Shown: positions 1 to 64,000, counted from the stretch's first letter. The stretch: 64,000 nucleotides of DNA from Thermoanaerobaculia bacterium (GCA_044226625.1 JBGAGQ010000004.1:128001-192000); one strand, 5' to 3'. A program made the numbers and translations. Notes: generated from the sequence alone by a model not told the origin.

Positions 1-366
1 CACCAGGAAGCCGACGCCCGCGGCGATCAGGATCGACTTGCCGGGATTGTCGCGTACGTACTCGTTCGCCTGCGAGGTCACGTCGGACATGTTCGAGCGG
101 ACCTTGGCGTAGGTGCGGCGCGCGCCTTCGGCGGTCTCCTCGTACCGCTCCCGAGCCACGCGCGCTCCGCGGGCGAGCTCGCGGCGCGCTCGGTCGGCGC
201 CTTCGCGTACGTCGTCGGAAAGCTTGCGGTATTTCTCCTGCACACCGTCGGAAAAGCGGCTCGCGCGGCGACGCGCGTCGTCGAGGCCGCCCTCGACGAC
301 TTCGCGCACCGAGTCGACGGCACCTTCCAGGTGGTCCTTGACGTCGGTTAGATCTTTGCTGGCCAT
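1..366 (-). CDS. DUF883/ElaB/YqjD-family membrane-anchored protein (3' end runs off the window)
   Basis: Not in the ORF track. Manual translation from ATG 366: MASKDLTDVKDHLEGAV...ANEYVRDNPGKSILIAAGVGFLV. The C-terminal 'YVRDNP..S..IAAGVGFL' is the family signature. AAGGAGG RBS upstream. Confidence 0.85.
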   Translation of the reverse strand, partial: MASKDLTDVKDHLEGAVDSVREVVEGGLDDARRRASRFSDGVQEKYRKLSDDVREGADRARRELARGARVARERYEETAEGARRTYAKVRSNMSDVTSQANEYVRDNPGKSILIAAGVGFLV

Positions 367-532
367 TCGGTTTCCTCCTTCTGGCTGACTCGTTCGGTCC
401 GTTCGATGCCCCAAAACGTCCGATCGGGGGCTTCTTCTCTCTGGTGAGCAGGAACCATGCCGACCGGCATCCGGTCGTCCTGCCGCCCTCCAGCGCAAAG
501 CGATCCGACAGGTTAGACTCATCCTTGGAAAA

Positions 533-1927
533 ATGGCAACCGTCACATTTCACGGCGCCTGTGGCTGCGTCACCGGCAGCTCGACCGAGCTCGCCTGGAG
601 CGGACGGCGGCTGCTCGTCGATTGCGGCCTGTACCAGGGGGACGACGACCTCGAGCAGCGCAATTGGCGAAGCTTTCCGTTCCCCCCTCACGAAATCGAC
701 GCGGTGATCGTCACGCACGCCCACCTCGACCACACGGGCCTGTTGCCGCGTCTGGTCGCGCAAGGGTTCTCCGGAACCATCTATTGCACGAAGCCGAGCC
801 GCGCCCTGATCTCCCTGGTGCTCCAGGACGCGGCGACCCTCCAGGAGGAACAGGCCCGATTCGCCGCTAAGAAGGGCTATAGCCGGCACCCGAAACCCGA
901 GGCCCTCTATCGGGTCGAGGACGCGCGGCGCACCCTGCGCCTACTGCAAACTTTGCCGTTCGACGAGCCGCACGAGATCTTTCCGGGCATCGTCTTGCGC
1001 TATCGCCGTTCCGGCCATTTGCTGGGTGCCGCGACGGTCGAGATCACCGCGAAAGGTACCGAGGGGCGGCGCGACACCTGGTGTTTCTCGGGCGACGTCG
1101 GGCGTTTCGGCGTGCCGATCTTGCGCGATCCGGAGCCGCCGATCGCGGCCCCCTCGACGCTCGTCCTCGAATCGACGTACGGCGACCGCTTCCATCCCCA
1201 AGAAGACCCGAAGGCGCGGCTGGGCGACACGATCGAGCGGACGTTCGCGCGCGGCGGCACGGTGATAGTTCCCGCCTTCTCGCTGGGACGATCCCAGGAG
1301 CTGCTCTACCACCTGACGGAGCTCGCCGACGAGGGGCGACTTCCCGCCGACTCGGTTTTCCTCGACAGCCCGATGGCGATCGACGCCACGGACGCTTACG
1401 GCCACGCCGAGAGCGAGCACGACGAGGAGCTCGTCCGACGGATCGACGCGGGAGACGATCCGTTCGCGGTGGGGCGGTTCGCGCGCTGCCGAACGGTGAG
1501 CCAGTCGAAAGCCCTGAACGTGAGGACCGAGCCGGCGGTGATCGTGGCCGGCAGCGGCATGGCCAACGGCGGTCGGGTGGTCCACCACCTTCTGCACCGG
1601 CTGAGCGATCCTCGCAACACGGTGATCTTCGCCGGCTTCCAGGCCGCGGGAACGCGTGGCCGAGCGCTGGTCGAGGGGGCGGCCAGCGTCGGCATCCAGG
1701 GCAACCCCGTCCCGGTGCGCGCCGAGATCGTCCAGCTCCAGGGGCTCTCCGCGCACGCCGATCAGGCCGAGCTGCTGCGATGGGTCGCCGCCCTCCCGGC
1801 GGCCCCCGGCCGGATCTACCTCAATCATGGCGAGGACCCGCAGCGGAAAGCGCTCGCGGCGGCCCTTACCGCCGCGGGCACCGTCCGCCCCGATCTTCCG
1901 CTGCCGGAGGAGAGCGTGCCGTGGTAG
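533..1927 (+). CDS. MBL-fold beta-CASP metallo-hydrolase (RNase, YSH1/TTHA0252-like)
   Basis: Motifs VTGS, LVDCG, THAHLDHTG, SGHLLG, FSGD, ESTYG, LSAHAD and NHGE. Confidence 0.92.
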   Translation: MATVTFHGACGCVTGSSTELAWSGRRLLVDCGLYQGDDDLEQRNWRSFPFPPHEIDAVIVTHAHLDHTGLLPRLVAQGFSGTIYCTKPSRALISLVLQDAATLQEEQARFAAKKGYSRHPKPEALYRVEDARRTLRLLQTLPFDEPHEIFPGIVLRYRRSGHLLGAATVEITAKGTEGRRDTWCFSGDVGRFGVPILRDPEPPIAAPSTLVLESTYGDRFHPQEDPKARLGDTIERTFARGGTVIVPAFSLGRSQELLYHLTELADEGRLPADSVFLDSPMAIDATDAYGHAESEHDEELVRRIDAGDDPFAVGRFARCRTVSQSKALNVRTEPAVIVAGSGMANGGRVVHHLLHRLSDPRNTVIFAGFQAAGTRGRALVEGAASVGIQGNPVPVRAEIVQLQGLSAHADQAELLRWVAALPAAPGRIYLNHGEDPQRKALAAALTAAGTVRPDLPLPEESVPW

Positions 1928-3219
1928 CCGGCGAGCCCCCGGCCCAACTCCCGCGCGAGCAGCCATCGTTTCCCGCGCGGATCGCGAGATTTTTCGGTCT
2001 TTCGCTGCGCCAGGCCAACGAGGATTCGATCCTGCTCACGGCGTCGGCGCTCGCCTTCGTCACCGTGCTGTCGCTGATCCCTTTGCTCGCCGCGCTCTCC
2101 TATGTCGGCGCCCGGGTCTTCAGCCAGTACCAGCAGAGAAGCTTCGAGGTCTTCGTCCAGATCCTCCCCTACGCGGAAAAGCCGATCACCGACAAGCTGG
2201 CGGAGTTCCTCGCCCAGGCCCGCGCGCTCCACGGGTTCGGGGTGGCGGCGTTCTTCATCACCGCGATGATGGTCTTTTCGACCATCGAACGGACGATCAA
2301 CCGGATCTGGAACGTCGCCCGTCACCGGCCTATCCGTGTGCGCCTCGCCACCTACCTGCTGCTCATGTTCTGGGGACCGGCGCTGCTCGCGGCGACGTTC
2401 TCGAGCCTGATCCTCCTGCGGCAGAGCCCGGCGCTCCGGCAGCTGGTCCAGCGTTCGGTGCTGCTCGGCATGCTGCCGTTCACGGCGGCCCTGGTCGGGC
2501 TGGTCATGCTCTACTGGTTCGTGCCTTACACGCCGGTGCGGTTTCGCAACGCGCTCGCCGGCGCGCTCGTCGCGGCGATCCTCCTCGAGCTCCTCCGCTT
2601 CGGTTTCGGCCTCTACGTCGACTTCTTCCGCAACGTCAGCGCGGTCTACGGGAGCTTCGCTTTCGCGCTGCTCTTCATGCTCTCGATCGAGCTGACCTGG
2701 GCGATCATCCTGTACGGCGCCGAGGTGGCCTACACGGCGCAGCATTTCCACATCCTCTCCCTCGGCCTCTACCGACATCCGCCCATGCAAGCCGCCTGGG
2801 TGGGGCTCGCCGCGATCGCGGTCATCTCGGGACGGTTCATCCGCGGCGAAAAGAGCCTCACGGAGGACGAGCTCGCCTCCCGTCTCAAGGTTTCGCCCGG
2901 CGAGCTCGACCGGGTGCTGAACCCGCTGCTCACCCACGATCTCCTCCGACGGACCCAGGCCGGCGAGCCCGGCTACCTGCTCGCCGCCGATCCGCACGAG
3001 ATCTCTCTCGATCAGGTTTTCCAGGCCTACGATCACCGGGCCCGGCGTGCCGTCCAGCCGCTCGCCCTCGACCTGCGGCGCCGGCTGGAGGCGCTCGTCG
3101 ACGGCACCGCGACCACCCGAGAAAGCGCCCTAGGAAAGACCACCGTCGCGGATCTCCTGCGGACCGACGAAGAGACGCTGACGCTGCTCCCCGCGCTGTC
3201 GGCCACCCCGAAGACCTGA
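1921..3219 (+). CDS. YihY/BrkB-family inner membrane protein with a C-terminal Rrf2-like winged helix
   Basis: ASALAFVTVLSLIP, 'TINRIW', 'YGSFA' and about 6 TM segments. GTG 1921 overlaps the upstream stop; the 712-aa track ORF is over-extended. Confidence 0.85.
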   Translation: MVAGEPPAQLPREQPSFPARIARFFGLSLRQANEDSILLTASALAFVTVLSLIPLLAALSYVGARVFSQYQQRSFEVFVQILPYAEKPITDKLAEFLAQARALHGFGVAAFFITAMMVFSTIERTINRIWNVARHRPIRVRLATYLLLMFWGPALLAATFSSLILLRQSPALRQLVQRSVLLGMLPFTAALVGLVMLYWFVPYTPVRFRNALAGALVAAILLELLRFGFGLYVDFFRNVSAVYGSFAFALLFMLSIELTWAIILYGAEVAYTAQHFHILSLGLYRHPPMQAAWVGLAAIAVISGRFIRGEKSLTEDELASRLKVSPGELDRVLNPLLTHDLLRRTQAGEPGYLLAADPHEISLDQVFQAYDHRARRAVQPLALDLRRRLEALVDGTATTRESALGKTTVADLLRTDEETLTLLPALSATPKT

Positions 3220-3574
3220 CCGCTTCCGGCGCGGGCGATCTCCGCGGACCGGGCCGGGCGGGGTTTTCTTCCCGATCCCAGTCCCGAATCCGGTCTCGGC
3301 CCGGATCGACCGCCCTTTGCGTTCAGGATCGGCCATGCGGTGAGTCGGAGGCGGAGGCTTCCGAGCTTCCTACCTCTCGGTGAGGGAGCGCCGTTGCGCC
3401 CGCTCCGCCCAAGAGCGGCAAGGAAGGGCCGTTCCTAGCTCGGAGCGTAGGTCCGGGTCGCCGGATGTTCCGGGCGAGGGTGGAAATCGATTGCCGGGGC
3501 GCCGCTTCGCTGGGCTCGTGCCAGGGCGGAGGGGGTGCCCAAAGACGCTCTTGGTTAGAGCGTTCGTGCCAATG

Positions 3575-3605
3575 AAAACGGGCCGAGGGTTGCCCCTCGG
3601 CCCGT
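3575..3605 (-). terminator. Intrinsic terminator of the 3643..4941 gene
   Basis: Minus strand reads ACGGGCCGAGGG-GCAA-CCCTCGGCCCGT-TTT: perfect 12-bp stem, GNRA loop, short U tract. Confidence 0.8.
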
Positions 3606-3642
3606 GGTGCTTTCGGTTCGGCCGGCGAACCGGCCGTTCCGG

Positions 3643-4941
3643 TTAGCCGATCAGACGATGGCTGGCGGCGCAGGCGCTGTCGAGCTGGATGGCGTCGAAT
3701 CCGACGCTGAACCGGCCCGAAGCATCCATGACAACCGTCACCCAAGCCTGAGCAGCCGCCGGATCCTCCGGCGGATTGCTTCCCGCCGCGGCGACCGTCG
3801 TGTTCAGGTTCAGGAAGATCCAGCCGAAGTCGAACGACACCGGGAAGTCCTCACCGTCCACGTCCGTGCGCTGGGCCTCGGCCGGGAACGGAATCAGGAA
3901 GTCGCCCGGAGGCGGCGGCGAGAACGGCGGAACCTGCTGAAGCTCCGGATTCTCCATCTCGTCGAAGATCACGATCTGCTCTTCGCCGAGCGGATACCAC
4001 GCCGGAAGCGTGCCGCACTTGAACGCGTTCTGGTCGACCTTCGAGTCGCGCCACACGACGTAGTTCGTACCGCCGGTGAACGCACCGCCGTTGATGTAGC
4101 GAGCGGCGAAGTTGGTCGTGAGCGGCTCGCGGTTGTCCGCCGCCGTCCAGTTCACGTAACGACCGTAGAAGGTGTACTGGCCCGGGACCGAGGTCTCCGG
4201 ATTCAAGCCGTCCGCCTGGATGTGGACGAGCGTCTCACCCTGAGCGAAGTTCTCGCCCGAGTTGACGTAGAAGTAGTCGCCCCACAGCACGTTCTGGTTC
4301 GTCGCGTCGCCCGAACCGCCGGACACGAAGTAGCCGGCGTCACCCGGGAAGCGCAGGGTGCAGTTGTTGACCGTGTCGACCGTGATGTAGCCACGGGCGA
4401 TGTTGTCGCCGAAGGCGCGGCCGGCGCAGCCGTTGAGGATGGCCGAGAACTGGCCCGTGTGCGACGCACGGAGGTGGGTCACGAACGAAGCCGGAACCGC
4501 GGGCGGCGGCAGCTGGCCGTTGCAGCTCGCGAAGTTGATGTCCTGCGAGAAGGCGCCGTGGTGGCTGATGGTGTCACCCGGGTCCTGACCCGCCGACGCG
4601 GTGCGCGGCACCGTGCCGTTGAAGATGTCGCGGATGCTGATGGTCTGGACGTCGTAGCCCGTCAGGTAGATGTTGAAGTCGAAGGTCGGGACCGACAGGT
4701 CCGACCAGAGGACGACGTGGGCGAGAACCGCCGTCGCCGAGGCGTTGTTGATCGAGAACAGCGTGTTGATGCCGTCGGCGCTGTTCAGGTCGACTTCGAA
4801 GTACGGCAGCAGCAGGGTCGCCGCCGGCGAATCTTCGATCGTGCAGATGAACGGCGGGCCGTTCACCCCGGCGGCTTGAGCCTGAAGGCCCGCCGCCCCG
4901 ACCGCTGCGAGCAGCAGGCCGAATACCAAAATCTTCTTCAT
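3643..4941 (-). CDS. Secreted protein of unknown function, candidate abundant surface/S-layer protein
   Basis: Sec signal (MKKILVFGLLLAAVGAAGLQAQA), GGAGGAG RBS, strongly C/G-ending codons, own terminator, N/T/G/F/D-rich beta-type composition, 6 Cys. Confidence 0.85.
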   Translation of the reverse strand: MKKILVFGLLLAAVGAAGLQAQAAGVNGPPFICTIEDSPAATLLLPYFEVDLNSADGINTLFSINNASATAVLAHVVLWSDLSVPTFDFNIYLTGYDVQTISIRDIFNGTVPRTASAGQDPGDTISHHGAFSQDINFASCNGQLPPPAVPASFVTHLRASHTGQFSAILNGCAGRAFGDNIARGYITVDTVNNCTLRFPGDAGYFVSGGSGDATNQNVLWGDYFYVNSGENFAQGETLVHIQADGLNPETSVPGQYTFYGRYVNWTAADNREPLTTNFAARYINGGAFTGGTNYVVWRDSKVDQNAFKCGTLPAWYPLGEEQIVIFDEMENPELQQVPPFSPPPPGDFLIPFPAEAQRTDVDGEDFPVSFDFGWIFLNLNTTVAAAGSNPPEDPAAAQAWVTVVMDASGRFSVGFDAIQLDSACAASHRLIG

Positions 4942-5124
4942 CGTTCGTCTCCTCCGATATCGGCGTAGGGCGAGAGGGAAGACACATCCCTCCTAAATGC
5001 CCGACTCCAGGATTGGTGGTCTACTGAAACTGCACCGTAGCTTAGCGCGGAAAATGTCAGAAGGCCATGGAAAAATCAACCCCCCGAGAACTTTACCGGG
5101 ATTCCGCCCCTCCGGTCGCCGCGC

Positions 5125-5153
5125 TTGCCCTCGACCGATCACCTCTGTACAAT
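5125..5153 (+). promoter_or_regulatory. Sigma70-type promoter of tRNA-Ala
   Basis: TTGCCC-17 nt-TACAAT followed by a GC-rich discriminator (CCGCGGC), typical of stable-RNA promoters. Confidence 0.75.
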
Positions 5154-5171
5154 CCGCGGCCTCCCGCCCGT

Positions 5172-5247
5172 GGGGCAGTAGCTCAGCTGGGAGAGCACCA
5201 CGTTCGCAACGTGGGGGTCGAGGGTTCGAATCCCTTCTGCTCCACCA
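5172..5247 (+). tRNA. tRNA-Ala (anticodon CGC)
   Basis: 76-nt cloverleaf: GGGGCAG/CTGCTCC acceptor stem with the G3:U70 alanine determinant, anticodon arm CCACG-TTCGCAA-CGTGG, GTTCGAATC T-loop, encoded CCA. Confidence 0.97.
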
Positions 5248-5250
5248 TTA

Positions 5251-5320
5251 CTCGCTTCGCTCGTTTCTGGCGGAGCCGAAGGGCTTCGGTCGCGGCGGCC
5301 TCGCCTTTGGCTCGGCCGCC
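5251..5320. repeat. REP-like palindromic hairpins downstream of the tRNA
   Basis: CTCGCTTCGCTCG, GCCGAAG-GG-CTTCGGT and GGCGGCC-tcgcctttggctc-GGCCGCC. Confidence 0.4.
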
Positions 5321-5465
5321 TTGGTGCGAATGCCCAGGTTTAGGCACTCTCCGGACGACAAATTGAACATTTTTGGCTCGTTCCCTGGGGCCAAGGCTCG
5401 CTTAGAAGGTAGATTGCTCCTCCTAGGCCTGCGCTGCGGCGGCGTGGTTCGTCCTGGAACATTCA

Positions 5466-5981
5466 ATGCGCGTTGAACGGCAGATCGAGCTCCTGGATGG
5501 GGAGCGGTTGGCTTTGCTCGAGTGGGTGGAAGGCCTTCCCTTGGATCGGATCTCTCGGCGGCCGGGGGCGGGGAAGTGGTCGATCCTGGAGATCGTCGAG
5601 CACCTGGTGGCGGCGCAACGGGTGGTTTTTATGGACTTTCCGCCTCTGGAGAGCCTGGTCGCGCGGCGGCCTTGGCTCAAGCAGCGGTTTGCTTATCGGG
5701 CGGTTTGGTTCGTGCTGAGGTTCAAGATTCGGGTAAAGGCGCCGTCTCCGAAAATGCTGCCTCAGGGGGAGAAGTCGCTCGGGGAGCTGCGGACGGATTG
5801 GGACCGGGGCTTGGCGCGGATTCGGTCGTATGCCGCCGAGATGGGGGCGGATGGAGCGCGGCGGGCCCTGTTTCGGCATCCGATCGCCGGGCCGATCAGC
5901 CTGACGCAGGCGGTCGCGCTCGACCGGCTGCACGTGGCGGATCACCGGGCGCAGATCGAGCGCCTGGCAGCCGAAGGGTAG
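5466..5981 (+). CDS. DinB-family protein
   Basis: 'GKWSILEIVEHL', 'HPIAGPIS' and 'HVADHRAQI' His triad. Confidence 0.85.
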   Translation: MRVERQIELLDGERLALLEWVEGLPLDRISRRPGAGKWSILEIVEHLVAAQRVVFMDFPPLESLVARRPWLKQRFAYRAVWFVLRFKIRVKAPSPKMLPQGEKSLGELRTDWDRGLARIRSYAAEMGADGARRALFRHPIAGPISLTQAVALDRLHVADHRAQIERLAAEG

Positions 5982-5984
5982 AGC

Positions 5985-7586
5985 TCAGGGGCGGGGCAAG
6001 GGATCGAGCGCTTCGAACGCTCTCGCCAGCCAATCGTCCGGCGTCGGCCCCCAGTGGGTCATCCCGGGTACTTCCAGATAGGTGACGTGGGTGAAATCGT
6101 CGCGGCGCAGCTCCGCGTCGACCGCTCGGGTGGAAGCTCGGTTGTAGTCGCGTTCCCCGGTGATCAGGACCAGGCGGCCGCGCTCTCGGGCGAGGCGCAG
6201 CAGGTCGGTCGGGGGCTTGTGGAAAGGCGCGATCCAGCTCGCTCCGGGTTTGTCGGTGACCTGGAGGTCGCGGTACCAATCGACCCCCATGAACATCAAC
6301 CCACCACGGAAGACGTCGGGATAGAGGATCGACAGCGCGCTCGCGGCTCGGCTGCCGCCCGAATGACCGGCGATGTAGGTGCGGGCCGGGTCGATGGGAT
6401 AGAGGCGGCGCATCTGCTCGACCGCGTCGAGCGCGAGCCCCCACCGGTCCAGTCGGATCCTGTCGTTGCCGGAGCGGTCGGCGCCGATCCAGATCATCCG
6501 CCGCGCGGAAAGCACGCTTTCGAGCGTCGGTCCGGCGACCTGGGACAAGCCGCCGTATTCCCAGGGCGAAACCCAGACCATCAGGCCCCAGCCCTCCTTC
6601 GGTGGCTCCCCGGCGGGGACGGTGACCTGGAAGCTCTCGTCGGCGAGCCGATAGGAGAGCGCGCGCGGCGTTTCCGCGAGTACGCTCTTCCGGTCGAGGC
6701 CGGCGCGCCGCAGAACCTCCGGCAAGGCGCTCCAGGCCGACCGTTCCTCGAACGCCACCTTGTAGGTGCCGGAACGGCCGGCACGGGGCGCCTCCGCCGG
6801 CGCGGCGAGGCGCGCGGCGAGCGCCGGGGGGAGCTGTTCGCGGGTCGACTCCTCGGCGATCGGCGGGAGGGACCCGGCTTCGAGGGCCGCGAGGAACGAG
6901 TCGGCCGCGGCGGGCTCCCCTTTCTGTTCGAGCAGCAGGCGGAGCAGCTTTCGCAGCTCGCCGTCGTCCGGGGCGATGCGGAGCCCCGTTTCCACCGCCT
7001 CCACCGCCTTTCCGAGATCCCCTTCCAGATACCAGGTGCGGGCGATCGCGCGCAGGACCTCGGGGCGCTCCTTCCGCGGCAGCGTCCGGAGCGCTTTCTC
7101 GTATTCGTCTCGCGCGGCCGAGGTCTGCCCCTGGGCCAGGAGGGCGTTGGCCTTGGCCAACCAGGAATAGATGGTGTGGGGAACCTCGGCGCCTCCTGGG
7201 GTCGCCTCGGAGAGCGGCCGGAGCCGAAGCTGGACCACCTTGCCCGGCCCCTCCTCGGCGACGTCGACCCATCCTTCCGCGTCGATCCATCCCGCGGCTT
7301 GGACTGTCAGCCGCCAACGGCCGGCCGCGAGCCCCAGGAACGACCAGCGCCCGGCGGAATCGGTAGTCGCGGGCGGCGGCCCGGCGCCCTCTCCCTCGCC
7401 GATCCGAAGGGTCACCTTCGCGTTCGCGAGCGGCTTGCCGTCGGCGTCCAAGACCCTGCCGTTCGCCCGACCCAGACCGGCGGTCACCGGCCGCTTCTCT
7501 TCCGCCGCGGCTCCCGCCGCCGAGAGGACCCTCGAGACGAGCAGAAAGGCAATCCCGAGGCGACGGACGCGAGTCATCCAGGGCAT
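5985..7586 (-). CDS. Secreted protein: carboxypeptidase-regulatory-like domain + TPR + alpha/beta-hydrolase (esterase-like)
   Basis: Signal peptide, 'GRVLDADGKPLANAKVTL...TDSAGRW', TPR-like helices, GHSGG nucleophile elbow, 'GERD' and 'GMTH'. Start uncertain (7577/7586/7643). Confidence 0.75.
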   Translation of the reverse strand: MPWMTRVRRLGIAFLLVSRVLSAAGAAAEEKRPVTAGLGRANGRVLDADGKPLANAKVTLRIGEGEGAGPPPATTDSAGRWSFLGLAAGRWRLTVQAAGWIDAEGWVDVAEEGPGKVVQLRLRPLSEATPGGAEVPHTIYSWLAKANALLAQGQTSAARDEYEKALRTLPRKERPEVLRAIARTWYLEGDLGKAVEAVETGLRIAPDDGELRKLLRLLLEQKGEPAAADSFLAALEAGSLPPIAEESTREQLPPALAARLAAPAEAPRAGRSGTYKVAFEERSAWSALPEVLRRAGLDRKSVLAETPRALSYRLADESFQVTVPAGEPPKEGWGLMVWVSPWEYGGLSQVAGPTLESVLSARRMIWIGADRSGNDRIRLDRWGLALDAVEQMRRLYPIDPARTYIAGHSGGSRAASALSILYPDVFRGGLMFMGVDWYRDLQVTDKPGASWIAPFHKPPTDLLRLARERGRLVLITGERDYNRASTRAVDAELRRDDFTHVTYLEVPGMTHWGPTPDDWLARAFEALDPLPRP

Positions 7587-7716
7587 CACGCGATACGACG
7601 AAACGTCGGAACCCTCGAAAGTCGCCAAGGCACGCCCCCTCATCCGAAATCAGGAGGGAGGGTAGGACGTGCGGGCGCACGGGTCAATTCCGTTCGACCC
7701 GGACCTCTGGGCCGGC

Positions 7717-9189
7717 CTACGGCATGGCGGTGCCGCTCCCCTGCGCCCAGGCGAGGGCCGGATCCGAAGTCTTTTCCATCCGGGCGCGAAGACGCCCTCG
7801 CAGCTCGGCCAATACCCCGCCAAGGGCTGGGTCGCCGATTCGGTTGTGGGTCTCGGCCGGGTCGGCGCGGAGGTCGTAGAGCTCCTCCCCTCGGCGGGGG
7901 TCCTTCCAGACGATCAGCTTGTGCGCGGGGGTTCGGATCACGCGATAGGCGAGCCCGCCGAACTTTTCGCTCTTCTCGTCCGCCCACTCCGAGTAGGACT
8001 CCTCGATCCTCGAAGATCCTCCGATCGCGTCGACCAGATCGCGTCCGGGCCAGGTGAGAGGGACCGGCAGCCCGGCGAGACGGAGCAAGGTCGGAGGCAA
8101 GTCCATGCTGGAAACCGGAAGGTCGGACGCCATCCCCCGGGACCAGCCGGGGCCGTCGATCAGGAACGGCACGCGCAACGAGCTTTCGTAAGGCACCTGC
8201 TTGCCGTCCGCTCCGGAATCGGGACCTCCGAGCCCCCGCTCACCCATCATGTAGCCGTTGTCGCCCAAGAAGACGACGACCGTACGGTCCGCGAGTCCGG
8301 CCTTTCCGAGTGCCGCGAGGACGCGCCCGAGCTGTTCGTCGAGAAAGCTGACGGCTTCGTCGTAGTGGCGCCAGTCGTTCGCCTCGACGTCGGACGGGAA
8401 ACCGGGCGGCCGGAGCTCCATCTCGTTTCGGCCCGCGTACAGGGCCTCGATCCGCTCCGGATTGGGCTGGTAAGGAGTGTGCGGCGCCGTAAAGCCGAGC
8501 CAGAGGAGAAAGGGTCCCGACCGCGCCGTCTCGCCGCTCAGGAAGTCGATCGCGTCGTCGGCAAAGATCTCTTGGGTATAGCCAGGGATCTTCCGATGCG
8601 GCGGCTCCCGTTCGGCGCTCGGTCCCGAGACGAGCTCCGGATCCCGGAAATCGGATCCTCCCTCGGGCAGCCAGGTCCGCACCTCGGAAAACCCACACTC
8701 GCCAGGGGGCGCCGGAAGATGCCACTTGCCGACCAGCACGGTCCGGTACCCCGCGTCGCGGAGCAAGCCAGGCAACGTCGGCCGTCGGCAGAGCCGCTCG
8801 TCGCTTCCCGGTTCCTGGTAGCGGGTCGAATAGATGCCGTGGAGGAAAGCCGGCAGGCCGGTGATCAAGCTCGCGCGAACCGGATGGCATTGCGAGACCG
8901 AAACCGTGGCCTGCCGAAAATACACGCCCCGGCTCGCCATGGCGTCGAGCACGGGAGTAACGATCCAGGGATTCCCGGCGGCGCCCACGGCGTCCCAACG
9001 ATGATCGTCCGACAGGACGACGACGAGGTTCGGGCGACTCGAGAGCTCCCGGCCCCCGGCCGGTCCCGAGCTCCCCGTCGGTTCCGGAAGGTTCTGGACT
9101 GGCCTACCGTGGCCGGCGCTTTGGCACGCCCACGAGAGGGCGGCGCCCAAGAGCGCCGCGACGATCGATCCGCATCTTTTGGAAAACAT
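7717..9189 (-). CDS. Sulfatase (formylglycine-dependent), probable lipoprotein
   Basis: RPNLVVVLSDDH, CxPxR motif (CHPVRASLITG), VGKWHL, APH, GDNG, 'ELYDLRADPAE'. Confidence 0.92.
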   Translation of the reverse strand: MFSKRCGSIVAALLGAALSWACQSAGHGRPVQNLPEPTGSSGPAGGRELSSRPNLVVVLSDDHRWDAVGAAGNPWIVTPVLDAMASRGVYFRQATVSVSQCHPVRASLITGLPAFLHGIYSTRYQEPGSDERLCRRPTLPGLLRDAGYRTVLVGKWHLPAPPGECGFSEVRTWLPEGGSDFRDPELVSGPSAEREPPHRKIPGYTQEIFADDAIDFLSGETARSGPFLLWLGFTAPHTPYQPNPERIEALYAGRNEMELRPPGFPSDVEANDWRHYDEAVSFLDEQLGRVLAALGKAGLADRTVVVFLGDNGYMMGERGLGGPDSGADGKQVPYESSLRVPFLIDGPGWSRGMASDLPVSSMDLPPTLLRLAGLPVPLTWPGRDLVDAIGGSSRIEESYSEWADEKSEKFGGLAYRVIRTPAHKLIVWKDPRRGEELYDLRADPAETHNRIGDPALGGVLAELRGRLRARMEKTSDPALAWAQGSGTAMP

Positions 9190-9211
9190 GCTCCTTCTAC
9201 GCGGTTCGGAA

Positions 9212-10381
9212 TCAGGCCGTCGCCCGTTTCTCCTCCCGTTCGAGCAACCGCGCTTTCCGTTCGGCTCCCCAGCGGTATCCGCCGCGGGCGCCGTCGCCGC
9301 GGACGACGCGGTGGCAAGGGATCACCAGGGCGGCCGGATTGTTGGCGCAGGCGGTTCCCACCGCGCGCGACGCTCCCGGGCTGCCGATCGCCGCGGCGAT
9401 CTCGCCGTAGGTCCGGGTCTCCCCGCGAGGGATCTTCCGAAGCTCGCGCCACACGCGGAAGGCGAACGCGCTCGCCCGCAGCGTGACGAGATCGAGGGGC
9501 AGCTCGGACAGATCGGCGCTCGCCCCTTCCAGCGCGGCGAGGACCGGCGCGACCCAGGCGCCGAGATCGGAATCGGCGCGATCGCTCTCGTCGACGATCT
9601 CCGCGTTGGGGTACTCCCGGCGCAGCTCGGCTTCGAGCTCCTCTCCCGAATCGCCTAGCGCCACCGCGGCGACGCCGCGTTCGGTGGCGGCGAGCAGCAC
9701 CCGTCCCAGGGTCGATTCGGCGATCGTGAATCGGAGACGGATCCCCTCTCCTCCCCGTCGATACGCGCCAGGGGGCATTCCGAGGCGGCCGTCCGCCTGC
9801 TCGTAGAGCCGGCTCGAGCCGCTGTAGCCGGCGTCGTACAGCGCTCCGGTGACGGATTCCGCCGAACGGAGGTTCCCCTTGAGCTTGGCGGCCCGCCGTG
9901 CGGCCAGGTACTCCCGCGGCGAGATTCCGGCGACGCGCAGGAACGTCCGTTGAAGGTGCGAAGGGCTCGAGCCGGTTTCGCTCGCGAGGCGGGCGAGCGT
10001 GGGGGGCTCGGCCTCCGAGTCTTCCGCGGCCCGATCGAGCAGGGCGCGCACCCGCTGCGTCAAATCGAGATCGCTCGCGACCTCACCCGGCCGGCAACGG
10101 AGGCAGGCGCGAAATCCCGCGGCGAGCGCATCCGAGGGCTCGGGGAAGAAGCTGACCCGCTCCCGAAGCGGCCGGCGGGAAGGACAGGAGGGGCGACAGA
10201 AAATGCCGGTCGACGAGACGGCGAAGACGAAGCGGCCGTCTTGCCCCCTGTCGCGGGCGACGACCGCCGACCAGGCGGCTTCCTCGTCGAGCGCGGCGGC
10301 ACGCGCCCCGGGCGTGGGCGATTTCTGGTTCGATTTCGGGTGCATCGGGCGGCTCATCGGTACGGCGGTCGAGTTCCACAT
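9212..10381 (-). CDS. ada: Bifunctional transcriptional activator / O6-methylguanine-DNA methyltransferase Ada
   Basis: Zn site CRPSC...CLRC, AraC-like HTH, C-terminal IPCHRV active site; AAGGAG RBS. Confidence 0.93.
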   Translation of the reverse strand: MWNSTAVPMSRPMHPKSNQKSPTPGARAAALDEEAAWSAVVARDRGQDGRFVFAVSSTGIFCRPSCPSRRPLRERVSFFPEPSDALAAGFRACLRCRPGEVASDLDLTQRVRALLDRAAEDSEAEPPTLARLASETGSSPSHLQRTFLRVAGISPREYLAARRAAKLKGNLRSAESVTGALYDAGYSGSSRLYEQADGRLGMPPGAYRRGGEGIRLRFTIAESTLGRVLLAATERGVAAVALGDSGEELEAELRREYPNAEIVDESDRADSDLGAWVAPVLAALEGASADLSELPLDLVTLRASAFAFRVWRELRKIPRGETRTYGEIAAAIGSPGASRAVGTACANNPAALVIPCHRVVRGDGARGGYRWGAERKARLLEREEKRATA

Positions 10382-10563
10382 GTCGGCGTCTCCTTAGATC
10401 CTGGCGCAGGATGCCGCGGAACGCCAAGGCGTCGCACTCCGAAACTTGTCGTCAAACCGCCAACCCCCGGAGGTGGTCCGATCACCGGCTCGACGGGCTA
10501 CCATTGTGCCGACGGCCTGCCGCGCGGACCCGTCCGCAGGGTGGCAGAGAAGGAGTCTCCAAC

Positions 10564-11589
10564 ATGAAGCCCCACCCCATCGGACTCATGGGGCTCGGGA
10601 GGATCGGACGCAACCTGGCCCGGATCCTCTACTCGAGCGACGAATTTCCCATCGCCGCGATCAGCGACATCGCCGATCACGCGGCGCTCGCCTATCTGCT
10701 CCGTTTCGACACGTTGCTGGGGGTCTTTCCGGAGCCGGTCTCCCTGGGCGCCGACGGCCGGCTCGATCTCGCCGGACGAAGCGTCCCGATGCTCTCGGGA
10801 GAGAAGCCGGGGGACGTCCCCTGGGGCGACCTCGGGGTCGAGACGGTGATCGAGGCGACCTCGAAATACCGTTCCCGGGGGGAGATCGAGAAGCACCTCG
10901 AGCGGGGCGCCAAGCGGGTCATCCTCTGCTCGCCGCCGGCCGATCCGCCGGACCTCACGGTCGTCGTCGGCGTCAACGACGGCGAGCTCCGCCGCGAGCA
11001 CCGGATCGTCTCGAACGCTTCCTCGACCGCCCATGCCGCGGCGCCGCTGCTCGAGATCCTCGGCGACGCGTTCGGCATCGAGCGGGCGTTCCTCTCGACC
11101 GTCCACGCCTTGAGCAACCGGCAACGTCTGGCCGACGTCCCCTCCGACGATCCGCGCCGCGGGCGCGCCGCGGCGGAGAACATCATCCCGCAGAGCAGCA
11201 ACTCGGCCGAGGTGCTGGTCGGCCTCCTCCCCTCGCTCGCCGGGAAGATCACGGGCATGGCGATGAACGTCCCGGTCGCGAACGGCTCGATCGTCGACCT
11301 CGTCTGTTGGCACGAAAAGCCGGTCACCGTGGCGGCGATCAACGACGCGCTGCGTTCGGCCGCCGCGAGCGAGCGTTGGCGGGGCATCTTGGCCTACGAA
11401 GAGGATCCGATCGTATCCTCCGACATCTTGAAGAGCACCTACTCCTCCACCTACGACTCGCTGCTCACCATGGTGCTGGGCGAGAAAGTCTCGAAAACCC
11501 TGGCCTGGTTCGACAACGGTTGGGGATACGCGCACCGGGTCATCGACCTGCTGCGCAAGTTCCGCGCGCTCGACGGCGAGGAAGGTTGA
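10564..11589 (+). CDS. GAPDH-like protein lacking the catalytic cysteine (probable pseudoenzyme)
   Basis: Full-length type I GAPDH fold (GLGRIGR, ENIIP, WFDNGWGY), but NASSTAH replaces NASCTTNC. AAGGAG RBS before ATG 10564. Confidence 0.88.
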   Translation: MKPHPIGLMGLGRIGRNLARILYSSDEFPIAAISDIADHAALAYLLRFDTLLGVFPEPVSLGADGRLDLAGRSVPMLSGEKPGDVPWGDLGVETVIEATSKYRSRGEIEKHLERGAKRVILCSPPADPPDLTVVVGVNDGELRREHRIVSNASSTAHAAAPLLEILGDAFGIERAFLSTVHALSNRQRLADVPSDDPRRGRAAAENIIPQSSNSAEVLVGLLPSLAGKITGMAMNVPVANGSIVDLVCWHEKPVTVAAINDALRSAAASERWRGILAYEEDPIVSSDILKSTYSSTYDSLLTMVLGEKVSKTLAWFDNGWGYAHRVIDLLRKFRALDGEEG

Positions 11590-11594
11590 ACGAC

Positions 11595-12623
11595 ATGGAC
11601 AGCGCCACGCACCGCTCGCCCACCCGCATCGGTATCAACGGCTTCGGACGCATCGGCCGGAGCGTCTTTCGCATCCTCTCCGACCGCGAGGATCTCGAGG
11701 TGGTCGCGATCAACGACCTCTACGAGAACGAGCAGCTCGCCTATCTCTTGAAATATGACTCCCTGATGCGCACCTTCCCGCGCGCGGTGAAGACCGACGA
11801 CGATTTCCTCTACGTCGACGATCGGAAGATCGCGATGACCGCGGAAAAGGATCCGGCGCAGATTCCCTGGGCCGGGCTGGGCGTCGATCTGGTGATCGAG
11901 TCGTCGGGCGTCTTCACCAAACGGGAGAAGCTCGAGAAGCACCTGACGGCGGGAGCGAAGAAGGTGGTCCTCACCGTTCCGGCGAAGGACGAGATCGACG
12001 CCACGATCGTCGTCGGCGTGAACGACGACACGCTGCTCCCCTCGCACCGGATCGTCTCGAACGCCTCGTGCACCACCAACTGCCTGGCGCCGATCGCCAA
12101 GATCCTCGACGACTCGTTCGGCATCGTCGAAGGCTTCCTGACCACGGTGCACGCCTACACCAACGACCAGCGTCTCGCCGACGTCCCCCACAAGGATTTT
12201 CGCCGTAGCCGGGCGGCGACCCAGAACATCATCCCGACGACCACCGGCGCCGCGCGCGCGGTGGGAAAGGTCCTGCCGAAGCTCAAGGGCAAGCTCGACG
12301 GTCTCGCCATGCGCGTGCCGGTGCCCGACGGATCGACGATCGATTTCGTCTGCCGTCTGAACGCGAGGCCGAACGTCGCGGACGTCAACGCGGCGGTGCG
12401 GACGGCGGCCGAGGGCTCCTTCCTCCGGCTGGTCGAATACAGCGAGGTGCCTCTGGTTTCCTCCGACATCATCGGCAACCCGCACTCGTCGATCTTCGAC
12501 GCCCTCTCCACCCAGGCGACCGGCGACGGCTTCGCGAAGGTCGTCGCCTGGTACGACAACGAATGGGGCTATTCGAACCGCCTGGTCGACCTGATCGACC
12601 GGATGGTGGCGGTGGGAGGCTAG
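11595..12623 (+). CDS. gap: Type I glyceraldehyde-3-phosphate dehydrogenase
   Basis: INGFGRIGR, NASCTTNCLAP, TVHAYT, TTTGAA, MRVP, WYDNEWGY. Confidence 0.96.
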   Translation: MDSATHRSPTRIGINGFGRIGRSVFRILSDREDLEVVAINDLYENEQLAYLLKYDSLMRTFPRAVKTDDDFLYVDDRKIAMTAEKDPAQIPWAGLGVDLVIESSGVFTKREKLEKHLTAGAKKVVLTVPAKDEIDATIVVGVNDDTLLPSHRIVSNASCTTNCLAPIAKILDDSFGIVEGFLTTVHAYTNDQRLADVPHKDFRRSRAATQNIIPTTTGAARAVGKVLPKLKGKLDGLAMRVPVPDGSTIDFVCRLNARPNVADVNAAVRTAAEGSFLRLVEYSEVPLVSSDIIGNPHSSIFDALSTQATGDGFAKVVAWYDNEWGYSNRLVDLIDRMVAVGG

Positions 12624-12668
12624 CCGGCCGCCCACCGCGATGCCGGCCCGGCGCGGACTACGGCCGGC

Positions 12669-13235
12669 CTACCGCCGGGCGACCGAGGTGCCCGGCTTGG
12701 CGCCGCCGAGGAGCCGGATTTGCTCGTCGATCGCCTTCGTCAGTTGCGCGCCCGCGGAGGATCCCCAGTCAATCTGCTGGTGGGCGATGCGCCCCTTGCC
12801 GTCGATCACGAAGTAAGTGGGAAATCCCTGGACGCCGTACGCGCGGCGCAGCTTGCCCTCACCATCCCAAACCTGCGTAGCGGGTGAGGGGTTGGCTTCG
12901 AGGAACAGGCGAAGCGTCGCGAGCGTCTGGTCCCCGCTCACGGAGATCATCGTGAACTTCGCCGGGTCGTACCGCCGGACGATCGCGTCGAGCTGCGGCA
13001 ACGCCGCGCGGCATGGACCGCACCAGGTGGCCCAAAAGTCGAGCAGGACGACTTTTCCCGCCAAATCTTTGGCGTGAATCAGATGCCCGTCGACGGTCGC
13101 AAACTCGAGCGTCGGAGCCGGGATCAGGGCGGGGGCCGGGGCGGCGGCCGGTTCCGCGCCGCGCGCCTCCGCCGGCGTCACTCCCGCCCAGATCGCGAGC
13201 GTAGCGGCGAAGCAGGCGGCCGTGAGTGCTCTCAC
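12669..13235 (-). CDS. TlpA/ResA-like thiol-disulfide oxidoreductase
   Basis: Signal peptide, DFWATWCGPC, cis-Pro loop GFPT. Confidence 0.9.
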   Translation of the reverse strand: MRALTAACFAATLAIWAGVTPAEARGAEPAAAPAPALIPAPTLEFATVDGHLIHAKDLAGKVVLLDFWATWCGPCRAALPQLDAIVRRYDPAKFTMISVSGDQTLATLRLFLEANPSPATQVWDGEGKLRRAYGVQGFPTYFVIDGKGRIAHQQIDWGSSAGAQLTKAIDEQIRLLGGAKPGTSVARR

Positions 13236-13768
13236 GCCTTGCTCCGGCCGGCCGCGAGCTTGCCGAGCTCCGCCGTTATCGCCCGGTCGAGATCCGGTCC
13301 GTACCCGTCGCGCCAGCCGTAGAGGGTGTAGACCACTCGCCCCTCGGGATCGATCAACAGATGGGTCGGCAGGCCCTGGACGTTGAACTGCGCGCTCAGC
13401 TGACCTCGTCCGTCCCAGACCTGATGTGACATCGGCGGATGCTGGGTGAGGAAACGCCGCACCGGCTCCTCACTCGAGTCGGCGCTGATCGAGATCCGGG
13501 CGAACGGCTTACCGGAGAGGCGTTGGGTGATCGCCTCCACTTCCGGCCGCGATTTCGCGCAGTAGCCGCACCAGGTCGCCCAGAAATCGACCAGCACGAC
13601 CTTGCCGGCGAAATCCTTCGGACCGATCTCCTTGCCGTCGATCGTGCGGAACTGGAGCGTCGGGGCCGGGTAGGGCTGGACGGCCGAAGTCCGAGTCGGA
13701 GCGGCGTCCGCGGCGAAGGCCAGCAACGCGAGGCCGCAGGCGGCGAACAGGGCATAGATTCGTTTCAC
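13232..13768 (-). CDS. TlpA/ResA-like thiol-disulfide oxidoreductase (tandem paralogue)
   Basis: GTG 13768 with GAAGGAG RBS, signal peptide, DFWATWCGYC, GLPT; 4-nt overlap with the downstream paralogue. Confidence 0.9.
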   Translation of the reverse strand: MKRIYALFAACGLALLAFAADAAPTRTSAVQPYPAPTLQFRTIDGKEIGPKDFAGKVVLVDFWATWCGYCAKSRPEVEAITQRLSGKPFARISISADSSEEPVRRFLTQHPPMSHQVWDGRGQLSAQFNVQGLPTHLLIDPEGRVVYTLYGWRDGYGPDLDRAITAELGKLAAGRSKA

Positions 13769-13969
13769 GATCTCTCCTTCGAGTCCCAACGGTCCGAGAG
13801 GCGGTCGGCCAAAGCGGCGTGTCTCGACCGAACGGCGGGCCAAGCTGCAAACCGCATGCACGGCTTTCGTGGCGGTGCTAGGCTCTACTCCCAACCCGAT
13901 CGAGAACCCTACCCTTCCCGGTCCAGCTCCTCCATCCCTCCCTTTCCTCTATCGAGGCAACGAGCGAAT

Positions 13970-15010
13970 ATGGCCGACGCACCCCGATTCCGGGTCCAAT
14001 CCCAGTTTCTACAGCAGGTCCGCGCCAGATTCGGCAAGCTGGCCCGATGGGTCCTGCTCCTCATCATCCCTCTCGTGCTGCTGCGCGCCTGCCTGGTCAC
14101 GTACGTACCGCCCGACCAGATCGGCGTCCGGCAGATCGCGTTCGGTGTGACCAAGGGCCTACAGAAGGAAGCGGTCTATCCCGGCTGGCGCCGCGAGGTT
14201 TCCGGCTTCGAGCGGATCGAGACCTTTCCCCGCAACATCCAGGTGGTCGAGTTCACCAACAACTCTCAAGAGACGTCGGAAGGCCATCGCCAGATGGCGG
14301 CGATCCGCGTGCCGACGGTGGACGGCTATCCGGTCGACATCGACGTGACGGTCCAGTTCCGGATCGCCGATCCGTATCTGGTCGTCTCGAAGTTCGGCTT
14401 CGGCAAGAACTACGAGGACGCCGCGGTGGTTCGCCTGACCGATCCGCTCGCCAAGCAATATCTCGGCGACTTGCTCGCCGAAGAGTTCTATAAGCACGCG
14501 CGCCTAAACAAGGTGAAGTCGCTCAAGGCCGCGCTCCAAGAGCGCCTGAAGGCGAACGGCCTGCACCTGGTCGACGTGCTGGTTCGCCAGTACGACTATC
14601 CCGAGACGTTCCAAACCCTCACCGAGCAGCGCAAGCTCCAAGATCAATCGGTCCTCACCAACCGCGAGCTCGCCAAGCAAGCGGAGGTGCAGACGCGGTT
14701 GAACCAGGTGATCGCCCAGGGACAGAACCTGGTCAACGTCGAGACGGCCAAATTCGAGGCGCAGATCACCGAGATCAACGCCAAGAAGGACCTCTACGAG
14801 CGGCAGAAGCACGCCGAGGCCGACCTGCTGGTCAAATCGGCGGAGGCGAGCGGGACCGAGGCGATCAACCGCGCGCTCGAAGGCTCGGGCTCGTCGAAGC
14901 TGCTGCGCCTGCGGCGCGGCCTTGCGCTCCTCGACGCGATTCATGGGCCGATCTACATCACCGAAGATCCGACCAACCTCGACAAATACGTCGGCGGGAA
15001 CCAGAAATGA
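13970..15010 (+). CDS. SPFH/Band-7 domain membrane protein
   Basis: N-terminal TM, 'YVPPDQIGVR', 'TVDGYPVDIDVTVQFRI', C-terminal Ala/Glu/Lys/Gln coiled coil. Confidence 0.85.
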   Translation: MADAPRFRVQSQFLQQVRARFGKLARWVLLLIIPLVLLRACLVTYVPPDQIGVRQIAFGVTKGLQKEAVYPGWRREVSGFERIETFPRNIQVVEFTNNSQETSEGHRQMAAIRVPTVDGYPVDIDVTVQFRIADPYLVVSKFGFGKNYEDAAVVRLTDPLAKQYLGDLLAEEFYKHARLNKVKSLKAALQERLKANGLHLVDVLVRQYDYPETFQTLTEQRKLQDQSVLTNRELAKQAEVQTRLNQVIAQGQNLVNVETAKFEAQITEINAKKDLYERQKHAEADLLVKSAEASGTEAINRALEGSGSSKLLRLRRGLALLDAIHGPIYITEDPTNLDKYVGGNQK

Positions 15011-16077
15011 AACGGCTCTCCAACCTCTCCGCCCGCCCGCTCGGCTCCGGTCTCGCGCTCGCCGCGCTGCTCCTCCCGCTCGCTCTGGCCGGTTGCGTTC
15101 CGTCCCATACCGGAGCCACGGAAGTCGGCGTTCGGTTCAACAAGCTCACCGGTAGCTATTCCGAATACCCTCCGGGCGCCACCTACTTCTTCGTCCCGGT
15201 CGTCGGGGACTGGCAGGTGTTCGACATCTCGCTCCGGAACCTCGCGATGACGGCCGACGCGAAGTCCGGCGACCGCACGGGCAAGGACGACCTGCGCTTC
15301 AAGACTCGGGACGGCAACGACATCGAGACCGACGTGACGATCCGCTGGCGCATCGATCCGACCAAGGCCGCCTACGTCTGGAAATTCGTCGCGGGCTCGA
15401 CCAACGAGGTCGAGGAGCGCCTGGTCCGGCCGCAGGCCAGGACCTACATCCGCGACGTGCTGAACCGGCTCGACTCCGAAGAGTTCTACAACCCGACCAA
15501 GCGGTTCGCTGCCGCCAACGATGCGACGCGAATCCTCGCCGCCCATCTAGAGCCATATGGCGTGTTGGTCGAACAGGTGCTGCTCGGCGACTTCCAGTTC
15601 AAGCCGGAGTATCAGGCGCTGATCAACAAGCGGAAAGAAGCCGAAAAGCAGGCCGAGAAACTCGAGTCCGAGATCAAGGCGACCGCCCAGTTGAATCAGG
15701 CGAACCTCCAGGCGAAGATCGCCGAGCTGACCGAGAAGCTCACGCGCGCGGACGGCGAATACCAGCAAGCCCAGAAGGCGGCCGACGCCTATCTCGTCCA
15801 GCGCCAACAAGAAGCGACCGCCACGCTCGCCGAAAAGAAGGCGACCGCCGAGGGAATCCGGCGCGAGCGCGATGCTCTGAACGGCAGCGCCGGCGACGCC
15901 TACGTCAACCTCCAGCTGATCGACGCGCTGCGCAAGAAAGAGCTGCGGCAGATTCCGAAGCTCCCCGGCGGCAACACGATCATCGACGGCAACCGGCTGC
16001 TCGAACAGCTCGGCCTGATCCGCTACGCGGAGCGTGCCGAAAGCGCGGCGACCGAGAGCTCGGAGCCGCCACGATAG
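15007..16077 (+). CDS. SPFH/Band-7 domain protein, probable lipoprotein
   Basis: Lipobox LALAGC, 'EVGVRFNK', 'TRDGNDIETDVTIRWRI', long coiled coil; ATGA overlap with the upstream gene. Confidence 0.85.
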   Translation: MKRLSNLSARPLGSGLALAALLLPLALAGCVPSHTGATEVGVRFNKLTGSYSEYPPGATYFFVPVVGDWQVFDISLRNLAMTADAKSGDRTGKDDLRFKTRDGNDIETDVTIRWRIDPTKAAYVWKFVAGSTNEVEERLVRPQARTYIRDVLNRLDSEEFYNPTKRFAAANDATRILAAHLEPYGVLVEQVLLGDFQFKPEYQALINKRKEAEKQAEKLESEIKATAQLNQANLQAKIAELTEKLTRADGEYQQAQKAADAYLVQRQQEATATLAEKKATAEGIRRERDALNGSAGDAYVNLQLIDALRKKELRQIPKLPGGNTIIDGNRLLEQLGLIRYAERAESAATESSEPPR

Positions 16078-16085
16078 GCACCGCC

Positions 16086-16775
16086 ATGATCAACCTCGCG
16101 GGCACGTCGTTCGATTTCGGCAACGTCCTGTTCGCCGTACTCCAGGAGTGCGAGCACCAGCGCCGCGCGCTCCTTCCCGCGGAGGCCGAAGGGAGGCTCC
16201 AGGAGATCGCGGCCCGCAAGCTCGCCGAGATCCGCGCGAGCTATGAAGAGGCAGGAGGGTTGCCGAGCTATTGGCAGATGCTCGAAAAGGAAGTGATGGT
16301 CGCAACCCTCCCCCAGTACATCAAGCACGCGATCGAGCAGACCCGTCTCGAGCAATCGAACTTCGACCTCTGGCGCCACGGCGACCCGGCCTCCCGGATG
16401 ATTTACGCGCTCGGCGGCCTGGTGATCGGCGGTCTGATCTGGTGGGCGCCGTTCATCCCGATCTACGAGAAATGGCTCGCGCCGGCGCTGGCGGGCATCG
16501 GATTCATCTATCCCGAGTTGCGCCGCTGGGTTTTCGAGCTACGCCACATCCGGATGCTGAATCGGCTGGTCGGCCACGCCGAGAAGTATCAAAAAGACCG
16601 TCGCCTGCACGCCTACTCGACGCAGAAGGAGCTCGACGAGGCGCTGGGCGCACTGGGTGGGCGAACCTCGTCCGCGGCGCCGAGCGCCGAGCCGGTGATT
16701 CCCATCCGTCCCTTCGATTCCCAGCCGTCAAACGGCGCCACGGCTTCGCGACCACCGGGGGAGAGGTCGCGATGA
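16086..16775 (+). CDS. Hypothetical membrane protein (2 central TM helices)
   Basis: Genome-typical codon usage, operon position, hydrophobic pair 'MIYALGGLVIGGLIWWAPFIP' and 'WLAPALAGIGFIYP'. Confidence 0.75.
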   Translation: MINLAGTSFDFGNVLFAVLQECEHQRRALLPAEAEGRLQEIAARKLAEIRASYEEAGGLPSYWQMLEKEVMVATLPQYIKHAIEQTRLEQSNFDLWRHGDPASRMIYALGGLVIGGLIWWAPFIPIYEKWLAPALAGIGFIYPELRRWVFELRHIRMLNRLVGHAEKYQKDRRLHAYSTQKELDEALGALGGRTSSAAPSAEPVIPIRPFDSQPSNGATASRPPGERSR

Positions 16776-17488
16776 GCGACGGCTGCATCGTCTGCGGCGA
16801 GCATGCCGGAGAGCATGCCGGCGATCTGGTACCGGCGGAGCTGGTTCGACCGGCGCTCGCCCGCTTGATCGCGACCGATCACCCCTCCTGGAGCCCCCAG
16901 AGCAGCGTTTGCGTCCAAGACCTCGCGCGCTATCAGGCGCGGCAGGCCGAGAGCCTGCTCGAGTCGGAGATCGGCGAGCTGACCGATCTCGAGCGCGAAG
17001 TCGTCTCGATGATCGAAAGCCAGAGCCTGCTTTCGGCCAGCCTTCGCGCCGACCGCGAGCCGGAGCTCTCGCTCGGGGATCGGGTCGCGGACCGGGTCGC
17101 GAAGTTCGGCGGCAGCTGGAAGTTCATCTTGAGCTTCGGCGCCCTTTTGGCCGTCTGGATCGCGATCAATTCGATCGTCCTGCTCGCCCGGCCGTTCGAT
17201 CCTTATCCGTTCATCCTGCTCAACCTGATCCTCTCCTGCATTGCGGCGCTCCAAGCTCCGGTGATCATGATGAGCCAGAACCGGCAAGAGGCCAAAGACC
17301 GGGCTCGCGCCGAAAACGACTATCAGGTCAACCTCAAGGCCGAGCTCGAGATCCGCCTGATCGCGAGCCGGATCGACCATCTGCTCCACCACCAGTGGAA
17401 GAAGCTGCTCGAGGTCCAGCAGATCCAGATCGACTTGATCGAGCAACTCGCGCGGACCCGGAAGCCGGACGAGGTGAAGACGCCGTGA
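16772..17488 (+). CDS. DUF1003 membrane protein
   Basis: 'GDRVADRVAKFGGSWKFI', 'FDPYPFILLNLILSCIAALQAPVIMMSQNRQ'; N-terminal CxxC; ATGA overlap. Confidence 0.9.
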   Translation: MSDGCIVCGEHAGEHAGDLVPAELVRPALARLIATDHPSWSPQSSVCVQDLARYQARQAESLLESEIGELTDLEREVVSMIESQSLLSASLRADREPELSLGDRVADRVAKFGGSWKFILSFGALLAVWIAINSIVLLARPFDPYPFILLNLILSCIAALQAPVIMMSQNRQEAKDRARAENDYQVNLKAELEIRLIASRIDHLLHHQWKKLLEVQQIQIDLIEQLARTRKPDEVKTP

Positions 17489-18633
17489 GCACCCCGGCCG
17501 ACCGGGATGCCGAGGCTGTCGCGCGGTATCTCCGCAACCTGCAGGCCGAGACCGACGGTGCCTTCCTCTATCGAGCCCTCGCCGAAGCCGAGGACGAGGC
17601 GGCGATCGCGGAGGTCTATCGCGGCATGGCCGACGCGGAAGAGCGCCATGCCGCGCTCTGGCGCGAAAAGCTCGAACGGTCGGGCTGGAAGGGCCCGTCG
17701 CCGCGGCCGAGCGGTCGCTCGCGCGTCCTCGCCTGGCTCGCCCGCAGGTTCGGACCGCGAATGATTCTCTCGACCGTGGTCGGTATGGAACGGGCGGACA
17801 TGGGCGGGTACCGCTCGCAAGCGGAAGCCGAAAGCGCCGGCCTCCCGGCCGAGGAGAAGCGGCACGGCCGGCTACTCGGCGAGATCCTTCGCGGCACGGC
17901 AGGAAGCGGTCTCGAAGGGGCGCAGGTCGCCCGTTACGAGCGGGGCCACCGGGCGGTCGGCGGCAACGCGCTGCGAGCCGCCGTCCTGGGCGCGAACGAC
18001 GGCCTGGTTTCGAACCTGAGCTTGGTGATGGGCGTCGCGGGGGCGAACCTTTCGAACCAAGCGATCCTGATCACGGGCCTCGCGGGGCTGCTCGCCGGAG
18101 CGATTTCGATGGCGCTCGGCGAATGGCTTTCGGTCCAGAGCTCCCGCGAGCTGTTCCTGCGCCAGATCGCGGTCGAGCGCGACGAACTCGCGGCCGATCC
18201 GGCCGGCGAGGCGGAAGAGCTCGCGCGGATCTATCGCCGCAAAGGGCTCGAGCCCGCCCAGGCGCGAGCGGTCGCCGACCGTTTGATGGCCGACCCGGAG
18301 TCGGCGCTCGATACCCTGGCGCGGGAAGAGCTCGGAGTCGACCCGGGAGAGCTCGGCGGCTCGGCCTGGGAAGCCGCGTTCACCTCGTTCGCGCTGTTCG
18401 CGGTGGGGGCGGTCGTACCCGTCGCGCCGTTCCTCGTCTCTTCCGGGCTCACGGCGGTCGGCGCGAGCCTGGCGGTCTCGGCGATCGGCCTGTTCGGGAT
18501 CGGCGCGGCGATCACTCTGTTGACCGGCCGGACCGTCCTCTTCTCCGGCAGTCGCCAGATGCTGTTCGGGCTCACCGCGGCGGCCGTGACCTTCGGCATC
18601 GGAAAGCTCATGGGGGTGGCGGTTTCAGGCTGA
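17485..18633 (+). CDS. Rubrerythrin/ferritin-like + VIT1/CCC1 metal transporter fusion
   Basis: N-terminal ExxH pairs (EERH, EKRH); VIT1 motif LRAAVLGANDGLVSNLSLVMGV and SMALGEWLSV; GTGA overlap. Confidence 0.9.
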   Translation: MSTPADRDAEAVARYLRNLQAETDGAFLYRALAEAEDEAAIAEVYRGMADAEERHAALWREKLERSGWKGPSPRPSGRSRVLAWLARRFGPRMILSTVVGMERADMGGYRSQAEAESAGLPAEEKRHGRLLGEILRGTAGSGLEGAQVARYERGHRAVGGNALRAAVLGANDGLVSNLSLVMGVAGANLSNQAILITGLAGLLAGAISMALGEWLSVQSSRELFLRQIAVERDELAADPAGEAEELARIYRRKGLEPAQARAVADRLMADPESALDTLAREELGVDPGELGGSAWEAAFTSFALFAVGAVVPVAPFLVSSGLTAVGASLAVSAIGLFGIGAAITLLTGRTVLFSGSRQMLFGLTAAAVTFGIGKLMGVAVSG

Positions 18634-18871
18634 GCGGCACTCATTTCACGCTCGACGCCCCACCTCGACGGCGACGTCTTCCAGGACCAAGCCCCGAAGT
18701 TGCAATTTTTCTGTAACGAAGGCCCGTACCGGAGCGCCCCTCTCCTTCGAGCCGCCTTCGACGCGCGATGAAGGATCCGCTGAAATCTCCTTCCGCGGCC
18801 GTCTAGTTGGGCGTGCGAGCCGCCGCCTTCGCGCGAGCCTTGCCGGCCCGCGCTTCGAGAGGAGAACCGCC

Positions 18872-19918
18872 ATGGCCTGCTGTCCGAATCCGCTCCACTG
18901 CATCCTGCCGCCGTACGTCCTCGACCACATGGCCCAGTCGGACGATCCGAAAGTGCGCAAGCTCGCCGTCGAAGCGATCGCCCGGTCGGCCACCCTGCGC
19001 GCCACACGCGTCGCCCTCGCCGACTTTCCGACCGTCGCCTCGCTCGCGGTTCCGGACACGAGGAAGAACCGCGTCGTCTACGACAACAAGAACAACGGCT
19101 CCTCGTTCCTGCCCGGCAAAATCGTCCGCCGCGAGGGCGATCCGAAGTCGAAGGATCCGGCGGTGAACGAAGCCTACGACCACGCCGGCACCACCTGGGA
19201 TTTCTACAAGAAGGTCTTCGATCGCAACTCGCTCGACGACCAGGGGATGACCCTCGTCTCGAGCGTCCACATGGGGAGCCGCTACAACAACGCGTTCTGG
19301 AACGGCCGCCAGATGGCCTACGGCGACGGCGACGGCCAGATCTTCATCCGGTTCACCAAGTCGCTGGACGTGGTGGGACACGAGCTGACCCATGGCGTCG
19401 TCACGTTCACGGCCGATCTCGAGTACCTGAACGAATCGGGTGCGCTCAACGAGCATTTCGCCGACGTCTTCGGCTCGCTGGTCAAGCAGTGGAAGAAGAA
19501 GCAGAAAGCCGACAAGGCCGATTGGCTGATCGGTCCCGACATCATGGGTCCGGCCACGACGGCTCGCGCGCTCCGGACCTTCAAGGACGAGAAGGCCTTC
19601 GTAAACGACTCATGGCTCGGCACCGACCCGCAGCCGAAGCACCTGGCCGACAAGTACAAGGGCACCTCCGACTCGGGCGGCGTCCACATCAACTCCGGCA
19701 TTCCGAACCACGCCTTTTATCTCGTCGCGCGCGCTCTCGGCGGCTACGCCTGGGAGCGGGCGGGCAAGATCTGGTTCGGGACGCTCAAGGCGCTCAGTCC
19801 CACCAGCCAGTTCGCCGACATGGTCGCGATGAGCGTCCAGACCGCGGGCGGGCTCTACGGCGCGGGCAGCACGGAAGAAAAGGCGGTCGCCAAGGCCTGG
19901 AAAGATGTAGGCTTCTAA
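18872..19918 (+). CDS. M4 metallopeptidase, protealysin-like
   Basis: Short propeptide with 'CILPPYVL', YNNAFWNG, HELTH, ESGALNEHFAD, GGVHINSGIPNHAF. Confidence 0.93.
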   Translation: MACCPNPLHCILPPYVLDHMAQSDDPKVRKLAVEAIARSATLRATRVALADFPTVASLAVPDTRKNRVVYDNKNNGSSFLPGKIVRREGDPKSKDPAVNEAYDHAGTTWDFYKKVFDRNSLDDQGMTLVSSVHMGSRYNNAFWNGRQMAYGDGDGQIFIRFTKSLDVVGHELTHGVVTFTADLEYLNESGALNEHFADVFGSLVKQWKKKQKADKADWLIGPDIMGPATTARALRTFKDEKAFVNDSWLGTDPQPKHLADKYKGTSDSGGVHINSGIPNHAFYLVARALGGYAWERAGKIWFGTLKALSPTSQFADMVAMSVQTAGGLYGAGSTEEKAVAKAWKDVGF

Positions 19919-19963
19919 GCCGACGCCCCACTGGATTCCGGGGCGAGCGGAGGACGCCCCCCG

Positions 19964-20296
19964 ATGACGATTCGCAAGATTCGGTTTCGCCAATCGGGGG
20001 GCTTCGCGGGCCTGATCCGCGGCTGCGACCTCGAGCTTTCGTCCCTCGACCCTCGCGAACGGACGAAGCTCGAAAAAGCGGTGGAGAAAAGCGGGCTCAT
20101 CGACGAGCCCTCCGAGGCCGGCGCCAAAACCGGCCGTTCCGCCGCCGCGCGCGATACGGCGCAGCTCGAGATCGAGATCGAGACCTCGTCCGGCGTAATC
20201 CGCCGCGCGCTGGACGAGCTCGATCTACCCCAGCGAGCCGAGCCGCTCGTCTCGCTGCTCCAGGAGCGTTCCCGTCCCCTTCCTCTCGACCCATAG
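19964..20296 (+). CDS. Protealysin inhibitor (emfourin-like)
   Basis: 'IRFRQSGGFAG' and 'ARD' motifs; lies directly after the protealysin-like gene, as is known for this pair. Confidence 0.82.
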   Translation: MTIRKIRFRQSGGFAGLIRGCDLELSSLDPRERTKLEKAVEKSGLIDEPSEAGAKTGRSAAARDTAQLEIEIETSSGVIRRALDELDLPQRAEPLVSLLQERSRPLPLDP

Positions 20297-20305
20297 ATTG
20301 CACCG

Positions 20306-20740
20306 ATGAGCGAGCAGCCCACCGTCCGACCGGCGCGCCTCGACGACGCGCCTTCGATCGCCGCCCTCTCCGACCAGCTGGGCTACCCGACCTCTCCCGA
20401 TCGGATGCGCGAACGGCTGGCCGTGCTGCTCCCTCGCACGGACCAGCAGCTGTTCGCCGCCGAGCGCGAGGGGCAAATCGTCGGCTGGCTCCACGTGGCC
20501 AAGATCGAGATGGTGGAAAGCGACCCGTTCGCCGAGATCTACGGCCTGGTCGTTCGCGACACCGAGCGCGGACGAGGCATCGGCCCCCTCCTGATCCGTG
20601 CCGCGGAAGGTTGGGCAGCCACGCAGGGCTTGCCCAAGGTGCGAGTACGCTGCAACGTAGTCCGCGAACGGACCCATCGCTTCTACGAGCGCGAAGGCTT
20701 CGTCGTGACCAAGTCGCAGAAGATCTTCGACAAGGGCTAA
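20306..20740 (+). CDS. GNAT N-acetyltransferase
   Basis: 'LVV...RGRGIG' acetyl-CoA motif A and 'HRFYEREGF'. Confidence 0.9.
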   Translation: MSEQPTVRPARLDDAPSIAALSDQLGYPTSPDRMRERLAVLLPRTDQQLFAAEREGQIVGWLHVAKIEMVESDPFAEIYGLVVRDTERGRGIGPLLIRAAEGWAATQGLPKVRVRCNVVRERTHRFYEREGFVVTKSQKIFDKG

Positions 20741-20762
20741 GGGACGAAAACGCCCCCGAAGA

Positions 20763-21620
20763 CTAGAGCGGCAGAAGCCGGTACGCCGGTGCCAGGAGTA
20801 CCTTGCCGCGCCGCGCGACGATCAGCGTGTTGCCCCACCCACGGCGCCAGAGCGGGATGGCGCGCAACGCCTTCCTCAGCCAACCGCGCGGCCCGGAAGG
20901 ATCGGGCCGGTGCGGAAGCGATCGGTGCTCCAGAATCTCCATTCCCGCGGCCTTGAGGAAACGGACCATCTGATACGACTGCGCCACGTGGACCGCGTCG
21001 GCGTCCGGCACATAGCCCTCCGAGAGAACCCGCGGCTCGGCGACCGTGTCGAAACGATGACGTCCGTCGACCGCCGAAATCGCCTGGCGCCCTAGCCTCC
21101 GCAAGGCCACTTCCAACCGTCGCTTGGGGTCCAGGCTCGGGGGCATCTCATACGGCAGGTCCCAGGCCGAGCCGACCAGGAGGAGCAGACCTCCCGGCCG
21201 GACGATCCGCGCCGCCTCGAGCAGGGTCCGCCCCGGTTCGGCGAAATGCTCGAGCGCGTAGGTCGAGAGCACCGCGTCGACGCTCTCCGAGGCGAGCGGC
21301 AGGATCTCCCCGTCGCCGCGCAGCCGGAGCGCCACCGGTCGTTTCTTCTCGCCCGCCATGACGAGCGCGGCCGTCGAGACGTCGAAGCCGACCATCCGTA
21401 CGCCTTCGGGCATCCAGAGCGAGTTCTCGCACGAGCCGCAACCGAGGTCGAGAACCACCTGCCCCGGGGCGAGGTACGAGAGAAGCATCCGCCGCTCGAG
21501 CGAGGCCTCGGCGTTCGCCGCCTCGGCCTGCTCGTAGTAGTCGCGGCTCCCGTTCCAGAACTGGTCGAGGCGTCGCTTCGCTTCGGTTGGCGGCGCGGAG
21601 GTCGGTTTGGCGGCGGGCAT
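20763..21620 (-). CDS. Class I SAM-dependent methyltransferase
   Basis: VLDLGCGS, GFDVS, 'GDGEILPLASESVDAV', 'ALEH', 'VRPGG'. Confidence 0.88.
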   Translation of the reverse strand: MPAAKPTSAPPTEAKRRLDQFWNGSRDYYEQAEAANAEASLERRMLLSYLAPGQVVLDLGCGSCENSLWMPEGVRMVGFDVSTAALVMAGEKKRPVALRLRGDGEILPLASESVDAVLSTYALEHFAEPGRTLLEAARIVRPGGLLLLVGSAWDLPYEMPPSLDPKRRLEVALRRLGRQAISAVDGRHRFDTVAEPRVLSEGYVPDADAVHVAQSYQMVRFLKAAGMEILEHRSLPHRPDPSGPRGWLRKALRAIPLWRRGWGNTLIVARRGKVLLAPAYRLLPL

Positions 21621-21670
21621 CGGATCCGAATCCTACCAGGGGGCTGCTACCATCGGCCCGGAGGTTGGCC

Positions 21671-23392
21671 ATGGTTCTCGACTTCGATCGTCTCCTTCGC
21701 CGCAGGTGCTTTCCCGTCGCTCCGGCGGCTCTGGTGGCCGTCCTCTTCGCGCTAACGGCCTGCGTCTCGGGAACGTCCCCCGACGCGGCGAAGACCGCAC
21801 CCAACGGATCCAATACCGCGCCCCCGGCTCGGGCACGAACGGCGGTGCTACTCGCGATCAACGACGTCTATCGGATCGAGGGGGTCGAAGGCGGTCGCCA
21901 GGGAGACCTCGCCCGCGTCCGCGCGCTTCGCCGAGAGCTCGAACGGGAACATCCCGATCTCCTGTTCCTCCATGCGGGCGACCTCCTCTATCCCTCGTTC
22001 GCCAGCCGCATGTACGACGGCGAGCAGATGATCTCGGTGCTCAACCGGCTCGACGGCTCGGACGAGAGCGACCCGCGGATGTTCGTCACCTTCGGCAACC
22101 ACGAGTTCGAGAAGCGGAAGAAGAAGGATGCCGGCATCCTCGCCAGCCGCATCGCCCAATCTCGCTTCACCTGGTTGGGAAGCAACGTGAACCTCGCGCC
22201 CGGCGACGACGGTCGGCCGTTCGCTCCCGTCGGCGCGGTCGAGCGGTCAGTGCTGGTGACCAGCGGAGGAATCCGGATCGGCCTTTTCGGTATCACGATC
22301 CCGACTCCCGAGATCCAATACGCCACGTTCGACCGGCCGAACGAGACCGCCCGGAAGCTCACCGCCGAGCTTCGGCGCGCGGGTGCCGAGGTGGTCGTCG
22401 CGGTCACCCACCTGACCGCGCTCGAAGACCGGGAGATGCTCGAAACCCTCGGCCCCGACGGGCCCGATCTGATCGTCGGCGGACACGACCACGAGAAGAT
22501 GGCGTTCGAGGCCGACGGCCGATGGGTGATCAAGGCCGACGCCGATGCGCGCACCGCCTCGGTGATCACGCTCCGCCTCGACGATCGCCATCGGCTCGAC
22601 GTCTCCTACGAACATCGGCCGCTCGGCGCCGGCCTACCGCGCTCGCCGGAGCCCGACCCGGAGGTCCAGACGTTGGTCGACGGCTGGCAGCGGCGCCACG
22701 AGCGGGAGTTCTGCGCCAAGAAGAACGCTCCGGAGGACTGCCTCGAAGAGGTCTACGGCCGGACGCTCACCGAGCTCGAAGGGGAAGAGAACAAGAGCCG
22801 AGGCCGCGAAACCTCGCTCGGCGATTGGATCGCCGACCGGATGCTCGAGACGTTCGCTCCCTGCGGCGCTCAAGTCGCCTTCCTGAACGCGGGCACCCTC
22901 CGCCTCAATCAAGACCTCGCCGCCGGCAGCACTCTCACCCGCCGACAGGTGGAAGAGCTGATCGGCTTTCCGACCCCCCTCCACCTGATCCGGCTCGACG
23001 GCAGACTGCTGCAGCAGACCGCGGAGCAGTCGGTCTACGGCTGGCCGGGAAGCGGCACCTGGCTCCAGATCGCAGGATGGGCGTTCGTCCATGATGCCGA
23101 AAAGAAAGCGGCGACTGGGCTGGGCCGGCTTACGCCAGACGGCGCGGTCCCGGTTCGATCGGACGACGCGATCCTCGCCGTCACCGGCGATTACCTCGTG
23201 AACCCGGGCATCGGCGATCAGGACGGCTACACCTTTCTCCCCACCGAGGAAGTTCCAGGCTGCCCGGCGAGCGGCAAGGACCTCAAGGACGTGATCATCG
23301 AGGCGCTCCGCGCCACCCCGCAGGGCATCGCGCCCCGCGTCGAAGGAAGGATCTGCCAGGGGGCCGAAGGCCCCTGCCTGGCGAAGCGCTAA
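21671..23392 (+). CDS. Bifunctional metallophosphatase/5'-nucleotidase, probable lipoprotein
   Basis: Lipobox LTAC, INDVY, HAGD, GNHEF, VTH, GGHDH, C-terminal NAGTLR domain; GGAGG RBS before ATG 21671. Confidence 0.9.
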   Translation: MVLDFDRLLRRRCFPVAPAALVAVLFALTACVSGTSPDAAKTAPNGSNTAPPARARTAVLLAINDVYRIEGVEGGRQGDLARVRALRRELEREHPDLLFLHAGDLLYPSFASRMYDGEQMISVLNRLDGSDESDPRMFVTFGNHEFEKRKKKDAGILASRIAQSRFTWLGSNVNLAPGDDGRPFAPVGAVERSVLVTSGGIRIGLFGITIPTPEIQYATFDRPNETARKLTAELRRAGAEVVVAVTHLTALEDREMLETLGPDGPDLIVGGHDHEKMAFEADGRWVIKADADARTASVITLRLDDRHRLDVSYEHRPLGAGLPRSPEPDPEVQTLVDGWQRRHEREFCAKKNAPEDCLEEVYGRTLTELEGEENKSRGRETSLGDWIADRMLETFAPCGAQVAFLNAGTLRLNQDLAAGSTLTRRQVEELIGFPTPLHLIRLDGRLLQQTAEQSVYGWPGSGTWLQIAGWAFVHDAEKKAATGLGRLTPDGAVPVRSDDAILAVTGDYLVNPGIGDQDGYTFLPTEEVPGCPASGKDLKDVIIEALRATPQGIAPRVEGRICQGAEGPCLAKR

Positions 23393-23422
23393 CGCCTGAA
23401 CGCGTGAAGAGGGCGGGAAAGG

Positions 23423-24322
23423 CTACCGCCCGCCACCCCGGTACACCTCGGCCCATCCTTTCGCGCTTCGCTCGAAGATCGAGAAGCGGACCGCGGTGGT
23501 CGAGAAGCGGCGGACGATCAGCTCGTAGGAGCCGTCGCGGTCGAGGTCGGCCGAGGCGAAGAACTCGGAGTCGAAGAAGCCTTCGCCGCTCGAACCAAGC
23601 AGCTTGGTGTCCTTCATGAGCTCCGTCACTTTCGGCGTGTCGGCGATCGGCAGGGTGTCGAGCTTGCGGAAGGAGACCAAGAGCCGCTGCCCCTGGTGGA
23701 ATTCGAGGTCCTCGGGCGCGAGACGGAACGATCCGAGCCCGGCACCCGACGGGGACGGCTCCCAGGAAGCGATTTTCGCGCTCCCCACCTGCCGCCCCTC
23801 GTTGTAGAGGTAGACCGTCCGGCCCGGTCGCAGGATCCAGTTGCCGAGGAACGAGTAGATCGGATCGCCGGACTGGTCGACCAAGTGGTTGCCGCTCATC
23901 ACGGTCGCAACGTAATCGGCCGGGCTCTCCGGGTCGCGCGCGAGATGGAGTGCCCAGATCACGTCGTAGCGGCGGACGATCTTCGCCATCCGCTTCTCGA
24001 CCTCCGCCTCGGAAAGGAACTCGACGTCCGCCTCGGTGAACCCGGAGTGAGCGGCCCGGTGCATGCCGTCGACCAGATAGAGCCATGGGGCGCGCACGGC
24101 GACCATCTCCCCTTCGCCGGCCTGGAAGTTCCGGCCGCTCTCACCCTCCACGTCGAAGGGAAGAGCGCGCGTGAGCCGGGCGAGCCGCACCGGCGGTGTT
24201 TCGATCGCCGCGGGGGGCGTCGCGGGGATCGCCGGGGTGGGTGGCTCCGCCACGGCCGGCCATGAGGAGCCGAACGCCAGGCACCAGGGAACGAAGAGCG
24301 AGAAGAATGAAGCGCGTCGCAT
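23423..24322 (-). CDS. Secreted hypothetical protein with a DxDxDG Ca-binding-like motif
   Basis: Signal peptide, Pro-rich linker, C-terminal 'ADLDRDGSYELIV'. Confidence 0.65.
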   Translation of the reverse strand: MRRASFFSLFVPWCLAFGSSWPAVAEPPTPAIPATPPAAIETPPVRLARLTRALPFDVEGESGRNFQAGEGEMVAVRAPWLYLVDGMHRAAHSGFTEADVEFLSEAEVEKRMAKIVRRYDVIWALHLARDPESPADYVATVMSGNHLVDQSGDPIYSFLGNWILRPGRTVYLYNEGRQVGSAKIASWEPSPSGAGLGSFRLAPEDLEFHQGQRLLVSFRKLDTLPIADTPKVTELMKDTKLLGSSGEGFFDSEFFASADLDRDGSYELIVRRFSTTAVRFSIFERSAKGWAEVYRGGGR

Positions 24323-24389
24323 CGGCCGGCGGATCCTCGAGCAAGTTTCGAGGACAAACTACCATCGAAGCCGTTTCGGCGGAGCGCCC

Positions 24390-26249
24390 TCATCTCGACG
24401 CGCGGCTCTCGATGTATCGGGCGAGGTCGGCATCCCCCTCGGGCTCGGGGAAAATCCGGTTGCACCGTCGGCGCTGCTGCCACGCGCCATCGATGTCGCC
24501 CCGATGCGCGATCACGATCGCCAGATTGCGGCAGGCGATCAGGGCGTGCGGATCCTTTTCCAGAGCGTTCCGAAGCAGCCCCTCGGCGCGAGGTCCATCC
24601 CCTTCGTCCATCGCCTCTCGCGCCTTGGACATCAGTTGGTAAAGGCTCTGACTCCTTCGGACCGGAAGCGCCGGAACGACCGGCGAATCCGCACGGACGA
24701 GCATGGCGCCGACGAAATCCTCGGCGACCTTGCGCCAACGTCCCGTGGCGAGCAGCGCATCGACCTGTCCGACCCAGGGCAGCTGGGGGGTCTCCGTCGT
24801 GGGCCAGAGGAAGAACCGCGCTCCCGAGCGTTCGACCACCTGGATCCAGTCGCCGCGCCCGTATTGGACCCGCCGGTACGCTTCGTACGTCGGCCCGTCG
24901 AAGACGGTATCCGCCCGGCTGTCGATCGCGACCGGCAGGCGGCCGTCGGTCCGCCAATGGAGGTAACCACCCCATCCGAAATAGGCGTAGACCGGGCCGC
25001 TCCAGCCCGCCCGCTCGGCACGGTCCATCACATCCACCGGAAAGGACTCCTCCCCCACCAGCAGGGCGAATGTACCCGGGCCGAAGGGATAGCGGGCGAG
25101 GCAGGCCGCCAGGATCACACACAAGCCAACCGGAACGCCCAAAAGGAGAAATCCGGGCCGCGGAGCAGTCACCTTGCGGCGCGGCGAGGCCTGCGGGTCG
25201 GCGCGAAAGACCTCCGCCAGGAGCAGGGCCGCGCCGATGCCGAACAGGGGAAGGAAGCGGGAGGCCCGGAGAGCCATGCCGCAGGTGAGAAGCGACAGCC
25301 CAAGAGCCGCCCAGAGCGGCCGGAGGACCGGCAAGGGCACCCGACCCCGGAGGCGCCAAAGCGCGGCGACGAGGATCGCGCAATATCCGGTGAGAACGAG
25401 GGGAAAAGCCGGAACTCCGATCCCGTCGGGCGAGAAGGGTGACAACCATTCCTGGAGCGAGTGGAAAGGCGAGGAGGAGGCCGCGAAGCGCCAAGGGAGA
25501 AGAAATTGGTAGATCGGCTCCGGATGGATCAAGGTCGCGAGGAACGCCGGCAGGAGGTAGGACCCGAGCTCCAGCGCGGCCGCGAGGGCGCGAGTGCGTC
25601 GTAGAGGTTTGGGCTCCCGCGCGACCGCTACGAGGGCCTCGGCTCCGAGGAGCACGGCGAGCGCGGCGAGCCCGAACGGCGCGCTCCGGTGAAGGTTCGC
25701 CCAGAGGACGAACAACACCCCCAAGGCAATCCGGCCCCGGGAAGTCGAACGCGATTCCGACCGCCACCAGGTCAATAGGAGGACGAACGCCAGAAGGCTC
25801 AAAAGGTGGGGGCGCAGCTCGACAAACGGCTGGACCATAGCCAGCGCCGCGATGGAACCGAGCGCGGCGACGGCAAATCGACCGCTTTCGCGCCAGAGGA
25901 GACGGAAGAGCAGCACGTAGGTCGCCGCGAGGGTCAGCTGCAGCCAGATCCAGAGATTCTCGGTCCCCAGGGAATGGGACCAAGCGTAGAGCAGCAGATC
26001 GGCCAGCCATTCGTGGTTGTGCCAGATCCGCGTGAGCGGCGGGAACGAGAAGGGATCGAGGCTCGCCATCTCGCCGGAGATCCAGATCCTTCGCCCCGCG
26101 GCGAGGTGCCACCAGAGGTCGGCGTTGCGCATGGGGTGGGAGGAGACGAGCAGCGCGGCGAGGAGGGCCGCGACGTGCCATGCCAGGGTCGTGAAGCTAC
26201 GGAGGAGCGTGTCCTCGCCGGGTTTCCGGCCGAGGGGACGGGTCGACAT
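24390..26249 (-). CDS. Polytopic membrane protein, GT-C-like glycosyltransferase with C-terminal TPR
   Basis: 'DLWWHLAAGRRI...DPFSF...NHEWL', 'LRPH', 'LWANLH', 'WGGYL', 'IDSRAD', many TMs. Start uncertain (26249-26279). Confidence 0.75.
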   Translation of the reverse strand: MSTRPLGRKPGEDTLLRSFTTLAWHVAALLAALLVSSHPMRNADLWWHLAAGRRIWISGEMASLDPFSFPPLTRIWHNHEWLADLLLYAWSHSLGTENLWIWLQLTLAATYVLLFRLLWRESGRFAVAALGSIAALAMVQPFVELRPHLLSLLAFVLLLTWWRSESRSTSRGRIALGVLFVLWANLHRSAPFGLAALAVLLGAEALVAVAREPKPLRRTRALAAALELGSYLLPAFLATLIHPEPIYQFLLPWRFAASSSPFHSLQEWLSPFSPDGIGVPAFPLVLTGYCAILVAALWRLRGRVPLPVLRPLWAALGLSLLTCGMALRASRFLPLFGIGAALLLAEVFRADPQASPRRKVTAPRPGFLLLGVPVGLCVILAACLARYPFGPGTFALLVGEESFPVDVMDRAERAGWSGPVYAYFGWGGYLHWRTDGRLPVAIDSRADTVFDGPTYEAYRRVQYGRGDWIQVVERSGARFFLWPTTETPQLPWVGQVDALLATGRWRKVAEDFVGAMLVRADSPVVPALPVRRSQSLYQLMSKAREAMDEGDGPRAEGLLRNALEKDPHALIACRNLAIVIAHRGDIDGAWQQRRRCNRIFPEPEGDADLARYIESRASR

Positions 26250-26491
26250 CGCCAAGAGAGAATCCCTCCTCTCGCCCACCTCGATGAAGGTCGAGGATCG
26301 GCCTTGGAGCGAAACCGTTCGTCCCGCGGACGGCGCGGGAGGTCGGATCGAATCGGCTTCAAAGCGATTGGCGTAGAGCAGAAGAACTTCGAATCACCGA
26401 AACGGCGCGGGGAGCGCCGTGCCTTCCACGGTCGAACGCTCCGCGGCGCGCCTACCTCACGCAGCCGAAGGGAACCCTGTGGACGGCGCCC

Positions 26492-26917
26492 TTACCTCTC
26501 GGCGTCCAGGACGACGCTTTCGAGCAGACCGGTGCCCTGCCCGAGACCGAGCCGGAGATCACCCCAGGGATAGGCGTAGACCTGATAGCGCGGTGAGTTC
26601 GGCGGCTGCTGGGCGTTCGGGAACTGGACGTTGAACCTCGCGCCGAAACGGGCGGTCAGCTCGGCTTGGCGGAGGCCGACCGAGGAGGAATCGAGATCGA
26701 CGATCAACAAGCCGTCCCGCCGAGTGGCACCGGGGCGGGGCAGCCGCAGCTCGACGCCGACGACCGGCGGTCGCGTCGAGGCGGATCGAAGAATCGTAAA
26801 GTAAGGATTCGTTGTGGAGAGGTCCTCACGCAGACGAACGCCCGTAGTTCGCTCGACTCCCCATTGGGAAAACGGCCGGGAGTCGATCAGTCGGGCGATG
26901 AGATCGAGCACCTCCAT
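26492..26917 (-). CDS. Hypothetical protein (resembles toxin-immunity-like proteins)
   Basis: 141-aa ORF just after ppdK; 'NPYF', 'VELR', 'YPWGDLRLG...LESVVLD'. Resemblance is from recall only. Confidence 0.65.
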   Translation of the reverse strand: MEVLDLIARLIDSRPFSQWGVERTTGVRLREDLSTTNPYFTILRSASTRPPVVGVELRLPRPGATRRDGLLIVDLDSSSVGLRQAELTARFGARFNVQFPNAQQPPNSPRYQVYAYPWGDLRLGLGQGTGLLESVVLDAER

Positions 26918-26934
26918 CCGGAGCGGGTTCCTCG

Positions 26935-29661
<2,727 letters not shown>

Positions 29662-29753
29662 CGCGTCTCCTTCCCCTTCGGTCCAGCTCGCAATCTAGGC
29701 CGAATCATAGCGTTCCCGCCCCGCACGACAAGGTGGGGCGAGAGGCCTCCGGG

Positions 29754-30836
29754 CTAGACTCGCATCAAGACGGATCCCCAGTGGAGCCCCGCGCCGAGCG
29801 CGGTCAAGGCGACCAACGCGCCCTCGGGCGCTTTCCCCGCCTGCCGGGCTTCGTGAAACGCGAGGGGCAACGTCGCCGACGTCGTGTTGCCGAATTTCTG
29901 AATGTTGTTCCAGACCTTCGCGTCCGCGAGGCCCAGGGCTTTCTGCGACGCCTCGTTGATCCGCAGGTTCGCCTGATGCATCACGAGCAGGTCGAGGTCG
30001 TCGAGCGTGTAGCCGTGCCTGGCGAGCACCTCCCGCGTCACCTCCGGCATGCGGGTGACGGCGAGCTTGAACACCGCTTTGCCGTCCATCACCGGCACCG
30101 TCTTCGCCGCGGCGATCATCTCCGCGGTGACGAACGGCCGGTTCGCCGAGCCACCGCCCGGGACGAACAGGATGTCCTTGTGGTTGCCGTCGCCGTAGAG
30201 CGCGGAGCCCAGGATGCCGCGCTCGGCTTCGCCTTCCTTTTTCTCCCAGGCGCGAAAGACCATCGCCCCCGCGCCATCCCCGAACAGGACGAGCAAGTGG
30301 CGGAAGTTCGAGTTCCAGGCGAAATCTTCCGCCGAGAGCGGGCCCGGATCGCGGCCGTGGAGGACCTCGAACGTGCGCTCGGAAAACGGCATCAACGACG
30401 TGTGGACGTCGGTGCCGACGAGGAGCACGGTCTTGGCGAGCCCGCCCCGAATCAGGGCGTCGACCAGCTGCAGGCCGTACGCGAAACCGGCGCATTGCTG
30501 CCGGATGTCGAGCGTCGGCAGCGCCTTCAATCCGAGCTTCTGCTGGATCAGCGTCGCCGATCCAGGGAAGTAGTGATCGGGGGTCATCGTCGCGCAGACC
30601 AGGTAGTCGACTTCCGCGAGATCGATTCCGGAATCCTGGATGGCCGCGCGCGCCGCCTCGACACCCAGATCGGACGACCCGACTCCGGGGTCGACGTAAT
30701 AGCGGGTCTTGATGCCGCTCCTTTCGCGGATCCATTCGTCGCTCGTCTCGATGATCCGAGCGAGCATGTCGTTGGTGATCTCGTGGGGGGGAATCGCCAC
30801 ACCGGTTCCGGCGAGGACGGCGCGGTACTCGGGCAT
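29754..30836 (-). CDS. fabH: 3-oxoacyl-ACP synthase III (FabH-like)
   Basis: Catalytic triad QQCAGF / HQANLRI / GNTTSA; ETSDEWIRERSGI; FGDGAGA. Confidence 0.88.
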   Translation of the reverse strand: MPEYRAVLAGTGVAIPPHEITNDMLARIIETSDEWIRERSGIKTRYYVDPGVGSSDLGVEAARAAIQDSGIDLAEVDYLVCATMTPDHYFPGSATLIQQKLGLKALPTLDIRQQCAGFAYGLQLVDALIRGGLAKTVLLVGTDVHTSLMPFSERTFEVLHGRDPGPLSAEDFAWNSNFRHLLVLFGDGAGAMVFRAWEKKEGEAERGILGSALYGDGNHKDILFVPGGGSANRPFVTAEMIAAAKTVPVMDGKAVFKLAVTRMPEVTREVLARHGYTLDDLDLLVMHQANLRINEASQKALGLADAKVWNNIQKFGNTTSATLPLAFHEARQAGKAPEGALVALTALGAGLHWGSVLMRV

Positions 30837-30923
30837 CGGAATCGAATCTCCTTGCGTAGGCGTTGCTTGGGCGCCGATCCTACCAGCATGGCGCTCCGGC
30901 CCGGCGAGGAGTGATGGGCGGCC

Positions 30924-31544
30924 TCAGCCCGGTGGGCGCCGCTGCGGACGGACGGGGGCGCGGCCAGGGGCGAACGGCACCGTGAGCCCCCCCTGCTTGA
31001 TGAAGCGGAAGTTGCCGAACGGTTTCTTGCCGTCCAAACCGTAGGAAGATTTCTCGTCGTAGTGCCAAACCTCGAGCGCCTGGTTGCCGCGCACCGAGGT
31101 CATGTCGAAGTCGATCTTGGCGGGCGCCCCGTAAAGCACGAAGAGCGCTCCGCGGGCTGTATGCCGGCCGAGGATGCCCGCCTCGGAATAGAGACGATCC
31201 GCCTCTTCCGAACGGGCGTCGAACACTTCGCGAGCGGGATTGCCTTCGCTGCCCGGGCTGATATCGCGCCGCTTCCAGAACGACTCGATGAATACGGCGG
31301 CCGACTCGTCGTTCTTCAACGCGAGGAACTCGTCGATCTCGCCATCGCTCGCCATGCGCGAAATCGCCCCGAGCATCCAAGCCGCGTAGTCGGGTCCGAG
31401 CAGCGGGTTGGTGAGGTCCTCGTAGCGTCGAGGCTTCGGTTTCGAAGCCCCCGGGGCCGGCGCGGCGCAGATCCCGAGCCAGGCGATCAGCCCCCCAGCA
31501 CAGAAGAGGCCACAGAGCAGCCGGCGGGACGACGGCAGGTTCAC
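30924..31544 (-). CDS. GWxTD-domain-like exported protein
   Basis: 'FIESFWKRRD..P....N', 'GRHTARGALFVLYGAP' (variant of GWxTDRG..Y..YG.P), 'EVWHY'; GTG overlaps the folE stop. Confidence 0.75.
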   Translation of the reverse strand: MNLPSSRRLLCGLFCAGGLIAWLGICAAPAPGASKPKPRRYEDLTNPLLGPDYAAWMLGAISRMASDGEIDEFLALKNDESAAVFIESFWKRRDISPGSEGNPAREVFDARSEEADRLYSEAGILGRHTARGALFVLYGAPAKIDFDMTSVRGNQALEVWHYDEKSSYGLDGKKPFGNFRFIKQGGLTVPFAPGRAPVRPQRRPPG

Positions 31545-32155
31545 GGCCGTCTCAACAGATCGAGGAACTCTTCGCGTACGGGCTTCTGGTGGAAGATCCC
31601 GCGCAGCGCCGAGGTCACCGTCTCGGTCCCAGGTTTCTTGACCCCTCGCATCTCGACGCACAGGTGGCGCGCCTCGATCACCACCATCGCCCCCTGCGGC
31701 TTCAGCTGCTCGTCGAGATAGGAGACTACCTGCTCGGTCAGCCGTTCCTGCAGCTGGGGCCGCTTGGCGTAGAACTCGAGGATGCGGGAAAACTTCGACA
31801 GCCCGATGATCCGGTCGTTGGGAATGTAGGCGATGTGGGCGTGGCCATAGAAAGGCACCAGATGGTGGGCGCACATCGAGTAGAACGGGATGTTCTTCTC
31901 CATCACCATGTGGCTGTAGTTCTCTTCGTTCGGAAACGTGGTGATCGCCGGCTCGGCTCCCTCGGAAAGGCCATGGAACATCTCGATGTACATCTTCGCC
32001 ACCCGGCGATCGGTCTCGAGGAGGTTCGGATCGGAAAGGTCGAGGCCCAGGGCGGACAAAATGCCCCGAACGTGGTGAGCGACCGTCGCGACCTTCTTCT
32101 GATCGGCATCCGAGATCCCCGCGATCGGTTCGAGAAGGTCGATGTCGTGATTCAT
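31541..32155 (-). CDS. folE: GTP cyclohydrolase I
   Basis: SMCAHHLVPFYG, IGLSK, RPQLQERLT, ARHLCVEMRG. Confidence 0.95.
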   Translation of the reverse strand: MNHDIDLLEPIAGISDADQKKVATVAHHVRGILSALGLDLSDPNLLETDRRVAKMYIEMFHGLSEGAEPAITTFPNEENYSHMVMEKNIPFYSMCAHHLVPFYGHAHIAYIPNDRIIGLSKFSRILEFYAKRPQLQERLTEQVVSYLDEQLKPQGAMVVIEARHLCVEMRGVKKPGTETVTSALRGIFHQKPVREEFLDLLRRP

Positions 32156-32314
32156 GTGCGCTCCTTTCCCGCGCGAAAACGCAGAGACTATCCCATGCAT
32201 TCCTGAACCGCGGACCGAGGGAGATGGAGTAGGCTTACCGCCACCGCCCCCGAGCGGCGGACTCTGCCCCGAAAGCCCGCCCAAGGCGGGCCCCGCACGA
32301 GAAGGAGCCCCACG

Positions 32315-32974
32315 TTGGACGCCAAGACCTTCGTCACCCAACTGCTTTCCGAAATGGACGAGCTGTTTTCTCGCCTCGGCGAAACCGAGACCTTGGAAGC
32401 CGAAGCCGGCGGTAAGGTGGACGTCGTCACCCTGCTCAAGCTCGCCTTGAAGAGCGAGCTCGAGGCGAGCGAGCTCGCCGGCTTCTGGATGACCTCGACC
32501 CCCGAAGTCGAAGCCAAGATGATCCTCGCGCTGCAGTGCGGCGACGAGATGAAGCACTACGGCATGATCGTCGAGCGCCTCGCCCAGATCGGCGAGGACG
32601 CTTCGAAGTTCGACCCGCTCGCCGAAGGGCACAGCCCCCTCTATCAATACCTCCGAGGCCTCAAGACGACCGTCGAGCGGATCGCCGCCGGACCGTTCGC
32701 TTCGGAGGCGATCGCCAAGGTGCGCAACGCCCAATTCGTGAACTATTGCCGATCCGTGGGCGACCACGGCACGGCGGACCTCTACGACCGGACGATCCAA
32801 CCCGAAGAGGTCCATCATTACGACCTCGGACGGCAGTACCTCGAAAAGCACGCGACCACGCCGGAGAACCAGGAGCTGATCTCAGCCGCCGTCCGCAACA
32901 CCCTTGCGATCGCCGACGAGCTTTCCAACCTGGCCGCGAAGACGACCGGCGTCCATACGATCCCCGTCTCCTGA
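32315..32974 (+). CDS. Ferritin-like (di-iron carboxylate) domain protein
   Basis: TTG start after GAAGGAG; E...DEMKH...E...EEVHH ligand pattern. Confidence 0.8.
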   Translation: MDAKTFVTQLLSEMDELFSRLGETETLEAEAGGKVDVVTLLKLALKSELEASELAGFWMTSTPEVEAKMILALQCGDEMKHYGMIVERLAQIGEDASKFDPLAEGHSPLYQYLRGLKTTVERIAAGPFASEAIAKVRNAQFVNYCRSVGDHGTADLYDRTIQPEEVHHYDLGRQYLEKHATTPENQELISAAVRNTLAIADELSNLAAKTTGVHTIPVS

Positions 32975-33031
32975 TCTCGCAGCCACTCTCCCCGCTATCG
33001 AGCGACCCGCCCCGAACGACCCGAGGACGCT

Positions 33032-33907
33032 ATGACCGAAATCTCCACCCTCGCCGTGCTCGGCGCCGGCACGATGGGCCGCGGCATCGCCCACGTCTCG
33101 GCGTTGGCCGGCTATCGCACCCGACTGTTCGACGTCTCCCGGTCGATGCTCGACCAGGGTCAGGCGACGATCCACAAGAACCTGGACAAAGGGGTCTCGC
33201 TGGGCAAAGTGGCGGCCGACGCTGCGGCAACCGCCAAGGCGGGCCTCACGCTTCACGTCGATCTCGCCGAGGCGGTAACGGACGCCGATCTCGTGATCGA
33301 GGCGATCCCCGAGCGGATGGGGCTCAAGATCGAGACCTTCGGCGCGGTCGCCCAAGCGGCCCCGGCCCACGCGCTCTTCGCCTCGAACACCTCGGCCCTT
33401 TCGATCACCGAGATGGCCGCCGCCTCCGGCCGCCCCGACCGCTTCGCCGGCATGCATTTCTTCAACCCGGTCCACGTAATGAAGCTGCTCGAGCTGGTCC
33501 GCGGCCTCGAAACTTCGGAGGAGACGCTCGCGGCGATGCGCACGGTAGGCGAACGCATGGGGAAAGAGGTCGTCCTGGTCCGCGAGGCCCCCGGCTTCGT
33601 CACCACGCGCATTAACGCGATGATCGGCAACGAGGCGTTCCGAATGCTCGAGGAGGGGGTGGCGAGCGCCGCCGACATCGACCGGGCGCTCAAGCTGGGC
33701 CTGAACCATCCGATGGGACCGTTCGAGCTCGGCGATTTAGTGGGCCTCGACGTGCGCCTGTCGATCCTCGAGTTCCTCCACCAATCGCTCGGCGAGCGCT
33801 ACCGGCCGAACAACCTGCTGGTCCAACACGTCCGCGCCGGGCGGCTCGGGCGGAAGAGCGGTCGCGGCGTCTACGAATACGACGCCGAAGGCAAGAAGAA
33901 GGAGTAA
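33032..33907 (+). CDS. 3-hydroxyacyl-CoA (3-hydroxybutyryl-CoA) dehydrogenase
   Basis: [41 protein letters not shown]. Confidence 0.93.
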
Positions 33908-33909
33908 CG

Positions 33910-34695
33910 ATGGGCCAATCGCTCGCGGGCAAGGTCGCGCTGGTCACCGGAGGCTCCTCGGGGCTCGGCCTCGCGACGGCGCGGGCGCTCGGCGCCGAGG
34001 GCGCGCGAGTCGCCATCGCGAGCCGCGGGGGCGACAAGTTGGAACGGGCGCTCGAGTCGCTCACCACGGCCGGAATCGAGGCGATCGCCGTCCCGGTCGA
34101 CGTGCGGGAACGGGAGTCGATCGACAATCTGACCTCGGAGGTCGCGTTGCGCCTCGGCCCCATCGACGTCCTGATCGCCAACGGCGGCGGTCCGACCTCG
34201 AAGCCCGCCGTCGACTTGACCGACGAGGATTGGGAGCAGGCGATTCCGCTCGTTCTGCTGTTCGTGCCACGTCTGGTCAATCGGGTGCTGCCGGGGATGC
34301 GCGAAAGGCAGTGGGGCCGGATCGTCGCAATCAACTCGGTCTCCGCCCGCCAGCCGATCCCCAACCTCGCGCTCTCGAACGCGCTGCGCCCGGCGGTCCT
34401 CGGCTATCTCAAGACCCTCTCCCAGGAAGTCGCGGTCGACGGCGTTACGGTCAACGCCGTGCTGCCGGGCTACACCCTCACCGAGCGCCAAGAGGAGCTC
34501 TCGCGTGCCGCTTCGGCACGTACCGGCAAACCGGTCGAAGAGGTCATCGCCGGCTGGATCGCCAATACCCCCGCGGGCCGGATGGGCGAACCGAAAGAGC
34601 TCGCGGCGGCGGTCGCCTTCCTCTGCTCCCCCGCGGCGTCCTACGTCACCGGCCAGGCGCTCGCGGTCGACGGCGGATACGTGCGCGGCCTATAG
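33910..34695 (+). CDS. SDR-family oxidoreductase
   Basis: TGGSSGLG, 'ANGGGP', atypical 'SNALR' active-site segment, '[11 protein letters not shown]'. Confidence 0.9.
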
Positions 34696-34799
34696 ACCTC
34701 TTGACATCTGAAGAGAGGTAGAGCCTAGGAAGCGCGCAGTCGGCTCCTGGCGCGCCCCTCGCTCACCTCATCGCCGATCGGCTAGACTCCCGCCTCGCC

Positions 34800-35891
34800 A
34801 TGGCGACCGCATATCGATTCCCCGATTTCTCCCGCGACCCGTTCGCGAACGCCCCCGAGGCGCAGTTCGCGCCGATCCCGGCCGACGGCATCCTGCCCGA
34901 CGGCTTCTTCTCCACCTCGAACCTGCCCACCTACGTGAAAGTCGGCGGCACCTGGAAGCTGCCGAGCCGGCCGCGCATGGACTGCGTGATCGTCCGCCGC
35001 GGCGAGGAGGTGGAGGTCATCGAGCCGCGCCGCCTCAAGGCGGGCGAGCTGATCGCGATGGGGCTCGAAGAGGACGGCACAGCGGGGATCTTCGTCCATA
35101 CCGAGGGATTCCTCGCCGGCGCCCACGGCGCGAACGAGTTCCGTTTCATGTCGACCGAGGTGAGCCGCGAGCGCCCGGTCAACTACGAGGAGCTCGCCGA
35201 GCGGCTGGACGACGAGCGGAGGAAGGGGGGCTATCTCGTCTGGGTCGCCGGCCCGGCCTTCGTGCACTCCCGCGCCCGCGGCGATTTCGAATGGTTCATC
35301 CGCAACGGCTACGTCCACTGCTTCCTCGCGGGCAACGCCGTGGCCGTCCACGACATCGAGGCGGCGATGTTCGGCACCACGCTCGGCATGGACAATCTCG
35401 GCCATCCCGCCGAAGGGGGCCACGGCCTGCACATGCGGGCGATCAACGCGGTCCGCGCTTCGGGCTCGATCGAAAAGGCGGTCGAAGAGGGAAAGATCCA
35501 GTCGGGGATCATCCACACGTTGGTCGAGTGCGGCGTCCCCTACGTGCTCGCCGGCTCGATCCGCGACGACGGACCGTTGCCCGGAGTCCTCTCCGACTCA
35601 CTCGCCGCCCAGGACGCGATGCGCGAGCAGACCGCCCGGGCGACCGGCGCGATCTTCGTCGCGACGGCCCTCCACGCGATCGCGGTCGGCAACATGCTGC
35701 CGGCGTACCACACGCATTACGACGGCGTGCCCACCGACCTGATGACCATCTGCGTCGATCAGACGGAGTTCGTGGTCAACAAGCTCAAGGATCGGGGAAC
35801 CCACCAGGCCTACGGCGTCGTCACGAACGCCCAGGACTTCATGCACGTCCTGCGGTTCTACTGCGAGCGGCGGCTGGAAAAGCAGGCCTAA
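34800..35891 (+). CDS. LOR/SDH-conserved-region (TIGR00300-like) protein, putative non-canonical ornithine cyclodeaminase
   Basis: 'PDGFFSTSN', 'RMDC', 'FRFMSTEVSRE', 'AGNAVAVHDIE', 'LAGSIRDDGPLP', 'HAIAVGNMLP', 'KLKDRG'. Confidence 0.8.
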   Translation: MATAYRFPDFSRDPFANAPEAQFAPIPADGILPDGFFSTSNLPTYVKVGGTWKLPSRPRMDCVIVRRGEEVEVIEPRRLKAGELIAMGLEEDGTAGIFVHTEGFLAGAHGANEFRFMSTEVSRERPVNYEELAERLDDERRKGGYLVWVAGPAFVHSRARGDFEWFIRNGYVHCFLAGNAVAVHDIEAAMFGTTLGMDNLGHPAEGGHGLHMRAINAVRASGSIEKAVEEGKIQSGIIHTLVECGVPYVLAGSIRDDGPLPGVLSDSLAAQDAMREQTARATGAIFVATALHAIAVGNMLPAYHTHYDGVPTDLMTICVDQTEFVVNKLKDRGTHQAYGVVTNAQDFMHVLRFYCERRLEKQA

Positions 35892-35904
35892 GCCGCACCC
35901 TCGG

Positions 35905-35945
35905 CCCCCACCTCGGTCCTTCCCCGCACGCGGGGGAGGAAGGAC
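35905..35945. repeat. REP-like hairpin between convergent genes
   Basis: CCCCCACCTCG-GTCCTTCCCCGC-AC-GCGGGGGAGGAAGGAC imperfect palindrome. Confidence 0.4.
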
Positions 35946-35991
35946 TCGAGGCCGGCGGGTTCGATTTCGGATGAGGGGATGCGAGGACAGT

Positions 35992-37137
35992 CTAAGCCTG
36001 GGCGAGGGAGCGGATCCCCCGTTCCAGGCGTCTGACCAGCTCCGGGATCGCGTCGACGGCGACGGAGCAATGGGCGATCCGGAGTAGGCGCGGCTCGATC
36101 GAGATGAGGCCGACGCTTTCGGCCTCGATCAGGTGACGGCGTACCCGGTCGGAATCGAGCCCCAGCGCCTCGGGAACCTCGACCAACGCGAAGCAGCCCG
36201 AATTGAAGGGGTGGGTCCGGACGAGCTTCGGATCGACCAGCGCGAGCGCGTCGCGGAGCGCCAGGTACCGCGCCTCGAGAACGCTTCGGACCGCCTCGAT
36301 CCGCTCTTCGATCCGGGGGTCGCGGAGACCTTGGAGCAGGACCGTTTGGCTGATCGCGCTGGGAGCCCCCGCACCCGCGCGGACGTAGCGAACGAGGCTC
36401 GCCTCGCGGGTCGAGGCCGGCTCGCTTCCCGGCTCTTCGGCGAACGTGAGGAAGCCGATCCGGCCGCCGAAAAAGCTGAGCTCCTTCGTGGCGCCGTCGA
36501 TCTTCACGGGCAGCAGGTTCGGCGCCTCGGCCCGACGTGCCACGAGATCCCAGAACAAGGAGCCGCGCGGAATCTCCGCTTCGAAGACCAGCCCGGCGTA
36601 GGCGTCGTCCAGAACCACGACCAAGGGCCGGCTCGGCGCCTCCGCAGCCACCCCGAGCAGCAATTCGATGAGCCGGAACCGCTCCTCCGGGGTCGGAGAA
36701 TACCCTCCCGGATTCGAGGGGAAGTTGAGGATCGCGATCGCGGTCCGATCCCGAGGGAGCGTCGCGATCGCCCGGCCGATCGACTCCGGATCGAACCGTC
36801 CGTCGACGAAGCTGGGCGCCGGCACGATCCGCGCACCGCGGCGGACGCCAAACGCCTGACGGTAGTTGCCCCAATAGGGATCGGGGACGACGACCGGCGT
36901 CCCCTCCGTCACGAACAGGTCGGCCACGAGGGCGAGCCCGTGCGAGAGCCCGGAGACCGCGAACGGCAGGCTCGACGGCAAATCGGACGGAAAGTGCGAA
37001 GGAAGGCCGCGCCGCTGGCGGGCCCGCCAGAGCGCTCGCACTTCCGGTAGGCCGCCGAGCGGGGAGCAGGCGGCGAGCGAGGTTCGATCGTCCACGGCGA
37101 CACCGCGGAGCAGAGAACCGGTCGGCAAGAAGGACAT
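35992..37137 (-). CDS. Class I/II PLP-dependent aminotransferase
   Basis: 'NFPSNPGGYS', 'DDAY', 'KIDGATKE' (PLP lysine), 'GGRIGF'. ATG 37137 lies 7 nt after a TATACT box. Confidence 0.85.
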   Translation of the reverse strand: MSFLPTGSLLRGVAVDDRTSLAACSPLGGLPEVRALWRARQRRGLPSHFPSDLPSSLPFAVSGLSHGLALVADLFVTEGTPVVVPDPYWGNYRQAFGVRRGARIVPAPSFVDGRFDPESIGRAIATLPRDRTAIAILNFPSNPGGYSPTPEERFRLIELLLGVAAEAPSRPLVVVLDDAYAGLVFEAEIPRGSLFWDLVARRAEAPNLLPVKIDGATKELSFFGGRIGFLTFAEEPGSEPASTREASLVRYVRAGAGAPSAISQTVLLQGLRDPRIEERIEAVRSVLEARYLALRDALALVDPKLVRTHPFNSGCFALVEVPEALGLDSDRVRRHLIEAESVGLISIEPRLLRIAHCSVAVDAIPELVRRLERGIRSLAQA

Positions 37138-37196
37138 CAGCCGCAGTATACGGGTCCTGGCGCGACGGTTTCGGTTCGGGTAAGGTGCCCGCGCCG

Positions 37197-39038
37197 ATGT
37201 CCGCCCCGATCCGTCACACCCTTCGGTTCGCCGCGCCGGAGAGCCACTACCTCGAGGTCGAATCGAGCTTTCCCGCCTCAGCCGGCCCGGAAGCCGATCC
37301 GGAAGCCGGTCTCGAGCTCTTGATGGCGGTCTGGACACCCGGTTCCTACCTGATCCGCGAGTACTCGCGGCATCTCGAGTCGATCTCCGCCACGGCCGAG
37401 GACGGCGGCCCCCGCGCGATCGCCAAGACGCGAAAGAATCGTTGGCGGATCGCTCCGCGCGGGGCCGAACGGATCGTCGTCCGCTATCGCCTCTACGCGC
37501 ACGAGCTGACCGTCCGGACCAATTTCGTCGAGGCGGACTTCGCCCTGCTCCTGGGTGCCGCGACGTTTCTCGTTCCGATCGACGGCCACCATCTCGCCGC
37601 CGAGGTGCGCGTCGAGCGCCCCGCCACCTGGGCGGTCGCGCTCTCCCCGCTCCCGCGGGTCACCGACGGCGACGTCTTCCTCGCGCGCGACTACGATCAT
37701 CTGGTCGATTCGCCCTTCTACGCCGGCAATGCCCCGGTCCACCGCTTCGAGGTGGCAGGCCGCGAGCACCTCCTGGTCACCGAAGGGGCCGACGCGCGGT
37801 GGGACGGCGAGCGCGCCGCCCGCGACGCCGCGCACCTGGTCGCGACCGAAGCGGCGTTCTGGGGGGGCCTACCCTACGAGCGCTACGTCGTGATCAACGT
37901 GCTCGCCGAATCGACCGGCGGCCTGGAGCACGCCGATTCGACCGTGCTGATGGCAAACCGTCTCGCGGTGCGCCGTCCGGATGGCTATCGCGATTGGCTC
38001 GGCCTGGTCGCCCACGAGCTGTTCCACGCCTGGCACGTCAAACGCCTGCGGCCCGCGGAGTTCGAGCGCCTCGACTACGAAGCCGAGGTCTACACGCCGA
38101 GCCTCTGGGCGGTCGAGGGGGTCACCAGCTACTACGAGGAGATCCTGCTCGCGCGCGCCGGATTCACCGACCTCTCCGAGCTGCTCACTCAGCTGGGCAA
38201 AACGATCGACACCGTGGAAACCGGGGCCGGCCGCCTGGTGCAAGGACTCGACGCCGCGTCGTTCGACGCCTGGATCAAGTACTACCGGAAGGACGAGAAC
38301 TTCGCCAACTCGGGCGTCAGCTACTACACCCGGGGGCATCTCGTCGCCTTCCTGCTCGACGTGGAGATCCGCCGCGCGACGCGCGGCGCCCGCTCCCTCG
38401 ACGACGCGATGCGCGTCGCCTTCCGGCGATTTTCGGGCGAGCGCGGGTTTTCTCCCGAGGACCTGGCGAACACGCTGTCCGAGGTGGCCGGGCGGCCGCT
38501 CGACGGCTGGCTCGAACGGGCGCTCGCCCCCGGCGATCTCGATTATGACCCCGCGCTCGAGCTGCTGGGGCTCCGTTTCGCCTCGAGCCGGGGAGGCGCA
38601 GAGCGGAGCGACGCACCACGCGGGGCGGCCCTCGGCGTCGAGACCGACGACTCTTCCGGCCGGCTGTACGTGACCCACGTCGCGCGAGGCGGTCCGGCGT
38701 CCCGTGCCGGGGTGGCGCCGGGCGACGAGATCCTCGCGTTCGACGACGACCGCATTCCGCCCCAGGCCTTGGGCGACCGGCTACGCGACCATCGGCCGGG
38801 CGAAACGGTGTCGCTACTCGTCGCGCGGCGGGATCGGCTTCGGCGCCTACCGCTCGTTTTCGGTGAGCGCCCTCGCTCCCGAGGCGCTCTCGAGGTCGAT
38901 CCCGCGGCGACCCCCGAGCAACTCCGGCAGCTCGCCTCCTGGTGGAAAGGGGTTCCCCTGGGAGCCTCCGAGCGCGAATCGCCTGCCGCGCCGGAAGAGC
39001 CGCTCGCCCGCGGCGGGACGCGCCGAATCAGAACCTGA
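37197..39038 (+). CDS. M61 glycyl aminopeptidase with C-terminal PDZ domain
   Basis: WTPGSY, GGLEH, HELFHAW, EGVTSYY, SYYTRG, PDZ 'GGPASRAGVAPGDEI'. Confidence 0.92.
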   Translation: MSAPIRHTLRFAAPESHYLEVESSFPASAGPEADPEAGLELLMAVWTPGSYLIREYSRHLESISATAEDGGPRAIAKTRKNRWRIAPRGAERIVVRYRLYAHELTVRTNFVEADFALLLGAATFLVPIDGHHLAAEVRVERPATWAVALSPLPRVTDGDVFLARDYDHLVDSPFYAGNAPVHRFEVAGREHLLVTEGADARWDGERAARDAAHLVATEAAFWGGLPYERYVVINVLAESTGGLEHADSTVLMANRLAVRRPDGYRDWLGLVAHELFHAWHVKRLRPAEFERLDYEAEVYTPSLWAVEGVTSYYEEILLARAGFTDLSELLTQLGKTIDTVETGAGRLVQGLDAASFDAWIKYYRKDENFANSGVSYYTRGHLVAFLLDVEIRRATRGARSLDDAMRVAFRRFSGERGFSPEDLANTLSEVAGRPLDGWLERALAPGDLDYDPALELLGLRFASSRGGAERSDAPRGAALGVETDDSSGRLYVTHVARGGPASRAGVAPGDEILAFDDDRIPPQALGDRLRDHRPGETVSLLVARRDRLRRLPLVFGERPRSRGALEVDPAATPEQLRQLASWWKGVPLGASERESPAAPEEPLARGGTRRIRT

Positions 39039-39801
39039 AGCGATAGGAAGCAACGCGGCGGATTTCCGCCGGGTCGTCGAGCTCCACCGCGACGGCGCCC
39101 ACGTAACGCGGCTCCGGATCGAGATGGAGGTAGAACCAGCGCTCGGCCGCGTGGGTATCGCCGTTGAGCGCGAGCATCCGCGCCGGCTCGCCGGGCGCGA
39201 GCGTGACGTCGAAGGAGGAGAGCGCCACCGCAAGCCCCTCGCCCACCGCTTTCAGATAGGCCTCCTTGCGCGTCCAGGCGTTGAAGAACGCGATCTCCTT
39301 CTTTGCGCCTGGCACGCGGTGGAGCACCTCGCGCTCCGGGATCGAGAAAAAGCGCTCGCCGATCTCCTCGGCATCCGGCATCGGTTTCAGGAACTCGACG
39401 TCGACCCCGACCTCTCGGGAGTGGAGGAAGCCGACGAGCGCGAGCTCCTCCGAGTTGGAGAGGTTGAACTGCAGATCGGCGCCCGCGTGGCGCGCGGCGA
39501 GGAACGGCTTGCCACGAGGCCCGTAGTCGAAGCTGATCGCCTCGGGTGTGATACCCAGCTCGCGCCCGAGCAGGCGCCGGAGCGCTCCCCGGCCGACGGC
39601 GTAGCGCCTGCGATGCTGCTCGAAGCGGAAACGGGCGGCGCGCTCGCGCTCATCCGGGGAAAGAAGGGCCGAAAGCACCGCGACGACGTGAGGCGGTGGA
39701 TCGAGCGGAATCGTCCAGAGGCGCAGCTCGCCCCGCTCCAGAAGGGGCAGATCGCGCTCGCTGGCGAGGGGGAAATCGTCGGGGCGAAGCGGTCGCTCCA
39801 C
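39028..39801 (-). CDS. Sfp-type 4'-phosphopantetheinyl transferase
   Basis: 'GKP', 'FNLSNS', 'VGVDVE', 'WTRKEAYLKAVGEG'. Confidence 0.92.
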   Translation of the reverse strand: MERPLRPDDFPLASERDLPLLERGELRLWTIPLDPPPHVVAVLSALLSPDERERAARFRFEQHRRRYAVGRGALRRLLGRELGITPEAISFDYGPRGKPFLAARHAGADLQFNLSNSEELALVGFLHSREVGVDVEFLKPMPDAEEIGERFFSIPEREVLHRVPGAKKEIAFFNAWTRKEAYLKAVGEGLAVALSSFDVTLAPGEPARMLALNGDTHAAERWFYLHLDPEPRYVGAVAVELDDPAEIRRVASYRFRF

Positions 39802-39909
39802 CGAAAGGTCTCCTAGAGAAAGATCTCTCTTCGACGCCGCCGCTTCAAGGCGCAGCTCCGGTTTCCGCCCGCCGCGTCGGCGCGCGGTCTCCGGATGCCA
39901 GACGCCGCC

Positions 39910-40689
39910 TCACCGGGCGGCGACGGCGAGCTCGGCAAGGTCGCGCGCCAGGGAGTCCAGGATCAGCTCCTTGCCGCTGTGGATGAAGAAGTGATCCCCC
40001 GGCAGCATGCGCAGCCGGAACCTACTCCGCGTGAGGTCGTTCCAGGCTGCCAGATCCTCTTTCGTCACCTCGAGGTCGCCCAAGCCACCGAACGCCGAGA
40101 CCCCCATCTCGAGGGGCTCACCCGGCACGTATTCGTAGGTCTCATTGACCGCGAAATCGGCGCGCAGGATCGGCGTGAGCAGCTTCATCAGCTCGGCGTG
40201 CTGAAGGACCTCCTCCGGCGTGCCGTTCAGCTCCCGCAGCTTGTTCGAGAACTCGGGCTCTTCCAGATCGTGGATCGGTTCCTCGCGGCTCGGCACCTGC
40301 GGCCCGCGACGACCGGAGACGAAGAGGTGCAGCGGCTCGGGGCCGCCGCGCCGTCGCAGCTCACGCGTGAGTTCAAACGAAATCAGACCGCCCATGCTGT
40401 GCCCGAAAAAGGCGAACGGCAGGTCGAAATAGGGCGCGAGCGCGTCAGCGAGCGCCACGATCATCGGCTCGAGGCGATCGAACGGCTTGTCGCGCAGGCG
40501 TCCCTCTCGCCCCGGCAGCTGCACCGGGCAGACCTCGACCTCGGCCGATAAGGCACTCCCCCATCCGCGATAGGCGGAGGCCCCGCCCCCGGCGTACGGA
40601 AAACAGAACAGCCGCAGGCGCGCACGGGGATTCGGCTCGCGATAGGCGAGCCAGCGGTCCGGAGCGGACGCGGGGGAGGAGGCGATCAA
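39910..40689 (-). CDS. Type II thioesterase (GrsT-like)
   Basis: LFCFPYAGGGAS, QLPGRE, GHSMG, 'LRAD', GDHFF. Start approximate (TTG 40689). Confidence 0.9.
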   Translation of the reverse strand: MIASSPASAPDRWLAYREPNPRARLRLFCFPYAGGGASAYRGWGSALSAEVEVCPVQLPGREGRLRDKPFDRLEPMIVALADALAPYFDLPFAFFGHSMGGLISFELTRELRRRGGPEPLHLFVSGRRGPQVPSREEPIHDLEEPEFSNKLRELNGTPEEVLQHAELMKLLTPILRADFAVNETYEYVPGEPLEMGVSAFGGLGDLEVTKEDLAAWNDLTRSRFRLRMLPGDHFFIHSGKELILDSLARDLAELAVAAR

Positions 40690-40738
40690 AGGCGGAATCC
40701 GATCTGCGAGCCGGCGAGGAGCGAGCGCCGCGCGCGGG

Positions 40739-40972
40739 TCAGTTGGACTGGCGCTCCCGCTCCATCTCTTCCATCTTCTTGCGCAGAGAGAGCGGCCGCA
40801 TGTCGGTCCAGACTTCCTTGATGTAGTCCAGGCACTCCTGCTTCTGCCCTTCCTTGCCGACGGCGTTCCAACCGAGGGGCAGCTCACGATGGGCGGGCCA
40901 GATCGAGTACTGCTCCTCGTGATTCATGACGACCTTGTAGATCGTGGTGTCTTCGCGTTCTTCCCAACTCAT
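40739..40972 (-). CDS. mbtH: MbtH-like NRPS accessory protein
   Basis: [10 protein letters not shown]...P.GW...[16 protein letters not shown] with the three conserved Trp; GAGGAG RBS. Confidence 0.95.
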
Positions 40973-41188
40973 CGTGAAATCTCCTCGAACGGTTCCTGAT
41001 GCGCGGTCCGTACCGGCACCCTATTAGAGTGTCGAGATCCGTCAGGACGTGACACTTTAGGGCAGTCTAACGCAAGGCCTGGGGTCGCGACCTCCACGGC
41101 CGGGAGGCGGGCCGCTTTCGCGAAGGGAGACCCGGCAAGAAACGACCGGCGGGAAATTTTCGGGACCGCAGCACGGGTTTCCCGCGGG

Positions 41189-41596
41189 GTGAGCCCACCC
41201 GCCCCGCCGCTTCGACCTTGCCGCCGCCAGAACTGCGTCTCGAGCCAAGAGACGCGCGAAGAGTATCGGATCGAGCCGCTCGGCTTCGCCGCCGATCCCG
41301 ATCGCGCCTGGGAGGTGCTTCTGGACCTGCTGCGCGGCTGGCCGCGCACGACGATCCTGGAAGAGGGTCCCGGCCGAGCGCGAGCCCGATTCCGCTCGCT
41401 CCTTTTTCGCTTCCCCGATTTCGCCGATTTCGTGCTCGACCGAGAGGGACACCAGGTCCATTTCCGCTCGGCGTCTCGCTACGGACGGCGCGACTTCGGC
41501 GTCAACCGCCGCCGGATGGAGGCTCTTCGCGAGGCGTTCGCAACCGCCCTGTCCGGCGATCTCTCCACCAGCTCCTCCGTCGACCGATATCGATGA
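41189..41596 (+). CDS. DUF1499 family protein
   Basis: 'PC...NCVSSQ', 'F.D', 'RSASRYGRRDFGVNRRR'. Confidence 0.85.
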   Translation: MSPPAPPLRPCRRQNCVSSQETREEYRIEPLGFAADPDRAWEVLLDLLRGWPRTTILEEGPGRARARFRSLLFRFPDFADFVLDREGHQVHFRSASRYGRRDFGVNRRRMEALREAFATALSGDLSTSSSVDRYR

Positions 41597-42141
41597 CCTA
41601 CCTCCTCTCGGCCAAGACATTTCTCCCCCGCCCACGCGCGGAGGTCTTCGCCTTCTTCTCCGACGCGGGGAACCTCGAAGCCCTCACCCCGCCGCTCCTC
41701 CGTTTCGAGATCCTCACCCCTCGTCCGATCGACCTTCGTCCGGGAGCGCTGATCGATTACCAGCTGAGGCTCCACGGCGTGCCGATTCGCTGGCGCACCG
41801 AGATCTGCGTCTGGGAGCCGCCGCTCCGCTTCGTCGACCAGCAGCTCCGCGGGCCGTACCGGCTCTGGCACCATGAGCACCGGTTCGAAGAAGCGGACGG
41901 TGGGACGATCGCCACGGACCGGGTCCACTACGCCTTCCTGCCGATTCCCGGAATCCACCGGCTGTTCGTCGAGCCGGACCTCGTGCGGATCTTCAAATAC
42001 CGCCAGGAACGGATGCGCGAGATCTTCGGCGGCGCCGAACGCGCGACGATCGAGATCCGCGCCCTCACGAGGGCCGAAGAGGCCTCGGCCCCTCGGCGTC
42101 CCAGCCGCGCTCGCCCGGGCGGCGAAGATCGGGCCGCGTGA
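41593..42141 (+). CDS. SRPBCC-family protein
   Basis: 'EVFAFFSDAGNLEALTPP', 'FVDQQLRGPYRLWHHEHRF'; ATGA overlap. Confidence 0.88.
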   Translation: MTYLLSAKTFLPRPRAEVFAFFSDAGNLEALTPPLLRFEILTPRPIDLRPGALIDYQLRLHGVPIRWRTEICVWEPPLRFVDQQLRGPYRLWHHEHRFEEADGGTIATDRVHYAFLPIPGIHRLFVEPDLVRIFKYRQERMREIFGGAERATIEIRALTRAEEASAPRRPSRARPGGEDRAA

Positions 42142-43142
42142 CCGCGGCCGTCTTCGACCCGGCCGCCCTCGACGCGCCCCACCGCGATCCGGACGGAAAC
42201 TTCTTCAACCCCTGGGGCCGTCTCCCGGTCCGCTTCGTCGACCTCCTCAAGTGGAAGCTGGGGCGGAACGAGTACCGAGGGCGTCCCGAGCCGCTGGTGC
42301 CCAGGGTGGAGAACGACGGCGGTTACCTCTCCCGATCGGGCGAGCCCGATTCGCTCACCTGGGTCGGGCATTCGACGTTCGCGATCCACGACGGCGCCGA
42401 CGTCGTCCTCACCGATCCGCACTGGGGCGCCCGCGCGCTCGTCCCGCCGCGGCGGAGCCCGCCGGGGATTCCGCTCGAGACGGTCGAGCAGGCGGCATTC
42501 GCCGTCCTATCGCACGATCACTACGATCACCTGGACGCCTCCACTGTCCGCCGGCTGCCGGCTTCACTCCCCTGGTGCGTGCCGCTCGGCCTAAGACGCT
42601 GGTTCGAGCGGCGGGGATGTAAGGCCGTGGAGCTGGACTGGTGGCAGAGCGCCGAGATCGGACGATGGCGCGTCACCGCAGTCCCCGTCCAGCATTGGTC
42701 ACGGCGAACCTTCACGCCGAACCGGTCGCTCTGGTGCGGCTGGCTGCTCGATTCCGGCGTTCGGCGCTACTTCTTCATGGGCGACTCGGGCGCCTTCGGA
42801 GGCTGGCCGGAGATCGGCCGGCGCCTCGCCCCGATCGACGTTGCGATGGTGCCGATCGGTGCGTACGAGCCGCGCTGGTTCATGAGGTACCAGCACATGG
42901 ATCCAGCCGAGGCCTATCAGGCCTTCCTCGACCTCGGCGCGCGGCACATGGTGCCGATGCACTGGGGGGTGTTCGACCTGACCGACGAGCCGGTGGGCCT
43001 CGCCCCGATCGTCCTCGCCGACCACCTGGCGAAGATCGGCGGCGATCCGAGGGTGCGGATCCTCGCGATCGGCGAACGGTGGATGCTGCCCGACGGTCCC
43101 CCTACGGTACGAACCGGTACCCAACACCGCGAACGCTTTTGA
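42138..43142 (+). CDS. MBL-fold hydrolase, NAPE-PLD/RomA-like
   Basis: WVGHST, TDP, SHDHYDHLD, QHWS.R, GD, PIGAYEPRW, MHWG.F.L. Confidence 0.9.
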   Translation: MTAAVFDPAALDAPHRDPDGNFFNPWGRLPVRFVDLLKWKLGRNEYRGRPEPLVPRVENDGGYLSRSGEPDSLTWVGHSTFAIHDGADVVLTDPHWGARALVPPRRSPPGIPLETVEQAAFAVLSHDHYDHLDASTVRRLPASLPWCVPLGLRRWFERRGCKAVELDWWQSAEIGRWRVTAVPVQHWSRRTFTPNRSLWCGWLLDSGVRRYFFMGDSGAFGGWPEIGRRLAPIDVAMVPIGAYEPRWFMRYQHMDPAEAYQAFLDLGARHMVPMHWGVFDLTDEPVGLAPIVLADHLAKIGGDPRVRILAIGERWMLPDGPPTVRTGTQHRERF

Positions 43143-43848
43143 TGTGACGGGGATTCGAGGAATCTTCCTCGAAGTGCTGGCGCAGCGCGACGATCACGTT
43201 GTCGACCACGCGTTCGTTCGGATGGTGCGGCAGGTGCCAGACCTCGGCGAGCAGCTCGCGGCGAGTCACCACCTGGTTCGGCCGGGCGAGGAATACCCGC
43301 ATCACCGAGATCTCCTTTTGCGACAGCTGAACCTTCCCCTCTTGCGTCGCCGCCTCGAAGCTGTCGAGGTCGATCCAGTAGCGGCCGAACGACTTCCGCC
43401 CTTCGCCTTCCACCGCGGTCCCTCCGTTCCCTTTGCGGCGCGCCCATTCCTGGCGGCGGAGGAGCCCCTCCACCCGGGCGAGCAACTCCGCGAGATCGAA
43501 CGGTTTGATCACGTAGTCGTCGGCCCCCATCTTCAGCCCGAAGATCACGTCGTCGGGTTGGCCGCGCGCGGTGAGCATCAGAATCGGCGTGAAGTTCCCC
43601 ATCGAGCGCAGCCGCTGGCAGACCTCGAATCCGTCGATCCCGGGGAGGCGAACGTCGAGGACGACCAGATCGAACGGCCGGCGAATCGCCCGGTCGAGCG
43701 CCTCGGTGCCGTCCGCCACGACCTCGACCTCGTACCCTTTGCGCTCGAGGTTGAAAGCGAGCCCGGTCGCGATCGCCTCGTCGTCCTCGACGACCAGGAC
43801 CCGGGCCGGAGGCGCCGGCGCACCCGATCCGCCGATTCCGATCGTCAT
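43102..43848 (-). CDS. OmpR/PhoB-family response regulator
   Basis: VVEDD, LDVRLPG, LTAR, GADDYVIKPF, winged helix ending 'SVRGVGYRF'. Confidence 0.93.
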   Translation of the reverse strand: MTIGIGGSGAPAPPARVLVVEDDEAIATGLAFNLERKGYEVEVVADGTEALDRAIRRPFDLVVLDVRLPGIDGFEVCQRLRSMGNFTPILMLTARGQPDDVIFGLKMGADDYVIKPFDLAELLARVEGLLRRQEWARRKGNGGTAVEGEGRKSFGRYWIDLDSFEAATQEGKVQLSQKEISVMRVFLARPNQVVTRRELLAEVWHLPHHPNERVVDNVIVALRQHFEEDSSNPRHIKSVRGVGYRFVP

Positions 43849-44789
43849 CAGGAGGCCGGCTCCACGATCGGCAGGTCGACGACCAGACGCGTACCCGGGC
43901 GATCCTCCTGCGAATAGGCGCGCACGGCGCCGTGCATCTCGCGGACCAGGCCGGACACGATCGAAAGCCCTAGCCCCGTGCCGCTCCCCCGGGTTCCTCC
44001 CTCGCGGCTCGCCTGATGGAAGCGCTCGAAGATCTTCGGCAGCTCCTTTTTCGGAATGCCCACCCCGTCGTCCTCGACCTCGATCCGGACTTCCGGGCCC
44101 CGTTCGGTCACACGGCAGCGAACTTCGCCGCCCGGCTCGGAGAAGCGGACGGCGTTGTCGATCAAGTTGTCCATCACCCGCCGCAGCGCCTCTTCCGAGC
44201 CGAGGACCCAAGCATCCGTTTCGACCACGGTCTGAAGTCGGATGCCGCGGCTCTCTGCGTGGGGGCGCGCCTCGGCGAGGTACGCGGTGAAGAACGTGGC
44301 GAGGTCGACCGGTCTGAGCTCGAGACTCGCCTTACCCGAGAGCAGGCGGCCGCTTTCAAGGACCGCGTCGACCAGGGCGGCCATCCGGTCGGCCTGCTGC
44401 CCGATGATCGAGAGGAAGCGCCGCCGCAGCTCGGGCGAGAGATCGGCTTCGCGCTCGAGCGTCTGGGCGTGGAGCTTGATCGCCGCAAGGGGCGACTTCA
44501 TCTCGTGAGTGATGTTGGCGACGAACTCGTCCTGCTTCTGCGCGTAGCGCCGTGCGGCGAGCGCCTGCGCGAGCTGGTAGGTAAAGCCGACGATCAGGAA
44601 GAACAGGAGGACGCAGCCGAGGATCAGGAGCGGCCAGTGGATCGAGCGTCCGGAATGGGCCGGCGCGCTCGGAGACCCGGAGCGGACGGCATAGACCACC
44701 CAGAGCACCAGCAGCGTGATCGTCGTGGCGAGCGACAGGACGAACATCGTCACGAGCTGGGTGGAGCGGCGGGTCGGCACGGAAAGCAT
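43848..44789 (-). CDS. Sensor histidine kinase (2 TM, essentially no extracytoplasmic domain)
   Basis: H-box THEMKSPL, N-box NLIDNA, DDGVGI, IFERF, GTGLGL. True start may be GTG 44780. Confidence 0.92.
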   Translation of the reverse strand: MLSVPTRRSTQLVTMFVLSLATTITLLVLWVVYAVRSGSPSAPAHSGRSIHWPLLILGCVLLFFLIVGFTYQLAQALAARRYAQKQDEFVANITHEMKSPLAAIKLHAQTLEREADLSPELRRRFLSIIGQQADRMAALVDAVLESGRLLSGKASLELRPVDLATFFTAYLAEARPHAESRGIRLQTVVETDAWVLGSEEALRRVMDNLIDNAVRFSEPGGEVRCRVTERGPEVRIEVEDDGVGIPKKELPKIFERFHQASREGGTRGSGTGLGLSIVSGLVREMHGAVRAYSQEDRPGTRLVVDLPIVEPAS

Positions 44790-44899
44790 GCTATCCGACC
44801 GGAGCGGCCGGCACGGGAATGGGGGGCCGAAGCCCTACGACCCGTGACGCGCGGGCCGACGCGTAACCCCATGGCTTACCGCGCAACTTCCGCGCCGTC

Positions 44900-44953
44900 T
44901 GACACTTCCGTGACAAAGAGCTGACCTCGGAGGGCGGCCTTCCCTGGCATACT
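44900..44953 (+). promoter_or_regulatory. Putative OmpR/PhoB-type binding site and -10 box of the desaturase promoter
   Basis: TGACA (44900), TGACA (44911), TGACC (44922) at exact 11-bp spacing, reaching the -35 position of CATACT (44948-44953). Confidence 0.6.
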
Positions 44954-44961
44954 CCGCGCCC

Positions 44962-46002
44962 ATGCAGAATCCCGAGACCCTCGTCCCCACCGACGTGCCC
45001 ACCAACGCCCCGACCAGCGAAGCCGACTGGCGCCGCCTCCTCGCCCCCTACAAGAAGGCGAGCTGGGGAAGCGCGCTGTTCCAGCTCGCGAATACGCTGA
45101 TCCCCTTCCTGCTGCTCTGGACCGCGACGGCGTACGGCGTCTCCCGCTCGCAGCCGCTCGCCTTCCTGCTGGTGATCCCGACCGCCTTCTTCTTCATCCG
45201 CATGTTCATCATCCAGCACGACTGCGGCCATGGGGCCTTCTTCCCGTCGCGTTTCGCCAACAACCTGGTCGGCGCGGTGCTCGGCGTCTTCACCCTGTTC
45301 CCCTACGGCTATTGGCGGCGGACCCACGCGATCCACCACGCGACCAACGGCAACCTCGACCAGCGCGAGTTCGGCGACATCAAGACCCTGACGGTTCGGG
45401 AATACCGCGAGCTCTCCCCGGCGAAGCGCTTCCTCTATCGCGCCTATCGCCATCCGCTGGTCCTGTTCGGCGTCGGCCCGACCTACCAGTTCGTGCTCAA
45501 GCACCGGCTACCGATCGACATCCCCTGGTCGTGGAAGAGGGAGTGGCGGAGCGTGATCACCACCAACCTCGCGCTCGGCGCTACGCTCTACGGGCTCGCC
45601 TCGATCTTCGGCTGGGCCACCGTGGCGTTGGTTTCGTTCCCGGTCATCGTCCTCGCCGGCGCGATCGGGGTCTGGCTGTTCTACGTCCAGCACCAATTCG
45701 AGGGGACCTACTGGCAGCCGACCGAGTCCTGGGACTACTACCGGGCCGCCGTGGACGGCAGCTTGTTCTACGACCTGCACCCGGTCCTCCATTGGCTCAC
45801 CGGCAACATCGGGTTCCACCACATCCACCACATGGCGAGCCAGATTCCGAACTACCGCCTTGCCGAAGCCTTCCGCGACAACCCGTCGCTCCAGAACGTC
45901 ACCCGCCTCTCCTTACGGCAAAGCCTGCGTTGCGCGAGCCTGCGGCTCTGGGACGAGGAGCGTAGGGAGATGGTCCGGTTCCGCGACCTCGCAAGCTGCT
46001 GA
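44962..46002 (+). CDS. Membrane fatty acid desaturase (Bacillus Des-like)
   Basis: Three His boxes HDCGH, HAIHH, HHIHH, plus 'YVQHQFE'. Confidence 0.93.
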   Translation: MQNPETLVPTDVPTNAPTSEADWRRLLAPYKKASWGSALFQLANTLIPFLLLWTATAYGVSRSQPLAFLLVIPTAFFFIRMFIIQHDCGHGAFFPSRFANNLVGAVLGVFTLFPYGYWRRTHAIHHATNGNLDQREFGDIKTLTVREYRELSPAKRFLYRAYRHPLVLFGVGPTYQFVLKHRLPIDIPWSWKREWRSVITTNLALGATLYGLASIFGWATVALVSFPVIVLAGAIGVWLFYVQHQFEGTYWQPTESWDYYRAAVDGSLFYDLHPVLHWLTGNIGFHHIHHMASQIPNYRLAEAFRDNPSLQNVTRLSLRQSLRCASLRLWDEERREMVRFRDLASC

Positions 46003-46014
46003 GCGGGGATCCCA

Positions 46015-46041
46015 GGGAGGGGGCCGAACCGGCCCCCTCCC
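46015..46041. terminator. Strong hairpin after the desaturase (possible terminator, no U tract)
   Basis: GGGAGGGGGCC-GAACC-GGCCCCCTCCC, perfect 11-bp stem. Confidence 0.4.
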
Positions 46042-46211
46042 CGCCTCGACGATCCAGACCGGTGCCTCGGCGCTTCCTCCCGGCTCGATTCGAGCGCCGC
46101 CAGCCTTGAAGCAGGCTCCCGACGGAGCCCCGCCGTTCCGAAACGCCCCGGAGGCGCGGCGAAAATACCCTCTACAGCGGCCGGAGAACCCGCGTTAGAC
46201 TGCCGCGCGCC

Positions 46212-47117
46212 ATGCTTCGGAAGGATCGCGATCCGCGGCAGATGTCGCTGTTCGACCCCTCGACGCCGAGCCTATCGGGGCGCGGCAAGCCGCCTTCCGA
46301 AGGGCCCGCCCGAGATTCCGACCTGGGCGCAGCGATCGCGGCCAGCGATCACGCCGCCGCCCGAAAGCTCGAGGACCTCCGGGAGCGGGACCTGTTCCGG
46401 CACCTCTCGCGGCTCCTCGACCGCCGCCTGTCGACGCTCAAGCTGACCGACAACCAGCGGACGATCCTGTCGTTCCGCCCCGAGGGAGCCGCCCCGGCGC
46501 GGTTCCAGATCCGCCTCCATCGGTCGTTCCTTTGGGCGCCGGAAGAGGTGCTGCGGGCGGTCTCGATCTTCGTCCAGAGCCGAAAGAAAAGCCCTCGCGC
46601 CCAAGAGGCGCTGCTCCGCATCCGCGAGCATTTCGACCAGAACCGCGGCGGTTCCGGGCGCAAGAGGCGGATCGTCCTTCGCCCCGTCGGCGAGGCTTAC
46701 GATCTCGAAAAGCTCCGCGATCGCCTGGTGGAAGGGCATTTCGCCGCCCAGAACGCGACCGGCCGGCTCACCGTGCCGATCACCTGGGGACGCCAGAGTC
46801 GCTGGCGTAAGCCCACCCGGCGCCGGACGTCGACGATCCAGCTCGGCAGCTACAACTTCGAAGACCACGTGATCCGGATCCACCCGTTGCTCGACGACGC
46901 GGAGGTTCCCCGCTACGTCGTCGAATCAGTGATCTACCACGAGCTCCTCCACGCCGCGATGCCCCCGGTCGCCTCGGGCAACCGCCGTTGCGTCCATTCG
47001 CCCGAATTCCGCCGCCGCGAGCAGCAGTTCCCCGAACACCGCCGCGCCGAGCGCTGGATCGCAGAAAAGCTCCCAGAGTTCCTGGTTTCGAAGACGCCCC
47101 GCCGGAGCACCCGATAG
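46212..47117 (+). CDS. SprT-like/YgjP-like zinc metalloprotease domain protein
   Basis: 'LGSY', 'IRIHPLLD', HELLH, 'HSPEFRRRE'. Confidence 0.8.
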   Translation: MLRKDRDPRQMSLFDPSTPSLSGRGKPPSEGPARDSDLGAAIAASDHAAARKLEDLRERDLFRHLSRLLDRRLSTLKLTDNQRTILSFRPEGAAPARFQIRLHRSFLWAPEEVLRAVSIFVQSRKKSPRAQEALLRIREHFDQNRGGSGRKRRIVLRPVGEAYDLEKLRDRLVEGHFAAQNATGRLTVPITWGRQSRWRKPTRRRTSTIQLGSYNFEDHVIRIHPLLDDAEVPRYVVESVIYHELLHAAMPPVASGNRRCVHSPEFRRREQQFPEHRRAERWIAEKLPEFLVSKTPRRSTR

Positions 47118-47144
47118 CGAGGGAAGCCGTGTCCTCTTCTCGGA

Positions 47145-47870
47145 TCAGGACGCGGTGCGGCGGCGAGCGACCGCCTTCCAACCTCCAAACCCCAAGAGCG
47201 CGACGAGGGCGGCCAGGCCCCAGCCATCCAGGGTGGGGATCCGCGCGGGCGGCGGCACCGTTCCGTTCACCCCGAACGCGGGCGCCGCGAAATCGATGAT
47301 CGCCATGTTGCCGTTGAGCCCCACGGAAGTCACCCCGAGGCGATAGTCCGCGGAGAGCGCCCCGGCTGGCGCGGCGGCGACGCTTTCGAGCCGGGTCCAA
47401 GGCACGGCATCGGTCGTCAAGTAGGTCGAAGGACCCGCCTCGGCGCCGCTACAGTCGATCGAGGAGAACCAACGGACAACCAAATACGGCCGGCCGTTTT
47501 GATGGAGAAGGTCGTCGGTCCGCCGAGACCGCACGCTGAACTCATACGCCGTGCCCGCCGTCACCGGAACACATTGAAAGAGATCGCGCCACGCAGTGCT
47601 CACGGTCGCGGGGGCGCTCACGCCGTTTTCGGGCGATCCGGCGCAGCAGTCGACCGGAACCACGGAAAACGACGCGCAGGTCTGCGCCGTGGTGCAAGTC
47701 ACCGGCGGCGGAAAGAAGCCGTCGAAAACGGTCCAGCCCGAAAGCCCGGCGGAAAACTGAAAGTCGGGGTTCGCTAGCAGGTTTTGGGCGGCGAGGGGAA
47801 TCGCTCCGCCCAGCGCGACCGCCAGAGCCGCTACGGCAACCGCGCGCCGAATCACGGGCCCTCTCGACAT
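47145..47870 (-). CDS. Secreted protein with IPTL-CTERM sorting signal
   Basis: Signal peptide, 'QNLLANPDF' CBM-like start, C-terminus IPTLDGWGLAALVALLGFGGWKAVARRR (motif + TM + basic tail). Confidence 0.82.
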   Translation of the reverse strand: MSRGPVIRRAVAVAALAVALGGAIPLAAQNLLANPDFQFSAGLSGWTVFDGFFPPPVTCTTAQTCASFSVVPVDCCAGSPENGVSAPATVSTAWRDLFQCVPVTAGTAYEFSVRSRRTDDLLHQNGRPYLVVRWFSSIDCSGAEAGPSTYLTTDAVPWTRLESVAAAPAGALSADYRLGVTSVGLNGNMAIIDFAAPAFGVNGTVPPPARIPTLDGWGLAALVALLGFGGWKAVARRRTAS

Positions 47871-47956
47871 GGCTTCTCCTTTCGAAGTGGCTGAGAAGCG
47901 GATGCTAGCCGACTTTCAGCCCCTCTTCGAGCCATTCCACCCCTCGCTTCGCCTTC

Positions 47957-49336
47957 TTAGCCCGTGAACGGCAACGCCGCACCTAGCTTTCTCACGATCC
48001 GGTCTCGGATCCAGTGGGGATCCCACCATTCGACCGGGTTCACCGGTAGGCCATCGAGCAGGTAGGTGAAGTGGAGGTGGTCGCCGCCGGCGAGTCCGGT
48101 CATGCCCGAGCGGCCGATCTCTTGGCTCCGCTCGACCATCTGCCCCTCTTTGGCTGCGATCGAAGAAAGGTGGCCGTAGAGGCTCATCAGGCCGTAGCCG
48201 TGGTCGATCACGACCGCGTTGCCGTAGATCCCGAAATAGCGGGCGAGGACGACCTTGCCGCGGTTCGAGGCGCGGATCGCGTCGTGCTCGACCGAGGCCA
48301 TGTCGAAACCGAGGTGGTCCTGCTGGTCGACCGGTTTGTTCTGGTAAACGTAGGTGCGCCTGTCGGCGAACGCCGCGGTGATCTTGGCGTTCGCCATCGG
48401 GAGAAATGGCTCGTTCCAGAGGAATTTGGGCTCGCTCTGCTTGGCCAGCTCCTTCAAGGTCGCGGCGTTCTTCTTGCGCAGGTTGCGGTTGATCTCCAGG
48501 TAGCTCTTGAGCAGATCTCCCTGGTCGCTCACCTCGGGCGACTGCGACAGGATGGCCGGCACCACGCGACCGAGGAACGCATCGTCGAGCGGGATCGTGT
48601 CGGTATGGATCGGCCGTGGCTTGAACTGGTCGACGAAGCTCGCGGTCGACTCGTTGCCCATCTCGTCGACCGCCAACACCCGCACCTCCGCCGCCGTGGG
48701 ATGGTCGTACGGTACCGCGAACAGAGCGAAATGCGTCCCCGCGGGAGCGCCAGGCAGCGGAAAGCCGGGGAAGAACCAGTCGCCCGCCATGACGCCGTCG
48801 CGCTCGCTCTCGCCCACCTGATAGACCACGACCTCACATCCGCCCTGGGACGCGTAATGCTGGGTCGAAACGACCGATAAGACGGGAGGCGCGAGCCGAA
48901 CCGGAAGCTTCACCTCCGCGATCGCCGGGTCCGGCGTGCGGACGATGCTGCCCGCCCGTTCGGCCGTCGCGCGGACCACGGCCTCACCCGCCCGCAGTCC
49001 TTTGACCGTCTCGCGGCCGACCTCGACGGTGAACGACTCGGGCTTGGCCGCGCGCCAGAACGCCCAACCGGGAATGGGGTCGTATTCCTTCGCGGTCACC
49101 TCGATCTTGTCCGCTCCTTGCACGACTTCGACGACTACCCGCCGGAGATGCGTGACATCGTCGATCTTGACCTCGATCGGAGTGCGCTTGCCGATTCCCT
49201 TGAGCTTCGAGATCAGCTCGACCTTGGGAGCGCGCCCTGGCCAAAACGTCAAGGCGCCGAAGAGCACGAGCGCCACCGCCGAAAGAATCAAGAACCGGCG
49301 GAGCCACCGCGCCGCGTTCGACTGTCCATACGCCAT
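47957..49336 (-). CDS. M23-family metallopeptidase
   Basis: HLGFD, YGNAVVIDHG, LYGHLS, 'GMTGLAGGDHLHF'. Confidence 0.92.
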   Translation of the reverse strand: MAYGQSNAARWLRRFLILSAVALVLFGALTFWPGRAPKVELISKLKGIGKRTPIEVKIDDVTHLRRVVVEVVQGADKIEVTAKEYDPIPGWAFWRAAKPESFTVEVGRETVKGLRAGEAVVRATAERAGSIVRTPDPAIAEVKLPVRLAPPVLSVVSTQHYASQGGCEVVVYQVGESERDGVMAGDWFFPGFPLPGAPAGTHFALFAVPYDHPTAAEVRVLAVDEMGNESTASFVDQFKPRPIHTDTIPLDDAFLGRVVPAILSQSPEVSDQGDLLKSYLEINRNLRKKNAATLKELAKQSEPKFLWNEPFLPMANAKITAAFADRRTYVYQNKPVDQQDHLGFDMASVEHDAIRASNRGKVVLARYFGIYGNAVVIDHGYGLMSLYGHLSSIAAKEGQMVERSQEIGRSGMTGLAGGDHLHFTYLLDGLPVNPVEWWDPHWIRDRIVRKLGAALPFTG

Positions 49337-49402
49337 GGAGTAACTCCTCGCTCGAAAGTTGCCGAGACCTCGGAGATCCCGGGGAGCGCGAGTTTACCGC
49401 GC

Positions 49403-50509
49403 CTACTCGACCGTCTTGCGGAATGCCCGGGCGCTCGCGGCGACCAGGACGAATGCGATCGCGAGCAGCGCCGCCACGTGCTCCCAGAGGTCGGAGAACG
49501 TGGCACCGCGGATGATGATGCCGCGCGAGATGGCAATGAAGTGCGTGGCGGGAAGGATCTGCGAGACGTAGCGCAGGACGATCGGCAGCGACGAGAGCGG
49601 GAAGATGTAGCCCGAGAGCATGATCGACGGCAGCAGCAGCATCTGGGCGAGCTGGACCGCCTCCATCTGCGTCTTGGCGCGGGACGAGACCAGCAGGCCG
49701 AGCGAGAGGAGCGCGAGCAGGTAGATCGAGGCGAGGCCGAGCAACAGGATGAGACTGCCGTGGATCGGCACGCCGAAGACGGTCGTCATCAGGATCAGGA
49801 TCAGGAGCAGCTGGAGAAAAGCGAGCGCGAGGTACGGCAACAGCTTGCCGAGCACCACGGCGACGGGGGTGGCGGGGGTCACCATCAGCTGCTCGAGCGT
49901 GCCGCGCTCCCGCTCGCGGACGATCGCGAACGCCGAGAGCAACGTACCCGAAAAAGTCAGAAGAATCGCCACGAGGCCGGGGATCAGAAGGTTCGCGCTC
50001 CGCGAGTCGGGGTTGAACAGGAGCGTCGGCCGCACCTCGACCGGCAGATCGGTCACCTTCACCTTTTTGCGGATCTCCTCGATCGAGCGCGAGAGCGCGA
50101 CGCCGTTGGCCGCGCCGAGCGCCTGGGAGGAGATGCTCGAATCGGACCCGTCGATCAGCACCAGGACGACCGCCGACTTGCCCGCGAGGCGTCGCCGGGC
50201 ATAGTCGGGAGGGATCTCGACGCCCACCTGAGCGTGCGCCGCGACGATCTCCCGCCGCAGATCGGCGCGCGAGCCGACGAACCGGGTGACGAGGAAGTAG
50301 CTCGTGTTGGTGAACTCGTCGAGCAACGCGCGGCTTTCCGAAGTGCGGCTCTGGTCGAAGACGACCGTGGGGACGCGACGGACGTTGGTGTCGATCAAAC
50401 CGAACAGGACGAGCTGGAAGACCGGCACCATGATCGCGAAGCGGAGCGTGCCCACATCGCGCACCATCTGCAGGAACTCCTTTTTGAGGATCGCCCCGAA
50501 CCCCCTCAC
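49403..50509 (-). CDS. ABC-2 transporter permease (YbhR/S-like)
   Basis: 'KEFLQMVRD', '[17 protein letters not shown]', 'LSGYIFP'. Confidence 0.92.
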
Positions 50510-51528
50510 GACGCCTTCCTCCCCGAGCCCGCGCGCTGCTTGCCGGAGGCGGCCGACGCCCCTTCCTTGTCGGCCGCTTGCAGGGCGGTCAGGCGGACGA
50601 AGACGTCCTCGAGCGAGGCGGCGATCGGGCGGACGTGGACGCCGGCCCCGGCACGCTCGGAGAGATCGGCCGCAATCTCCTGATCGCTCAACTCGTTCTT
50701 CACCAGCAGGTGTAGCGCGTTACCGAAGATCGTCACCTCCTCGACGTACGGCCGTTCGCGAGCGAGCCCCATCACCGCCGCCGCGCCGTGTGCGCATTCG
50801 ACCTCGACCCGGCGCGTCCCCTCCGGCGTGACCTCGGGCAGGTCGACCAGTTCGTCGGGTTTTCCTTCCACCAGCATGTGCGAGAGGTAGAGGTAGCCGA
50901 CCGTACCGCAGCGCTCGGCCTCGTCCATGTAATGGGTGGTCACGAGCAGCGTGACGCCGGAGCCCGCGAGGTCGAACAGCAGGTTCCAGAGTTCGCGCCG
51001 GGCGACCGGATCGATGCCCGCCGTGGGCTCGTCGAGAAACAGGACCCGGGGCCCATGCATGACCGCGGCGGCGAGGGAGAGCCGCTGCTTCCAGCCGCCC
51101 GAAAGATTGCCAGCGAGGCGGGTGAGGTATGGTCCGATGCCGGTGAGCTCGACCGCCCAATCGCGACGTTCGCGCTTCTTCGCTCCTTCGAGGCCGTAGA
51201 CCGAGCCGAAGAACTCGAGGTTTTCCGCCACCGACAGATCGGTGTAGAGAGAAAACTTTTGCGGCACGTAGCCGATCCGACGCCGCACCTCCTCGCCGTG
51301 CCGGACGACGTCGAGGCCGTCGATCGCGGCCTTGCCCTGGGACGGGGCAAGCAGGCCACAGAGAATGCGGATCAGCGTCGACTTGCCCGAACCGTTCGGA
51401 CCGAGCAGTCCGTAGATCTCCCCCCGCCGCACCCGCAGCGAGACGTCGTCGAGCGCGCGGACGGGACCGAAATCGCGGGTGACGTGGTCGGCCTCGATGC
51501 CAAACTCCGAGGCGGCCTCCGGACTCAT
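50506..51528 (-). CDS. ABC transporter ATP-binding protein
   Basis: Walker [32 protein letters not shown]. Confidence 0.95.
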
Positions 51529-52493
51529 CGAGTGCCCTTCGCCTCGGTGGACGTCTGGGCGGCCGACGCGGTTGGAAGCCTGGCGATCGCGGTCATCCCC
51601 GCCTTGAGCTCTGGCGCCGGCTCGACCTCGATCTTGGTGCCGAAGACGAGGTCGCTCCGTTGCTCGAGCGTCTGCAGGTTCCTCGGCGTGTACTCCCCCT
51701 GGTCGCGGATCTCGACCACCCGGCCGGCGAACGTCCGATCGGGAAAGGAGTCCACCGCGATCCGCATCGTCTGGCCCACGCGGACCTTACCGAGCTCGGG
51801 CTCCGGCACGTAGACGCGCACCCAGAGCTGGCCGTCTTCGAGCAGGGTGAGCGCCGCTTGATTCGGGGTCAGAAGATCACCCGGCCGCAGGTCGAGAGCC
51901 TCGACCACACCAGCGGCTGGCGCGACGATCGAAAGCTCCTTCCTCTGCCGTTCGAGATAGGCGAGCTGCGTCTCGAGCCGTTCGACCACCGCGGTGCCCG
52001 CCGAGCGGTCCTCGCTCCGGCCGCCGCGTTGCGCCTGGCGCAGAGTCTCGAGGGCGCTCGCCTCGCGCACCGCCGCGGTGTCGAAATCCCGCTTCCCGAT
52101 CACACCGGATTGGTAGAGCGATTCGAAGCGGTCGCGGTCGGTCTTGGCCGCCCGCCAGTCGATCTCGGCTCGGCGCAGCTCCTCGCTACGCGGTCCCTTG
52201 GTCACCTTGGCGAGGTTCGCCCGCGCCTCGGCGATCGCCGCCTTCTGCTGCTCGATCTGCAAGTCCAGCAAATCGGGCTCGAGCTCGAGGAGCGGCTGGC
52301 CGACTTGGACGCGATCCCCTTCGTCCACCAGCACGCGGGAGACCCGGCCGCCGACCAGAGACCCGAGCTCGACGCTTCGCGCTTCGAGCGAGCCGGCGAG
52401 TCGCAGCTCCTGGGGCTCGGGCTTGCGATGCCAGTAGAACCAACCGCCGGCGGCCCCTCCGACGAGGAGCAGAAGGACGATCGCTTTGCGCAT
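51525..52493 (-). CDS. HlyD-family periplasmic adaptor (YbhG-like)
   Basis: N-terminal anchor, biotinyl-lipoyl halves '[14 protein letters not shown]' and 'APAAGVV', 'EYTPRNLQT'. Confidence 0.92.
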
Positions 52494-52561
52494 CCCCGAT
52501 CCTTTCTCAATCCTCTCGCGGCCTGTCCGCGCGCGATCTTCCGACGTGGAACGCGTTCGAC

Positions 52562-53035
52562 TTACCGGCCCGGAGGGGGGCTCGGGGGCGGTTCATGGCG
52601 GCGGATTTCGATCTTCGAAGGCGCCGCGGGAGCGGCGGGAGGGGTCGCCGTCTCGGAACCGCTCTCGGTTCCGGCCGGAGCCTCAGCCGAAGGCGATTCG
52701 GGCACGGGAGCCTCCGCCTCGATCGGAACGATCGGTTTCGACTGCCGCTCGGACGGTGGCGGCGGCTCATTGCCGCCCCCTTCCGGCGCGGTGGTGGGAG
52801 CCGGCGCCTCGGGAGCGGACGCCGCCGGATCGGCATTCGGCGACGGAGATTCCCCGCGACGACGGAAGAGGAACAGCGCCACCGCCAGAGACACGACGAC
52901 CAGCGCGACGAGGACGAAGATCCATACGGGGCGGCGTGAGCCGCTCCGCGCGACGTAGACCCGAGACTCGGACCGGCTGCGATCGCCGCGTCCTCCCGGT
53001 TCCACCGAACCGTTTGGGTTCAAGTTTTCTGGCAT
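52562..53035 (-). CDS. Single-TM Pro/Ala/Glu-rich hypothetical protein
   Basis: TM 'VWIFVLVALVVVSLAVALFLF', low-complexity tail ending KIEIRRHEP, also found in the neighbouring gene. Confidence 0.6.
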   Translation of the reverse strand: MPENLNPNGSVEPGGRGDRSRSESRVYVARSGSRRPVWIFVLVALVVVSLAVALFLFRRRGESPSPNADPAASAPEAPAPTTAPEGGGNEPPPPSERQSKPIVPIEAEAPVPESPSAEAPAGTESGSETATPPAAPAAPSKIEIRRHEPPPSPPPGR

Positions 53036-53128
53036 TTGAGCCGGGCTCCAGGGTTCGGTTCGCGGCGGGTTCCGCGTTCGCGAGCCACCTGGACTTTACC
53101 AGCGGGAAGATTCGATCGTCAGTGCCTC

Positions 53129-53905
53129 TCAAAACCCCGGCTCGTGGCGGCGAATCTCGATCTTGGGCTCCGGGCGTTCCGGCGGCAGCTTAACTCCCGC
53201 GACGATCGAGATCCGGCCGATCGCGTCATTGCAGGTGGTCTCGAAGTCGGTTACCAACCGAAGGACCTTACGGTCCGCCTCCACGCCGTACTCGAGGACG
53301 TGAAACTGGCCTTCCTCCTCGTTACAACCGCCCGTTTCGACGGAGAAGTCGATACCCGCGTAAGGACCTTTGTTGAAGGGCCAGCGCTCCGCCCTGGAGT
53401 AGAAGCCGCGAACGAGGCGTTCTCCCTTGCGCGGACCGAAATCGAGGTGGTATTGGCTCCTACCCTCGACCTCGATCGACACGCTGCTGGACTCCATCAT
53501 TCGGATCGAGAACGACGCGAGGTCTTCGGTTAGGACTAGCCGGGCACCGCCGGCCGCGACCTCGCTTCCTCGGTTGAGCAGACAAAGAAAATTCGAGTGC
53601 TTCTCCATCAGGTCGCCGCAGGCGTCTTCGATATCGGTGAAGGCGAGCCTCCTCCCGGGAGAGACCGGAGCCTCGAACGATGGCGCCGAGCGGCGTCGGG
53701 AAAGGGGAGCCGCGGGCAGCTCGGGCTGCCGCACCGGTTCTCGGCTCTCTACGACCGGCGGCGCGGCCTCGACCGCGATGGCGGGCGGCGGAGCGAGGAC
53801 CACCGACCTCCGCCCGAGGAAAAAGCCGACGATACCGAGGCAGAGATCGAAAGCGAGAACGATCGAAAAAAGGAACACCGTCGATCGGCGCAGATGGTCG
53901 TACAT
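53129..53905 (-). CDS. Single-TM hypothetical protein with Cys-containing extracytoplasmic domain (paralogue 1)
   Basis: TM + 'FLGRRSV', Pro linker, 'DACGDL...NFLCLLNR...FGPRKG...GFY...GPYAG...DFETTCNDAIGRISI'. Confidence 0.75.
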   Translation of the reverse strand: MYDHLRRSTVFLFSIVLAFDLCLGIVGFFLGRRSVVLAPPPAIAVEAAPPVVESREPVRQPELPAAPLSRRRSAPSFEAPVSPGRRLAFTDIEDACGDLMEKHSNFLCLLNRGSEVAAGGARLVLTEDLASFSIRMMESSSVSIEVEGRSQYHLDFGPRKGERLVRGFYSRAERWPFNKGPYAGIDFSVETGGCNEEEGQFHVLEYGVEADRKVLRLVTDFETTCNDAIGRISIVAGVKLPPERPEPKIEIRRHEPGF

Positions 53906-53928
53906 TGGGCTCTGGGCTCCGGAGCTCT

Positions 53929-54774
53929 CTAACGGGTCGAGTCTCCCGCCAGCTCACGAGGGTGCGGGTCGAGCGGCGGCCTTGGCTTGACCGGACGGTC
54001 GGCCCGAATGATGGAAATACGCCCGATGGCTCCGTTGCAATCGGAATCGAAATCCGCCACGAACCGCAAAATCCTGCCATCGCCGGTTTGGGTGTAGTCG
54101 AGGATCAGGAATCGGCCGTCCTGGACTTCACAGGTCGAACCCGTCGACACATCGAGCCCGGGATAGGGTCCGGCGTGGGAAAACGAGCTCAACGCGCCGC
54201 CATAAAATCCCGGGATGAGCGGCTTACCTTTGGGCGGACCGAAACGGAGGGAATATCTTTCCTTTCCTTCGACCCCGATCGACACGCCGTTGTTGGACAT
54301 CGCAGAGATCGAAAATTTCGCCAGCGCCTCGTCGACGACCAACCGGGAGCCACGAGCGAGAAGCTCGCCTTCTCGATTCAACAGGCACAAGTAGTTTCGA
54401 CGCGAGGCCAGGTCGCCGCAGGCGTCTTGCACATCCTCGAAGGCCAAAGGGTCACCCGGCGAGGTAGGCGGCGCATCGGCGCGGTTCGACTCCCGCTCAG
54501 GGGGCGTCGCGTCCTTCTCGATGGGCGCGCCGCCCGAAGGGCTCTTCGTCGCCTCTGGACCGACGGGGGACGCGGCGACCTGAAGAGGGACGGATCGTCG
54601 CCCGAGGAGGAATCCCAAGAGCCCCAAAACCCCGCCGAGAAGGAGCGCGACGGCTAACAGGATCACCGCGTGGCGGCGTTCGTCGGCCTGATCGACGAAG
54701 ACTCGAACCTCAGGCCGGCCGCGGTCGGGGCTCCGCCGCGCGAGCGAGCCGGGGCTCGGAGAAATCTCAGGCAT
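53929..54774 (-). CDS. Single-TM hypothetical protein (paralogue 2)
   Basis: TM + 'LLGRRSV', 'DACGDL...NYLCLLNR...FGPPKG...GFY...GPYPG...DFDSDCNGAIGRISI'; colinear with 53129..53905. Confidence 0.75.
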   Translation of the reverse strand: MPEISPSPGSLARRSPDRGRPEVRVFVDQADERRHAVILLAVALLLGGVLGLLGFLLGRRSVPLQVAASPVGPEATKSPSGGAPIEKDATPPERESNRADAPPTSPGDPLAFEDVQDACGDLASRRNYLCLLNREGELLARGSRLVVDEALAKFSISAMSNNGVSIGVEGKERYSLRFGPPKGKPLIPGFYGGALSSFSHAGPYPGLDVSTGSTCEVQDGRFLILDYTQTGDGRILRFVADFDSDCNGAIGRISIIRADRPVKPRPPLDPHPRELAGDSTR

Positions 54775-54847
54775 TCCAGCTCCCCTCTCTGCGCACGAAA
54801 ATGTTCGCCCTTTAGATGGCGGATTTTAGCATTCGCCCCGATCGGGC

Positions 54848-54876
54848 TTGACTTCGTCTCCTAGGACTTCAATACT
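54848..54876 (+). promoter_or_regulatory. Sigma70-type promoter of the leader/pheA-aroF transcript
   Basis: TTGACT-17 nt-AATACT, ending 9 nt before the leader ATG. Confidence 0.7.
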
Positions 54877-54885
54877 CCGGGTCCC

Positions 54886-54957
54886 ATGACGACGTTTGGC
54901 TGGCACTACTACTTTACGTACCGTGACGCGGGGACTTCCGCGTTCGCGTCCGGGTAG
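54886..54957 (+). CDS. Attenuator leader peptide MTTFGWHYYFTYRDAGTSAFASG
   Basis: 23 codons then TAG TAG; codons 4-12 contain 2 Phe, 1 Trp, 3 Tyr; sits between a promoter and a terminator upstream of an aromatic amino acid biosynthesis gene. Confidence 0.88.
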   Translation: MTTFGWHYYFTYRDAGTSAFASG

Positions 54958-54981
54958 TAGCGCCCGCACGACTCGAACCCG

Positions 54982-55020
54982 AAAGCGCCCCGCCGGAAAC
55001 GGTGGGGCGCTTTTGCTTTT
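54982..55020 (+). terminator. Attenuator (conditional intrinsic terminator)
   Basis: AAAGCGCCCCGCCG-GAAA-CGGTGGGGCGCTTT-TGCTTTT, about 40 nt before the structural ATG. Confidence 0.88.
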
Positions 55021-55062
55021 GGCGCGACTTTCGAGACGACGGGTCGGCCGAGGAGAGATCGG

Positions 55063-56799
55063 ATGCGAGTAGCGATACAGGGAACCCGAGGATCGTTCAG
55101 CGAAGCGGCCGCCCGCAAACAATGGCCCGATTTGGAGCTGCTCCCCCTACGCACGGTCGCGGAGGTGGTCGAGGCGGTGCGCGACGGCGCCGCCGACGCC
55201 GGATGTCTCCCCTTCGAAAACTCGCTGGTCGGCTTGGTAGAGACCACCGAGGACGTCCTCCAACAGGCGTTTCGCGATCAGAGCCTCCATCTCGATCGGG
55301 AGATTCTGCTTCCGGTCCATCATGCGCTGCTCAGCGTGCCGGGCGCGTCGAAGTCGACGGTGCGCCGGGTCCTGTCGCATCCGGTAGCGCTCGATCAATG
55401 CCGCATTTGGCTCGGCAAGCACCTGCCGCAGGTGCAGAGGGTGAGCGAGTGGGACACGGCCGGCGGCGCCGAGATCGTGGCGCACGGCGCCGATCCCTCG
55501 CAGGCGGCGATCGGCTCCCTGCTCGCCGCTGAGATCTACGGCCTCGAGGTGATCGAAGACCGGATCGAGGACGACCCGACGAACCAGACCCGTTTCCTCA
55601 CCTTCACCCGCGAGCCGCAGCCCGAGGTGCTCGACGGCCGTCCCAGGAAGACCTCCCTCGTCGTCTGGACCGACCATCGCCCCGGCATGCTCGCCGCGGT
55701 CCTCCAGGCGTTCGCCACGCGCGGCATCAACCTGACCGCGCTCCAGTCGCGGCCGGAGAAATCCGCGCCCTGGACCTATCGGTTCTACATCGACGTCGAG
55801 GGCTCGGCCCGAGAACCGTTGGTAGCCGAGGCGATCGAAGCGATCGAGGCGCTCGCCAACCAGCTCGTCGTGCTCGGTAGCTACCTCGCCTGGCAAGGCC
55901 CCGCCTCGGCGAACGGCGATGCGGCCGCCGCGGGCGCGGCCTCGGCGCCGAACCACCGGCCGAAACCTGCCTTCCCCTTGTTCGACCGGCGGTATCAGCC
56001 GGAGGACACGATCGTCCGCATCGGCTCGATCGAGATCGGCGGCGGGACACCCCTTCTGATCGCCGGCCCCTGCTCGGTCGAGAGCGAGGAGATGCTGATC
56101 GAAACCGCGCGCACGGTCGCCGCGGCGGGCGCCGACATGCTGCGAGGCGGCGCGTTCAAGCCGCGCACCTCTCCGTACGATTTCCAAGGTCTCGGAGTCC
56201 GCGGGTTGAAGATTCTCGCCGAGGCGCGGCGCGTCTCGGGGCTTCCGGTGGTCACCGAGGTGATGAGCTGGGAAGAGGTGCCGCTCGTCTCCCGCTACGC
56301 CGACATGCTCCAGATCGGCGCGCGCAACATGCAGAACTTCGCGCTGCTTCGCGCGGCGGGCCGCAGCGGCAAGCCGGTCATGCTCAAGCGCGGAGCCGGT
56401 GCGACGATCGACGAGTGGCTCCACGCGGCGGAGTACGTCCTCGCCCACGGCAACCCCCAGGTGGTCCTGTGCGAGCGAGGGATCCGGACGTTCGAGCGGG
56501 CCACCCGCCATACGCTCGATCTGAACGCCGTGGCGATCGTGCGCGAGCGGACCCACCTGCCGGTGATCGTCGATCCGAGCCACGCCGCGGGCCTCCGCTC
56601 GATCGTGCCGGCGCTCACCCACGCGGGTCTCGCCGCGGGAGCGCAGGGGATCATCGTCGAAGTCCATCCCGATCCCGACCACGCGCTCTCGGACGGCGCG
56701 CAAAGTCTCACCTTCCAGGGCTTCGCCGATCTCGCGGCGCAGCTCGGGAGAAAGGGGAAAGCACCCTCTGTGGAATCGGCGGAGCTCGCGGTGGTCTAG
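55063..56799 (+). CDS. pheA-aroF: Fused prephenate dehydratase (+ACT) / type I-beta DAHP synthase
   Basis: PDT: QGTRGSFSE, PFENS, SHPVAL.QC, NQTRF; ACT: 'INLTALQSRP'; DAHPS: IAGPCSVES, RGGAFKPRTSPYDFQG, QIGARNMQN, LKRG, CERG, DPSH, SDG. One uninterrupted frame. Confidence 0.92.
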   Translation: MRVAIQGTRGSFSEAAARKQWPDLELLPLRTVAEVVEAVRDGAADAGCLPFENSLVGLVETTEDVLQQAFRDQSLHLDREILLPVHHALLSVPGASKSTVRRVLSHPVALDQCRIWLGKHLPQVQRVSEWDTAGGAEIVAHGADPSQAAIGSLLAAEIYGLEVIEDRIEDDPTNQTRFLTFTREPQPEVLDGRPRKTSLVVWTDHRPGMLAAVLQAFATRGINLTALQSRPEKSAPWTYRFYIDVEGSAREPLVAEAIEAIEALANQLVVLGSYLAWQGPASANGDAAAAGAASAPNHRPKPAFPLFDRRYQPEDTIVRIGSIEIGGGTPLLIAGPCSVESEEMLIETARTVAAAGADMLRGGAFKPRTSPYDFQGLGVRGLKILAEARRVSGLPVVTEVMSWEEVPLVSRYADMLQIGARNMQNFALLRAAGRSGKPVMLKRGAGATIDEWLHAAEYVLAHGNPQVVLCERGIRTFERATRHTLDLNAVAIVRERTHLPVIVDPSHAAGLRSIVPALTHAGLAAGAQGIIVEVHPDPDHALSDGAQSLTFQGFADLAAQLGRKGKAPSVESAELAVV

Positions 56800-56920
56800 G
56801 CGGAATTTCGCGCTTCTGCTGCGGCGGAAAAGCTTCGCTACGAAAAAATCGGTGAGGCGCGGCGACGAAGCGACTTTAGGGAGCGGGAGCTCATCTCGCC
56901 TCAGGAATCTGGCGCGTACG

Positions 56921-57180
56921 GCCTGGGAAGTGACTTCCCAGGCCAGGAAGCGACTTCCTGGTGCAGGAAGTGACTTCCCAGCTCAGGAAGTGACTTCCCA
57001 GCTCAGGAAGTGACTTCCCAGCTCAGGAAGTGACTTCCCAGACCAGGAAGTGACTTCCCAGACCAGGAAGTGACTTCCCAGACCAGGAAGTGACTTCCCA
57101 GCTCAGGAAGTGACTTCCCAGACCAGGAAGCGACTTCCCAGACCAGGAAGTGACTTCCCAGACCAGGAAGTGACTTCCTG
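56921..57180. repeat. Tandem array of 13 x 20-bp units, each with the palindrome GGAAG(T/C)GACTTCC
   Basis: Units such as GACCAGGAAGTGACTTCCCA and GCTCAGGAAGTGACTTCCCA in exact 20-bp register. Confidence 0.97.
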
Positions 57181-57412
57181 GCTCCGAAAACGTGATTCCG
57201 CCGCGGGAAGTCGCTTGGCGGTTCCGGGAGAGGCGATCGGCCGCCGAAAGTCGCTTCATGACCCGAAGCGTGACGCTCGGGCTCAGAGCTTCGATTCCGC
57301 CTGCGTTTGGCGTCTTGCGCGCCGAGACTGGGAAATCTGCGCCCCCGACCTTTCTCGCTCCGCCCGAATCCGCGATAGGGCCGTCGGACCGGCGGGGCGG
57401 AAACGACGCGCG

Positions 57413-59803
57413 TCAACGCGACGAGAACGCCTCGCCCGGCGCGATCAGACGTTGGGTCGGACGGTCGGGCCGAGGCGCCTCCTCGGCGCCGACGACCTCG
57501 ATCGCCGCGATCTGCAGGCTGATCGGCAGCCGGTCGGTCCCCCACTGGGAGCTCCGCGGGTCCTGCGGTGACTCGTCCGCGGCCTCGATCCGGATCTCGC
57601 TCCAGCCTTTCGGAGCGAGGAACGGCTCGCTGGTGAACCAGCGGTAGAAGACCGGGTTCGCGCGCAGCCGGATCAGCTCCTGGCCGCCCGAAAGGCGAGG
57701 AACCGGTACGTTTCCGCCGAGACCCCGTGCCTCACCCGGCAGGAGCACCACCTTGGCCGAATGCGATGCGAGGAAGCTCGTCGCCCCGAGCCGGAAGACG
57801 ATCGGCTTCTCCGGAGTCGGATTGTAGAGAGCGAACGTTGCCTCTCGGCCCATCCGCGCCGCCCACCGACCGCGCCAGGGCTGCCGGTTGCGGAGTCCCG
57901 CGGCGGGGACCAGGACGGCCGCCTGCGGCGCGGGCAGGCGGTCGGCCGCGTAGGCGATCGCCGCTTCGTCTCGGTCGATCTCCGCGGGCGCGAGCAGCGG
58001 CAGGAGCGGGACGGTCTCGCCTCGGAGATCGGAGAAATAGGCCCTGTCGGTATAGATCACCGCGTACCGGAACCCGTTGTAGTGGAGGAACGCCCAGACG
58101 TAGTCCTGCGCGTCGGCCCGAACCACGTCGAAGAACTGATTCTTCGGATCCGAGAGATAACCCACGAGCGACAAATTTCGCGCGAAGAACGGCGACGGGA
58201 AGCCGACCTTCTCTTCGAGGACTGCGTTGATCATCCCGCTGTAGCCGCCGCTCGTCCGGCCGCGATGCTCGAGCTGCCAATAGGCGGTGGCCGACGGGAG
58301 AAAGAGCCCGCGGGTGCCGAAGAACGGCGCCTCGTGAAAGGTCGCCTTCGGATCCTGCGCGACGATCCGACGGTAGAGATCCGGCATCGGCGGCGGCGTC
58401 GCGCCCGGATAAGCCGGCGGCGAGAGGTCGAGGATCGTCACGGCGAACAGACCGAAGAGGGCGAACTGGCGCAGCCTCGGGTTCTCGATCGAACGGCGCA
58501 AACGGGAGAGCCCGCTCGCCGCGATCACCGAGGCGAAGACCACGGCGAAGAGATTGAAGCGGGCCGGTACGCGCAGGTCGCGCATCGGTGGAAAGATCCG
58601 CCAGAGCCAGTCGGCCGGCAGGGGCACCGGCTCCAGCCGAAACGGCCGAAACGCGCCGAGCGAGAGCACGACGGCCACGGCGAACGCCGCCCAGATGTAG
58701 CCGGAATGCGGGAAACGGACCCGGCGCGCGGCGGCGTAAGCGATCAGGCCGATCGACACGAGCCCGAGGTACGAGGACCGTTCGACGCCCGACGCACCGA
58801 ATGCGGCCTTGGTGTAGGGGTGCCAGGGGATCAGCGCCGACGCCGGCTGCTGCTCGGTGGGGATGAAGTAGCCCCAAAGGGGCGCCCAGTAACGCGCGAA
58901 CTCGATCCTGCCGCGCGCCGCTGGAAAACCGTGGCTCTTCGCCCAGAGCTGGCTCGAAAAGAGGAGCGCGAGCCCCGCCGCCGCGATCAGAGCGAACGCC
59001 GCGAGCCAGACGACTCGGGAGCGCAACCAGGAGCCGAAACCCGCGCGGATCGATCGCGCGGCGCTCCAGAGGACGTAGAGGGCCGCCGGAATGGTGGCCA
59101 TCACCGCGAAATAGGCGGCGCTCGCCGAGACCAATAGGTAGGTTCCGAGGGCCGCGAGCAGCGAGCGCTTCCGCGGGCGCTCCACCAGCTCGATCCAGGC
59201 GAGAAGGAAGAACCCAAGGACGCCGACGTAGATCAGCTCGAGGTGGGCGAGCGCGTGGAGGGTGACCGGCGTCGCGAGCATGCAGACGAGTCCCCCGAAC
59301 ACCGCCGCCACCCGGTCGCGAAGCAGGCGCCACGAGAGGTAGAAACCTCCTGCGGCCGTGAACAGGAAGCCGAACGCCCAGATCAGGTTGTAGCGGGCAA
59401 AGTCGGTCGGAAGCGCCCAGCCGACCAGATTCCAGATCACCGCCTGGAGATGGAGCGGCGAGAACAAGCCGAGCGGCGCGCCCACCGGGTACATCACGTC
59501 GGGCGCGAGAAACGGCAGCCGACCCGCTGCGAGGCAATCCTGGTACCAGCGCAAGATCCAGAGATGCTGGAGCGGATCGGCGAAGGTCGCCGGCACGTCC
59601 GAAGCGAAGCGCGCGAGGACCCGGTGGCCGATCCAAAAGAGGCACGCCAGATAGAGCGCGGCCGCAGCGAGCACCGTCTGGCGCCCTGGGCCGCCGCGCG
59701 CGCCGTCTCCGCTCGGGGTCTCGATCGCGCCCGCCCGCAAGGCCTCTCCCGGGATTCCTCTTTCGATCACTCCTTCGCTACCGACCGGCTCGTTCAAGCG
59801 CAT
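57413..59803 (-). CDS. Large polytopic membrane protein, GT-C/YfhO-like glycosyltransferase
   Basis: 'DPLQHLWILRW', 'MYPVG', many TMs, 'SYLG', 'LRVPARF', 'GGYSG', soluble C-terminal domain. Start uncertain (about 59770-59827). Confidence 0.75.
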   Translation of the reverse strand: MRLNEPVGSEGVIERGIPGEALRAGAIETPSGDGARGGPGRQTVLAAAALYLACLFWIGHRVLARFASDVPATFADPLQHLWILRWYQDCLAAGRLPFLAPDVMYPVGAPLGLFSPLHLQAVIWNLVGWALPTDFARYNLIWAFGFLFTAAGGFYLSWRLLRDRVAAVFGGLVCMLATPVTLHALAHLELIYVGVLGFFLLAWIELVERPRKRSLLAALGTYLLVSASAAYFAVMATIPAALYVLWSAARSIRAGFGSWLRSRVVWLAAFALIAAAGLALLFSSQLWAKSHGFPAARGRIEFARYWAPLWGYFIPTEQQPASALIPWHPYTKAAFGASGVERSSYLGLVSIGLIAYAAARRVRFPHSGYIWAAFAVAVVLSLGAFRPFRLEPVPLPADWLWRIFPPMRDLRVPARFNLFAVVFASVIAASGLSRLRRSIENPRLRQFALFGLFAVTILDLSPPAYPGATPPPMPDLYRRIVAQDPKATFHEAPFFGTRGLFLPSATAYWQLEHRGRTSGGYSGMINAVLEEKVGFPSPFFARNLSLVGYLSDPKNQFFDVVRADAQDYVWAFLHYNGFRYAVIYTDRAYFSDLRGETVPLLPLLAPAEIDRDEAAIAYAADRLPAPQAAVLVPAAGLRNRQPWRGRWAARMGREATFALYNPTPEKPIVFRLGATSFLASHSAKVVLLPGEARGLGGNVPVPRLSGGQELIRLRANPVFYRWFTSEPFLAPKGWSEIRIEAADESPQDPRSSQWGTDRLPISLQIAAIEVVGAEEAPRPDRPTQRLIAPGEAFSSR

Positions 59804-59910
59804 TTTCCTCCAATGATATGATTGCATGTCTCGGGCGCGTCGCCCCGAGCCCAGCCGTTCGAAACGACCGTCGAAACTACCCTGTCCGAGAGTCTCCGTT
59901 CGAGCCCGCC

Positions 59911-60678
59911 ATGCGCGCAGTCGTCGTCATCCCCACCTACAACGAGCGAGACAACATCGCGCCGCTCGTCTCGCGACTGATCGGGCTCGCAATTCGAGAA
60001 GGTGATCAAGCCCTACCGATGCCGCTCGACCTGTTCTTCGTCGACGACAACTCACCGGACGGCACGGGGCGCTTGCTCGAGTCGATGCGCGCGGAGATTC
60101 CGAACCTACGCGTTCTCCATCGCGAGGGCAAGCTCGGTCTCGGCACCGCCTACCGCACGGCGTTTCGCCAGCTGCTCAGCGAAGGATACGACCGGCTCCT
60201 GTCGATGGACGCCGATCTCTCGCACGCGCCCGAATCGATCCCCGCTCTCCTGCGCGGAAGCGAGGACGCCGATCTGGTGGTGGGCAGCCGGTACGTCGAG
60301 GGGGGCGGAACCCAGCACTGCTCGGCCGCGCGGCGAGCCCTCTCGCTCACGGCGAACGCCGGCGCCCGGGCGTTGCTCGGCCTCAAGCTACGCGACGCGA
60401 CCGCCGGATTTCGCTGCTACCGCCGGGAGTTGCTCACCGATCTCGACCAACGGGACATCCGTTCGAATGGCTATTCCTATCTGCTGGAGATGTCCTACTA
60501 CGCGCAGCGCCTCGGCTATCGGTTGAGCGAGGTGCCGATCCGCTTCGACAACCGCGTGCACGAGAAGAGCAAGATGAGCCGCAAGGAGATCTGGCTCGCT
60601 TCGAAGACCCTGTTCCGCCTCGCCGGGGGGCGCTTCTTCTTCGGCGCCCGCCGCGTCCATCGCGTGCTGCCGAACTGA
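59911..60678 (+). CDS. Polyprenol-phosphate mannose synthase-like GT2 (DPM1/Ppm1)
   Basis: VVIPTYNERDNI, VDDNSPDGT, KLGLGTAY, MDADLSH, VVGSRY, DATAGFRCY. Confidence 0.92.
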   Translation: MRAVVVIPTYNERDNIAPLVSRLIGLAIREGDQALPMPLDLFFVDDNSPDGTGRLLESMRAEIPNLRVLHREGKLGLGTAYRTAFRQLLSEGYDRLLSMDADLSHAPESIPALLRGSEDADLVVGSRYVEGGGTQHCSAARRALSLTANAGARALLGLKLRDATAGFRCYRRELLTDLDQRDIRSNGYSYLLEMSYYAQRLGYRLSEVPIRFDNRVHEKSKMSRKEIWLASKTLFRLAGGRFFFGARRVHRVLPN

Positions 60679-60679
60679 C

Positions 60680-61225
60680 CTAGCGCGGCTCGACGCCCCC
60701 ACGACCGAGCTCGGGCTCGTCGTCGATCTCGGACGGTATCTCCGCTTCGGACGGATTCGGAGTGTCCGGCTCGGGCAGATCCCCTCGCTTCCATACCCCC
60801 CCGCAGCGGCGGCACACCCAACGCCGGCGAAAGAACGGGAACGGAAAGCCGAGCAGCACGGTACCGAGGAAGAACCCTTCGCGAGACCAGGTGCGGCGGT
60901 AGAGATCTTCGCTCCGGCAGCGCGGGCAGCGGGGTTCCGCGCCGTCCTCCGCGGTGACCAGCCGCAGCTGCGACAGCGGATTTTCCTTGCCGAGCAACTC
61001 TCTAGCCCGGGCGGCCTCCTCAATGGGGACCTTGAGCTTCACGCCGCCGACCGCGCTCGAGAGCATCCAGTCCATGCCGATCAGGTGCAGATCGGCGACC
61101 ACCGCCGAGATCCCTTCCCCTTCGAGGCGCGCGCGCGCGAGCTCGGCGTCCCATGGGTTCGAAAACGTCTCGACGATTTCGAGATGACGGACTTCCCAGT
61201 CGGGATCGCCCGCAGGCTCAGACAT
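60680..61225 (-). CDS. DUF2007 domain protein with zinc ribbon
   Basis: 'AELARARLEGEGI', 'GGVKLKV', CPRC...CRRC flanking a hydrophobic segment. Confidence 0.8.
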   Translation of the reverse strand: MSEPAGDPDWEVRHLEIVETFSNPWDAELARARLEGEGISAVVADLHLIGMDWMLSSAVGGVKLKVPIEEAARARELLGKENPLSQLRLVTAEDGAEPRCPRCRSEDLYRRTWSREGFFLGTVLLGFPFPFFRRRWVCRRCGGVWKRGDLPEPDTPNPSEAEIPSEIDDEPELGRGGVEPR

Positions 61226-61397
61226 CGGGCGCTCCGTGGAGCAGGAACAGGAGGCCCGCGGCAAGCGCGGCGAAGAACAGTAGGGTCCCGAAAGCTAGAA
61301 CGAGCGCGATCTTGAGGCTCTTCGGCCGACCGATCAGATACGCCCCCACGACCGAGAGGAGGGAGAAGACGACGAAGAGGGTGGTCGGCAGCCACAT
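61218..61397 (-). CDS. Small 2-TM membrane protein (59 aa)
   Basis: MWLPTTLFVVFSLLSVVGAYLIG...; TACACT box upstream; overlaps the start of the DUF2007 gene. Confidence 0.55.
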   Translation of the reverse strand: MWLPTTLFVVFSLLSVVGAYLIGRPKSLKIALVLAFGTLLFFAALAAGLLFLLHGAPDV

Positions 61398-61519
61398 GAG
61401 ACGTTTCCAGTGTACCGCGCTCCGCAGGCTTCGTCCGAGCGCCAACCCGCGGTCGTATCTCCCCCGGTCCCGTCCCCTGCCCGCAAGCGTCCTTCAAGGA
61501 GCCGGGATATCAGCCCGGA

Positions 61520-63709
61520 TTAATCGGAGTAGAAGCGCTCCCCGCGCTCCGCCATTTCGACCAGCCGGGCTGCCGGCGCGAATCGGCGCCCGTGCCGGGC
61601 GGCGAGCCCCTCGAGCAGGCCGACCGTCGTCCCCGCTCCCCAGCGGTCCGCGGTGCGGAACAGACCGCCCCGGAACGGAGGGAAGCCGAGCCCGAAGATC
61701 GCGCCGACGTCACCGTCCTCGGCGTTCGAGAGGATCCCCTCTTCCAAGCAGCGGACCGCCTCGTTGAGCATCTGGAGGACGCACCGCTCCGTGATCTCGG
61801 AGGGGGAAATCTCCTTGCTTCGCCAGCCGAGCAGGCCGTAAACCGCGGGATCGACGCGCTTGCCCCCTTTCTCGCGCTTGCCCGAGTAGTCGTAGAAGCC
61901 GCGCCCGGCTTTCCGTCCGAGCCGGCCGTCGGCGAGCATCTTGGCGAACACCTCCGGCGTCTCGAATCGCTCCGGGAACGCCTCGGCCATCGTGCGTCCC
62001 GCGTGGCCGGCGACATCGAGGCCGACCTCGTCGAGCAGCGTGAACGGCCCGACGGGGAAACCCCAGCCGGAGAGCGCCGCATCGACCTGCTCGATCGACG
62101 CCCCTTCGAACAGCAGCCAGGCGGCTTCGTTCAGGAAGGCCGCGAGGATGCGGCTGGTGTAGAAACCAGGGCCGTCGGAGACGACGATCAGCGTCTTGCC
62201 CAACTTCCGACCGACGGCGACGGCGGTCGCGAGCGCCTGCTCCGAGGTGCCGGCGTGGCGGATCACCTCGAGCAGCGGCATCTTGTGGACCGGGCTGAAG
62301 AAGTGCATCCCGACCACCCGCTCCGGTCGCGAGCTCGATTCGGCGATCTGGCCGATCGGCAGGGTCGACGTGTTCGAGGCGAAGATCAGCCGCTCGGGGG
62401 CGACCGCCTCGACCGCGGCGATCACCTTCTTCTTGACCTCGAGATCCTCGAACACCGCCTCGATCGCGAGGTCGACCCGCGCGAACGGCCGGTCGTCGAC
62501 CGTCCCACGGATGCGCCCCATCGCCTGGCGCATCTCCGGCTCGGTCATCCGGCGGCGCGCCACCCGCTCACGGAACCTCTCGCGGCAGAACCCCATCCCG
62601 CGGCCGACCGCCGCCGGGTTCTGGTCCTTGAGCACCACCCGATACCCCTTTTCGGCCGCGAGCTGGGCGACTCCGGAACCCATGAATCCCGCGCCGAGCA
62701 CGCCGATCGTCTCGACCGGCAGGGCCCCTTTTGCGATCGAAGCGGCACGCGCCTCGCCCCGGGTCTTCAGGAAGAACAACCCGATGAGACTCTTCGCGAC
62801 GTCGGAGACCACCAGCTCCGCGAACGCGCCGGCTTCGAGGTCGAGCGCCTTGGCGAGCGGCCGGCGCATCCCCTCGCGCACGATGTCGATCGCGACGAGC
62901 GGCGCCGGATAGTGCCCACCCGTCTTCTTGAGCACACCCGATCTCGCTTTGCCGTAGACCAGCGTGTCGGAGGCGACGGGGAGCTTGGCCAGCAACTCGG
63001 CCGCCCGAGCGGCGAGCCCCTGGCCCTTGCCGCGACGCTTTTCGATACCGATCCGCATCGAGGCCGAAGCACGCGCGAGCTTCGAAGCCGCCGCCCGGAG
63101 ATCGGCCGGGTGGCAGATCTCGTCGACCAGCCCGAGCTTCTGCGCTTTGCGCGCATCGACCTGGCGGCCGGTGAGGATCAGGTCGAGTGCTGCCGGTACG
63201 CCGATCAGGCGCGGCAGGCGCTGGGTGCCGCCGAGCCCGGGGATCAAGCCGAGCTGTACCTCCGGAAGGCCGAGCTTCGTCTTGGGATGCTGGGTCGCCA
63301 CCCGGAACTTGCAGGCGAGCGCCAGCTCGAGCCCGCCGCCCAGGCAGGAACCGTGGATCGCGGCGACGGTGGGAAACGGAAGGGCGACAAGACGGCCGAT
63401 CAGTTCGTGCCCCCGCTGGAGGAGCTCGACTACCGCCTCGGAATCTTCGAGCGTCCCGAGCTCCTCGAGATCCGCCCCGGCGACGAACGAGTCGGCCTTG
63501 CCCGAGACGATCACCAGCCCGGCGGGCGGATCGTCGCGCAGCCGGCCGAGCTGCTCGCCCAGCCAGCTCATGGCTCGAGAGGAGAGCGTATTGACCTTCT
63601 TGCTCGGCTCGTCCAACACCAACCAGGCGAGGCCGTCCTCGACGACCATCCGCCCGGGAGCGGCACGCTCGGAGGTTCCTACGTCGGGGGTTTCGAGGGG
63701 GATGGTCAC
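61520..63709 (-). CDS. fadJ: Fatty acid oxidation complex alpha subunit (enoyl-CoA hydratase / 3-hydroxyacyl-CoA dehydrogenase)
   Basis: FVAGAD, CLGGGLE, LGLPEVQLGLIPG.GGTQRLPRL, GAGFMGSG, SNTS, GMHFFSPV.KMPLLE, GLGFPPFRGG; GGAGG RBS. Confidence 0.93.
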   Translation of the reverse strand: MTIPLETPDVGTSERAAPGRMVVEDGLAWLVLDEPSKKVNTLSSRAMSWLGEQLGRLRDDPPAGLVIVSGKADSFVAGADLEELGTLEDSEAVVELLQRGHELIGRLVALPFPTVAAIHGSCLGGGLELALACKFRVATQHPKTKLGLPEVQLGLIPGLGGTQRLPRLIGVPAALDLILTGRQVDARKAQKLGLVDEICHPADLRAAASKLARASASMRIGIEKRRGKGQGLAARAAELLAKLPVASDTLVYGKARSGVLKKTGGHYPAPLVAIDIVREGMRRPLAKALDLEAGAFAELVVSDVAKSLIGLFFLKTRGEARAASIAKGALPVETIGVLGAGFMGSGVAQLAAEKGYRVVLKDQNPAAVGRGMGFCRERFRERVARRRMTEPEMRQAMGRIRGTVDDRPFARVDLAIEAVFEDLEVKKKVIAAVEAVAPERLIFASNTSTLPIGQIAESSSRPERVVGMHFFSPVHKMPLLEVIRHAGTSEQALATAVAVGRKLGKTLIVVSDGPGFYTSRILAAFLNEAAWLLFEGASIEQVDAALSGWGFPVGPFTLLDEVGLDVAGHAGRTMAEAFPERFETPEVFAKMLADGRLGRKAGRGFYDYSGKREKGGKRVDPAVYGLLGWRSKEISPSEITERCVLQMLNEAVRCLEEGILSNAEDGDVGAIFGLGFPPFRGGLFRTADRWGAGTTVGLLEGLAARHGRRFAPAARLVEMAERGERFYSD

Positions 63710-63862
63710 GGGCGATCCTCCGAACGGAGTGGGTTGATCCGCGAATTGCCGCTACGCGGCATAAACCGAACCTGATCGTAGGATCGATGCCGCGGTGTGT
63801 CAATCGCAGGGGCCCGCCGCAGCGGGCTGGCAGCCGGGTGCGAGGCGGCGTAGCATGCCGCC

Positions 63863-64000
63863 ATGTCGCGTCCGTTACCGGCCAAGATCGAATCGATCGA
63901 CGACGCCATGGTTCCCATTCTCCGGTCCATGACGGGCGTCGAAAGGCTTGCGGTGGCAAACCGGATGTTTCTCGCCGCCCGCCGGATGCTCACCGGCCAC
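63863..64000 (+). CDS. Small hypothetical protein, 5' part only
   Basis: Not in the track: MSRPLPAKIESIDDAMVPILRSMTGVERLAVANRMFLAARRMLTGH, open to the window end; TAGCAT 6 nt upstream. Confidence 0.6.
   Translation, partial: MSRPLPAKIESIDDAMVPILRSMTGVERLAVANRMFLAARRMLTGH

Follow-up and report, generated by a model that had tools for sequence, protein, structure and literature searches.

Several amino acids can be read by one leader, as in the thr (Thr/Ile) and ilvGMEDA (Leu/Val/Ile) attenuators of Escherichia coli, where shortage of any one cognate amino acid can relieve termination. Attenuation across phyla was reportedly compared by Lopatovskaya and colleagues in 2010. For the aromatic pathway, Corynebacterium glutamicum possesses aroR, a Phe-Tyr-Phe leader located upstream of the aroF (DAHP synthase) operon (reviewed in PMC11802643). 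According to this review, which summarises Neshat et al. 2014, transcription goes up under Phe limitation and Tyr availability is without effect. The same leader is listed in the RNA-seq study of Mentz et al. 2013 (PMC4046766), in which Trp_leader is the name given to the family RF00513, and in which Morbach et al. 2000 is cited for the formation of the C. glutamicum ilvBNC leader peptide without a ribosome-binding site. Furthermore, a short frame preceding a terminator, uORFC-13-1, occurs exclusively upstream of aroF in Acholeplasma, and how fast Phe is incorporated was proposed to be what it responds to (Brewer et al. 2021, PMC8632094). For Actinobacteria, the accessible part of Seliverstov et al. 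2005 (PMC1262725) reports no conserved RNA regulatory structures upstream of Phe/Tyr operons. That of PMC2965389 contains no mention of aromatic genes or DAHP synthase.

Here, we analysed the intergenic region 54848-55062 in a 64,000-nt stretch of DNA (the window) from a Thermoanaerobaculia bacterium. This region is very probably a transcription attenuator of the classical, ribosome-mediated (leader-peptide) type, controlling a fusion gene of the pheA-aroF type. The initial annotation of the region had read it as an attenuator as well, and this reading is supported by the conservation of the whole unit, synonymous variation in the leader, the alternative of terminator and antiterminator, the uniqueness of the leader in the genome and the recurrence of such leaders in other phyla.

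The fusion gene and its conserved leader

The genome (6.6 Mb) is given as 133 contigs with estimates of completeness and contamination, and is therefore probably metagenome-assembled, without culture. The region studied has on one side a divergently oriented minus-strand frame (53929-54774), for which a Pfam search gave no match, and on the other a gene encoding a protein of 578 amino acids. This protein consists of a prephenate dehydratase domain (PF00800, residues ~1-185, 3.4e-53, 180.6 bits with a cut-off of 25.2), an ACT domain (PF01842, residues 198-262, 1.8e-11, 44 bits with a cut-off of 27) and a DAHP synthase domain (PF00793, residues 320-559, 1.1e-82, 277.4 bits with a cut-off of 25.5). 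Its nearest named relatives (73% and 67% identity) are labelled Gemmatimonadales. The gene had been proposed to encode an enzyme that gates the common shikimate pathway; since it is a fusion rather than a DAHP synthase alone, it gates the Phe branch in addition to the common pathway. A protein search in 61 related genomes, eight of them of the same genus, revealed the fusion gene in seven of these eight and none in G002. In G004 the gene is present in two frames, in G006 it is reduced to the dehydratase-ACT part, and in G007 the contig stops inside it. All six genus genomes with an available 5' flank keep the whole unit, i.e., both promoter boxes, the position of the ATG, the leader frame, the hairpin at the apex of P1 and the terminator; a conserved upstream frame was among the features that the initial annotation had suggested looking for. 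The DNA further upstream differs among the relatives, and the leader stays with the fusion gene.

Features of the region and of the fusion gene (positions counted from the first nucleotide of the window)
Feature	Position	Strand	Basis and details
-35 box TTGACT	54848-54853	+	Promoter scan; CTTGAC invariant in 6/6 genus sequences
-10 box AATACT	54871-54876	+	Promoter scan; AATACTC invariant in 6/6 genus sequences
Leader frame, 23 codons, MTTFGWHYYFTYRDAGTSAFASG	54886-54960	+	TAG at 54955-54957, second TAG at 54958-54960; kept in 6/6 genus relatives
P1 domain ("1:2" structure)	54890-54975	+	Pairing of the regulatory codons with the region around the stop codon
Regulatory codon cluster, codons 4-12	54895-54921	+	Phe, Gly, Trp, His, Tyr, Tyr, Phe, Thr, Tyr
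Antiterminator ("2:3" structure)	54921-54996	+	Ribosome-masked folds; -36.0 kcal/mol in the window
Apical hairpin inside P1	54922-54948	+	-15.0 kcal/mol; core CGCGGGG-4 nt-CCGCGTTCG invariant in 6/6 genus sequences
Intrinsic terminator ("3:4" structure)	54980-55020	+	16-bp stem 54980-55015, GAAA loop, U-rich tract
Shine-Dalgarno sequence of the fusion gene, GAGGAGAG	55050-55057	+	Sequence; conserved in the genus alignment
Prephenate dehydratase-ACT-type I DAHP synthase fusion, 578 aa	55063-56799	+	Pfam

The promoter proposed in the initial annotation (TTGACT-17-AATACT) is the sole sigma-70-like site in 54400-55400, where 0.1 would be expected from shuffles. Its boxes are invariant in the genus, and the spacer between them (17-18 nt) diverges. 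The -10 box and the ATG are separated by the 9 nt CCGGGTCCC alone; this distance is fixed in all six genus sequences, in which GTCCCATG is invariant. With the -10 box only 9 nt before the ATG, the mRNA is predicted to be leaderless or nearly so, which agrees with the suggestion that the frame is almost leaderless and has no Shine-Dalgarno sequence. The leader is thus probably read from a leaderless mRNA, with the putative transcription start placed by the promoter sequence. In one RNA sequencing run, contig coverage was restricted to 55157-55269, within the fusion gene, and in a run of unrecorded kind a 212-nt contig spans 54871-55082. Both are contigs, which cannot show starts, ends or levels, and are therefore uninformative on attenuation.

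The ATG opens the frame MTTFGWHYYFTYRDAGTSAFASG, which ends with two stop codons and contains six aromatic residues (F, W, Y, Y, F, Y) among the nine of codons 4-12, just as had been noticed initially; phenylalanine, tyrosine and tryptophan together make up 7.6% of the codons in the long frames of the window. A short frame enriched in codons for the end products is thus present in the 5' leader. Both phenylalanines of the cluster are encoded by TTT, and the remark that this codon is rare in the window was borne out: TTT accounts for 65 of 506 Phe codons (13%) in the 27 long frames of high GC3. A third phenylalanine (codon 20, TTC) had been overlooked. In a scan of the whole 6.6-Mb genome, on both strands, we looked for frames of 8-45 codons with at least four aromatic residues in nine that end no more than 140 nt from a terminator-like hairpin. 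Among the 59 matches, only the leader at 54886 reaches six in nine. A "leader" with five aromatic residues in nine on contig C72, 5' of a second DAHP synthase gene, was rejected as a false positive, as it corresponds to the antisense strand at the beginning of a divergent signal-peptide gene.

In the six genus leaders, His7, Phe10, Tyr12 and Arg13 are invariant residues, Phe10 being always encoded by the rare TTT; among the clustered aromatic residues, invariance is thus limited to Phe10 and Tyr12. The codons for Thr3, Tyr12 and Arg13 vary only synonymously, and synonymous variants occur for Phe4, Arg5 and Tyr8 as well. Trp6 is kept in five leaders (Arg in G006), Tyr8 also in five (Leu in G005) and Tyr9 in three (Ser in the other three). 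The variable columns in codons 1-13 number 4, 5 and 8 at codon positions 1, 2 and 3, respectively. This pattern of variation suggests that the frame is translated, although six close sequences fall short of proof. For codons 15-20, every nucleotide is conserved, which reflects their role in a hairpin and not a constraint on the peptide.

A covariance model built from the six leaders (R1) was used to search 151 genomes of the order, among which G005, G006 and G007 are not represented. Scores of 139-152 bits were obtained for G000, G001, G003 and G004 only; the best of the remaining matches reached 36 bits, these matches were mostly terminator-like hairpins, and the search in these 151 genomes gave no new members for covariation. 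Metagenome contigs were searched with a pattern for the apical hairpin, which is too G+C-generic. It matched at least 120 stretches, and the leader context was found in none of those inspected: eight passed a loose flag, and none of these eight combined the codon block with the core of the terminator.

Alternative RNA folds and the proposed switch

For the entire leader, a folding energy of -74.9 kcal/mol (z = -4.81) was obtained, and none of 200 shuffles was as good. The minimum-energy architecture is common to all six leaders and consists of the P1 domain, the apical hairpin inside it and the terminator. In the P1 domain of the genus folds, the Trp-His-Tyr-Tyr/Ser-Phe codons pair around the stop codon; in the window, for example, CUACUAC (54907-54913) pairs with GUAGUAG (54954-54960), i.e., with the two stop codons. 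P1 by itself has a folding energy of -39.4 kcal/mol (z = -2.76); one of 200 shuffles was as good. The sequence of its 3' partner differs between species, and the complementarity stays. Compared with 500 shuffles of this partner, the duplex of regions 1 and 2 was matched by 0-18 shuffles in four of the six species and was no better than shuffles in G004 and G005 (77 and 78 of 500). The hairpin at the apex of P1 had been designated a "protector" and is real, with the extent given in the table; it may serve as a pause hairpin.

The strong terminator noted initially was found both by ViennaRNA and by a custom hairpin rule. Its stem is G+C-rich (-32.2 kcal/mol, ViennaRNA) and kept in all six genus sequences, with one pair changed on both sides in G005. 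An intrinsic terminator is thus located between the leader frame and the structural gene, and it cannot serve the upstream gene because the neighbouring frame is on the other strand and divergent. A simple terminator scan of the locus listed no site, probably because some of the uridines of the U run are themselves base-paired in the stem. RNAalifold, applied to a MAFFT alignment of the six leaders, gave two pairs changed on both sides, the covariation term being +0.92. The covariation is thus thin, the alignment consisting of only six close sequences. RNAalifold misses most of the outer stem of P1 because the 3' partner shifts its register between species; P1 was therefore described from the folds of the individual sequences in place of the consensus.

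Folding with ribosome-masked segments had been proposed as a check. For that, nucleotides under a stalled ribosome were forced to be unpaired and the transcript was cut before the 3' arm of the terminator, with three sizes of the ribosome footprint; note that all folding of the switch is equilibrium folding. With the ribosome masked at A-site codons 4-11, the best fold was the antiterminator in all six sequences and with all three footprint sizes. The effect is weaker at codon 12 and lost beyond codon 13. This stall window (codons 4-11/12) places the six clustered aromatic codons and the His codon inside it or at its edge, and Phe20 outside.

The antiterminator includes the helices GCGGGG (54928-54933) with CCCCGC (54988-54993), CUU (54935-54937) with AAG (54983-54985) and GUUCG (54942-54946) with CGAAC (54974-54978), besides further short helices. 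In the window it occupies 13 of the 16 nucleotides of the 5' arm of the terminator; the same helices are found in all six sequences (-33.6 to -42.6 kcal/mol in the relatives, with 10-14 of the 16 arm nucleotides taken). The 5' arm of the terminator thus has a mutually exclusive antiterminator partner, as a thermodynamic prediction only. The initial annotation was right that an antiterminator exists, but placed it in a different register (54939-54955 with 54971-54987) and made it far too small; the register given there shows 14 of 17 pairs if aligned by hand and is not the predicted fold. Within a spacer that varies elsewhere, the block CGAAC is invariant, as is GUUCG, with which it pairs. Furthermore, in G005 both the apical loop and the terminator arm differ from those of the other five leaders, and the pairing is kept. 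The invariant GUUCG/CGAAC and the paired change in G005 support the predicted antiterminator pairing.

In five of six relatives, though not in this window, the truncated transcript also folds best into the antiterminator when no ribosome is included. This preference implies that the "off" state would rest on the order and kinetics of folding and on a ribosome that has reached the stop codon. If the ribosome is masked there, GCGGGG and CCCCGC are still predicted to pair across the mask, a pairing that may occur but that we judge to be sterically unlikely.

The switch may work as follows. Transcription would start a few bases before the ATG, and the 23-codon leader would be translated from the (nearly) leaderless mRNA. 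If charged tRNA-Phe, tRNA-Tyr and tRNA-Trp are plentiful, the ribosome would reach the stop codon and cover the middle segment of the antiterminator; the 16-bp terminator with its U tract could then form, and transcription would stop short of the fusion gene. In the absence of leader translation, the regulatory codons would pair with the stop-codon region in P1, again leading to the terminator. A ribosome stalled at codons 4-11/12 (Phe4, Trp6, His7, Tyr8, Tyr9, Phe10, Tyr12) would hold P1 open, so that the sequence of the apical hairpin could pair with the spacer and the 5' arm of the terminator, allowing read-through into the fusion gene.

Leaders of other DAHP synthase genes and alternative explanations

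Loci were collected around relatives of the protein (80 named loci) and from related genomes (30 loci); 107 of them have at least 700 nt upstream. The 900 nt upstream of each match were scanned with the rule used for the genome. A short aromatic frame followed by a terminator was found in the sense orientation at 38 of the 107 loci, compared to one in the antisense orientation and none in the downstream control (930 nt). The 38 loci are labelled Acidobacteriota, Planctomycetota, Chloroflexota, Clostridia, Spirochaetia, Gemmatimonadales and Proteobacteria, among others. After five rows of the same genus had been dropped, 33 leaders remained for counting their composition. All 33 contain Phe, 31 Tyr and 21 Trp; 20 contain all three, 11 Phe and Tyr without Trp, and one Phe only. 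Mixed aromatics are therefore the rule in this class rather than a peculiarity of the window. The Gemmatimonadales-labelled locus with the most similar protein (73% identity) possesses a leaderless-looking frame with a Phe-only cluster (five Phe in six codons, then Thr). The presence of a Phe-only leader on the same gene implies that the codon mix is evolutionarily labile. Among the 17 named loci matching both halves of the query, 11 have single open frames and are true fusions, and this locus is the only one of the 11 that passed the leader rule.

Leader families of Rfam include Phe_leader besides Trp_leader. A cmscan of 54000-56000 with E up to 10 gave only unrelated sub-threshold matches, with no T-box and no leader family among them (e.g., ctRNA_p42d on the terminator hairpin, 26.8 bits with a gathering score of 50), and the whole 64-kb window at gathering scores gave one tRNA only. 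The attenuator belongs to no catalogued RNA family.

An untranslated structured RNA, e.g., a riboswitch or a protein- or tRNA-binding element, could switch the terminator by itself, with the aromatic "codons" as a by-product. The leader without a Shine-Dalgarno sequence, the apical hairpin and several blocks that are invariant at the nucleotide level, and the antiterminator that is thermodynamically favoured without a ribosome in five of six relatives would all be compatible with that. However, no Rfam family, including T-box and the leader families, matches; the codons for Tyr, Arg and Thr vary synonymously; the ATG is held at its fixed distance from the -10 box in every genus sequence; and the unrelated RNAs of many phyla share only an aromatic frame and a terminator (38 of 107, as against one and none in the controls). 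We therefore regard this explanation as very unlikely.

Similarly unlikely is that the small peptide or a terminated small RNA acts in trans, the terminator then ending a small gene and the fusion gene having its own promoter. In favour of this, the terminated transcript would be a discrete and strongly structured RNA of ~135 nt, and trans-acting products of attenuators are known, as described for trpL of Sinorhizobium. Against this, the promoter scan revealed no second promoter-like site in 55020-55063, the unit is always located directly 5' of the fusion gene, the conserved antiterminator overlaps the terminator, and the C-terminal half of the peptide (21-23 residues long across the genus) is set by RNA pairing. 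A role in trans alongside attenuation may exist. It is also very unlikely that stalling is sensed and the output is Rho-dependent polarity or translation of the fusion gene instead of intrinsic termination, since the G+C-rich 16-bp hairpin and its U tract are kept in all six genus sequences and the fusion gene's Shine-Dalgarno sequence lies 30 nt past the U tract, in no predicted alternative pairing.

If the region is a ribosome-mediated attenuator, the codons indicate what it could sense. Sensing of Phe, Tyr and Trp together is plausible according to the folding model: six aromatic codons sit where a stalled ribosome favours the antiterminator, with Trp represented by a single codon that five of six relatives possess and Tyr9 present in three of six. 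Judged from the sequences, Phe and Tyr are the conserved putative inputs. A more far-reaching proposal is a multi-input sensor in which a stall at Trp, any Tyr or any Phe codon, perhaps also at the invariant His, would each be sufficient, because all these codons lie inside the modelled stall window; the sensor would then be one of a very large and so far uncatalogued family, namely leaders of mixed Phe/Tyr/Trp composition that precede type I-beta DAHP synthases, with a Phe-Thr signature, often leaderless and perhaps of ancient common origin. We put this proposal forward as tentative and consider it rather doubtful in its entirety.

The leaders collected here represent a set of natural variants on the question of how many amino acids one attenuator can read: the nearest named relative is Phe-only, the genus has Phe/Tyr/Trp, and G006 has lost both the Trp codon and the DAHP synthase domain. 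A curated RNA-family model would improve the annotation of thousands of genomes as well as metabolic models of aromatic amino-acid supply. For the organism itself, an unannotated gap of 215 bp gains a probable function, which would explain how an uncultured soil-type bacterium controls, via one gene, the flow into both the shikimate pathway and its Phe branch.

Comparison with known attenuators

The principle of the switch is textbook. In reading several amino acids, the thr and ilvGMEDA leaders are precedents; they have ribosome-binding sites and contain codons for other amino acids than the leader described here. In the literature outside subscription journals, to which our search was confined, we found no such leaders for Acidobacteriota or Gemmatimonadota and no catalogue of the cross-phylum class. 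Nevertheless, the initial annotation overrated the novelty of the locus, as both mixed-aromatic leaders before DAHP synthase genes and leader peptides without a ribosome-binding site are already in print. The ilvBNC leader of C. glutamicum, for example, is described as translated without a Shine-Dalgarno sequence, as proposed here, but serves branched-chain amino acids in an actinobacterium.

The uORFC-13-1 of Acholeplasma is similar in being an upstream frame with promoter boxes, located immediately before an intrinsic terminator and 5' of a DAHP synthase gene. It differs in having a ribosome-binding site and a U run that codes for at least one Phe, and no mixture of Phe, Tyr and Trp is described in the accessible part of PMC8632094; furthermore, it is restricted there to Acholeplasma and environmental DNA. 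The pheL-pheA system of E. coli shares with our locus the leader-peptide attenuation with the logic of pause hairpin, antiterminator and terminator (PMC3082878, PMC11802643), an enzyme containing prephenate dehydratase and a Thr codon beside Phe codons near the end of the leader. As described in these sources, however, pheL contains runs of Phe codons only, and pheA encodes a chorismate mutase-prephenate dehydratase fusion without DAHP synthase.

The closest resemblance is to aroR-aroF, where a mixed aromatic leader also lies 5' of a DAHP synthase gene and stalling in aroR is described to raise transcription. The leader studied here adds Trp and His codons and more Tyr, a comparison made by description and not by sequence, and its gene is a prephenate dehydratase-ACT-DAHP synthase fusion from another phylum. 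The region is very probably a real and well-conserved attenuator, a kind of switch that is already well known: it would operate in the manner of trpL or pheL, with aroR-aroF as its closest parallel.

The fusion protein and its genomic context

The attenuated gene at 55063-56799 of the window encodes a protein that joins prephenate dehydratase, an ACT domain and type I DAHP synthase. Among the 17 named loci with a match over both halves of the query, 11 show this order of domains in a single frame (L031, L032, L034, L036, L038, L039, L043, L054, L060, L104 and L105). The taxon labels of the named loci comprise Gemmatimonadales, Chthoniobacterales, Vulcanimicrobiota, Acidimicrobiia, Actinomycetes, Ignavibacteria-type and Terriglobia. 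Two relatives from the same order (L008 and L009) carry what looks, from the reading frame, like an additional N-terminal chorismate mutase-like extension. A literature search returned nothing relevant on a prephenate dehydratase-ACT-DAHP synthase fusion. The ACT domain lies immediately N-terminal to the DAHP synthase domain, and both activities might be under its control.

The genome of the window possesses a second type I DAHP synthase gene, upstream of which no aromatic leader was found; the sole candidate was rejected, as it corresponds to the antisense of a divergent gene. As the protein search revealed no prephenate dehydratase match in this genome besides the fusion, the attenuated fusion appears to be its only prephenate dehydratase.

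Coordinates of the features discussed (each on its own contig or locus; G004 and G006, genomes of the same genus)
Feature	Sequence	Position	Strand	Remark
Second type I DAHP synthase	contig C72	2679-3461	minus	54% identity to the C-terminal half of the fusion
Reduced fusion gene	L007 (G006)	1323-2546 (oriented)
Fusion gene in two frames	L006 (G004)	884-2571
Leader, nearest named relative	L031	1303-1343
Leader, same order	L008	977-1019
tRNA gene	window	5172-5244		the window holds no other Rfam match at or above gathering score

Altered fusion genes within the genus

In G006, most of the DAHP synthase domain is gone: residues 3-326 of the fusion are retained, followed by just a 24-residue remnant in a different frame. 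The leader of this genome has also lost its Trp codon (TGG to CGG) as well as Thr11, which makes it the only one of the six leaders of the genus to have done so. This joint loss of the DAHP synthase domain and the leader Trp codon is a single case from a fragmented assembly and may have come about by chance or through misassembly. In G004, the fusion gene is matched in two frames with a switch near residue 207-210, owing either to a frameshift or to an error in sequencing. The G004 leader is intact.

Start and peptide sequence of the leaders

In L031 and L008, as in the window, the ATG of the leader closely follows a -10-like hexamer, here at a distance of 7-9 nt, and is not preceded by a Shine-Dalgarno sequence. 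Members of this group may thus have in common that their leader peptides are translated from leaderless transcripts.

The dipeptide Phe-Thr is present in 22 of the 33 aromatic leaders found outside the genus among loci L001-L110, compared to 8.2 +/- 2.3 in residue shuffles, none of which (0 of 2000) reached this number. The longer motif FTYR, with four residues, is shared by the genus of the window with L041, L044, L071 and L082, four loci whose labels read Acidobacteriota or Terriglobia. Common ancestry, an RNA constraint or an effect of the peptide are possible causes of the Phe-Thr enrichment. In E. coli pheL, a Thr codon (ACC) adjoins the last Phe codons, too (excerpt of PMC3082878).
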